This document shows, one piece after another, positions 1-64,000 of a stretch of 64,000 bases of DNA. Position 1 is the first letter of the stretch. Every line of letters begins with the position of its first letter. The DNA is taken from NCBI GenBank assembly GCA_009914755.4, contig CP068257.2, forward strand, positions 14,368,001 to 14,432,000, written 5' to 3'. The notes beneath the pieces are model-generated. The model did no database searches. It had not been told where the DNA came from and worked only from the letters and a program-made list of their open reading frames with translations. The DNA comes from the human T2T-CHM13v2.0 reference genome, Homo sapiens. The translations under genes were made by a program, and so were the position numbers.

Positions 1-10
1 AACATATTCC

Positions 11-471
<461 letters not shown>

Positions 472-1700
472 TAGTTTTATCTAAGGACATCAGAGTAACT
501 TCTTTAATATTTTATAAGATTCTCAACAAACAACAGTGCTTACATTAGGGAAATAAAGCATTCACTAATTAAAAAGTTCTGAGGATATAGATCTACAGTT
601 AATATAAATTATGTACTGGTTTAATGTGTGGTGATAAGTCAAGAAACTTTATTTAAAATATGACTATATCAAATTATTTACTTTCCTGCTTAATTGTTGG
701 TACAAACTTTAATGAAGATTGGAGTTTCCTAGGAAAGGTAAATGAGAGTTCTAAAATTGAATAGCGTTCACTGCAGGAGAACTTGGGAAACTGAAACTTA
801 GTTTTATAGAGACAAAGAAAATAAAACTAAGTAGATAAAACTGACCTGTAATGTATTTCTTAGGAAATACGTGCATGCATATCTTTTTTGTTTCTATAAA
901 CAATCATTTCTACATATTCTTTTTATAATAATGTGGGGATTGTCAAATTTTCATGTTTGCAAATTAAAATCTATACATGAAATTGCCTGAATTGTGAAAA
1001 ACTATAGCTATTCCTGAAGCTTTTCAGTTAATTTTACAAACATTGAGTCTTATTTTCTTGTTTAAACTTTGCTCTTTTCTTTAGAGTACAGTCTTTTTAT
1101 GTCTCTCAAGCAGCCTCTGATCTTGCACTCGACCTGCCCATAAATATGAGACAGATGGAAATAAATAATCCACTCGAAAATCCACTTGACACAAGTACTA
1201 CATTTTATGTCTTACAGGACTGGAAATGGCTCTGAATTTAAAGTCATTTCAGGACTCTATGACACTTAGAGAAGATGTCTTTTGATTTTTCCCATCTAAC
1301 TAGAAATTTCTGGCCTTCTTCAACCTTCATGTAATAGTGAATTTATTGATACTGCATTTGCAAGGTTGACGTTTCATTTCTAAGAAAAGAATGTTTACTA
1401 CAATTAGATGAGAAGAGTCTCTTCTGGTCAAAGAAGATCTCTTAAGAGTAGTTCACATGGGGAAAAGAAAAGTGAGTATCGTTTATTTTTAGTAGTGGGC
1501 TTGTATTGCTGTTTTGCATCTGCATTTGTAAGTAGCTTTAAAAATCCAATATCCATGCCAAGAATGATTGTAGAAACACATACAAACCTTATTTTTTTAT
1601 TCCTTACATTACTTTAATTTCAAATCATTCGTATGTATTTCCTAGTAAGGTAAGCAGAATGGTTCTTTTTCACGGCATCCCACAAATTCTCAGTGTAATT

Positions 1701-2066
1701 CAGTAGTCCTCTCTTATCCGTGGTTTTGCTTTCTGAGGTTTCAGTTTTACCCACAGTCAACTGCGATCCAAAAATATTAAACGGAAAATTCCAGAAACAA
1801 ACAATTTAGAAGTTTAAATTGCGCACCATTCTGAATAACGTGATGGAATCTTGTGCTATCCTGTTCTGTCCAGCCCAGGACATGAAACATCCTTTTGTCT
1901 AGCATATCCACATTGTGGAGGCTACTCCGTCCTCAGTCACTTAGTTTCTGTCTCATCATCAGATCGAAAAACACAGTATGTATCAGGTTTGGTACTCTCT
2001 GTGGTTTTAGGTATATACTGGGGGTCTTGGAACACATCCTCCTAGGATTAGTAGGGACTATTGTAA
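1701..2066. mobile_element. Short non-autonomous Tigger2-like (pogo / Tc1-mariner) DNA transposon
   Basis: The left end reads cagtagtcctctcttatccgtggtttt...ggtttcag. The right end reads ctgggggtcttggaacacatcctcctaggattagtagggactattg, which is the reverse complement of the left-end motif. Together they give Tigger2-style terminal inverted repeats (CAGTAGTCC...GGGACTAYTG). An internal stretch, aaatattaaacggaaaattccagaaacaaacaatttagaagtttaaattgcgc, matches the Tigger2 consensus as I remember it. Confidence 0.55.
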
Positions 2067-2100
2067 TATTGCATTGAGGACAACTCTTTGTCAAGATAAT

Positions 2101-4121
<2,021 letters not shown>

Positions 4122-5299
4122 TCATCCTAAAACTTGAAATGAAAGCAACTGATAAAGACAATAAGCCTACTAAAGAAACATGCCATGGAACTAGCTGTAG
4201 GTAGATGGACAAGGGTTGAGAGGGAAGGCAATCAGATGGCTAGAGTGGTAAGTTTTCAAAATATTGGCATTCACCTTTCTTAGCTTCCTCACTGCTGCTT
4301 AGTGGAGTATTTTTTGGCAGATAATTTCTCTGCATTTTTATGTGTTTAATGAGAAACATCTTTATATTTTGAAGATGATTGAGATAGTTTCTCTTTGAGG
4401 GCTATTTTATCTGTGCTCCAAAACCCAAATAGAAGCTTTTAGCTGATTAATGTGAATATTGAAAGCATAAATACAAATTAAACTTCTCTCCCTCTGTGTC
4501 TCTTAACCCAATCTTTCTGTTTAACTAACAAAATAAGCAAAAACAGCACACGTATTTTTATTTAGAAACATTATCAAAATTAAGGCAAGAGTTCCAAATG
4601 CCAGCTGTGCCATGAACTGTAAGTAATTTCTGGAACAATTATTAGAAAAAATAATTTTGTTTAATAAATTACTTGAGAGGCTCAGAATATGTCTCTTATG
4701 ACTTTACATATTTACATAAATGAGAAGTACTAAAATTGAAGTCATTAAAAGATGTTTATTTACTTCAGAACTCTACACCAATAATTTACTTGATTCCACC
4801 GAACGCAGTCTGTTCTCCCTGCCCTTAGGTAATGACATGTATGCTAATCGCTCATTTCGCTGGAACATTTAAAAAATGTATTTTAGATTGCTTTAGAAAC
4901 TCAATTTATAACTTCTTCAGATGCTCAAAGCCAAATGCAGGACTGTAATACATCTTTAAGAGACAGCGGCGTTTTTGTGAAAATAACTAAAAGATCAGTA
5001 AATAGAAAACAGAAAACATTGAAGACATTTCAATTCTTTCACTTAAGGAAGAAATATTTACACTGTCAAATGTCCCTGAAAGGCATTGAGGAGATTTACA
5101 TAGAACGTCAAATATTTCTGATTATGAAATGGGTTATTTTTAAAGTGGTCTTTCTCTTTTGTAGCAGAATTATTAGTAGAGGCAGTGCTGGTATCAATGG
5201 TAGCAATGTCTATTGAGAGCTTACTAGATACCAAGCACTGTACTAAATGCTGTGCAAGATTTCTCATTTAATTGACTCTTCCCTTGCTGAAATCCTGAA

Positions 5300-5410
5300 G
5301 TTCATTTTATTTGTATTATACAGATAAGGAAACTGAGTCTTAGATAAGTTCATTTGTTAAAGGTCACAAAGCTAGAGGGTTACTGAGCTGAAACTACAGC
5401 AGCCAAGCCT
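5300..5410 (+). mobile_element. MIR SINE core fragment
   Basis: The sequence ttgtattatacagataaggaaactgagtcttagataagttcatttgttaaaggtcacaaagctagagggt matches the MIR core, acagatgaggaaactgaggctcagagaggttaagtaacttgcccaaggtcacacagctag. Confidence 0.6.
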
Positions 5411-6760
5411 GTAAATGTTACTTAAATTTTCTGAGTCTTAAATTTGTTTTCCTAGGTAGAATAAAAATGATAAGACCGATCTCTGATAATGCTTATTATT
5501 ACTAAATGAGGTAACAAATGTGAAGATACACAACACATGTTTAATAAATGTTACTTATCCTCCTTAATTAGCTATGCACATGTCACCAAAACGCTGCCAT
5601 CTATGACATTACATTTAAATTATGTGTATATCCTATTACTAAACTATGAGCTCTGAGATGATTTGGATGGAACCATGTTTTAGTCCTCCAGTATCTCCTT
5701 ATCTATTACCACATACACACCCCAGTACGTTGTAAGCATGCAATCGATGTTGACTATTAAAAAATGAATGGGGGAGAGCGCAAGGAATGCACCCATGTGA
5801 TATTGGTTGGAAGGCAGTTGGACAATATAGTTTAGATTTTGAAATGTGCTTACTCTTTGGTTTAACAATTCCACTTCTAAAAAGGATGGGGCTTGTGAAC
5901 TAAGATATATTTCACCTATAGTCATCACAACATTGTCTTCAATATGGGAAAGTCAAAAACATCCTAATTGTCAATTTAAAAATTGTAACAGGCCAACCAT
6001 GGAATAGTATGAAGTCATTAAATGATGTGCAAATGCACTTAGTGGTGAGAGAGTCTCCATTTGAGGGTAGAGGGTAGGGGGAGCGAGAGAAGCAGAAAAA
6101 GTAACTATTGGGTACTAGATTTAATACCTGGATTTGTTGTCATTATTTCACCTGTACAACACCCATGACACGAGTTTACCTATTTATGAAACCTTCACAT
6201 GTACCCTCTAACCTAAAAGTTTAAAAAAGATATATTTGTTAATATGTGAAAAGGGATGTGATATAAATATATGATCATCTTCCTGATACACACATGCACA
6301 CTATAAAATTAATAAGTCAAAAAATAGTTATATCTGGGTAAAGGATCACAAGCTATCTTTATTTCTCACACTTTTCTTTATTCCTTTAAAATATTTTGTA
6401 GAAAGTATGTATATCTTAATCTGCAGAAAAAAGTAAGTTACTTTAAGAGATGAATGGCATCATTCTCAATAATTGGGTTTTTGACATAAGGCTTCAGCAA
6501 TGGATGGTATTAGGTTTTTAAAATATTGAGCAAGCCATACCTTAAAAGAATCATTTGGTATTAGGAAATTATTTAAAGCAATGCCTTTTAGGCTATTAGC
6601 AACTTTTTTTTACTTCGTTAATAATTAAATATAGGAGGCTTTAAGTCGTTTCTCAGATTACTTCTTTTTCTACCCTTTGTGTTTACATGAGGTTAAACAT
6701 CTAGAACTTTGAGATAGAAGATTTGTTTGTGTTGTTTGATGACGGGGAAAGATTCGGGAT

Positions 6761-7410
<650 letters not shown>

Positions 7411-9399
7411 ATGTTTGAAAACCTTCTGTTAGATAAAACTACAGGAAACTCCAAGATGGTTCATTCTATGATTTTTTTTAAATGTGAGTATACATTAATA
7501 TTAAAAGGGAAGATCTGTTTCTATGTCAGAGAAATATCAACAAGGGAACACTTGGTTCTAAGCAGGTTGTCTGTAAGCCTACTGTAGGAAGAAGTTATTT
7601 TATGAAAAGTAAAACAATAAAAATAAAACTTTCATGTTCTATCTTGGGAGAGAGAGGTATCTTGACAACTGCTGTTTGTCACAGTAGACAGAATGAGATT
7701 CAGAATGGCAGACCCAAGAAGAGGGGCAATAAATATAGAAAAAACTACATATGACATGTGAGTATATGAGGAAATGTGATTCTGGAGATCAAAAGTGAAA
7801 TCAGAATATGAGATTTCAGGAAATCTAGCCATCTTGAGGTAGCTATAGAATAATTTTTAAGCATCCATTTTTAATTTTCATGAGTCTTAAATGATTACAA
7901 ATGAGCCTCTACTAGCAAAGGTCTGGGAAAAATTGGACATGATTGCCCTGCCATGATTGCCCTGCCTTGTCCATGATTGTCCTTAAAGAGAATTTCTTTC
8001 CTGGTTTATTGTTGTCTCTTATGATCTTTGCAGTTGAGTATTCCTAAATGAGGTGAAGCAACTAGAACACAGAAGGACTGAATATGGCTTGGAAGAACTT
8101 TGTAACAATGGTGGTTATCTACTACGTAATTACAGTTTTCTTGTGATTGCAGCTTTTATAAAATGTATTTCTCTCACAGAAAGACATTTTATATAGAGAA
8201 TACCAAACTTAGTTTTGGGCATTAGACCTAAATTCTATACTGAAGACCACCGGGTCTCTTTCATTATGTGAAATAAATGAGATTTAGCGCCCAGTAGGGT
8301 CTGTGATTATTCAACTCTACTAAAAGTTGCTCGAGACTTTGATTTTGCAGAACACATTAATATTAATTTTGTTACTTGAACATTTGCTTTTCATATAACA
8401 GAATCCACATGCTTGGTTAAGGCCAACATATGCTGTTTATTATGCAGGTTTATCTGTTCCTGATGATACAGCACATAAATCAAATCTAAATTAAACCAAT
8501 ACCACTTTTCCCCTATGCCATGATATTTGGGGACAATATTGTTGGCTAAGGAATCATGAGAAAATGAAATACTTTTGCTTGTTGAACAGGACACAGTATA
8601 TTTAGAATTTTTTTGGGAGATACTCCTATTGACCTCAATAATAACACCATTATTGAACAGGAATTTTAGGTATTCCCATTGTAAGTCCTGCTGTTGATGC
8701 AGTTATTTTGCTTAGCTTTTAAAATTTTTCTAGTAGTTACATATGATCTTCCAAGCCAATGAAATTTAAAAAATTAAATTGGCTTAGTGGGACTATGACT
8801 TTTTGCTTATTTGGTTGGTTTTTAAATCTGGGAAAGAGAGTATGACATTAATCATATACTGCACATGTTTGAAAAAGTTTGGGGCACTGATTTTTGTTCT
8901 TTTTGTCTTCAGTGGAATAAAATGTTGGTGCAACAACATTCAGATAAATGTTGGGTAATTTCTTATTTGAAAACGGTTTATTAAACTACAGCATGGAAGG
9001 AATATGGAGAGACATCTTTGTTAATGGTTTTTAAAATTGTCTTTATTACCAAACCCCTTATTTTCATATTGAGCTGTACTGAAGAAAGCATTTTTGTGAT
9101 AATTTTTTGTGTTTCCATACCCTTTATTCAATGAGGAAATATTTATCAAGCTCGTAAACACAATACACTTTGAATTGGCGACTGTAAGCCTAATCCCAAG
9201 GCTCTCAAACTCCCATCATAAAGATAGACATATTGGCACAACTAACTTGTCAAATAGATCAGTACATCTAAGACTCAGCTCACATATTACCCCCTCTGGA
9301 CAGCTTTCATCTATTCATTGAGTTTGTTTTATTCATTTGCCTGTTTGTTTCCTTCCAGAGCTAGAAGTTATCTTCCCTGCCTGTCAACTGTCATGGCAG

Positions 9400-9855
9400 T
9401 TTTTATCTCTAAGCTTTGGTTGCAAGGAACAGATTCATTCAATTCACCTCAAAGTAAAGGCAAGATTCTTACAAGATTTCTAAGGGTTTGGAAGTGGAAT
9501 CTCCTCAGGACTAGAACAGGCGCTCTAGCTCGAACTGCAACTCACTCTGGGGCTCAGTGGTCTCTCTACTTGGCATTTTCATCCCTCTCTCTCTGCTTTG
9601 CATGATCCTTGGCGACACTTGCTCTACTTCCCTACATCACCTCTTACTGACCCCACTGCTGGGTTTCTTGGCTCTAATTCCCAATGTAAGACCGGCTACT
9701 TTACTTTCCATGCCAGCTCCCCTCCAGGGGTTGTGGCAAGTCTATGAAATGCTTTCTGACATTTGTCCTGTAGTTTCCACTCATAGCTGGCACTTGGATA
9801 AGCAAGACATGATGAATATTGAATCATTCTGTGAGTGTCTAATAAGTGGAAGGTG
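9400..9855 (+). mobile_element. L2 (LINE-2) 3'-end fragment
   Basis: The 3' portion, ccactcatagctggcacttggataagcaagacatgatgaatattgaatcattctgtgagtgtctaataagtgg, resembles the L2 3' terminus (cctagaacagtgcctggcacatagtaggcgctcaataaatatttgttgaatgaatga). The upstream sequence is pyrimidine-rich and L2-like. The boundaries are approximate. Confidence 0.45.
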
Positions 9856-10977
9856 AGTTTTTAAAACACATACTAAAAATGAAGTGTTCAGGATTTCTGT
9901 TTCTACTAAAGATTGTCAGAAAGCTGGAGAAAGGAGCATGATACTCAAAATGGGTTTAACAATGCATCAAAAATATTGTCTCATTCTTTTCAACAGAAAT
10001 TAAAGTATTTCTGCCTGAATAATTAGCAAGATAATGTATCAAAAGACCATATGTTATGAAAATATAAAAAAAGATTCAGTGAATTCTGTTTGATCCTCAT
10101 CATATCTGGCCTGTCTGTATTTGACAGCATTGAACACTCTTGTCTTCTTTACCCTTTATTCTTAGCTTCTAGAATACCCCGTGCCTTGTGTCTCTTCTTA
10201 CCCATCCCCCAACTAATTCCCTCTCAGACTCCTCTGTTGGCTTCTCTTCTCTTTTCTCTGTCTTTTTAAAAAACCTGCTTTTCAAGTATTGGTGACATTG
10301 AGGCGATTGTTCTTGGATATATTCTCAACTATCCAACCACCATGACCAATATCCTTCTCTCCCATGAGATTATCAGTCAACTGTAATCATAAAAGCTATG
10401 TTTCCATCCTCAACTTCTCTACTAAGTTCCAACTTACAGGAATTTTCCGTATGGTTTACTGGACTTTTCCAGCTGGAAAAGTCATATGTAATCCTGCCTT
10501 GCCAAATCCAACTATTTGTCTCCACCCCTCTCCCTTGACACTTTTTCTGACTTTTGTATTTTTTATGTCAATGAACATTTCCAACTAGTCACCCAAGTCA
10601 CAAAGGGTGAATAATTATCTCCTTCCTTGTTCTAAGTCCCGGAGTAAATCATATTGTCTAGTCTACTATTTTTACTCATTCAGGGCTTGTCTCCAGTCTC
10701 CATTCCTTCTGCTCTTAGTTTAGAACTTCCTTGTATCTCCCATGACTCTTTTCCCTATTTGGGGATCATTCTTCTCTGTTCTATAGTCCTCATTGCTTCC
10801 AGAGTGAGTTCACTAGAATATAAATATGTCATGCTACTCTTTTTAAAAAAAGCCATTTTTAAAGGCTTCTCAATGCCCACAGAATCAAGCTCATACTCAA
10901 CTTGATGTCATCAAAGATATTCAGGGATCATGTTCCTCCTCTCTCCTTTGTTCTTATCCTTCCCTTTCACATGCTTC

Positions 10978-11000
10978 TTCCTGTACCTGTACCTGTACCT
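10978..11000. repeat. (CCTGTA)n hexanucleotide microsatellite, about 3.5 units
   Basis: The repeat cctgtacctgtacctgtacctg is visible directly. Confidence 0.7.
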
Positions 11001-11333
11001 GACATAAACACATAAAGTAAGAAGATCTGGTTTGTATAGAAGATTAAATAAAACACAATCTTTCAACATTCTTATGAAGTCTGTGAATTAAAATTATCAC
11101 TTTAAAATTTTATATTAATCCCCTATAAACTGTGTAAATATTTTTTACTTCTGATAAAACACATAAGATTATTTTTAGTAAAGATTGCCATAATACCTGG
11201 CTTAGCAATAGAAGGAGTAACATATATTTTTGGTTTTGAATCAATTAAATGACAAATAAAATATGCTACTGTGTGACTTATGACCAATAAAAGGTGTAAA
11301 TTGTGTAACTTGAACCTATGATATCTTAATTTA

Positions 11334-11714
<381 letters not shown>

Positions 11715-13618
11715 TTAGGAAAATAAATGGAGTCCGACGTTTCAGTGCTCCTTCTCCTGAGTGATTTCAGAGACTATTTGGGAACATGATTTACTGACAT
11801 ATGACGTGGACTGTAAGAAGAATCTGTATAGAAAAGTGGGGTTGGCTGAGAAAAATGGTTACTTTCTTCAGTGTGAAGAGTTTTGAACTAGATAATTTGT
11901 AGGAAAGGTCAGAAATTCAATTTTGGCTGCTTAAAAATGCCTTTGTTCTGTTTCAATTGCATCATCAAAATATGATTTTTCTCCCCTATCATATAAGTTC
12001 TGTATGACTAGTTGGACAGAATGATTGTTAAAATTTACCAAACTAATTTTAAGGTTTCTAGTCGATTTGATATCATGTTCCTTGTATAATCAATAAACTT
12101 TAGATGATTGGTGTTCTTCTAAAGTCAACATCGTATAAGAAATAATAAATTCCTTCCTGGAAGAATATACTCAGACCATATAAAACAATCACTGAAATTA
12201 TTTTAATGAGAAAAGGTAAATATTTTCAACATGTTTATTTCAGTAGGCATAAAAATGAATTGGCCAATTTAAATAAGTATAATTTATCAAGTTAACTGTG
12301 TAAAACCCACAAAAAAGTTAAACAACTAAAGATACTACTCTATTTAATAAAATAGGTCTATCTATGAAAGTCTGTCTTTTGAAAGAGATTACTATAAGAC
12401 AAGATATAATAAAAATGTAAAGAAGACATAATAGAACAATGTCCTCCTTTCTCTTGTTTTTTGTTTGTTTTCATTTTATATATCTCCTTTGTGTATCATG
12501 ATGTATATATTAAGACTGGTTGCTCTTTCTTATTTTTATTTCCTGGAAAGACTTTGTTTGTTTTGTGTGTCTCTGAATTCTGAAGAGTGTTGTTATTTTT
12601 TTCTGTCACTCTTTCTTAAATCGGTTTTCCCATAAAATTCATTCAGAGAAATAAAATGCAAGCAGCTCTTTCTAATACTATGCCTTAGGAGGAAATATTA
12701 CTCTATGTGACTTCAAAATTTGGTCTAGTCTATTCCAAAGGCTTAAACAGAAAATGTAAGTAGATACATGGAAGATACATATGGCACTGCATTAGCTCAC
12801 AACTATAACATGTTTTGGTCATGTGTATTGGTTTCCTATTGTTGCCATTACAAATGACCACAAACCCCAGTGTAATTATCAGGTTCTTAACTACTTATGT
12901 CACACTGTTAGAATGACCATGGATTAACATGGATTAGTTTGTCACAATATGTATGGTTTTCTGGAATTGTAGAATATTAGGATCAGTGCCATGTATAGAA
13001 GAATACTTGCTTCTTTGAGAAGTAGGAGCTGTCTGTCCATTTCTGGTCCAGGGACTAAAAGGGAAACTAATGAGGGAGGACTGACTATAAAGGTAACATA
13101 ATGTAGTGATTAATTTTGTCCTAGCCTAGGGCCTAACGTGTGAGGAATTATATGGTCTATTTGTAGAACTATACATAGAACACTTGATCGTGCTTCTCAG
13201 AATAAGACAAAGGCCTCTAGGAAGAGGTATTTGCTTCCTCATTTTCTAGATCTTAATTTAAGCAAGCCAAGGAGTCAGTGAGATGTCCCCACAGGATCCG
13301 ATGGTTAGTAGGAACACCGTTTAACACCAAATCATCAAATTGTAGAAGTTTGATGCTAGAAAGGATCTTGAAAGACCATGTTCTCTACCATTTTTAACAT
13401 GACAGAGTGTATACATTAGATAAGGAAAATAAAAAAAAGGTGCCGAGGGTCCATCTACTCATTATAATGGGCACAGAACAGCAAAACTACAGGTGGACTG
13501 TTCTCCACCTCCTACCTCCTCACAAGTTGCTAACTTGTAGGTTAGAACTGTACTTGGAAACAGGCTGTATATAATACTTACATATAATTGTATTCAACTA
13601 GCTATTAAACATATATAA

Positions 13619-13959
<341 letters not shown>

Positions 13960-14424
13960 ATAGTTTTATAATTCTGAACTGGAGTAGCCAAAGTCTTCCT
14001 TTTCTGTCCTTCTATTCCTTTCTCCACCACTAATTTGTGTGATTTGGTCTGAGCTGAACGAGTGCTTTTGGCTCTAAGACCCTAGTTACTGATAACAGAA
14101 TTTTCTCAGTTTTTGCTCATGCATTTCCCCAAAGTACAGCTTGGAAAATCAAGTCCTGACCAGCGAATAGCCTTGAGGTTGGGCTAATATGTTCAATGAG
14201 TATTGTGGCTCTTCTCTACTGAAGTTCTCTGCCTTTCTGTCTATGGTGCACAGTGTCTACACCCATGCTCTCTCTGGATGCTTTAGTGTCATGATGGGTT
14301 TGGTGTTCCAGGGTGTCTGGGTCACTTCTCACTTGAAAAATAAATTGAAAACATCCTTTCGCCACTCTGAAGTGTGATGCTACTTTCCACGTTTTATCTT
14401 TAAAATTTGTTCTAAAAGAATGGC

Positions 14425-14749
<325 letters not shown>

Positions 14750-15304
14750 TCAATGTATATCCAATAGTGGGGGAACTACACATGTGCAACATACAGAAGA
14801 ATGAAATTCAGAAAAACAAGCAGATTAAAAAATATACACTCACTACCCAAACACATTTTGGTATGCAGACTTTTGCCATATTTTTTAAGAAGTTTGATTT
14901 GGCTGTGATCTTACTACTTTCGTGCATTTTTGTTTTTTCCACTTATAACACATATATCTATTCCTCATATTTTAAATATTGTCTCCTTATTATTCCACAA
15001 AGTCAACTTTTCATAACATATGTGGTAATCTTTCTAAAGAGTTCGAGGAGTTGTTTCTGCTAATTTTACTGTAATAAACAACTTTGTGCATTGTCTTCCC
15101 AGCCTTCATATTTAAGATAATTCCTTAGAACTATTGTCAGAATCTATGTGGTAGTTTGCAAAATTGGCCAGATTTTTCCATACTTCCTGCACTTACGCCC
15201 CTTTGCAATGTCATTGAGAAATTTTTCCCATCAAGAGTGAAGCCTGTTTCTCCACTACTTGAATCAGAACTTGTGACTCGATTTTACCAATAAAATGCAG
15301 CAGA

Positions 15305-15610
15305 AGCCATATTCAGTGGCTCACATCTGTAATCCCAGTACTTTGGGAAGCCAAGGTGGGAGGATTGCTTGAGGCCAGGAATTTGAGACCAGCCTGGGCA
15401 ACACAGGAAGACACTGTCTCTACAAAAATCTTTTTAAAAAATATCCAGGCATGGTGGCTCATGCCTGTAGTCCCAGCTACTAGGGAGGCTGAGGCAGGAG
15501 GATCACTTGAGTCCAAGAGTTTGAGGCTGTAGTGAGCTATGACTGTACCAATACACTCCAGCCCTGGTGGAAAAGTGAGACCCTGTCTTTAAAAAATTAA
15601 ATAAAATAAA
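15305..15610 (+). mobile_element. Older Alu (AluJ/S-like, CpG-decayed), sense
   Basis: The copy reads gccatattcagtggctcacatctgtaatcccagtactttgggaagccaaggtgggaggattgcttgaggccaggaatttgagaccagcctgggcaacacagg...gtgagaccctgtctttaaaaaattaaataaaataaa. Confidence 0.85.
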
Positions 15611-17961
15611 CAGAGCAGGAATGCCAACTGTGCTAGTTCCAAACCTAGGTCTTAAGAGGTCTTGCAGCTTCTGCTCTGATTCTTGGGCTCCTTCCAGCTA
15701 GAGGTTCAGAACTCATTTGCCCCTGTCACTCCAGCTGATTGTCAGCCAATTGCAGAAGCAGGGCTGCCTTCGTGATTGACACGTGATACAAGTGCACAAG
15801 TGAGCCCAGCATGACCAGAACCACTCAGTTAAAACTATAATAATAAATTGTTGTCATTTTATTTAAGTTTTGAAGTGGTTTTCACAGCAAAACCAACTGA
15901 TACAACCTATTTGGCCAAAAAGAATAAATATATTTAAGCCTTATAATTTGTATTGATGAGTTGTTTCCCAAAACCGTGGTAAAAAATTGCCCTATCAATA
16001 GTTTTGCTGCCTTCATCAGCCAGGCTTATATCATTGTAAATTTTTGCTAGTTTGATAAAAGATAATTAGTATTTTGTTTTAATTTTAAGTGCAACATTTT
16101 AAAACCCAGTTTCTTCTTACCCCAATGAAATAGTTACTAATTTGATGTCATTTCATTAAAACAAGTCACATTTTGCTGTGAATCTTTTTCCAAATTATTT
16201 TCCTAGAATTAATATAATATTTGTCAGGTTTATTTCCTCTTAGAAGATATAGAGATTGCAGCACAGATTTTAATTTTTAATTTGCTAAATAATTCTTTAT
16301 AAAGTCTAAGTTGTGACCCTTTTCCCAGATATTTTTAATTCAATAACTATCAAATTTATGAAAATGAAGTTGGTTTTATTAAAGTTTCTACTGACATCAT
16401 CTTACTGCATTGGATGTTGATCTCAGTGATTGCGACTATTCTAAGTTGTTAAAAGCCATGTAATCATTATTGGCTCACAAGCAAGCAAATGAGGTAATTG
16501 TATTCAAATTGGAAAATTTGCTTCTAGGTAAAGTGTATGCACAGAAAATATAGACAAAGTATTGGCCATTATACTTGACAGACTTTGAAGTGTTGCCATC
16601 ACCCAATGAGTTTTCATTGCATACAGAATGAAAGAAAAATTACATCATTTATGTTGTCTTTGGCCGTAGGTAACAGAAAACCCACTTAAACAGCACTAAA
16701 TTATGAGACTCATTGGTTGGACTGATGGTTAACCAATTCATATCTGGATAGGAAGAGTAGTTTTTAAAAACTTGAAATACTTTTTCACTGATTGCTAAAA
16801 AAAAAAAAGAATAATAGTAACTTCAATAAGTAGTAAAATTAATAAAAAGAAATTAGTAAATAAAATTGCACCTGCTGCCTGTGGCCACAAGAACTCAGTG
16901 ATATATATTAATAAAATTTATTTAGCTTATGGTTTTATGAGATTCAGGTATTTTCGTGTGAGCTCAGCTAATCTCAGCTGGGTTTGTTTCTGTGGCTGCT
17001 GTTAGATACATGCCAGCTAAGGTGTCTTTCCTGATTTGGCTGGCCTTGCTCACATATGTTGGGGCTGGCACTGGCTTTGATAACTGGAGTAATTCAACTC
17101 TGCTCCACCTGTCTCACCTTGTAGAAAGTTAGTCCAAGTATGTTCTCATAGTAAAGGCAGAGGAGCAAGCACATGCCTAGTCATACATGTGTTTTTCAAG
17201 CCTCTGCTTGGACACGCTTACTAATATTCCATTTGTCAGGTCACTTTGTGGGTCCCAGAGACAAAGTGGATGGCACTGCAAAGGTACATGCCCCAAACAC
17301 ACAGATGAATGGAGTGGTGAAGTGGTAAGATCATTGATAACAATCAAGCTACAATAAACTTACTGATTCAAGTGAATTGTCATAGGATGCTATTGATAAA
17401 TAGTCCTCTACTTGGAATGAGATCCAAAACATTAGCAGTTCCACTCACCTGGTGTAATCATGTCATGGTAAGAAGCATATGCATTCTCTAAAAAGTGTTC
17501 TATGTTTTAGGAGAATCAACATTTTCATCATCCTTTAGTTAAACAAGCGCCATTGTTTGGAACTACACATACTCATAGGAATTTATTGGGATAATTGAGA
17601 GTTTGAATAGCAATAGATGCCTATGTAATAAACATGAATCTTTAGAATTTGTGAGAGCACAGCAAAAATATAATGAAATAAAATAATAAACTGCCTACTG
17701 GGCCATCTTCTGATGCTAGGTAAAAATCAGAAAGTGGAATATGTTTTGATAATGTCAAGAATTAATATAAAATATAACAAATCATTTTCATTTATTGAAT
17801 AAAAACAATTATTTCAACAAATGTATAAGTAGCTTACCATTGCTTTTAAGCATTAAAATTGCTTAAACTTTGTGTCAATAATAGATGAAAGTGCTTAACA
17901 CATGTATTTCATTAGTATGTTGATCATGTTCCATTAAAGCTCATAGTTGTAATGAGGAAAA

Positions 17962-18012
17962 TTTGCAAACATCAAACAGGGAAAATTGGCAAACATCAAA
18001 GAGGAAAATTGG
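17962..18012. repeat. Short tandem duplication of a ~22-bp unit, about 2.5 copies
   Basis: The sequence gaaaatttgcaaacatcaaacagg / gaaaattggcaaacatcaaagagg / gaaaattggcc shows the repeated unit. Confidence 0.6.
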
Positions 18013-18165
18013 CCTCGCATGGTGGTATGCATCTGTAGTCCTGGAGGCTGAGGCAGTAGGACCACTTGAGCCCAAGGGTTCAGTGCACTGTGATCGCACC
18101 TGTGAATAGCCACTATACTCCAGCCTGGGCAACATAGCAAGCCCCTGTCTTTAAATTAAAAAGAA
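18011..18165 (+). mobile_element. Alu right-monomer fragment (FRAM-like or 5'-truncated Alu)
   Basis: The sequence ggcctcgcatggtggtatgcatctgtagtcctggaggctgaggcagtaggaccacttgagcccaagggttcagtgcactgtgatcgcacctgtgaatagccactatactccagcctgggcaacatagcaagcccctgtct matches the Alu right arm only. Confidence 0.6.
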
Positions 18166-19869
18166 TAAAGAAGGGGTGGATCATCAATCCTTTCAATTCA
18201 AATGAAATTGAAATTATCAATTCCATTTCATATATCACATCAATCACTTTCACATAATAACGCATTTGAAATAATATCAGCTTTCAAACCTTTTTTAAAG
18301 AATATCAATAAAGAATATAAAAATTTAGAAAGTACCATCCAAACTTCATTTTACATTAGAAATACTCAAGCATTTCTAGATATAAAATATTAATAGTGCA
18401 TAACAAAATAATATTATGTGCATATTATTATAGTCCAGATTTATGTATGACTCACTTGGAAACATACTTTTGGAAACAGTTTATGAAACTTTCCCACTTT
18501 TGGAAAAATGTGTGTATAAAGACTAGAATTTCAATTATCACTGATGAAGCTTCAATTATTTCACGTAAAAGTGATTAATAATTCACTTAAAATGTGAAAT
18601 TCAAGACTGAAAATAGTTTTATGTCTTCTTATTCATCATGGAACTAGAAGAAATACCAGAAATAATAATATATCAATCTTTATTTTCTTTATTCAAGACA
18701 AGTAATTGGCAAATATTTGCATAAAAATCTTATGATATATTTTCATGTAGTTGTGTTAACAAAATCTGAAGGACAGGTTGGAGTTTAGGCTAAACTGTCA
18801 TAAAAGTTTTTGGATATTTTTATTTAGTACCACATTGTTATATTCAATTATTTCTGGGTGAGGTGATAGAAGATGTAAATAAAATTAAATTCCTTTCTTG
18901 ATGGATTTTATACTATTATCATATATTAGATAAACATTAGAATTAAATGATATACTAACTGGCTGGGGGAATTGACCTAATGAAAATTGAGTCATATACC
19001 TCTATTTATAGCCTGATTCACTAGAATAGCAAACACAGTTTGGAAATTTTATCAAATGTTGAATATTCAATAGAAATTGTGAAGTGGAAATAATTAAGAA
19101 ATTGGAAAGTGGACTTTTAAAAAAAGATTTGGGTTTAAATTATTATAGTTTTATAGCTTTCACTACTTTAACTTGAAAAATTTTTGTTAAAGCTGGCAGA
19201 TTAATGCATGATAAAAGTGATTAAGCTTATAAAACTAAATAATGCTGTGAAAGAGAAGATGTAGAAATAAAGGCATATGATTTAACAGTTGAGGCAAAAT
19301 AGTTATAATAAAAAGACTGTTACATACACTTAAATTACGTAAAACTGATATCACAAATGAAATATTTAATAAATTTTATGACCTTTCAATTTATTGGATC
19401 CTGACATTTTTCCAAGTAATATTAGGTAGATTTATAGTTTTAAGATTAACATACCAATAAAATTAGGCTAAGTAATTAAATATGATATTCTAATAAATAT
19501 CTTATGAATTAGTAGTACATGAATTTAATATGTAAAAATCAGAGTATTATAAAAACTAGAAACATTTTGGATATAATTTTTGGTAGTTTACCAGACATGT
19601 AGAGAAGATCCAGTATAATTAATTACATTTTGTGTGTGAAGAAAAATTCCCTACCTGTTTAGACTATATTACATAATAACTAACATTTTTATGAGGAATT
19701 TTTGGAAGGAGTTGATATAGTTTCTTATGTCAAATCATGACTCAAAAAGAGACATTATTTAGCTAGAGGCAGTCACATCAAAGAAAAGATCATAACACTC
19801 TAAACATCAAGAAGCAATTTAGAAGTTATTAGAATGATTTGATGAGTGATATGTACTGTAAGTTATCTA

Positions 19870-20280
<411 letters not shown>

Positions 20281-23200
20281 TTAATATCACTCAGCTTATT
20301 GGCCCCTGTACCTGGAGTCCAGAGACAGGAAGGGACTTGGGGCAGGCTCAAGCCGGCATTTCCACCTGTTTCTCTCTAACCCCTTTGGTTCCGCTCTTCT
20401 CCGTACGGACTTAGTTCTTTAGCAGAAGAGTTCCATATTGGTGGCAAAATGGTTGAAGCAATCCCAGGGGTCATCCTTATGTCATGACGAGCAAAGAAAG
20501 ATTATCTCCTAGCAGCTTTCTGTCCAGAGCAGTTAAACTTCATCCCCATAACTTTGCAAGAAACCGTCGCATCTTGCATCTTGTTCCAGACTGAATCGTG
20601 TGCATGTTCTAAATCTTGTCTCTGTGGTCAAGGAATATCACACACAGTCTGGTATAGGCTGATTTCTTGAACAACTCCTTGCTCAGTCGATGGTATGCTC
20701 CCAGGCCTGACAGGTGCAGCCCTGAAGTCTAGGTGATGCAATGAAAGGGGAGTTGAGTCTGGCCTCTGGTCACATCCAGGGCAAACACCCTGAGTTAACA
20801 TGCAATACCTACTGTGGCCCACTATCAGCCTGAACTTCTAGCTGCAACCCTTGCTGCTATATTGCCTGCACGTTAAACCCCGAATCACTCTGAACCAAGT
20901 ATTGTTCACTGAATCAACACAGTAGAATAAAGCCTGTAAACCCCTTTTTCTTCATCACCTCAATCTGGAATGTTTTCTACTTCCAGTGCATCAAAATCCT
21001 ATTGCCCCCTTTTGTCACAAAGTTGACTTTCTTTGTGATCTGAGACTGTATGACATAAAACAACAGATTGACCCTTTAGTTACAAAAAGTTAAGTAATTC
21101 ATTATTCATTGTCTTGGAAAGAGTGAAGATCATTTGAATCTGCAAGGATGGTATGAAATTGCTTGGTTTATTAATGTAAATTGAATTGAGATTTAATTTT
21201 GGTTGTTTCCTTGAGAAAGCAGAAAAATGGTTTTCCTACTAAATGAGTATTTCCTACTAAGTGAGGGAAATTTAGATTGGATCACGTGTGCCTAACATGG
21301 GCTGTTAAATGAGGAACACCTAGAGCTTTGAGAAATATACTGTGAAATGTTAGGATTTTTTTTTTTTTTTTTGAAATTTCACTTGACCGAGATATGGGGC
21401 CTGGGGAGAGTATAAGGAAAGGGCTGTGTCCTCTCCTAGAATGAATTAACTAGGAGTGGGTCACGGAGCTGTTTCTGGACATAGTGCAGTCCATGTTATT
21501 GTCTGATATTCAGATTATTCACAGTAATTTTTTTTAATTAATAACCTTCTTAACTATATATAATTTTTTATCCTTTCCTTCCTATACACACAACACCTAA
21601 TATGGTGTTCCACTTTTCCTTTTCCCCATATAATTGGACAAAACCACGTTGCCTCTGATTCTTCAATATTGGGTGAAATTCAGTCCTCCAATTTTACTCC
21701 AGGTTTGGAAGGACGAGAGACAGGAATCCAGTTTCAAGGGACTAAATGCAGGGCCGACCAAAGCCTCGGAGGCCCTCCCTCTATTAAGTATCTTCTCTGT
21801 TACCCAGTTCTCCAGCAGTTAACTGGTTAACTTGTTAAGATGTAAATCTAAAAGAATCCCTGGGAAAATGGAACAGTGGGAATCTAGGGTTCTAAAATTT
21901 GTATTAGCAAAGGGTCTAAAACTCCTTTGTTTACATTGTCTTAATTATTAAAGAATCCAATAGCATTAAACAGCTTGAGAGAATGTTTGCCCAGGGGAAG
22001 TCTATATTTTTGGCAAGCAATAAAATGTTGAATATAAATGAAAGCTATCCTGAATCCTGGCATATGTGTCTCTACTATGTTATTTGCTTCCAGATTTTTT
22101 CCAAATGGATACTTTTAAACATATTTATCAGAATACTAAACTTATGCATCTCATTTTTTAAATATGTCTTAAAATTTTCCCCTTAGTTGCTAGGGTCTTC
22201 ATAATTATTATTAAATATAATCAATTTTCCAAGAAACACTCTCCAGTTTTGTACTGCCTAAACAACCTTGCATTGTGATCTTTTCTCCTTTTGAATGTAT
22301 TTTCTTGGACTACATTTCCAGAAATAGAATTACTGAATAAATGGTTTGGAAATATTTACAGCTCATAATATGAAATGCCAAAGTTTTTCAAAAAAGAGTT
22401 TAAAACAATTTCTATCTCATAATATAGTATGTATATCAGTTTTGGTTATACTCCACTATTATGCATTACATTTAATTATACTTTCTTTAGTCTTTGTATT
22501 TTACTGTCCCACTTCCAGACTCAAAGAAGATCATAGCCTCCTGGAGAACTAGGAGAGTGTATTTATTACTTTTGTATTTATTTACTTCTCTATAACATTA
22601 GAACAAGGACTAACACATACTAAGTAAACATTAAATGTTTGTTGCATTGATTTGAATTAATCACGGGAATTCTTTTTGCAGTTACAGTAACTGCCAAATT
22701 ACTTCATGTTTTGGTGAATTACTTTATTATGATTTTAGCTTTTTTTCATTAACTGAGACTCGTGTTCCTCTTTTTAGTGCTTTTTTGTTTTTAATGAAAT
22801 GCTTCATGATTTTCTGTGTCATCCTTAAAAGAGGACATGTTTATTTTCTCTGGATTGTGCCAATTTTAAGATATTTTCTGCCAAAGCATGCATCATTTAA
22901 TTTAATTTTACTCTTTCAGTAAGCAATTATATGACTGAGTTTACAGTTAGTATTTGAGATACAATTGAGGTTAAACATTTTTAATGTGTGTTTATTAAAA
23001 TGATATTCTTTATTTAGTGAGTTGTTTGCTCTTGAGTTTGCCCATTTGAATCTGGAGTTTTATTTGTAAAATAATTATAATTAAATTTTAAACTTTTCCT
23101 ATTACATTTTGCTCTAGATGTTTTTTAGCTTTTTTCAATTTTTGTTTATGGCTAAAATTCAGAAATTTCAAAATTTTATAGTCTCATTTGTTTTGAGGGG

Positions 23201-23429
23201 AGCAGATACCTCTTTCTCTTAGATAGTTCAAAGGTTATTGACTACTACTTAGCACTGCCACAATAGGCTAAATGTCCAGTTTTATTCTATTTGAGGCATT
23301 CTGGATATTATTAATGCTTTGTATCATGATATATTGCACTTTTAGAGTGTATTTAGGGATGGGATATTATTAGTTTGAGTAGTCCGCTTAGATTTTTTTT
23401 AAACTGGGAAAACAATTATCTATTCATAT

Positions 23430-23895
23430 ATTAATTAAAAACATTTTATTTTGATGTATGGGTCAGTTTTTAGTTTTTTCTACTTTTCAATATGATGTAA
23501 TATGTTGATTTTTGTACCATACTCTTTCACCTATTGATTGTTCAGCATATATTTTAATATTTGCTAAGCCTAGTTTCTCCCTTGTTTGAGACTATTCTGA
23601 AATATTTTTTATTAATTAATTATCCAAATAAAATTTGTCACCTGAAGGCTATAGTCCAAAAAAGAGCTTATAATTTTATTTGGGATTTTATTAAACGTTC
23701 ATATTACTTTGGGAAGGTCCAAAATTATATATGACTGTTTTTCCATCCAGGAGCATGATTATGTGTTTCTACTTATTAGAGAATAAATTTCTTTCCAATA
23801 AAGCTTTATAATTTTTGTAAAGTATGTCCTATATCTCTCATCTATGTTTTCAAGTTAAGATTGCCACTTTAATTACTATTGTGATGAGATACTTT
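23430..23895 (-). mobile_element. Old L1 (L1M/L1P-like) antisense fragment
   Basis: The sequence gtttttccatccaggagcatgattatgtgtttctact...ctttataatttttgtaaagtatgtcctatatctctcatctatgttttcaagttaagattgcc resembles the reverse complement of the L1 ORF1/ORF2-junction region (ttttccatccaggagcatgggatgtctttcc...tttgtagttttcagagtacaagtc). It is diverged and the boundaries are loose. Confidence 0.4.
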
Positions 23896-23900
23896 TTAAA

Positions 23901-24209
23901 TTTTTTTTTATTTTTTTGAGACAGCATCTCACTCTGTCACCCAGGCTAGAGTTCAGTGGCAGATGTCTGCTCACTGCACCCCCACCTCCCCAGTTCAAGT
24001 GATTCTCATGCCTCAGCCTCCCGAGTAGCTGGAATTACAGTCACGTACCAACCCACCATGCCCACCTATTATTTATTTATTTATTTATTTTAGTAGACAG
24101 GGTTTTATCAGGTTGGCCAGGCTGGTCTCAAACTCCTGACCTCAAGTGATCCACCTGTCTCAGCCTCCCAATGTGTTGGGATTACAGATGTGAGCCACAG
24201 CACAAGGCC
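23901..24209 (-). mobile_element. Alu SINE (antisense), first member of a head-to-tail Alu pair
   Basis: After a poly-T run the copy reads gagacagcatctcactctgtcacccaggctagagttcagtggcagatgtctgctcactgcacc...cctcccaatgtgttgggattacagatgtgagccacagcacaaggcc. Confidence 0.9.
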
Positions 24210-24210
24210 T

Positions 24211-24505
<295 letters not shown>

Positions 24506-26569
24506 GAGTGTTATTATTATTTTTTTAGTGTTATATTGTTATCCTGTCTCATTCATATATTTGATTACATGTAATAGCTCGATTTCTTGAAAATGATATG
24601 CATCTTCTTTTCCTGTAGGTATAAAATTTCCTTTCAGTATATGTTAACAGTTGCTTCAGGGTAGACACTATCATGACAAGTTATCATGAGAATGTCCTTC
24701 CATTGAACAATTGTGGGATTTTTGAGCTAAATTTGCTAGGTCATAATAGATTAGCCTATCATTCTATTCAATCTCATATACCATTTTTTAAAGATCTGCA
24801 ATGAAGCAGAAGGCAAAGTAGCTACAATGAAGTTAGAGGTTTGCTCAAATATTTCATGGCCTTAAGCCAAAATGCTTATGGGAACTCTGTCTGCTGCGGC
24901 AATGCCTACTGACTTCTTGCATTTCCTGAAGGGTGGTTAGAAAGGGATGCCCATCATTTCTTGTGGGTTGGTCAGATTTCCCAACACTTCCTACCTGATG
25001 TAGGTGTCTGGGTATGGTTGGGGTTTGGAGGAATGTTCTCATGATCTAACAGTCAGACTTTCACTTATTTCCCTTTGTGCCATCCAGCTTCTTGTCTTTT
25101 TTTTATCAGCGGTTTCTCTATGCTATGGCACAGCTTATCTAGAACTCTCAAAGCTGAAAAAATTTTGTTGCACAGACTAAAACAGGAAGCTGGGGTTCGA
25201 ATACTTTTGTTTCAGACTTTTTAAAGCAATCTTCCTGTTTTATGCCTTCACCTCCCCACATCCCTACTCCCTGTCCTCTGGAGATAGTGGTTACGTTCGA
25301 TTCCTGAGCCTTTCTGGAGTTTTATGGCACAAATGGACTTATTTATCCTGGCTTCTTTCCAAGAATTCACTTACCTATCTGTTACTATTATTCTATCCAT
25401 AAGTCAGCTTTCAAAATTTTATTGGTCTCATTAGAGTGCTTTTGTTTTCTCATCTTATTTGTCCTTGTAGGCTAATGATTTTATTTTTTTAAACTATCTG
25501 AGTGTCATTTTAGTCAGGTTTGGGGAGGGAGCAGAGGTGCACATGTCTGCCATGTTTTTTAGGAAGTCTCTGTCATGATATATTTTTATACTGTCTGCAG
25601 TGGACAGAGCCAATGAACTCCCTGGCATCAGTTTTTCTGTACTCATTGTTAACAAGACATCAGATTACCAACTATGTGATTTTGGAGGAGTAAGCTGTTA
25701 TTAACCCAAACTAATCATCATCATTGTAGGCGAAGAAGGTGAAATGTTTTCCAGCTCTTGGCTTTATTTTTCCTTGTGGAGGGACCTCAGGTGGAATAAT
25801 GCTCCCCACTTCTCACTCAGTCCTCCTTAAGGAAAAGGAATGACATCTGATTATGAGGTAGAAAAATAAAGTAAGTGTTCTCCAGTCAGTCCCATTTCTT
25901 CTTATTAGGTTTTCTCCCCTCTGCAAGGCAGCTTGGAATAAACTCAGTGGTACAGGCTTTGTCTCGATGAGGGTCTCCAGACATCTATAGTTGAAAAGTG
26001 AGCAAATTCATTTGGCCACGAGCTAAACCATGTTTCCTATCCAGCCAGTCAGTAAAAAGGCTTACATCTCCATAGGTCCATCCCCTGTGTTTTATTTTTC
26101 ACTTGTTTCTAAACTTGGGCAGGAAAGAAAAAGCTATTATATATCTACTTTCATCTCCACCCTTGAAACAAATAAACAAAACCCAGACCAGCAAGTTAAT
26201 CCTATTCCTCATGCAGCAATATTTGGTTTAACAGTGGACATGGAGTCTGGGTCTAAGCCATTAGTGCTTAACATTCCTCTGACAATGGCGATCGGTTCAG
26301 GGTTGGGCAGCATCTATGTTGCTTCTGCAAAGTAAAGACCATGACTTTCCTTTGATTTTTTAAACATCAAAACATGTTTATTCTTTCTCTGGATGGTTTT
26401 GTGAGAAGCCATTATACTGGGAAAAACTGCAGCAATTTTGCACCCATGACAAACCCAGCAAGCACATGAAGGACAAATTCTCCTTGGAGGAAGAGCAGAG
26501 GATGGAGACAGAACCCGGATAGAATTCCATGTGAAGTCTACACTACTCCTAGACTTTTCATTTGTGTGG

Positions 26570-26947
26570 TGTATTAGTCTGTTCTATGCTGTTAATAAAG
26601 ACACATCCAAGACTGGGCAGTTTATAACGGAAAGAGGTTTAATTAACTCACAGCTCTGCAGGGCTGGGGCAGCCTCAGGAAACTTACAATCATGGTGGAA
26701 AGGGAAGCAAACATGTCCTTCTTCACATGGTGGCAGCAAGGAGAAGAATGAGGGCCCAGCAAAGGGGGAAGCCCTGTATAAAACCATCATCTCTCATGAG
26801 AACTAATTCACTATCACAAGAACAAGACAGGGGAAACCACCCCCATGATTCAATTTTCTCTACCTGGTCCCTCCCGCAACATGTGGGGATTATGAGAACT
26901 ACAATTCAAGATGAGATTTGGGTGGGGACACAGCCAAACAATATCAT
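26570..26947 (-). mobile_element. THE1/MST-family MaLR solo LTR, antisense
   Basis: The sequence tgtattagtctgttctatgctgttaataaagacacatccaagactgggcagtttataacggaaagaggtttaattaactcacagctctgcagggctggggcagcctcaggaaacttacaatcatggtggaaag...ccacccccatgattcaatt...ccctcccgcaacatgtggggattatgagaactacaattcaagatgagatttgggtggggacacagccaaacaatatca matches, almost end to end, the reverse complement of THE1B (TGATATGGTTTGGCTGTGTCCCCACCCAAATCTCATCTTGAATTGTAGC...TATTAGCAGTGTGAGAACGGACTAATACA). Confidence 0.8.
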
Positions 26948-27035
26948 GTGGGTTAACACATTTCTTTCTATGTTTAAACTCACTTGAAGTGGGTTTCTTA
27001 CCATTAAGAGCATCTAATCACTGCATTATTGAGTT

Positions 27036-27290
27036 TGCTTTTCTAGGATTTCTGTAAAATTGTCACATTTTAATTACAAATGAGTTTCCAAACAGTGTTT
27101 CTCAGAACATAAGCGTTATGCCTAGTCTGCTCAAGCAAAATCTCTGCTCTTGGGTTCAGATTTACTTTCACAAGTCAAAATTGGTTTCATCCTGGATTAA
27201 GTTCACCTAGCCTTAAGACAGGATACATGGTAGGCCACATGGCATGAATGGCAACAACGAATCAGAGGAATTAGGAGACTTACTTCATTG
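27036..27290. repeat. Left arm of a large inverted repeat (palindromic structure)
   Basis: The arm runs gcttttctaggatttctgtaaaattgtcacattttaattacaaatgagtttccaaacagtgtttctcagaacataagcgttatgcctagtctgctcaagcaaaatctctgctcttgggttcagatttactttcacaagtcaaaattggtttcatcctggattaagttcacctagccttaagacaggatacatggtaggccacatggcatgaatggcaacaacgaatcagaggaattaggagacttacttcattg. Its reverse complement recurs at 27621-27876 with roughly 88% identity. Confidence 0.75.
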
Positions 27291-27620
27291 CTAAAATGGA
27301 CATAGTCTCAGGAGATGAGACAAGATGAGCATGAGCCACCTCAGTTCATGGAAGCTGCATGCTCTGGTGGCCCTGTCAGCTTTTACACCTTGTAAGATTC
27401 ATAACATTCTCCTCATATTCACATGACTGGCCCTCATTCTCCAGTACAGTAGAATTTCACTGATACTTGTTACTCAGTAAACAATTTCAGCAATGAGGAT
27501 CAAATGTATGGTCTGGAATGTAGTAACAACAGATGAATTCTCTATAATCTAGGGTCTAGTCTGCTCCTGTGACTCCTTTAATTAATATGCAAGAAAGATT
27601 TTAAGAATACCAAATCCTAT

Positions 27621-27876
27621 CAATGAAGTAAGTCTCTTAATTCCTCTGATTTGTTGTTGCCATTCATGCAATGTGGCCTATCATGTATCCTGTCTTAAAG
27701 CTAAGTAAACTTAGTCCAGGCTGAAACCTATTTTGACTTGTAAAAGTCAATCTGAACTCAAGAGCAGAGACTCTGTTTGAGCAGACTAGGCATGGCACTA
27801 ATGTTCTGGGAAACACTGATCGGAAACTCAACTTGTAAGTAAAAATGTAACAAGTCTACAAAAATCCTAGAAAAGC
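27621..27876. repeat. Right arm of the inverted repeat, reverse complement of 27036-27290
   Basis: The arm runs caatgaagtaagtctcttaattcctctgatttgttgttgccattcatgcaatgtggcctatcatgtatcctgtcttaaagctaagtaaacttagtccaggctgaaacctattttgacttgtaaaagtcaatctgaactcaagagcagagactctgtttgagcagactaggcatggcactaatgttctgggaaacactgatcggaaactcaacttgtaagtaaaaatgtaacaagtctacaaaaatcctagaaaagc. Confidence 0.75.
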
Positions 27877-28047
27877 TAACCCAAATCCTCAGCTATCTCT
27901 GAGGCTAACGGTTAAATTATGGACCTACTTTTAACTCTATTCTAAATTAGTATCCTGTGAATATGGACAACAAGAACAATAATATATGTCAGTTATTTAA
28001 GTGACACCAATTAAAGTGCTTTGCATATTATTGTGTAATAAATAATT

Positions 28048-28840
28048 TGGCTGGCCTTTTTTCCCAGTTCCCGGGAGTTATCTTTTAAAGCCTTAGAATT
28101 CCCTGAGTGACAGGAGAGTTTTTGCTATTCATAGTATGTTCTGATAGGTTATGCCAATGAGGCGACTCATGGTGAGCTCATAGATAGTTTATGCTAACAA
28201 GATGACTCAGGATGGTGTTGACCAATCCAGAGAGACTAACCATGTTTTTAGAGGGTTGGAACTTCGAACCATGTGATATTAGCCTGACCTCCAGGGAGGG
28301 GAGTAGGAACTGGAGATCAAGTTCAATCACATGGCCAGTAATTCAATATATCATGCCCACAAAATAGAACTCCAATAAAAACTTAGACACTGAAGCTCAT
28401 ATGAGTTTCCTTGGGTAACAATGTGTATTGTTACACAACAATGATTGAAAGGTGATGTGTCCTGACTCTGCAGGGAGAGAGGACATCAGAAGCTACACAT
28501 TTGGGACCTTCTCAGGCTTCACCCTATGCACCTCTTTTTGCTGATCCTGATTTGTATTATTTGTGCTATAATAACACTGTAATTATATGTATAGGACTTT
28601 CCTGAATTCTCTGTCACTGTCAGTCTATTAAATGATTGAGCATGAAGAGAGAGTAGGAACCCCTGAGTATTTAGCTTGTTGGTCAGAAGTGCTGGTGGCC
28701 TTGGAACTCATAAGCTTGTGGCTAGTTTCTGAGGTGAGTGAGAGGTCTTGTGAAGGACTGTGCCCTCAGCCTGTGAAGTCTGCCTAACTCTGGCTAGTCC
28801 ATCGCAAGTCACTGCACACGTATTAATTCAATCAGCTCTA
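28048..28840 (+). mobile_element. ERVL-type solo LTR (MLT2-like)
   Basis: The segment 28290-28830 reads cagggaggggagtaggaactggagatcaagttcaatcacatggccagtaattcaatatatcatgcccacaaaatagaactccaataaaaac...cctatgcacctctttttgctgatcctg...actgtaattatatgtatagg...ctgtcactgtcagtctattaaatgattgagc...ggaacccctgagtatttagcttgttggtcagaagtgctggtggccttggaactcataagcttgtggctagtttctgaggtgagtgagaggtcttgtgaaggactgtgccctcagcctgtgaagtctgcctaactctggctag. It parallels the MLT2 3' half as I remember it (cagggaggggagagcaactggagattgaactcaatcaccaatggccaatgatttaatcaatcatgcctatgtaatgaagcctccataaaaac...tgatttatagccagtcagtcagaagcacaggtgacaacctgggcttgc...cttgtgggactgagcccttaacctgtgg). Confidence 0.5.
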
Positions 28841-30974
28841 TGGTGTGAGTATTTTATTACTCTCATCTTACATACATAGATTAATAAAGATTCATAAATA
28901 ACATTGATAAATTGCTGAATAGTACATTTCATCTCTTCGTTTTATAGGTTATATAATAAATTTATTTTCATATTCTCTCAGAATTTTTACAACAAAAGAA
29001 TTATCTGATTTTTTTCCTTATGTGTCTTTTAGAAATTTAAGTTGTATTGCTGAGTACATTTTACTTCCTTTGGTAGAAACATTTTTATCTTACTTTAAGT
29101 TCTGGGATATCACTTCCTTTTTTAATTTGCTGTGTAATTTTTTCTAAGTCCAAAATTGTTTGGAAGATTTCAAAGGAATACAGTGGAATACATTTAAAGG
29201 CTGCCAGACCTCAATTCAAAAGCTAATGATTATGTTAAACCAATTTACAATTCTTTGGAGCTTCAATTTCCTCATTTCTGAAAATAGAGATAATTATACA
29301 TATATAGAATAATGCTATGAAGAGGTACGAGATAACATATGTAATAAATCCGGAAAATATATTAGGTCAATTTCCCCTTTAGATTCAAACAGCCTCAGGG
29401 TAAGGGCAAGCAATCTACATATTTTTATTAGTATAATTCTTTTAGGGATGATAAAGTTATAGAAAGACATTCACTCTTCTTTCTTCTCTTCCTTGGGGGT
29501 TAATTTTTCAGTGTTTGATATAATCTCAGAGCAGTGTATGTCAGCGTATGGGGATGGGGCAGGGGAGAGAGAGAGAGAGAACTCTTATTTTAAAATAATT
29601 TCCTAACAAGAGAGCTTTTGTAAATACCAGCCTAAATTGTTATTAATGAGACTTTCTTATTTCCAAAAGCCTTCTGAAGAATGTTGTGGTGGTCATGGAT
29701 TCACAGGTCTCCATTTATAGAAAGCAGAGCTAACTAAGGCACGCAAAATGTGTTGCCATGTTTAGGATGAGGCCACACTTCCTATGTGTTGCTCCCAGCC
29801 AATGACTGAGCACAACAAGTCTACTAAGTCAGTCAGCTTCCCTGGAGAAAGGGGACTCTTTGATGGCCATTTTGCTTGAATTCTCCATTCTTAATCTGTG
29901 GTTGCTTTTTTCTCTTTTAGCTTACTATGGAAATGGAAAAGAACTGCTGCTTTGAAAGTTGATATTTAAGTAATTGGGAAAAATTTGAGAACATTTATCT
30001 TTGAAATCCTTTGAAACTATATTATCTAAGGATTTAGTGTTTTTATTTTTGTCAGTAAGTAAGGTCTATGTTTATGTTTTGGTGGGGAAATGCAGTAACA
30101 AGCAGACAGAAAATAACCCTTAATATTCCTCATTCTGAGTTACTGGCACAAGTAAATATTTCACATGCCATCCCTTTCATATAGATATATTAATTTGTGA
30201 GCTATATTAATTCTTGTTATGGTTAACATGACCCTATTTTCTCACCACTTCTGTCAAATTAATAAATATACCTGAAATTTAAATATTGTTCCCTCTATGT
30301 ATTACAGGTTTTTCCCATGATAGTGGGGTTGGAGGGTAAAAATAACCTGTCCTTATCTTTTAGCTAACCCAGGCACAACAGGAATACAACCTTTTACTAC
30401 AGATGTGGGATTGTTCATGTCATCTACTAATGCAAGGTACACAGCTTTTTGACGGCGTTGTTCTAAAAGCAGCTATTTCTATAGCTTTAAATTACATGCT
30501 TAAATTTATATTTTGCAACCTATTAATGTCAGAAGTAAGATAGTATTAATTTCCTCTACGGAATTCTAGATAATTAGCACACTTATATTTCCTCTTATCT
30601 TCCCCTCCTTCCTTCAATGTCATAAATTTTGTTAACATGCTTTAAAATTTGTGCCTCAGTTCGTCTAATTAAAATTATTATTTACCAACTGACTTTTATA
30701 TAGCATATGTCATTCAGTTATGTGAATATTGGCATTTTATATTATAATCATTTTAAATTTTTACCTTTAAAAATTAATTCAATACCTGGTTGCCACTGTA
30801 AATATTTCTTTTTATCACATGGTGAGGCAGACATAAAACATAAGGCATAAGAAATAGGTCATAGCTATTGAGAAGTATCTGCAATAAGTAGTTGATAAGG
30901 GGAACAGAGCTATGGGACCAGGCATGGGGTATATTAGAATTCTCCAAAGAAACAAACAAATAGGAGATACATAT

Positions 30975-31470
30975 ATTGAGAGATTTATTATGGGAATTGG
31001 TTCCTGTGATTGCATAGTCCAAGAAATCTCCAAAACTGTTGTTTGCAAGCTGGAGACCAGGAAAGCAGTGGTATAATTCAATCTCACACCAAAAGGCCAA
31101 GAACCAGGGGAGCAGATGGTATAAATCCCAGTTACAGTATGAAGGCCTGACAACCAGGTGGAGAGAAGTGGATGCTGGTGTAAATCCTGGAGTCTGAATT
31201 CCCAAAAACCAGGAGATTCAATGTCGGAGTTTAGGAGAAGATATATGTCCTAGTTCAAGGAGTGACAGGGAGAGAAAGAAAGAAAAAATAGAGAGAGAAT
31301 TCACCCATCTTCTGCCTTTTGTTCTAGTTAGGTCCTCAACAAATTGGATGATGTCTGGCTACATTGGAGAGAGTGGATTCTCTTTACTCGGTGCTAATGC
31401 TAAGCCCTTCCACAAACATCCTAACAGACTGACCCAAGAATAATGTCTTAGCCGTTACTTGAGCATCCCT
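30975..31470 (+). mobile_element. Ancient interspersed repeat, family not confidently assigned (LTR/MaLR-like)
   Basis: The sequence gagatttattatgggaattggttcctgtgattgcatagtccaagaaatctccaaaactgttgtttgcaagctggagaccaggaaagcagtggtataattcaatctcacaccaaaaggccaagaaccaggggagcagatggtataaatcccag...ttcacccatcttctgccttttgttctagttaggtcctcaacaaattggatgatgtctggctacattggagagagtggattctctttactc matches a common human repeat consensus I recognise (gatttattataaggaattggctcacg...gccgtctgcaagctggagacccaggaaagc...cctttttgttctattcaggccctcaacagattggatgatgcccacccacattgg) but cannot name with confidence. Confidence 0.35.
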
Positions 31471-33634
31471 CAGTGCAGTCTGAAAGATGTGTACCCCCTC
31501 CACACCTGCCAAACCCTTGGAAGGTTGGTGGGAAGGCTGGATGACTGTCTCTCCCAGGTCCTATGTAACATTCTTGTTTTATTCCTCCGAGTTTGTGAGG
31601 GGTATTAGCGGAATTTGATAAAATTATCTCCACTTATTTACCATAAAATTAAAGTACGTTCTTGCGAAAAGGAGTTGTGTTGCAGCTTATGTTTTGTCAG
31701 TTGGATTCAAATTGTGTTGTATCCGATAATTTTTTTTTAAGTTTGTGACATGTGGTTTTAATATTATACTTTCCTAAATCCAGGATTGAAGGAGTTTCCC
31801 TTTCTCTTCTAGCTTCTATTTGATCTTTTTGGTTCATTTTTAGCGTAGAGTTTGTAAGTCGGGTTCTTACATTTCTCTTATTCCCAGAATTTCATTTCAT
31901 GAATTGCGTGGACAACTTTCTGAAACTTTTGTAGCATGACATGTCTGGATAATGACTTAACTTACCTCAAATATCTTATTGGTGTTCTTATTTTATAATG
32001 TCCTTTTTGTGACACAGTTTGTCTTGCCTTAATTGCTTATTACTACTTAATTGCCATTACTACTAATTGTCCAAATGAATAAGAATGAGAAATGAAAATG
32101 AAAAATAAATGAGAAAAAGACATGTGAAATCTCTTCATTCCCATACTCTTATCAGCAAAACAATGTTTCAGGGTTATCTGTTCCCCAACATGGAATTCTT
32201 CCTAATTCCCTTTCTGTCAGGCTGAGATTATTTCTTGTGCACATAATTCCTCCTGTGGTCTCATTATTGCTGCAAAATATTTTAAAATATATGTTTCATA
32301 GCCTGAAGTATTAGGGAAGTGTCAACCAAACTGCTCCTGGGAAATAAAATGAAGTATATTTGATTTTAAATACTCTTTTTTAAAAACTCTTGCTTGTTCT
32401 CAAGCTCTAGTTAGTTGAAATCAGTGTATAGGCAAAACTAACTTTTTTTGGTCTGTTTTGAAAACCACTGTCTTTTTAGAATACAACATCATGTAATTCT
32501 GTAGGTTTAAGAAAGATTAAGTATAACATAGCATTTGTATCTTTATATAACTAAATTCTAATTATTAATACTAAAGAATGGGGTTGAGGAGATTTCATTA
32601 AGATGAGTCAAAACTTACTCCTATTTTTGTGTTGTTGTTATTGCTTTTGTTTTTGTTTTGTGTAACTTTATCAACCAACAGTATGCACCAACCTCCTTTT
32701 GGCAAAACAGTGAACATTATATCTCTCTTAAATGATAGTGCTTTATTATTTGAACTTTTTTCAAAAGACAACGTTATTTTAACATGACGTAACTTAATAT
32801 TACTGGAGAGTTTTCATTTTTAGCAGTTTCAGAGCGCTTTATGTTAGGGTTTTATTAATTCCCATAACACATTTATAAAGAAAGCCTTGGAAACAGCCCT
32901 TCACCAAGAAACGGTTACCATTCAGGGCTTGCTTCTGTGAGAAAACACCTCACCGAGAGTCTGAAATGACCAGCATTTAGCACCAATAGCCTCACTCCCC
33001 TCTCCCACAGTAATTATTTATGGATGAGCACTTAATGTCAGTATGGCTCACAAATTTGGGGTGAGGTTCTAGAGTTGCTGTCTCACAAAATCTTACATTT
33101 TCTCATTCTTTGCAATAGTTTTGCTATATTTTCTGCAATTGTTCCTATAATTTCTGCAATTTTGTTCCTTGTATTCTTATATGTTTTTTAAAATTTAGTT
33201 TGTGTAGGATTTTTTTCTTTCCAAACCAAGTGGTTTCTGACAAAGACAACCTCAAACTCGGGTAAGAAATCATGTGTTGTATTCCCAGCCCTGTCATAAA
33301 TTTGCAATAATCTTGCCATAAAGAACTAGGTTTTTCTTGTCTCTCCTCCCCAAGTATTATTCATAACTCTACAGCGTTATTTCATCTATATACTCTAATT
33401 TTTTGATCATCTGTCTTCCTTAGAAGAAGCGATTATTTTATTTTTATCACCTTGATATCTTCAGCATCTACTATTGTGGTTGGCTCAATAATGTGTGCTT
33501 GATAACTTTTTGTTGATCAAGAAACAAACCACTGACTATTTGGAGTACAAGTCACTTTATAATTCTTGGATGCAGTTTGCTTAGAAGGAATCAGAATAGA
33601 GAATTTCTAAAGTTTCAACTACTAAAATTTTACC

Positions 33635-33930
<296 letters not shown>

Positions 33931-34256
33931 TACCATTGATCTCTAGTTTCCTGTGGTTGACATGGACATTTTTGGTTTTCCTTTTCTGTCTTGGATGTTG
34001 TTTTCTGCAGCTAGCCCTTTCTTGTCTTTTGCATGTATTAGGAAACAAAGTCTAGCTTTTTGGATATTCTTTTCTTTGTTTCTGTCTCTCCACATATATT
34101 TATTTTTAGAGGCAGTGTCTATGTTTGGGCTTCTATAACAAAATGCCATAAACTGGATGGCTCATAAACAACAGTTTTTATTACTCACTGTTCTGGAGAC
34201 TGGACGTTTAAGATCGAGGCATTGACAGGGTTGGTGTTTGAAATGTTTCAGCATGC

Positions 34257-34485
34257 AGTGCTAAGGTTTAAGAATTCAGTGCTTCCTTTTAAAGAGTCAC
34301 ATTGGTTTGCAATTAAGTATTAGGAAATGAAGTTCTAATACTGCTTTGATGTAAGCTAGTGTGCTTGGCAATTTCTAAATACATTAAAATTGATTTCAGC
34401 AAGATGATAAAGATTTGTAGAAAAAGGCAATTATGTTTGCAGTGTCACAAATATCTTTTTATTATCCTTTTAGTCATTTCTCCTG
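34257..34485 (+). repeat. Copy A of a local direct duplication (second copy at 35001-35246)
   Basis: Copy A reads agtgctaaggtttaagaattcagtgcttccttttaaagagtcacattggtttgcaattaagtattaggaaatgaagttctaatactgctttgatgtaagctagtgtgcttggcaatttctaaata...tttgtagaaaaaggcaattatgtttgcagtgtcacaaatatctttttattatccttttagtcatttctc. It recurs about 744 bp downstream at roughly 80% identity. Confidence 0.7.
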
Positions 34486-34529
34486 AGTGACTAAACGCAT
34501 TTCTCCTGAGTGACTCAACGCATTGGTTG

Positions 34530-34750
34530 AGTTGGTGTTTGGTGAGGGCCCTTTTCCTGGTTCGTAGGTGGGACCTCTGTGAAAGCTCTTATAGGAGCTT
34601 TCTGGGGCCCCTTTATTAGGGCACTAATCCCAGTCATGAGGGCTCCACCCTCAGAATATAATCACCTCCCTAAAGCCCTACCTCCTAATGCCCTCCCACT
34701 GGGGATTAGGTTTCAACATATGGACTTGAGGAGGACATGTTCTATCTACA
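34530..34750 (-). mobile_element. MaLR (MST/THE1-type) LTR fragment, antisense
   Basis: The sequence ctcttataggagctttctggggcccctttattagggcactaatcccagtcatgagggctccaccctcagaatataatcacctccctaaagccctacctcctaatgccctcccactggggattaggtttcaacatatggacttgaggaggacat is the reverse complement of the MST 5' region (tgagggtggggccctcatgatgggattagtgcccttataagaag). Confidence 0.55.
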
Positions 34751-35000
34751 TAGCAGGTGATTTTTAAAAAATGCTATAGAGGTCCTACCTTTAAAAGAAT
34801 TTAATAAGACCGTTATTTTATAGGTGATTAATACGTGAGATACAAAAATGTAAAAACACTCATGTACTCATCCCCCAGTTTCCACAATTATCAACACGTG
34901 GCTGATTGGACTTCATCTCTACTTTACTCAATCCCCCAGCCCTGCTGGGTAATTTAAAAGCAAATATTAAACATCCTATCAATTAATCTGTAAATATTTT

Positions 35001-35246
35001 AGTGTGCAACTCTAAGGTTTAAGAATTCAGTGCTTCTCTTTAAAGAATAAAATTGGTTTGTAATAATTTAAGTATTAAAAATGAATTTCTGATATTGCTT
35101 TGTTGTAAACTAGCGTGCTTAGCAATTTCTAAATAGAAAAAAACTAAAATATAATTGAGTTTAGCAAAGTGACAAATATTTGTAGAAAAAGGCAATTATA
35201 GCTAAAGTGTAGCAAATATCTTTTTGTTATCCTTTTAGTCACTTCT
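35001..35246 (+). repeat. Copy B of the local direct duplication
   Basis: Copy B reads agtgtgcaactctaaggtttaagaattcagtgcttctctttaaagaataaaattggtttgtaataatttaagtattaaaaatgaatttctgatattgctttgttgtaaactagcgtgcttagcaatttctaaata...tttgtagaaaaaggcaattatagctaaagtgtagcaaatatctttttgttatccttttagtcacttctc. Confidence 0.7.
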
Positions 35247-37084
35247 CAGTTTCTAGTCTCTTTTTTCAGTGCTTGGCTAAGATCAGTAGAGAACTGCAAC
35301 TCCTCTCAAATGCTATGCATTCCATCCTAGTGGTCTGAGATAATTCTCCAAAAGTTACATCAAACCTTAAACTTTATAGCAAATCTTACTCCTACATAAT
35401 AACATGGATTCATGTTACACTGAGCATAGTCCCTAAGTATTACCCTGGGAAGTCTTCATCCAGCTGTTTCAAATTATTTTCATTTCATACGTCATGTTAA
35501 TAGCAGGGAGGAGACTATTGCTAATGGTTTTTTCTTGGAAATTAATCTGTCAACCTGGTGAAAGTATAATGTTTCAGCAGATAAGAAGGGACCCTTCAGT
35601 TTAACATCCTAAGCATATTAATACACTTAGCAAAAGCATAGCAAGATTAAGTAATCGATTAGAATTTCCATTAAGAATGCGGAAAGAGCACATAGAGCGG
35701 GGGATTAACAGCCCTTCAATGTGATGTAGTCATAAAATGTTTAAAAAATACATTTAGATTTTAGGTAGTGATGGTTGAATTCTAATGATGTGCCTTGGGC
35801 CTGGGGGTAGATGTATATAGGCAGTGTAGTGGCCAGAATTTAATGTAATATTTTATGATGTAATATGCTATACTGAGCCCGCATTTGTGGTGTTGGAATG
35901 GGGGGAGATTTTTCCGGTGAGCCATGTATAAAATAAGCTTATGATTTCTCTGATGGTAGTCACTCAAAGGATTTTCAAAAGTTGTTTTATGACTTTGTAA
36001 TTGAATAAGGGTGCCCAGGATTCACAATGTTTTTTATTAATGAGTTAGGAGAAATCTTCCATTGTGCGAAAACACAGATTTTAATCACAGGTACAGATTG
36101 TTATAGAATCAAAGACAAAGAATGTAATGGTGTATCAGTCCTGGAATGTATAACCTCAAACAGATTGCAATATTTCTCTGCCTTTGGCTGTTAATGTACT
36201 GCTTTCTCCAGCATTGAATATGCCAGATACTTGTTTTTCACTTCTCATCCAATAATTTATTTCATATCCTTTTTAATTCACTCGTCTTTTCACTCTTAAT
36301 GCAACTCTCACACTGTAGCATAAACTTAAAGCTGCCATAAATTACTTTCAATTTTGCATATATATTTTTCATAATTTTAATAGCTTGTGAATAGACTCTA
36401 AGTCAGATACTTATAACATTAGAGTTCAGCAGAGGTGAGCTAATTTTTCTCTTGTGATATATGGATAGATCTCCAGTACAGATAATGGTTATATTTCTAT
36501 CTTTTATCTCTATCTGTAGCAACAGATACTCCCTCCAGATATTTTTCACTGTATACCTCAAAAACTTATTATATTTTTGGATTATTAGGCCTCCTACTGT
36601 AAAGGAGTATAAAATAGAGAAATCTTATTGTACTGAGAAAGAGGCAGATCTTAAATGTCAGAAGGGAAGATGTCATTACTCTTTCCCATCCTTAGGTACC
36701 AAAAGCGGATGCTTATTAATAGATAAAAAGTAGAGTGTTCCTAATACATATTAAGAATTAGGCAAATAAAAATGAAAATTGTTTTCCCACTTACACAGTA
36801 ATTCCACTTCAGAGAATCTAAGGAAAACAGATAAGGGAGAAAAATTGAAGCACAGGATAAGTTAATTACAGAATTTTTATGATAGCACAGAATGAAAATG
36901 TCCTAAATGTTTCATTAAAAGTATTAATAAATGGTTCAGTAATGACAAGTAAATTTTGGAACACATATTCAATTTGCTATAGAGGTATATATTAATTACT
37001 CATTTAAAATGACAAGAAAAGTTATGTAATTTTATGGAAATTGCTAAAGATGGGATAATTACTATTATAGAAAACATCCACAAG

Positions 37085-39275
37085 ACCTTAGACAAGCAAA
37101 ACAAAAATATGTTGATAAAGACTCAAATCTAAAACCTCAATCTATGAAACTACTACAAGAAAACATTGGGGAAAATCTCCAGGGCATTGGTCTGGGCAAA
37201 GATTTCTTGAGCAATACCCCACAAACACAGACAACCAAAGCAAAAATGGACAAACAGGATTACATCAAGTTTAAAAGCTTTTGCACAGCAAAGAAAACAA
37301 TCAACAAACTGAAGAGACAACCTACAGAGTGGGATAAAATATTTGCAAGTTGCCCATCTAGCAAAGGACTAATGACCAGAACATATAAGGAGCTCAAACA
37401 ACTCTATAGGAAAAAATCTAAAAATTCAATCAAAAAGTGGACAAAAAATTTGAACAGACATTTCTCAAAAGAAGACATACAAATGGCAAACAGGCGTATG
37501 AAAAGGTGCTCAACATCATTGATAATCAGAGAAATGCAAATCAGTACTACAATGAGACATTATCTCACCCCGTTAATATGGCTAATATCCAAAAGGCAAC
37601 AACAAATGCTAATATCCAAAAGGCAATAACAAACGCTATTATCCAAAAGGTAATAACAAACGCTTATATCCAAAAGGCAATAACAAACGCTAATATCCAA
37701 AAGGCAATAACAAACGCTAATATCCAAAAGGTAATAACAAACGCTTATACCCAAAAGGCAATAACAAACGCTAATATCCAAAAGGCAATAACAAACGCTA
37801 ATATCCAAAAGGTAATAACAAAAGCTTATATCCAAAAGGCAATTACAAACGCTAATATCCAAAAGGCAGTAACAAACGCTTATATCCAAAAGGCAATAAC
37901 AAATGCTAATATCCAAAAGGCAATAACAAACGCTTATATCCAAAAGGCAGTAACAAACGCTTATATCCAAAAGGCAATAACAAATGCTAATATCCAAAAG
38001 GTAATAACAAACGCTTATATCCAAAAGGCAATAACAAACGCTAATATCCAAAAGGCAACAACAAACGCTTATATCCAAAAGGCAATAACAAACGCTAATA
38101 TCCAAAAGGTAATAACAAACACTTATATCCAAAAGGCAGTAACAAACGCTAATATCCAAAAGGCAATAACAAACGCTTATATCCAAAAGGCAATAACAAA
38201 CGCTTATATCCAAAAGGCAGTAACAAATGCCTGTATCCAAAAGGTAATAACAAATGCTTATATTCAAAAGGCAATAACAAACGCTTATATCCAAAAGGCA
38301 ATAACAAACGCTTGTATCCAAAAGGCAATAACACATGCTTATATCCAAAAGACAATAACAAACGCTTATATCCAAAAGGCAATAACAAATGCCTGTATCC
38401 AAAAGGTAATAACAAACGCTTATATCCAAAAGGTAATAACAAATACTTGTGAGGATGTGGAGGAAAGAAAACCTTTGTACACTGTTGGTGAGAATGTAAA
38501 TTAGTACAACCACTATTGAGAAGAGTTTGGAGGTTCCTCAACAAATCTAAAAATTGAGCTACCATATAATTCAGCAATCCCACTGCTGGGTATATATCCA
38601 AAAGAAAGGAAATCAGTATATCGAAGAGACACTGTACTCCTACATTTGTTGCAGCACTGTTTACAATAGCTAAGATTTGGAGGCAACCTAAGTGTCCATC
38701 AACCGATACATGGATAAAAAAAATGTGGTACATATACACAGTGGAGTACTATTTAGCCATAAAAAAGAATGAGATCCAGTCATTTGCAACAATAACATGG
38801 ATGGAACTGGAGATCATTATGTTAAGTAAAAAAAGCCAGGCATAGAAAGACAAACATTGCATGTTCTCACTTATTTATGGGATCTAAAAAAGCAATTGAA
38901 TTCATGGACATAGAGAGTAGAAGGATGGTTACCAAAGGGTGGCAAAGCTACTGGGGGTTGGTATAGTTAATAGCTACAGAAAAGAAGTACTTAGAAAGAA
39001 TGAATAAGGCCTACTATTTGATAGCATAATAGGTTGACGATAGTCAATTACGACTTAATTTTACATTTTATAATAACTTAAAGACTAAAATTGGATTGTT
39101 CTTAACTCAAAGAATAAATGCTTGTGGGATGTATTATTACCCCAATGCTATTATTACCATTTTCCATGATGTGCTTATTTCACATTCCATACCTGTATCA
39201 AACATCTCATGTACCCTATAAACATATACATCTACTCTGTACCCACAAAAATTTAAAAAATATGTATTGAAAAAA
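37085..39275 (+). mobile_element. Older L1 (L1PB/L1MA-like) 3' fragment, sense, carrying an internal 27-bp VNTR
   Basis: ORF 37144-37629 translates to an L1 ORF2p C-terminal region: ...LQENIGENLQGIGLGKDFLSNTPQ...[25 protein letters not shown]...[46 protein letters not shown]. Downstream of the VNTR the L1 resumes (cttgtgaggatgtggaggaaagaaaacctttgtacactgttggtgagaatgtaaattagtacaaccactattgagaagagtttggaggttcctcaa...aatcccactgctgggtatatatccaaaag...gtggtacatatacacagtggagtactatttagccataaaaaagaatgagatc) and runs through the 3' UTR to an A-rich end near 39275. Confidence 0.8.
37578..38447. repeat. Minisatellite / VNTR: about 32 tandem copies of a 27-bp unit (consensus gctAatatccaaaaggcaataacaaac), derived from L1 ORF2 sequence
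   Basis: The period is 27 bp, measured by the recurrence of gctaatatcc. Variant units show a/t at one position (gctaatatcc / gcttatatcc) and c/t (ggcaataac / ggtaataac / ggcagtaac). All six frames stay largely open across the array, giving the 9-aa repeats ITNANIQKA etc. in the ORF track. The unit matches the L1 ORF2 segment GCTATAATCAAAAAGACAGACAATAACAAGTG at the homologous position. Confidence 0.92.
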
Positions 39276-40131
39276 TTTTTTAAGCATTTATAGTGGTTGC
39301 ATTTGGTGATAATACAATGGTGGTTTATTTCTCCTATTTGCTGTGTTTTCTCAGTTTTTGATTACACAGATGCAGCACCACTACTTAAACCATGTCTTGG
39401 GAAAGGTTAAACAACTTAATGTAAGTTAGTGACATCCTGTAAGCTTAATTCAATTTATGTGACCTAAAACAGCATTCTGCTATGAGAAAGAAATGTAATT
39501 AATTATTTTGAGATATATGTTGTAGCTATTATACAGTAATAAAATGTTAGTGAGAGAAGCTAGGTGTGGTGGGATACACTTATTTATTGTAAAATTCCTT
39601 CAACTTTATTGAAAGCTTGAAATATTTTATGATACAATGTTAGGGAGGAACAACAAAAATATGCTCTGAGTTTCTGACAACCACCTTACAGTTAAGCTTT
39701 CAGAGCATCATTTCTACGCAAGTCGGAGGCAGTCAGTATAAGGTCCATTATTCATTCGTAATTCTGTTTTTCCTGGTATAATCTAATTAGATGTGACATA
39801 GTCAAATATTGGGGGTTATACAAATTGATCTGTTAATATGTAATTTTTTTCTTGTGCTTATGGCCATTTTTACTCTAAGTTTGATTCTATGGGTTAACTA
39901 TAATATTTTATTACTCATTCTCCTAAATATTATCTCTTCTATTATCTGCCCTTAAAATTTCTTAATATGTTGATGTAATATTTGAATAATTTATTTATAG
40001 GGAAACAAAAGTACATTTTTCATAAATAATATTACTATGTATATAGTAATAGAAGTCTATGTATTCACATGTATGTAATATATATTTTTTCCTTACCACA
40101 GTGCTGTTTTATATTTTTAAATAACCTAAAG

Positions 40132-40272
40132 TTTTTTTTTCTTTTTTTTTTCTTTATTATTATTATACTTTAAGTTTTAGGGTACATGTGCACAATGTGC
40201 AGGTTAGTTACATATGTATACATGTGCCATGCTGGTGCGCTGCACCCACTAACTCATCATCTAGCATATGTA
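40132..40272 (-). mobile_element. Short L1PA-like 3'-UTR stub (3'-terminal ~115 bp plus A-tail), antisense
   Basis: A poly-T/tc-rich tract at 40132-40157 is followed by ctttattattattatactttaagttttagggtacatgtgcacaatgtgcaggttagttacatatgtatacatgtgccatgctggtgcgctgcacccactaactcatcatctagcat. This is nearly identical to the L1 3' end seen at 2101-2330. Confidence 0.85.
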
Positions 40273-41567
40273 ATATATTATGTGTTATATAGTTATACAA
40301 TTAAACATTATTAAGAAGATGGTAACCAGCTGTTCTCCTTCTTCAGTGATGCAACAGAGCTAGAATGAATGGGGCTGGGAAAAATATAAAGCAGAAAGAA
40401 TTTCATTATGCACATGTATTTAATTTGGGAACAATACATGTTTCAGTGAAATGATTGTGTGTATGTATATGTATAATATAGGAATATAGAAATAATTGCC
40501 TTGAGAAGGTCTATTTGAAAATGCATATGTACTAAGTTAACCTAAAATATAAAAATTTTCTTTTTATGAGCTCATGAACTGTAAAAGGCTACAGGCAATA
40601 TATATTTATTATCCTGCTATCAGGATATTAATAAGATAAAATATAGATCACTTCAGGTGTGTGTTTCCTTTGTAAATTTTTAAATTTTAGCATTTTTTAA
40701 AGCACATGGATTAAAAAGGTGAATTAAGCTAATTTCATCAAGGAGACAGAAGATCTATGCAAAGCCTCCTAGAGTAGTCTTTCTGAACTGACATTTTTCT
40801 TTGGTCAATATTTGCTGCTAACTTTTAGATCAATCCTTTGAAATTATACATTTGTTGGGATTTTTCTTTGGTCAACATAGTGACAGGAAATGAACCAATG
40901 ATATAAATTTATGTTTAACTTTCCTAAATTCAACTTTATCTAGAGACTTCCTTTTGGTTCCTTGCTTATAAACATATCCCCTTGAAGTTATTTACAGTTT
41001 AACTATCATTATGATAAAAATCCTTCTACTTATCAAAAAATATTTTATATATACAGAGCTAATGAAATATATCGCCTCTGTGTGTACAAAATATGAAAGT
41101 TAATATGTAATGCAAAATATATTTCTGTTAACATTAAATCAGATTACAAGTAATAGAAAAATCCAAATAGTGGTGATTTAAACAAGACAGAATTGTATTT
41201 CTTCCTCAAATTTATGAAGCAGAGAGATAATTTCAGGCTCGTTTTGGTGTTCAAAAGACACTGAAATTCCTTTCATCTTGTTCTGTTATATATGGTTTCC
41301 ACTGTAAAGGTTAACTCTTAATCCAAGATAACTGCTGAAGTTCCAGCCATTGCATCTGCATTTCAGCCATCAGGATGGAAGAAGGCAGAAGGGCATGCCC
41401 CTTTTATTTTAAGGCACACTTCCTGAAATTTTTACAGAACACCTCAGTTTATATTTTATTAGCCAGAAGTTAGTCACATAGTCACACGTAGCTATACAAT
41501 AGACTGTCAAATGTAGTCTTTATTTCATCTGGCTATGCACCAACCTGAAAATCATGGTTACCTCACT

Positions 41568-42007
41568 GTGGTAGACAAAACAGTAGCCTCCCAAAGATGT
41601 CCATGTCTTAATAATTTTACAGAGCAAGAGAGACTTTGCTAATGTGATTATATTAAGAATCTTGAGACAAGAAGATTATCCTGGATTGCACAGAAGGCCC
41701 AGTATAATCACCAGGGTCTTTAAAAGAGTGAAGTTCAGAGGAGATGGGATGATGGAAGCAGAGATTGGAGTGAAGTGTGTGAAGATGGAGAAGGACGTAA
41801 AAACCTAAAGAATGCAGGTGACCTCTAGAAGCTGGAAAAGAAAAGGAAACAGATTCTTCCTGAAAGTCTTTGGAAGGAACCAGTCCTACAAACACTTTAA
41901 TTTTAGTTCTTTAAGATGCATTTAGATTTTCAACTACCAGAATTGCAAGAGAATAAATGTGTATTACTTTTAGCCACCAAATTTGTACTAAATTTCTATA
42001 GGAACAG
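41568..42007 (+). mobile_element. MLT1-type MaLR solo LTR, sense
   Basis: The sequence tgtggtagacaaaacagtagcctcccaaagatgtccatgtcttaat...ggtgacctctagaagctggaaaagaaaaggaaacagattcttcctgaaagtctttggaaggaaccagtcctacaaacactttaattttagttc...gaataaatgtgtattacttttagccaccaaatttgtactaaatttctataggaacag matches the MLT1 consensus (TGTGGTAGGCAGAATAATGGCCCCCAAAGATGTCCACGTCCTAATCC...GCCTCTAGAAGCTGGAAAAGGCAAGGAAACGGATTCTCCCCTAGAGCCTCCAGAAGGAAC...TGTAAGATAATAAATTTGTGTTGTTTTAAGCCACTAAGTTTGTGGTAATTTGTTACAGCAGC...TAATACA). Confidence 0.6.
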
Positions 42008-42029
42008 AAGAAAATAAATATACTTATGA

Positions 42030-42408
<379 letters not shown>

Positions 42409-43019
42409 TACTCTACCATACATTTTCAGTGGCATATCCATAATTTTGGTCCTTGAATCTATCTATAGTTTTTTCATATTTGGATTCAGCAGTCAAGTGT
42501 CATTGGCAAGTGGGTAAGAACTCTAAACAGGCTGCCTAAGTACATAGGGCTCAGTTTAAGCACTTGGTAATTGAGAACATCTATTACACAGCCACCAGTA
42601 CTGTGGGAGAAGGCCTCCCTCAAGTGCTTTGTCTAGTATTTGCATGCATATTCCCTCAATCCTAGCATACAACAATCAAGTAGTAAGGCCTGGAATTGAG
42701 GCCAGAGAGAAAGAGAGAACAAAAAACCTGGGTGTGTTGAGGAGGAGGTCCCAGAGAGTGGCCTGTCTCTATTTGATGTCCTGGTCCTTTCTCTTAGTGC
42801 CTGGTAGTCTGTCTCCTAGGTCTCCCCATCTGTCTGAGTTCACCCTCCATTGCCACTTCTCAGGTTGATGATTTCTGTCTGATTATCTCACCACTCATGC
42901 TGATCACTGCTTTCTAAAGGGGATTTTGGTGTTGTTCTTGACCCTAGATTATTCTTCAACTCAAGTTTTATACATTGGCTGAGTATTAATTTTCTTTTGT
43001 TAATTTGAGACTTGCCCTC

Positions 43020-43544
43020 TGTAGTAGATAGAATAACGTTCCCCCAAAGATGTCCATGTTCTAATCCCCAGAACCTGGAAGTATGTTGCATTATGTGGCA
43101 AAGGAGATTTAGAATTGCATATACAATTAAGGATGCTAATCAGCATATGCTGAGATTACCTTGGATTTTATCTGAGTGGGCCCATTGTAATCACAAAGCC
43201 TTAAAAATAGAAGAGGGAGGTGGAAGGTTTCAGCATATGAGGGAGATATAACTAGAGAAGAACGATCTGTGAGATGCAACACTCCTGGGTTTGAATCTGG
43301 AGGAAGAGGCCACCAGCCAGGGCATGTGGGTGCCCTCTAGAATGTGGAAAAGACAAGGAAACAAATTCTTCCTTAGAGCCTCCAGAAGAAACACAGCACT
43401 GCCAACACTTTGATATTAGCTCACAAAAACCCATTTTGAACTTCTCACTTCCAAAACTGTGAGATGATAAATTTGGCTTGTTTTAAGCCAATAAATTTGC
43501 AAACATTTGTTACAGCAGCAATGGGAAACTAATGATATATCCGC
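43020..43544 (+). mobile_element. MLT1-type MaLR solo LTR, sense (a different subfamily, or more complete, than the copy at 41568)
   Basis: The sequence tgtagtagatagaataacgttcccccaaagatgtccatgttctaatccccagaacctggaagtatgttgcattatgtggcaaaggagatttagaattgcatatacaattaaggatgctaatcag...ttaccttggattttatctgagtgggcccattgtaatcacaaagcc...aggccaccagccagggcatgtgggtgccctctagaatgtggaaaagacaaggaaacaaattcttccttagagcctccagaagaaacacagcactgccaacactttgatattagctcacaaaaacccattttgaacttctcacttccaaaactgtgagatgataaatttggcttgttttaagccaataaatttgcaaacatttgttacagcagcaatgggaaactaatga follows the MLT1 consensus closely. Confidence 0.7.
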
Positions 43545-44788
43545 CAACCTGTTTAAAAAAAAAAGACTTGAGAGATTAGAGGTTAAAGCACTGAATAAGA
43601 GGAGACATTTATGGGAGAGAAAAAAAATCCCTCTAACGGAAGCAGAGGCAGCACAATTTATAACACTTGTGCAACAAATTTTGCTTCACATTTTCTGGCA
43701 TCAAAGGCAAAAAGAGAAAGATCTTTGGTTACATAGTTTTCATTATCTGATGACAGCATATAAATGCACCTGAAAATGTAGCATTTTTCTTCCAAATGTA
43801 CTAGAACTGAGATTCATTGAAGTGTCCTTGCTTAGAAGACACTGGCAAAACTGAGGGCCATTCTTTGAACCATGGTTTAGGAAAAGATAGAGTTTCCACT
43901 GGCTCCTAAGGGAGCAAAGACTGTGTTGTGATTTTGAGGTCATCTGAGAGAGGCTCCAGTTATGTATGCAGAGATTTTGCTTTTTGAAAGTCTTAATGTA
44001 GAGATATCTCCTGAAAGAAGTAGCTGAAAGAAAAGTTAATTTAGCTGATTAAACACCAATTTTCTGATTGCAAGGAGAGTAAAGCAGCTGTGTTCTCCTT
44101 TGGAGAAGAGGTCTTTTAGACAGAGACAGGCTTTAATGAACTTGAATAAGTCCTGTTTTAGGCAAATCTCAGTGAAGAAGAAAAGTAAGGGTTCAACAAA
44201 GAGGTAAGTTCAGGGCTGCCATTCCTCATCACAGCAGGCAAGGTAGCCTGGATCACTGCTGCCAGGAGGGGGATGCTGCCCACAACCGCGGCCCCTTTCC
44301 TATCTGCCAAGGGTAGGAACCCAAGTCCCAGCAGGTGAAGCAGAACTGAATTGAATAATTGTCATATATAACTGCTTTATATATAATGCTGCAAGCTTTA
44401 TCCACTCCAGGCCAGAGTTGGATGGTATGAAAAAAGAAAGTGTAATTGCATAGTGGTGGCTTTCTATTGAGACACTTGGATGGATGCTAATATCAGCAAC
44501 CTGTTACCAAGATAAACAGTTAAAAAAAAAAATAAGTCCTGGAAGAGTTAACATTGCTCTCAAAATTCAGAGTTGTAAGATAACCTTTAGCCAAACTCTA
44601 CCTTGTTGATTCAGTCGAGAATCACACGTTTTCCATAAGATTGGTGGGAGGCTGTCAATGCAAGAGCCAGATTTGCATCTGTTTCCCGAACTATATCTGC
44701 CTTAGAAGATTTCACAGCAGGGACCAGTTTATCTCATATGTATTTTTAATGCTAAAAGAATTTTAAAGTTTTCTCAGTTTTTTTTTAA

Positions 44789-45007
<219 letters not shown>

Positions 45008-46640
45008 TAAGTGCTATTTAGATTAGGATATTTTCAGGGAGACTGAGGAAGATGACATGCATCGAGTACATTTTTGGGGGCTATACACCAAGGAAGATGT
45101 TTTAACATGTTACTTTATTTCATCATTGTGACAACATTCTAAAATAGGTTTGATGATTGATCTCTGTTTTATAAATGAATAAATTTCATCTCAAAGCAGA
45201 AAAGCCAAGATTGAAACCTGTGCTTCCTCCCAAGCCTGTGCTTTTCTTACTACCTTACTTTGCTATTTAGTTTATTGAATTTTCACCTCAGAAATACACA
45301 GTTAATTTTTTAAGAAAGAAATGAATGTAATGTGGGGAAGTTCTTTAATCTCTGTAACTCCATATTGAAGGAAGACACCACAAATGTAAACACTCATTAA
45401 ATATTAACTGAGGAAGTATCTACATGGTCTTCACCATCTGGAAGAATGTGGGAAAAACAAGTGAATAAGCCAAATGTTCCTGAATATCTGTACATTTGGC
45501 ATCATGTTGCTAAATGATGCATATGCTTGGTGTCATTTCTTTTTAACATTTTATTTAGTTATATTTGTTATTAAAAATACAGTTAAAAGAAAAGGTCCCC
45601 ATTTCCTTTCCCAACCCATTTAATAAGGAGTAGCAAATCTTAACACATTGGTTGGTATCTTCCCAGATATTTTAAATTCTGATTATAAATGTAGTATTCA
45701 TGCATGTGCATGTGCACACTTGTACACAGAATTATGCTTATTGTTCTGTGCTCTGCTTTTTAAGGGAATTTTGTCAACATTTTTCTGTATAGATAACTAT
45801 CTTATTTCCTTTGTGACATTGTTGGATTGCTAAGTGTCATTTACACAGAGCTCAAGATGGTATAATCTTGTAAATATTGTGAAGAAAACAATGTACTCAA
45901 AATCTCGTTCTATTTCACAGAAAACATTAAGATAAGTAAAAACAGAAAAGCATTATACATGATTTATTAAGTTTTATGTCAAAATGCACTTATGAATTGT
46001 AGTGTTGCTAAAGATGGTACTTCATTTAGTGTGTAGTTTTGGCAAGTTTTTTGACTAATATTAAGATTACATAAGTTAGGATTGTGTTTTATTACATGTA
46101 ATATATGGCGACTTTAAAATATTGGAGATTATTTTGCTCATTTTGGGAAAAACTACTCACGGCCCAGCTACTGAACATCTGTTCAGGAATATGAACTAGG
46201 GGAGTGGGTACCATAATTTATTCGTAGCTCAGAAAGGCCTATTCCAGTTCTCAGGAGAACGTCAAGGCAGGACACTTGTGTGGAGTGAACTGAGGATGGT
46301 GATCAGGCAATAGTTCACAAAAAGGAAAGCAGGCTCTTCATCAACCCATAAAAAGACAAGGTTCAAGCTGACATTAATTCCTCAGTACAAGAAAACAGGA
46401 CAATGGCAAGAGGGATCTCTGCCATGATCTTTATCTGTTGAGTCACACTATTGCCATCTGGACATGTTGCCTCTCCATGTCTAGAGTACAAATGTTGTTC
46501 TGGAATCTCCCTTTACCTTGGAAGGAAATCAAGATTTCTGTCACCTCTCTTCTATTTTGGGTTCCATGACACTGGCATCTCATATCTCCCTCTTTTGCAT
46601 TTTTTTCTTTCATTTTGGTGAAGCTTAGCTTCCACTACAT

Positions 46641-47250
46641 TTTTTTAAAGTTTATATTAGATTGTAACATATATACAGTAGACAAAATCTTAAATGTGCA
46701 TCTTGATAAAAACTCACACATGTACACACTTGTGTAACTGCCACCCAGATTCAGATATAAAATCTGGGTTTCCTGAACCCAAAAGATTCTCTTGTGCTCC
46801 TTTTTAGTTAACATTCTTTTTCCCAACCAAGGAAACACTATTCTGACCTCTATCACTATACAGGAGTTATACTTGTTCTTAACTGTCATATAAATGGAAT
46901 CATATGGTATATATAGTTTTGTGATTGACTCCTTCGGCTCAACATTTGTGTTGTTTAACATGGAAATAGTTCACCCATTTTTATTATGTGTGCAATTATT
47001 TTGCCCATTCTATCATTGATGCACTTTTGGGCTATTTCCCAAATATTCTTATGCATGTCTTTTGGTAGAAATACCGTTCTGTTTTGCTTGACTGTATACC
47101 TTGAGGTGGAATTATTGGATCACTGGGCGTATATATATTCAGATTTATTTGATCTTGGCAAAGAGTGGGTGTACCAATTTATAGCCAAATTAGCAAAGTA
47201 CAAGAGGCTTGATTGATTCACTTTATTGAAAACACTTGATATTGTCACGG
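46641..47250 (-). mobile_element. Old L1 (L1M/L1PB-like) 3' UTR plus ORF2 C-terminus, antisense; this is the 3' piece of an element that continues at 48925-49500
   Basis: The 3' UTR portion, tttttttaaagtttatattagattgtaacatatatacagtagacaaaatcttaaatgtgcatcttgataaaaactcacacatgtacacacttgtgtaactgccacccagattcagatataaaatctgggtttcc, is the reverse complement of an L1M-type 3' UTR (tttaaagtgtacaattcagtgg...gttgtgcaaccatcacc). The next portion, ataaatggaatcatatggtatatatagttttgtgattgactccttcggctcaacat...ctatcattgatgcacttttgggctatttcc...tgtataccttgaggtggaattattggatcactgggcgtatatatattcagatttatttgatcttggcaaagagtgggtgtaccaatttatagcc, parallels the antisense L1 ORF2 consensus (ataaatggaatcatacagtat...ggagtggaattgctgggtcatatggtagttctattttt...ccatagtggctgtaccaatttacattcc). 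Confidence 0.7.
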
Positions 47251-47423
47251 GCTTCCTGGGTTGTTGCTTTGCCAGCCAGACACCTCTGCGGCTGGTGGCA
47301 CCTTTGCCCAAATTTTGCTTGAGCCCACTGGACTCATTCTGCCCACTTAGCCTGGTAGGCTGTGCTTGGCTTTCGCTATTGGCCGAGATTCCATGTCTGC
47401 CAAGGGCGAGCCAGGCACAGAGA

Positions 47424-47480
47424 AGTGAGTGAGTGAGTACATGAGTACATGAGTGAGTACATGAGTGAGTGAGTGAATGC
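47424..47480. repeat. (GAGT)n / (GAGTACAT)n simple repeat
   Basis: The repeat gtgagtgagtgagtacatgagtacatgagtgagtacatgagtgagtgagtgaatg is visible directly. Confidence 0.75.
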
Positions 47481-47919
47481 AGGGTCCAGCCACTACATTC
47501 AGCTAGGCATGTGAGCTGCTGTGGGGTGGGCAGCACCAGGCGCTGGCATGGGCTCTGGTTCCCTGCTGCAGCTGGACCAGGTGTACTGCAAGAGGCTTCC
47601 ACTGCAGGCACCAGGGAACATGGTAGCACCTGGAAGCTTGGAGACAGCAGGAACCACAGAGCCCCAAATAGGGTGATATAGCCCTGGCTCAGGGACCTCC
47701 TAAGTCTGGGATCCCTGAAAGGCCTCAACTCTTCCCTTTCCTCTCCTTCTCATCACCTGTAACATGGCAAGTGAGGGGCATGTTTCAGCCCTGCTTGTGT
47801 TACAGCCTTTTCAGTCCTGCCATTTGGTGGATCCTGAGTTCTTGTCCTACATCCTGGAAGAATGAGGTACACAGACAACTGGAGGGTGAACAAGGCAAAG
47901 ATGTGCTTTATTCGAGCAA

Positions 47920-48195
47920 CAGTACAGCTCTCAGGAGATCCAAAGTGGGTATCTCCTTTCCACAGGCAGGTTGGCCTGATGAGTGCAGCCCTCAGTGGAG
48001 AGGAGACCCAGAATGGGTAGCTCCTATCTGCGCTCAGGTTATCCTGACATCTCTCCAGCCCTCAGTGGAGAGGAGACCTGGAGTGGGTGGCTCCTATCCC
48101 TAGGCAGGTTGTTCCAACGTCTCTGCAGCCCTCAACAGAGAGGAAACCTGGACTGGGTAGCTCCTATCTGCAGGCAGGCCATCCCATTGTTTGCC
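47920..48195. repeat. Minisatellite: about 4 copies of a 70-bp unit
   Basis: The motif cagccctcagtggagaggagacc recurs at 47986, 48056 and 48126, giving a 70-bp period. The units read cagccctcagtggagaggagacccagaatgggtagctcctatctgcgctcaggttatcctgacatctctc / cagccctcagtggagaggagacctggagtgggtggctcctatccctaggcaggttgttccaacgtctctg / cagccctcaacagagaggaaacctggactgggtagctcctatctgcaggcaggccatcccattgtttg. A diverged partial copy lies upstream. Confidence 0.8.
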
Positions 48196-48924
48196 TGAGT
48201 CTGGCTGAGTCCAGAGTTTTTATGGGCTTCAGAGGGGAGGAAGTGCATGTTGATTGGTTCATGGGTGGCCATGGGCACACCTGGAGAAAGCACCGTAAGT
48301 TTCCACTCTGGTCTGTGGAACCGGCAGCTTAGCCCCCAGGCTTCAGGCCATCTCTGGCGTGAAGGTGGGGTTTTAATGGGGATCTTCCTGTTTCTGCCCA
48401 GGAACCTGTCTGCCTCCTGCTACCATTCATGATGCCCAGGCTGTTTGTGCCCTCGCCAAGTTGCCCTAAGCCCCACCTCGGCCTCCTTCCCATGCTCCTC
48501 AGTGCCCAAAGTTCAGAGGAGGCCTAGGGGGCTGGGTGCTGGCATGTCAGTACCGCCCTAAGCGTGTACACGCCTGGCTGGGTCATGACAGTGCCCAGGT
48601 TTGGCCACAACTTTGCTCTGAAATCAGAGTGGGTGCCAGGAGTGGGGAGATGCCAGGCAGTGGGAGCAGGCACTTCCAAGCCTGCAGGGGCAGGGGGGCT
48701 TCCTGGGCCCCAGAAGCACAGGATGCCTAGGTCTGAAGCCGTGGTTATGTGGCTGCAGCCGTGCCCAGGTGGGCGGGCTCTCACCACACCAACTTGGGGG
48801 AGAAACTCCCACCTGTTCCCAGCTCCCACCAGCTCTGCTCGAGCACGCGGCCCCAGCCGTGCCTTTCCCCGCTGCAGCCAGCATCTTTGCAGCAGCAGCT
48901 TCATATGGGCCACTGCTGCTATCA

Positions 48925-49382
<458 letters not shown>

Positions 49383-50379
49383 AGGAATTCTTTATATATT
49401 TTGAATGTGACCCCTTTATATATATTGCATGGACTGAACCTTCTTGCAATATATTTCTTGCTATATAAGTTATCTCTTTCCATAATATTGTCAAAAAACA
49501 GACAATAAAAAAATCCGGGAGTCACAGAGCAATAGCACTTATTTAACTTGAGATTCTCTAAGTTTCGGATGGTTTCATGCTCTCTCATGCATTTGTGGTC
49601 ATCTGTGGGAAAACAAGCTGCTCTACCGTTATTAGCTGGACTCATTGACACGTCTGGGTTGGCTGCCTATTGACTGATCTAGCATGGCTGTATCTGGTGA
49701 AACTGAAGCAGTTTGACTCTGCTCCACATGCTTCATCTTCCAGAAAGCAAGTTTCAGTATTTTCTTATAATCATGGCAGACAAACAAGAGCTGAAACAGA
49801 AATGGTCAGCTCTTTCAGCTTCCTTTAGCTGTCTGTCATATCTGTTAACATCCCATTGGCCAAAGCAAATCAGAAAGCTGATACGAAATTAAGGGTTGGA
49901 GTAAAATCTCTACCTCTGTAGTAAGAGGAATTGAAAGTTTCATGAAAAAGCATGAAAAACTGGGGACATTAATGCAATCAATCTTTTGTACTTGCCTTTT
50001 TACTCTATTAAATGGTGACTTTTGATGAATATAACTTTCTTATTTTATACAATATAATTTATTATTCTTTTATTAACAATATGGCTAGTCACTTTTTGCT
50101 GTTTCTTAAATATATGTCTACCCCAAGCTTATAAAAAAAACTGTCCTAGGTTTTTTAAATAGAAACTTTCTTTTTTTTTCTTTTTTCCCATTTTGGGTCT
50201 ATAAGTCACTATAAATTAATTGTTATACAGGGTGTTAAAAACCATATATATCTAATTGTTTAACACAATCACTGGAAAACTTCTCTTCTGAATAAAAAGA
50301 AAAAATAATATTTATAGTATATTATCAGATAATTGTTTATGAGTAGATCTGCTTTAGAATGCTATTCTGTTTTATGCTG

Positions 50380-53100
50380 TTTTTTTTGTCTGCCCTTGCA
50401 CAAATACAATACAGTCTTAATTAGTTTAATTGCATAGTAATTCTTGATATCTGATATAGAAGTCTTGATATTATCTTGGCTATTCTAAGCCTTTTACTTT
50501 TATATATAAATTTTGGAATCAACATAATTTTCACCAAAACGTGGTGATTTTGATTTTGATTTGATAGAATTTATTGATCAATTGGACAGAACTGATGTGA
50601 TTCTAATATTAAAAATCAGAATCCATAAACATGACATATATCTTGATTTATTTAGGTTCTTTAAAATTTCTTTCAGTAATATTTTAAAGTTGTCTGTCTA
50701 GTACTTTTTGTTGATTTATTGCTAAAGATTTATTTTTATGGTATTGTTAAAAGGGAATTTTAAAATTTTAAAATTTTAATTGGTTTCGGTATATAAACTA
50801 CAATTGATTTTTGTAGTTTGACTTTATATTCTGATACATTTACTTATTAATTCTAATAGTTGATTTGTATGTTTTGGATTTCCATTATGCATCATCGAGT
50901 CATCTCCAAATATTGACAATTTTACATGAAACTTTGATGTATTTATACCATTTTTCTTGACTTTTCCTACATGTTAAGAACTGCACAATGCTGAGCATAA
51001 GTGACAATAGTGGAGATTATTATCTTGTTTCTGAAGTAAGGGGAAAAGCATTCAATATTTTACTTTTAAGAATCTATCCATCTATTACCTATCTATCTAT
51101 CTATCTATCTATCTATATATCTATCTATTATAAGCTAAGAAAATATCTTCATTTTACTAGTTTGGTAAGAGTTTTTATCTTGAATAAATGTTAAAGTTGA
51201 TCAAATAAATTTTCTGCATCTATTAGGATGGTTGCATGGTTTTGCTTCTTCATTATTTAATGCGATGAATTATATTGATGCTTTTAAAAAAGTGAAAACA
51301 TTTCAGTCCTAGAATAAACTCTACTTGGTCAGGATGTTTTATCCTTTTATATATACATGACTTCAAGGCATGAATTTTTTGATTAGAAATTCTGCTTAGA
51401 TATTTATGAAAATATTGTTCTGTAGTTTTCATTTTTTGTGTGTAAAATTTTTGTCAGGCTTTGTTATCAATGTTATGCCAGACTCACAAGACGTTTGCAA
51501 TTGTTCCATCATTCTCTGGTTTCTGAATGATTTGGTATGGGATTAGTATTGTGACTATCTTAAATTTTTGAAAAATTTTACCAGTAAAGCCATTTGGTCT
51601 TGGAGTTTTCTTTCTAGGGAGGTGCTTAATTCAGGTTCAATATGTGATTATTCATGTTTTTTGTTTTCTTGTATGCCAATTTTGGTAAGTTGTGTTTTTT
51701 AAGGAATTAATCCATTTCATGTAAGTTTTCTAGTTACTGGTGCAATGCTATTTCTAATATCCTCTGTGCACCTTTTTAATGCCTTTAGTGTCTGTAGCCA
51801 TGTTCTCTTTTTTCATTAATGATGTTGGCATTATCTTGCTCCTTTTTCATAATATATGTTTGTTAGGAATTTATTATTTTAAATTATTTTCAAAGGACCA
51901 CTATTTTTCTGTACTGAGTTTCTCTATTTTATGACTGCTTTTTGTTTCATTGATTTCTGCAGTTAATATATATTTTTTCTTTTACTTTCATTGGGATTAA
52001 CTTGTTTTTATTTTTCTAGCTTTTTTAAATAAAAGCTTAAATTTTAGTGTTTTAAAAAATATATATATTTACCTCTATAGTATTTTTTAAATCACTGTTA
52101 CAGTTACATGCATTTCACAAATTTGGCAGGTTGTATTTTATTACTATGCAGTTAAAAACATTTTCTAATTTTCATTTTGTTTTCTTCTTTGACACATGGG
52201 TTAATTATAATATGTTACATAACTTTCAATTATGTAGACATTTTTGAGTTATTTTTATGTGTTGTTTTCAAATTATCTTTATAGTTCTACTTTTGAATTA
52301 TCTTTATAACTGTTTATCTGTTTAATTCTACTTTGGTCCGATAAAATATATGGTATAATTACAATTCTTTGAAATTTGCTGGTACTTACGCTATGGTCCA
52401 ACATCTTTTTCAATTAAGTATTTGTAAAGATAATATTCTGCATGTAATTATAAAAGGATGAAATATATATGCTGAAGTTTTTTATTGACATGTTCTCTAT
52501 ATATTGATAAAAGTCATTTTGGTTAATTTTGTACTTAAAATAATCCTTCTAGGAGATGACCAGTTTTTTCCTAAAATATTATAAAATTATGATAGTAGAT
52601 TAATATAAATGTAAGCTGTTATATCTTCCTATTTAATTAACGTATTTGTTATTACAAAATGCCCTATTTGTTTTCTATAATTTTTTTCCTTCAATTCTTT
52701 GTCTCGTATCATTGTAATCTGTTTCTTTTTTTTTAATGTAGTGTTTGGGGATTTCTTTCTTCATCTTTTTTACTTTCAATTGGTCTCTATACTTATATTT
52801 AAAGTTTGTCTCTTATAAACAGCACACAGTTAATATGTTTTTATACTTAGTCTAAAAATCCTTGAGTTCAATATTTATGAACATATTTAATGTAGTTACT
52901 GAAAAACTGGCTTTAAATCAATACTCTTTTGATTGTCTTTTAGTTGTTCCACTTATTATTTCTTCTTTTGCCTTTCTTTGGATTAATCAGTTTTTAAATT
53001 TTATTCATCTTGTTAACAGCTTTGCAGTAATAAATTCCTATGTTATTATTTTAGAGATTATCCTACATATCATGATATCATCTCTGACTTTCTAGTCTTC
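50380..53100 (-). mobile_element. Large old L1 (L1M/L1P-like) fragment, antisense: ORF2 N-terminal region and upstream
   Basis: Several stretches parallel the antisense L1 consensus. Stretch 50740-51060 reads ttaattggtttcggtatataaactacaattgatttttgtagtttgactttatattctgatacatttacttattaattctaatagttgatttgtatgttttggatttcc, against attttcggattgttcattgctagtgtatagaaatgcaactgatttttgtgtgttgatcttgtatcctgcaactttgctgaattcgtttattagttctaatagtttttt. Stretch 51560-52060 reads ttaccagtaaagccatttggtcttggagttttctttctagggaggtgcttaattcaggttcaatatgtgattattcatg...ggaattaatccatttcatgtaagttttctagtt, against ttcaccagtgaagccatctggtcctggacttttctttgttgggaggtttttgattactgattcaatctcc...ggaatttatccatttcttctaggttatcc. The copy is very AT-rich and diverged, and the outer boundaries are approximate. 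Confidence 0.5.
51090..51128. repeat. (TATC)n tetranucleotide STR: (TATC)6 TATA (TATC)2, inside the old L1
   Basis: The repeat cctatctatctatctatctatctatctatatatctatctatta is visible directly. Confidence 0.85.
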
Positions 53101-53640
53101 CTGACTTTAGTACTTTCACCAGTTTCCCACCAAAGCAATAATTTTATCACAGTTTATCCATTTAGGTAATCTAGGAAAATCTCCCTATTTTAATGTCAAC
53201 TGATTAGCAACCTTAATTCCATCAGGATCCTTAATTATCCTTTGCTACATAATGTAATATATGCAGTTTCTAGGGATCAGGATGTGGAAAATTTTGGAGG
53301 ACCATCTATCTGTCACCTAAGAGGAAATAACTCAGAAGAGGCTGTTGAAACCAAAAAGCAATGAGATAAATTAATTGGCAAATTTAATTTCTTCTCCTTA
53401 TCCGTAATTACACAGTGGGGTAGAGCATATAATGAAAATTAGATCACTTTTAGAAAATGAAGAAGCCATGTTTCCTTTGCGCATCTGTGGTATACAGTGA
53501 ACAATTTTTTTTACTGCCCTACATGCAGATTGTGAGATACAATCTGACAACTTTCTTGTTAATCATTAATTTAATAACTACTGCTTAATATAATTCTGGA
53601 CTTAGTCTATGGCTTGAGCTTGAGTAGAGCATGTCTTTCT

Positions 53641-54005
<365 letters not shown>

Positions 54006-55884
54006 TAAAAATAATTTTTATTTGCATGAAAATCATTACTCTGAGACAATGAGATAGTCCTAGATACTTGGTGGCAACTTCTCAGATGAAAGGTTTTCAT
54101 TTTTCTTTCTAAATTTCTCTGCTGTTTCTTGTATGTAGGAAAAGAAATCATAGTAATTATAGACCATCAGATTCAAGTTAAAAGTTGCTGAAACCTGTGG
54201 CTGTTTTTTTCTAATAAAATATTTCTCATTAGCTGGTTAATCTGCTTGAAGATTTTCTTTTCCTTTGGGTATTTAGATGTCATGATTTATTATGTTATCT
54301 TTATGAAGTAATTGTATCTTTAGTAAATAATCCCATTAAAAGAGTTTGGGAACTTTGCAAGAGAAGAAGCCAGTTTTAAAAATTGAGGTGCCATGTTTTC
54401 CCACAGGGATACACTGTTCACCTTTTGGAGGTCAATATAAACAAGATCAACCATAACTGTGCACTGAGAAGTGTTTTTTGGTATCAGAATGTAGACTAAT
54501 TGAACCATCAATGACACCTTTAAAATTCTTATGCCTTTCACATCCTATAAAGATGATCATTATTAAATAGTTCAAGGGTTGTGTATTTGAAATCCAAAGC
54601 ATAAACACTGAATTTTTAATCTATAAGTTTGTGGGCAAAAAGCAGTCAGATATTTAGGGCCATTCTGATGATGAGCTGCATCTTGTTCTGTCATCTGAAT
54701 GCTTGTCATTTTGTAGATGGGGGATAAACAGTGGTCTCTTCATGTTAATGAATATTTTCCATACTTATTAAAACTAAGTTTTTTTTAATAAGAATAAGTC
54801 AATGAGCAGACAGACAAGTTGCTTTTTATTATTTTTGTGTCTCTTTTCAAGTTCACTCTTCTTATAGAATGCATTGTATTATTCATAAAGTTAATGCGAT
54901 TGGCTGCTATTTCACATTCTTACAGCCAATTTGTGCAGACTTCACTCTTTTGGTGAGATCATCATGATTGTATGTCTCAGGTTGAGCTTTTGATCTTTGT
55001 AAAGAAGTTTGCTTTCCTTCATCCTGGGAACATAGATGACGTTTATATTCTCCATACAGTTATGTTATAAATGCATGTCTTTGATCTTATGGGAGGAGGT
55101 CATAAATTCCTTATCTATAGTAAAACTCAACCAATTAAAAATATCCTGACAGCAGCCGATCAGAATCGTATTTTAATTAAGGATAGCAGCATGATAGGGT
55201 GGAAATACACTAACTAGTTACTAATTTTCTTTGGATGTCCTATATAAAAGGATGGTTTAAATTTCTAAGGTCTACTTTTTGATTAACTTACCTAGTAAAG
55301 TGGTTCCAAATAAAATTTTATTGCAAAATTATTTCAAATTTGAGTAGTATATTAAAATTTCATCATTGCAATTTGTGTTTGGGATCTGAGAGGGCTAGTA
55401 AAAACTGGATAGTAGAATACCATAAGAAATGCAATATTTTTTTCGAGTATGTCTAGCAACTCAATGGCAGAGTGTTTCTAAGTAGGAAGCCTAGCTTGTC
55501 TGGTTTAATGAATTGTAGTATTTAAGAAAGGCCTCCCATATTTTTAGTGTTTGTTTACAAATACTATTTTGTGAAATGAGTCAGATATGAATCATCCACT
55601 AATCTTGTTTATGAAATTAATATATTCAGTAAAATTCTTTGAATAACAGTAGTTTCCAAACACATTCTATGTGTTAGTGGGATCTAAATCTATGTGATAT
55701 TATGACAGTTTGAACTCTGTTTTGATTTTTACTTAGCAAAATGGTGAACTCACAGTTAAGTATGACCTCTTTGATTTTCCTAAGCTTTTTTTGTTGTTGT
55801 TCAGTGTCAGTTCAAAGAATTGGGATGAGTGGGTAGAAAAGTCGCACATTCTTATGAAATAAAAAGGACAGCCACAGTTTTATA

Positions 55885-55960
55885 CATATGTGTATTTACA
55901 TATATGACATATATGTATATGTGTATGTACATATGTATATATATATGTGTGTGTGAAAGT
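55885..55960. repeat. Imperfect (TA)n / (TG)n simple repeat
   Basis: The repeat tatacatatgtgtatttacatatatgacatatatgtatatgtgtatgtacatatgtatatatatatgtgtgtgtg is visible directly. Confidence 0.6.
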
Positions 55961-57826
55961 GAGGGGGAGAGAGGAATGAGGTCTACATAATTTAATTTTA
56001 TTACTAGTACATTTTTATGGTTAATTCAAATATTTAGGCAAATTTGCCTTTAATAGGAAAATCATCAAAAAGGCAAGGCAAGTAGTTGCATAAGCTTTGC
56101 TTTTTTCTGAAATTACCTGCATTCACTTAGAGAAAAAAGGATTTTACATTATCTATCAAGCAACTAATTTACATATATGATTTCAGGTATTTCAATTTCA
56201 ATGTGTGTAGCAGTTCAGGAATAAAAATGCAGTATTTTCTTATATTATTTGTGTTTTTTATGATTGAGCCGTACGATCTTTTGGTTTAGTTAGGAATTTG
56301 GCTTCCCCATCCCTCCTATTAAAACTTGATTTTTGGAAAGTATAGATAGAAGAGCTGTGCTTTTCTTTTAAAATGCTTATAAAATTCAAAAGCAACTGGA
56401 ATACATTTTATGATACCAATTTTACATATATTTAAAAACCAGGACTACAAAATATAAATTTATAAAAAATTATAAAAAATGATTGGGATTCTTTCTCTTT
56501 GGAATGATTATATGTTATAAACATACAGCACCGTGAGTATAAATAGGTTACTGTTTCTCCTAATGTGCCTACTTTAATGATGAATTGCATTCCTGATTAC
56601 AGAATCATGAGCTATCAAAATACACCAATAAATACAGGCAAACATTGGTAAAATTCCGACTTAGAAAATAATCAAAGCTTAAAGCTTAGCATTCTGATTT
56701 GGAGCAAGAAATATGTAAATTGTGAAATAATGAGCAGCTTCTGAGCACATCCCCTTTATTTTACCTGCAAGGACCTGAGTCAGAAGTCTGCATTTCAAAA
56801 TGCTTCTTTTTTTTTACAGTGTGGATGAATGGCCACGAATAATACAAATTGGCTTTACTTTCCAAGTTTATTATACTTAAACATTTGTTGGCAGGTTAGC
56901 GACATCATTTATTATATAATGAGGTAAACCCCAAATGGAACCCCCAAACATCTTCTCTTCCTGGTCATCATAGGCTGCCATTCTTCCCCTAGAAATTAAT
57001 ACATCTGTATGCGGGATCGTGCCTTCTCATCCCCTGCTGCAGAATCCTCGGTCATAACAGCTTTTGTGTTCATGAATATGTAAATGTAACATGCATAAAA
57101 TAAAATAAAAAAGCAGACAGTTTCTACCACAGACTGCCTAACTCTGTTGAACTAATACACAAAAAGCGAAGATTTAATTTTTCAAGCATTTTGAGTCAGT
57201 GTTTCAAGGCATGACATAATTATGTAATATAAAAATACATAAATTAGGCATATGCAGATGTGCATGACAGTTAGACTCAAAATAAATCGGCATGTAGTCA
57301 TGGCTATAGTGATTCATGCAGATTCACTTACTCCTTCACTCTGATGCCTAGTAATACGGGGTAAATGCCTTAGGTATTTAATGACCTTGTATTTACTGAC
57401 TAGATTCTACTCCTATACTTCACCCCAATAAATGACTAGGAAAATGTTTAATTAATATGTATTATTTGTATATGTATGTATATATATGTATTATACACAC
57501 ACATATGCTTTTTTCTTTTGAAGGGGAAAAGCGATGGCTATCTTCCACTGAAGTATTCTGGAGGAAGCTGTGGGAAGAAAATTGGTGGATTTTATTATTG
57601 AAATAAGCAGGCATGTTCATGCATATTTTTACGGCATGCATGGCTATGCGCCACTCTGTGCAAACAGTGCTATTGCAGCTTGTGCGCGGTAATTAGGTTG
57701 ATGTAATTATGGTGAAATAAAGGCAGTCGCACTGATAATTTCACAGTGAATATTAAAGACATATGTGCCTTCCAGTGTACAATGAATGAACCTGAACTGC
57801 TGTCAGGGTCTAGGAGGACAGTGTGG

Positions 57827-57960
57827 CCAATGCACCTATTGTGTCCCTGCTGCAGAAAGGAGCCTGCCGATTGGCCACTGTCTGCAGCACATAGCACTGG
57901 CTGGTTATAAAGGACTTGTCTAGGGGAGAGCCTGTAGGTACTCCATTGTCTGGTAAAGTT
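57827..57960 (+). promoter_or_regulatory. Promoter-like motif arrangement: CCAAT box (57827-57831), inverted CCAAT (ATTGG, 57870-57874), TATAAA (57906-57911), and GGTAAAG (57952-57958) as a possible splice donor
   Basis: The sequence reads gtgtggCCAATgcacctattgtgtccctgctgcagaaaggagcctgccgATTGGccactgtctgcagcacatagcactggctggtTATAAAggacttgtctaggggagagcctgtaggtactccattgtctgGTAAAG. The spacing (CCAAT about 75 and 35 bp, TATA about 30 bp upstream of a putative start near 57935-57945) is that of a classical Pol II core promoter. It lies within a block that retains CpGs. This is motif-level evidence only. Confidence 0.3.
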
Positions 57961-58726
57961 CATATGACTGCATTCTTTTTGCAAGGGGGGTGGAGGGAGA
58001 GCGGGGAAGGAGGGGGTGTCAGCTCAACTGTAAAAGCTGCACAGATTTTTTTTCTTTCTCTCTCTCTGCCTCTCCATAGATTGTTTCTGTTTCATGCCCT
58101 GTCTCATTTCGCATAGCTAAAAAAGAATGCTAATTAAGATCCCTTGTCTTAACCTGAAAAATAATGACTCGGCTGTAATTAGAAATCTGGTGAGAGTTTA
58201 AAAATTCTGGTAGGGGACCAAAAACATCAGTTACGGTGCTTAGGAAGAAAATGAAGAATTATTTTTCTGAAATCAAGGTAAACATGGGAGAGGGGGGTTC
58301 CCCCCATCTTTTTAACCAATTTTAACCAATGGTGTTCTACTGCAGATGAGAAGATACTGTATTTCAAAAACTATTTTAACCATCAAATTGAAGGAACACA
58401 AATCAGTAGCAATAGAAGCCTTCTTAATCCTCCTTAGGATGCAATTCAGATGAAAGAACTGCTTTTTCTATTTTTCTTTTTGTGTGTGTGTGTTATAGAT
58501 GGATCTGAGAACGCTGTCTGGGCTTGGTACCAAGAGCTGGTATTTCACAGCAGCGACCGCCTCACAGACGAGCTGTGGGAAGCAGGAGGGAGACTCTCTC
58601 TTAGGGTGCCACTACTATGGAGACACAGCTGGGCTGAACAAGATTTGCTTCAAACGACAACAAGAGAGACAGAAAGTATCTGGTTCAACCGCTGCCCGAG
58701 CAGGCAGGCACCAGAAGAGCTAGCAG

Positions 58727-58788
58727 CCAATCCGGCCATGCTCGAAGCCAGCTCTGCAGCTCAGCCAATCAGTGACATCATTGGTGAG
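58727..58788 (+). promoter_or_regulatory. Second CCAAT cluster: CCAAT at 58727 and 58765, ATTGG at 58780, immediately followed by GGTGAG (58783-58788)
   Basis: The sequence reads agcagCCAATccggccatgctcgaagccagctctgcagctcagCCAATcagtgacatcATTGGTGAGaaactc. Three NF-Y-type boxes lie within 60 bp, with CpGs retained in and around them (ccggcc, ctcgaag). Confidence 0.3.
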
Positions 58789-58849
58789 AAACTCATTTAC
58801 ATCATGCAGTAATGAACTTTGTTTAACATAGACTTCCCCCTTTCCTGTC

Positions 58850-58861
58850 ACCCCCCCCCCC
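58850..58861. repeat. Poly-C homopolymer, 12 C
   Basis: The run tgtcacccccccccccctttcc is visible directly. Confidence 0.9.
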
Positions 58862-58954
58862 TTTCCATATTAGGTCCTTCCATTAATTATTCTGCTGGCA
58901 TAATTTAAACCGCTATGCAAAAATGTGGCTACATTCTCTCTGATGGCTTTTACC

Positions 58955-58969
58955 TCCCCCCCCCCCCCC
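58955..58969. repeat. Poly-C homopolymer, 15 C, immediately followed by ATTGG
   Basis: The run ttacctcccccccccccccccattggtg is visible directly. Confidence 0.9.
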
Positions 58970-61900
58970 ATTGGTGTCTGCCGTCACTGAAAGTGATTCT
59001 GGGTACAATTCTATTTTGTTTTGAACTTGCAAAAATTATCTTCTCTTTCTTAAAAAAAATTCTTAACAACATTAAACCTCTGTTTATATTGTCTGATCCC
59101 TCTTCTTATGAATGAATACATGCTTCTCCAAGTTGGGGTTCAGAATTGTACAAGGCAACAGAGAATAAGGTGTGCATTGCCATGGAAGTTGCAGGTTTTT
59201 CAAACAATCTGTATCTTAGAACTTCCTTTAACGTTTCCAGATTTTATGCTGCAGTGGCCATTTTACATACAGTGCTTTATCCAAAAAGCACTTGTATGCA
59301 TCTGTCACATGGAGGAAAGTTCACTCTTGTTATATTTCATTCTCCACTGCTCTCAGCCAACATTGTCATTTTATTAATGAATAGAACTGAGGTCATTTCT
59401 GGACAAATCTCCCCCTTCCCATCCCAGCACAATGCACCTGATTTGCATCCATTTACTAGAAAAAATGAATACAAGAACCAGCTTGAAAAGAAGTTAAGGG
59501 ACCAGCTTACGTATTATTTCAGAATATATTGCAGTAATACAGTTTGTTTTTTTAAAATGTGTAATATTTAACATTTGCCTTAGTGTTTCTATAAAAATGC
59601 CTGCTATCCATTTGCAATGTAATACCTTTAGCAAATTTATAGGATTGTTACATAACCAAAGTAGATCAAATTAAATAACGTTCACAAATGAGTTCATTTA
59701 TCTGCAGAAAACCTGTGGAAATACAATTTTGCCTTGCACATTTGTATTTAGTTGTCAGGGATAAAGTCATTTTTTCTATAGATAACTTAAAGAGGCTGGA
59801 ACATGTGGCATGTGAAGATTTCAGGTTGCTTTATAAAATCCCAGAGAGCAAAACTGGGTCACACTTCAATGCAATTTCTATTAAGTCATATCTTTATTGC
59901 ATATTTGCGTTAAAGGCGCACAGTTTTCTAGCAGAGAAGGTGAAGTTTCATTGTCTTTCTTTTAAAAGGATGTTTTGAATATAATTATTCAAAAACATGG
60001 AATTTTAAAAATATTGACAAGGGTTTCATAATAGTGCATGATTCATTTAAGAAGCTTAGAGAATGCAATGATAGGCATAGTCACTTTTTAAAGCATATGA
60101 AGGATTTAGATGGGAAACCATGGCCCTTTTAATTCATGAGGCATTCCATCATCCCATCATCAGTATTCAGGGGGCGACTGTCCTGAATCAGTCACGAGCT
60201 CCCCTGCTGCAGATCCTGTAATTTGAATCATGTGTAATAATATATTATCCTACTGGGGGCCTTCTTTCAGTAGGAGAATGGTTTATACATTCTGCTGTAA
60301 GAGAACTTTTGGCTTCTAGCCGACTCACAGCTATTACTCACATAGGCAATCACGATCGTCTTCCTTAAGGAATAACATCTGCACAACCTCCAGAGCCAAA
60401 AATCTGCAACCTCCCGCACAGTATGAATTATGATTTCTTGGAATTGGGAACACTTGACAAACTGAAGTAGAAAAATGGAAGGTTTAAAGGAATGGATCAA
60501 CATTTTATTGAGTGTGCCATGTGGCGACAGCGCAAACTCCCATTCCTTTGAAATGATGGAGAATGGTGAGGAAAGGGGGCCAAAAATATACCTACATGTG
60601 TTCATTTGATTTTTAGACACAGCCGAAATGTAATGTGTTTTATGAAGACGTGGCTGCCTCTGTGTTTTTCTGTGGACATCCTAGCAAGGTCCTGTAAAGG
60701 GCGTAGCAACGTGGAGAAATAAATGGGGGGCGAAGGTGGTCGTGAAAGCAGAGAAATTGTCTCCCCTCGAGAAGGAAGCAATGTAATGTAGCAGGAACCA
60801 TTTTGACCCCGGAGTTAAAAATTATAGTGTACCTCCGACTCTTTCTCTTGTTATCACCTTGATCAGATCACTTAATTTCTTTCCATTTTCTCCTGCATTC
60901 AAAAATTCAAGACAATGCCAGCATAGAGATTTTCTCTTTGTGTGAAATGCCTTCCCATTTTTTAAGAGTCTAGATCCTTTTTTGCTTCAAGGACCAAGTT
61001 AAATGTCTCCTCTTCTGTGAAATCTCTCCAAATCATCACGACCAGAATCTCTCACTTCTCCACCCCTTTTCATCTCCTTTATTGCCTGTGTGCCAGTCAG
61101 TATTGCTGTAGGGCCACATGTGTGTACGTCTTTGCCACTAGACTGAAAGCCCCTTGGGGACAGAGACCACATTGAATTCTTCCACCCCCAGCTCTAAGAA
61201 TAATGAATGATGCTCCTAAGGTTCAAATCCATGTTTTAATTAATGAATTATAAGTACATTATAAATTGCAGAGGGAGGGTCATACAAATTCTGGGGATTA
61301 CAATTATTGTTGTCAACTATTACCACTATGTACCAGTTGATGTCAGCTTTACCTCATCAATGTTAAGCCTTTTATTTCACTGGCCCTTCATAATAAATCT
61401 CAGATTAAATGGTCCTTGTATTATTTTTCTTAAATAGCCAGTCATAAGGAAATGCAAATCATTTTGTTTATTAAATATAAAATTGAGCCAACTTAGTTGG
61501 TGTTTAAAAACTTAAAAATAGGTGAAATTTATGTAGATTCAAGCAACCATGATAAGCAAATTACAGTATCCAGCTCTACTGTTCATGATATGAAAAATTA
61601 CTTGGAAAAGGTAAGCAGTTAACATGGAATGTTGAAATGCTTTACAAAGCATAATAAATCAGGAAATATAGAATCCCATGTCAGCGTTATAATTAATGTA
61701 TGTATTTTTAATCTGTAAACTAGTACAATAATCTTGAGTGATTTCTAGATGTTTTTGATATAATCTGATAACATAATGCCAAAGCATGATTGATTTTATG
61801 TTAGTTATCTATTTAAGTTTATACTTTTGGTTATTATACTACTGCTAAGAGGAAATTAATGTTTTGGCAAAAATGATATTTTTGTTAATGTTTGAAAATC

Positions 61901-64000
61901 GTCTTTAGATTTAAAAATATATTTTAAACTGTTTTTCACTACCTTTTATGAGAAGAGAATGAAATAATTAGAAAATATATATATCTTTACTTTTATATCT
62001 GGAAAAATAGAAATTTCAGAGCTTGAAATCAGCTTAAGTATTTTGTAAAAGTATTAGAGAGGAAAAGTATCTCGCCCAAAATACGTACTTTCAAGTTCCC
62101 GGGACAGCTAAGACTGGTGTCAAGAATTCGGAAAGACTGGGTCAATATTTTTTTACCCTACCAAATAATCTTCATGTTAAAAACCAGCAAGATAGGATTA
62201 TACAATTTTATAGTACTAACATAAATTACATTTACTTATGTAATCCAATACTGTATGTAGAATTCACATATCATAGGGAAAAATGGGAGACTGGACCTTA
62301 TTGAGCTGTATTTTTCCACTATCCTACAATAATGCAATTGGGTCCTAATAAATAATCATTTATATTAGTATTCTTTAAAAATAATTATGGTTATGATGAA
62401 GTAAAAATGGAAATGATATCTGGGTTCACTCTGCTAGCTCTGAATTCAGTTAACACAGATATTGTATCTTAATGACAAGATTGGTTAAATAGATTTGGGT
62501 GGGTCAGTTTGAACTTTTTTTAACCAATGAATTATACTGTTATTCTTAATCTTTTTTATTCTGCTTAAGTCTCCAGTTATCCCAAAGATGAGATATTTGC
62601 ATCTAGCCAATTATTTAAAAATATAATTCTGGACCTTGTAAATACTGAGAGATGAATTGTGCCCACTTAGAAACGAATGTTTCTCAAAGACAATAAAAAT
62701 AGTAGGACTGTCCAGCATCTTCTGTTTAGAAAATTACAGTTAAGAGTTCAGAGAGTGACTGAGAAAATGTAAAGCATCTTAAAGAAAATGTTACTTTACT
62801 TCCTAATTTAAGACGTGGTAACTGACAGCCGTGTGCATTTGAATACTATTTTGTTTTTCTAAATTTATTAAAGTAATGATAAACAAGATAGAAATAATGT
62901 AACACCCCCCCATACTGGTACTTATTGATACCATAATTGTACGGTCCTTATTCCAAAATTAATTATTGAATTAGGAAAGTGGAGTAAATATTAGGGCATA
63001 GGCTTACACAGCAAAACTAGTAAGTTTGTGATTGAGAATTGCTTATTTGTAAGATGGCAAAGAAATAGATAAAACTGACCTAAAACATTTGCATATTCTG
63101 GCTTTTTTTCCTGCTTAACCCTTACGACATGATTTAAAAGCAGTATCAATATATTTCGGTGTTTACCGAGTATTTCCACGAACTGAAGATAACACATCTT
63201 GTTATTGATCAGTGAGGTTGCTCTGTAACTGGTTGCTGAACCAAGAGGAGGAACAAAAGGCTTTGAGTTAATGGCTAATATTTGCTGGGGCCTAATATTT
63301 CCACTATATGCCATATGCTACACTATGTGCTATGCACACATTCTTTCATTTAATTCTCAAATCAATCCTTTGGTATAATTACTATCCTTATTTTACAAAA
63401 CTGAGAAAATTGAGTTTCAAAAAGGCTAAGCCACTCCTCAAAGTCACATGACTAACAAGCAGCAAAAGAGGGATTTGAACGAAGGATTCTGACTTGAGAG
63501 AATGCATTCCTAATCATTCCAAACTGAATAATCAGTACATGTGATTTTGCTGTTTGCTGTAGAAACAGATTTTTTATATATATTACATTCATTAATGGTG
63601 TATCTGGTTCAGTTTTTTAAATGTTCACATATATTTTTACCTTAGCATTTTATAGGTCAGTTTGAAAGCTATTGAGTTCGCAATAATATCTACATTAATA
63701 TTTTCTTCATATTTTGGTATTTCTGCACCCAATCAGATCATTTAGGTAATACATACCAAAACAATTTCTAAACAGTGACATACCAGACAAATGTAAGGTC
63801 ATGTTAGTAGTAAAATGTCTTTGTAAGTCTGAATTACTAAAAATAAGTATTAGACTAAATGTTTCCATTTCCTCTTTTTCCTAGATATTTTACTTATTAA
63901 ATATAACACCTATTTTATGACAAAATTAATTCTCATTAATTTGGCAGTTGCAGAATGTCACTTTGGCTTATTTAGACCCTGACTATCCAGACATGTAAGG

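What the first reader, a model, noticed from the sequence alone, without database searches (positions are those of the whole stretch)
27036..27876. About 840-bp palindromic structure: 255-bp inverted arms at about 88% identity around a 330-bp loop
The left arm (27036-27290) and right arm (27621-27876) are reverse complements over about 255 bp, with scattered substitutions and small indels, so the duplication is old. No Alu, L1 or LTR consensus explains the sequence. Parts of the outer ends (cagtgtttctcagaacat / atgttctgggaaacactg) resemble hAT-type terminal inverted repeats (CAGTG...), but the inverted similarity extends about 50 bp beyond them (gcttttctaggatttctgta... / ...tacaaaaatcctagaaaagc), and no 8-bp direct TSD is evident. 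Three explanations remain open: an ancient palindromic non-autonomous DNA transposon (MER-type), a foldback element, or a locally generated inverted duplication such as replication template switching. Long perfect-ish palindromes can form hairpins or cruciforms and act as fragile or recombinogenic sites.
Basis: seen in the sequence. Interest (0 to 1): 0.5.

Follow-up and report, generated by a model that had tools for sequence, protein, structure and literature searches.

The report
Old local inverted duplication, 856 bp
A 265-bp stretch of primate non-coding DNA sits twice in opposite orientation around a 324-bp spacer, most likely a neutral, decaying relic of a local copying accident about 30-45 million years ago rather than a jumping gene or a fragile site.

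Summary
The inverted repeat is real. The arms are 27029-27293 and 27618-27884, with 233/265 matches (87.9%), two 1-bp indels and a 324-bp spacer (blastn E=5e-90; RNA fold z=-32). It is the only close inverted repeat in the window that is not an Alu pair. The transposon reading fails where it could be tested:
- No target-site duplication brackets the 856 bp, although an older neighbouring solo THE1-type LTR keeps a perfect 5-bp one.
- The outer ends carry no canonical terminus.
- The hAT-like CAGTG/CACTG lies 64 bp inside the arms, and its flanking 8-mers match only 4/8.
- There is no second copy in 64 kb.

MER6, a known element of similar size, has only 24-bp terminal repeats. A 9-bp direct repeat, CCAAATCCT, brackets the right arm alone (about 1% by chance per arm). 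This suggests the right arm was inserted as a reverse-complement copy of the left arm. Mismatches are evenly spread, 21 transitions to 11 transversions, with no bias toward G:U pairs, so decay looks neutral. Divergence per arm (0.061) equals that of AluS copies in the same window. A 324-bp spacer and 12% mismatch argue against fragility. Genome-wide copy number, Dfam annotation and primate orthologues could not be tested with these tools. The finding is ordinary and of low interest.

The parts
27029..27293 (+). Left arm of the inverted repeat (265 bp). It is the inferred source copy, since no direct repeat brackets it.
   Evidence: Alignment; the repeat finder; no flanking direct repeat of 6 bp or more.
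27294..27617 (.). Spacer (324 bp). It is unique within the window, has no terminal inverted repeats of its own, and has no ORF longer than 34 aa.
27618..27884 (-). Right arm (267 bp), the reverse complement of the left arm at 87.9% identity. It is the inferred inserted copy.
27610..27618 (+). Left copy of the 9-bp direct repeat CCAAATCCT, at the spacer/right-arm junction.
   Evidence: An 8-mer at such junctions occurs at 1.1% of random sites in this window.
27881..27889 (+). Right copy of the 9-bp direct repeat CCAAATCCT. Its first 4 bp (CCAA) overlap the last bases of arm homology, which may be junction microhomology.
27093..27110 (+). hAT-like motif CAGTGTTTCTCAGAACAT, whose partner ATGTTCTGGGAAACACTG ends at 27818. 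It lies 64 bp inside the arm, so it is not a terminus.
   Evidence: Sequence. The flanking 8-mers TTTCCAAA and ATCGGAAA match at 4 of 8 positions, and no partner end with a matching duplication was found within 5-6 kb.

Best explanation
This is a locus-specific inverted duplication in a catarrhine primate genome, probably human. [quoted passage not shown] The likely route is templated insertion or template switching during replication or break repair. Since then both arms have decayed neutrally. Today it is inert in DNA, because the spacer is too long and the arms too mismatched for hairpin or cruciform formation. If the region is transcribed, it would fold into a long imperfect double-stranded RNA of about 265 bp. 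Shown here: the structure, its uniqueness within 64 kb, the absence of transposon hallmarks, the 9-bp repeat, and the neutral substitution pattern. Inferred: the direction of copying, the repair mechanism, the age, and any RNA consequence.
For: 1. No target-site duplication of any size brackets the 856 bp. The adjacent solo THE1-type LTR (26570-26946, minus strand) is about 12% diverged from a THE1B consensus recalled from memory, yet it still has a perfect 5-bp duplication CCACA. A duplication made when the arms were identical should therefore still be visible.
2. A 9-bp direct repeat brackets the right arm only. An 8-mer in that position occurs at 1.1% of random sites in this window.
3. There is no other copy of arm or spacer in 64 kb, even at word size 7.
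4. The outer ends (TTGAG.../...CCCAA) are not canonical transposon termini, and the CAGTG motif is internal.
5. The arms have no internal sub-repeats.
6. Mismatches are evenly spread across five equal bins (8, 7, 7, 6, 4), with 21 transitions to 11 transversions and 3 at CpG sites. G:U-compatible changes number 9 on one strand and 12 on the other, so there is no selection for an RNA stem.
7. Non-CpG distance per arm is 0.061, equal to AluS copies in the same window (0.03-0.10). That places the event at or after the time DNA transposons went silent in anthropoids, about 40 Mya as cited in PMC6887750.
Against: Genome-wide copy number and Dfam/Repbase annotation could not be checked, so a low-copy transposon family with long terminal repeats is not excluded. 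The 9-bp repeat could be chance; after looking at three junction pairs, p is about 0.03. In the four-point template-switch survey, events in which the return point precedes the departure point (which would make such a direct duplication) were not observed, and typical events span tens of bp, not 265. The exact mechanism is therefore not the classic short template switch. The motif CAGTGTTTCTCAGAAC does resemble hAT-Charlie termini, from my memory of those consensus sequences. The age estimate assumes identical arms at birth and no gene conversion between them.
Confidence: 0.55

Rival explanations
1. A non-autonomous DNA transposon with unusually long (about 265-bp) terminal inverted repeats. 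It would be a MER-type, MULE/Ricksha-like or foldback-like element inserted as one 856-bp unit.
For: Long terminal arms around a short unique core are the anatomy of Mutator-like and palindromic miniature elements; Mu has terminal repeats of about 215 bp and 9-bp duplications (abstract of PMC2774946). Divergence per arm of about 6% overlaps the youngest primate DNA transposon families, from my own knowledge of Pace and Feschotte 2007. A hAT-like CAGTG motif lies within the arms.
Against: No 2-, 4-, 8- or 9-bp duplication brackets the unit, although an older LTR 78 bp away keeps its own. The termini are not canonical, and CAGTG lies 64 bp inside the arm. There is no second copy in the window. 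MER6, the known family of similar size at 865 bp, has only 24-bp terminal repeats, a TA duplication and about 19% divergence. The 9-bp direct repeat brackets one arm, not the whole element.
Confidence: 0.2
2. Two independent insertions of the same interspersed repeat of about 265 bp in opposite orientation. The inverted Alu pair at 13678-13959 / 14427-14707 in this window is an example of this geometry.
For: The window holds an Alu pair with the same geometry: 88-90% identity and a 467-bp spacer. Both arms end at the same homologous positions, as two full-length copies would. The right arm has its own 9-bp flanking repeat.
Against: The left arm has no flanking repeat of 6 bp or more. The arms have no poly-A tail, no TG...CA ends and no terminal inverted repeats of their own. 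They show no similarity to Alu, or to MIR or L2 consensus sequences recalled from memory. Apart from arm against arm, blastn of the element against the whole window, which includes the L1 and LTR stretches, gave only short chance-level matches. No known element class combines a 9-bp duplication with these ends.
Confidence: 0.08
3. A selected hairpin-RNA locus, such as a precursor of small RNAs or an editing or regulatory structure, maintained because of its stem.
For: The strand folds into a stem of about 265 bp with z=-32.
Against: No Rfam family matches, even at E up to 10. All 32 differences disrupt or weaken pairing. The transitions split 9 to 12 between the strands for G:U compatibility, as expected without selection. 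Divergence equals that of neutral Alu copies nearby.
Confidence: 0.03

Closest known systems
Inverted repeats created by template switching or templated insertion during replication or repair (four-point model of Loytynoja and Goldman 2017, PMC5453318; FoSTeS/MMBIR, PMC2621351)
   Same: A nearby segment is copied in reverse complement and placed close to its source, creating a new hairpin-capable inverted repeat without any transposase. There may be microhomology (CCAA) at one junction.
   Different: The copied fragment is 265 bp and lies 324 bp from its source, whereas the surveyed short events span tens of bp. The 9-bp direct duplication implies a return point upstream of the departure point, a type not seen in that survey. 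A staggered-break fill-in is therefore a better fit than a simple replication slip.
MER6 / MER6A (Tc1-mariner miniature elements of primates)
   Same: Similar total length (865 bp against 856 bp), non-coding, and present in primates.
   Different: MER6 has 24-bp terminal repeats, a TA duplication and about 19% divergence from its consensus. Here the arms are 265 bp, there is no TA...TA, and each arm is only about 6% diverged.
Mutator-like elements (Mu; human Ricksha)
   Same: Terminal inverted repeats of a few hundred bp. The 9 bp is the Mutator duplication length.
   Different: The 9-bp repeat brackets one arm, not the element. No dispersed copies could be shown. Ricksha copies are old, from my own knowledge, so their arms would be far less than 88% alike.
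hAT-Charlie miniature elements (MER1 group, e.g. MER5A, MER20)
   Same: The CAGTGTTTCTCAGAAC.../...GTTCTGGGAAACACTG motifs resemble hAT-Charlie termini, from my memory of those consensus sequences.
   Different: The motifs are 64 bp inside the inverted similarity, the adjoining 8-mers match only 4 of 8, and no matching partner end exists nearby.
Inverted Alu pairs
   Same: The geometry and identity match the Alu pair at 13.7-14.7 kb in this window. The capacity to form long double-stranded RNA if transcribed is also the same.
   Different: The arms are not Alu and lack poly-A tails and individual duplications on both copies.

Membership tests
DNA transposon with terminal inverted repeats (hAT, Tc1-mariner, piggyBac, MULE) | Target-site duplication directly flanking both termini (8 bp, TA, TTAA or 9 bp) | tested here: not met
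   No direct repeat of 6 bp or more occurs at the outer junctions. The flanks are TA on the left and AT on the right. A neighbouring older LTR retains its 5-bp duplication.
DNA transposon with terminal inverted repeats (hAT, Tc1-mariner, piggyBac, MULE) | Inverted repeats that end exactly at the element termini with the superfamily's terminal motif | tested here: inconclusive
   The inverted similarity is terminal, but the ends read TTGAG.../...CCCAA. The only canonical-looking motif (CAGTG) is 64 bp internal.
DNA transposon with terminal inverted repeats (hAT, Tc1-mariner, piggyBac, MULE) | Multiple dispersed copies sharing the same ends, or a match to a Dfam/Repbase consensus | not testable with these tools
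   There is no other copy in 64 kb. No primate genome or Dfam library is available. Scans of metagenome, prokaryotic-genome and viral collections and of the protein database returned nothing, which is uninformative for a primate repeat.
MER6 | 865-bp element with 24-bp terminal repeats, a TA duplication and a V-SINE-derived core | tested here: not met
   The description is from PMC6887750. Here the arms are 265 bp and there is no TA...TA. The consensus sequence itself was not available for alignment.
Foldback element | Long inverted arms built of short tandem sub-repeats, in multiple copies | tested here: not met
   No direct-repeat family occurs inside the arms; one search found only one chance 20-nt pair outside. 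Copy number is untestable.
Template-switch (four-point) inverted repeat | The new fragment is a reverse-complement copy of adjacent sequence | tested here: met
   Right arm against left arm gives 87.9% identity over 265 bp, 324 bp apart.
Template-switch (four-point) inverted repeat | Switch-point order in which point 4 does not precede point 1, at a scale of tens of bp | tested here: not met
   The 9-bp direct duplication implies the order 3-2-4-1, and the fragment is 265 bp.
Template-switch (four-point) inverted repeat | An outgroup genome shows the ancestral state without the inverted copy | not testable with these tools
   No primate genomes are accessible.
Structured RNA gene (miRNA or hairpin RNA) | Match to a curated family, or substitutions that preserve pairing | tested here: not met
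   Rfam has nothing near a gathering score; the best hit was 17.7 bits at E of about 4. G:U-compatible transitions split 9 to 12 by strand, and there are no compensatory pairs.

The most novel reading that the evidence does not exclude
The structure is a member of an undescribed low-copy family of long-terminal-repeat (Mutator-like or foldback-like) DNA transposons that was still moving in anthropoid primates about 35 million years ago, at or after the accepted extinction of DNA transposons. On this reading the 9-bp repeat reflects an aberrant one-ended insertion.
Probability: 0.05. Interest if true: 0.5.

Novelty: new member of a known kind. Interest (0 to 1): 0.15.

Why it matters
It matters little on its own. 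It is a clean, datable example of a mid-sized (265-bp) inverted duplication with a possible junction signature. Its scale falls between the tens-of-bp template switches catalogued in ape genomes and the kilobase-to-megabase rearrangements of genomic disorders. If an outgroup genome confirmed the empty site, it would document that such events can duplicate a few target bases.

Tried and rejected
- **Searches for relatives elsewhere.** I translated the longest stop-free frame of both arms (alignment A1). I scanned JGI metagenome contigs, GTDB genome contigs and the 5.8-billion-protein database. I also ran exact DNA scans with a 21-base arm-consensus pattern in the metagenome, genome and viral collections. 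All were empty. These collections hold almost no primate DNA, so the result says nothing about copy number.
- **Rfam.** The gathering-threshold scan of the window and the E<=10 scan of the region gave nothing relevant.
- **Arms as old MIR or L2 fragments.** This would have proved a local duplication. Alignment to consensus sequences recalled from memory scored at shuffle level.
- **The repeat as internal sequence of the neighbouring THE1 element.** Rejected: the LTR is solo, with its own perfect 5-bp duplication.
- **A hAT element at 27093-27818 nested in a short palindrome.** Rejected: the flanking 8-mers match 4 of 8 and pairing continues through the junction.
- **The spacer as a transposon inserted at the centre of a perfect palindrome.** The junctions read ...TA|...|TA..., but the spacer has no terminal inverted repeats.
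- **L1-mediated retrocopy of the left arm.** Rejected: there is no poly-A, and the target does not resemble TT/AAAA (reasoned from the sequence).
- **Finding a host gene in order to fetch primate orthologues.** ORFs of 75 aa or more are Alu-, L1- or LTR-derived. The only GC-rich block (47.2-48.9 kb) is CpG-poor and looks LTR-like. No exon was found, so this route was dropped.

Full report
**Observation**

The reported palindromic structure is real. A gapped local alignment of the left side against the reverse complement of the right side gives arms at 27029-27293 (265 bp) and 27618-27884 (267 bp). There are 233 matches, 32 mismatches and two single-base indels, which is 87.9% identity. The spacer is 324 bp. 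The repeat finder reports the same structure as two ungapped blocks. blastn gives E=5e-90 for arm against arm. The 856-nt strand folds at -442 kcal/mol against -206 +/- 7 for shuffles, z=-32. The inverted similarity stops at these ends: the flanks score 16 against a shuffle mean of 17 +/- 2. A scan of the whole window for close inverted repeats of 80 nt or more finds only this one and three pairings among Alu elements.

**Context**

The window is primate DNA:
- It has twelve Alu copies of the Y, S and J types.
- It has L1 ORF2 fragments.
- It has a full-length U6-like sequence.
- It has a solo THE1-type LTR at 26570-26946 on the minus strand. This LTR aligns end to end with a THE1B consensus I recalled from memory, at 87.6% identity. 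It is flanked by a perfect 5-bp duplication, CCACA.

That LTR ends 78 bp to the left of the inverted repeat and is an independent insertion, so the repeat is not internal retroviral sequence. No exon or CpG island was found in the window.

**Is it a transposon?**

Every hallmark that could be tested here is missing.
- **Target-site duplication.** No direct repeat of 6 bp or more brackets the 856 bp. The immediate flanks are TA on the left and AT on the right. This absence is informative. The arms differ by only 12%, so a duplication made at the same time should be largely intact. The older LTR next door still shows its own.
- **Termini.** The outer ends read TTGAG.../...CCCAA. Pairing continues straight through it. 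The adjoining 8-mers (TTTCCAAA and ATCGGAAA) match at 4 of 8 positions, and no partner end with a matching duplication exists within 5-6 kb.
- **Sub-repeats.** The arms contain none, so it is not foldback-like.
- **Other copies.** No other copy of arm or spacer occurs in the window, even at word size 7.
- **MER6.** This is the known primate element of nearly the same length (865 bp). It has 24-bp terminal repeats, TA duplications and about 19% divergence (PMC6887750), so it does not explain this anatomy.

Genome-wide copy number and the Dfam library are the decisive checks, and they are not available here. Six scans of metagenomic, prokaryotic and viral collections and of the protein database were empty. 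That is expected for primate DNA and is uninformative.

**What it most likely is**

A 9-bp direct repeat, CCAAATCCT, sits at 27610-27618 and 27881-27889, so it brackets the right arm alone. An 8-mer in such a position occurs at 1.1% of random sites of this window. Allowing for the three junction pairs examined, p is about 0.03. Its first four bases (CCAA) coincide with the last bases of arm homology.

The simplest reading has three parts. First, the left arm is the source. Second, a reverse-complement copy of it was inserted 324 bp downstream. Third, repair either filled in a staggered break or re-annealed through CCAA, which duplicated a few target bases.

This belongs to the known class of template-switch or templated-insertion events that create new inverted repeats (PMC5453318). 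It differs from the catalogued short events in two ways. The fragment is 265 bp rather than tens of bp. The duplication also implies a return point upstream of the departure point, a type not seen in that survey. The exact mechanism is therefore inferred, not shown.

**Evolutionary state**

- The 32 mismatches are evenly spread, at 8, 7, 7, 6 and 4 across five equal bins.
- There are 21 transitions and 11 transversions, and 3 mismatches lie at CpG sites.
- Transitions that would keep a G:U pair number 9 on the plus-strand RNA and 12 on the minus-strand RNA.

This is what neutral decay gives, with no selection for a stem on either strand.

The non-CpG Kimura distance is 0.122 between the arms, or 0.061 per arm. 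In the same window the Alu copies give:

| Alu type | Distance from consensus |
|---|---|
| AluY | 0.027-0.060 |
| AluS | 0.031-0.155 (most 0.03-0.10) |
| AluJo | 0.13 |

These values are, using consensus sequences recalled from memory. The duplication therefore dates to roughly the AluS era, about 30-45 million years ago. That assumes the arms were identical at birth and have not undergone gene conversion. This is at or after the time when DNA transposons fell silent in anthropoids, about 40 Mya as cited in PMC6887750.

**Consequences**

The fragile-site idea is not supported. Risk rises with arm length and identity and falls with spacer length. Inverted Alus with a 12-bp spacer stall replication in primate cells, but with a 52-bp spacer they no longer do so in eukaryotic cells. 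Inverted Ty elements of 6 kb with a 280-bp spacer are stable in wild-type yeast (PMC7999016). Here the spacer is 324 bp and the arms are 12% mismatched. If the region is transcribed, the strand would form a long imperfect double-stranded RNA, comparable to an inverted Alu pair. Whether it is transcribed cannot be told from the window. No Rfam family matches.

**Verdict**

This is a real but ordinary structure: most likely a neutral, decaying, locus-specific inverted duplication (confidence about 0.55).

| Rival explanation | Confidence |
|---|---|
| Low-copy transposon with long terminal repeats | about 0.2 |
| Two independent insertions of an unrecognised 265-bp repeat | about 0.08 |
| Selected hairpin RNA | about 0.03 |

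Interest is low. The question can be closed with RepeatMasker/Dfam, a BLAST search against a complete human genome, and a look at primate alignments for the predicted empty site GAATACCAAATCCTCAGCTATC.

Noticed in passing
window 26570-26946 (minus strand); duplications at 26565-26569 and 26947-26951: Solo THE1-type MaLR LTR. It aligns over the full length of a THE1B consensus recalled from memory at 87.6% identity, and is flanked by a perfect 5-bp target-site duplication (CCACA on the minus strand). I used it as an internal control for how well such duplications survive here.
   Followed up: yes
window 22788-22889 (minus strand): Full-length match to U6 spliceosomal RNA (Rfam RF00026, 50.5 bits against a gathering score of 44, model positions 1-105). 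It is most likely one of the many dispersed U6 copies or pseudogenes.
   Followed up: no
window 37581-38443: Tandem array of 32 copies of a 27-bp unit (GCTTATATCCAAAAGGCAATAACAAAC) at 90% matches. It lies directly after an L1 ORF2-like ORF (37144-37629) and creates artificial ORFs of 317-355 aa on both strands. CpG observed/expected is 0.88 there, the highest in the window.
   Followed up: partly
window 13678-13959 (minus) and 14427-14707 (plus): Inverted pair of AluY-like elements at 88-90% identity with a 467-bp spacer. The geometry is the same as the finding, but the pair was made by two independent retrotranspositions.
   Followed up: partly
window 47200-48950: GC-rich (56-57%) but CpG-poor (observed/expected 0.12-0.24) block. 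It holds three to four imperfect repeats of about 60 bp (...cctcagtggagaggagacc...gggtagctcctatc...) and a (GAGT/GAGTACAT)n run at 47425-47478. It looks like an LTR rather than a promoter or exon, but I did not classify it.
   Followed up: no
window 27887-27904: Small hairpin-capable palindrome, CCTCAG-CTATCT-CTGAGG, immediately right of the inverted repeat and overlapping the right copy of the 9-bp direct repeat. GCTAAC also recurs at 27875-27880 and 27904-27909. These could be remnants of the junction or chance.
   Followed up: no
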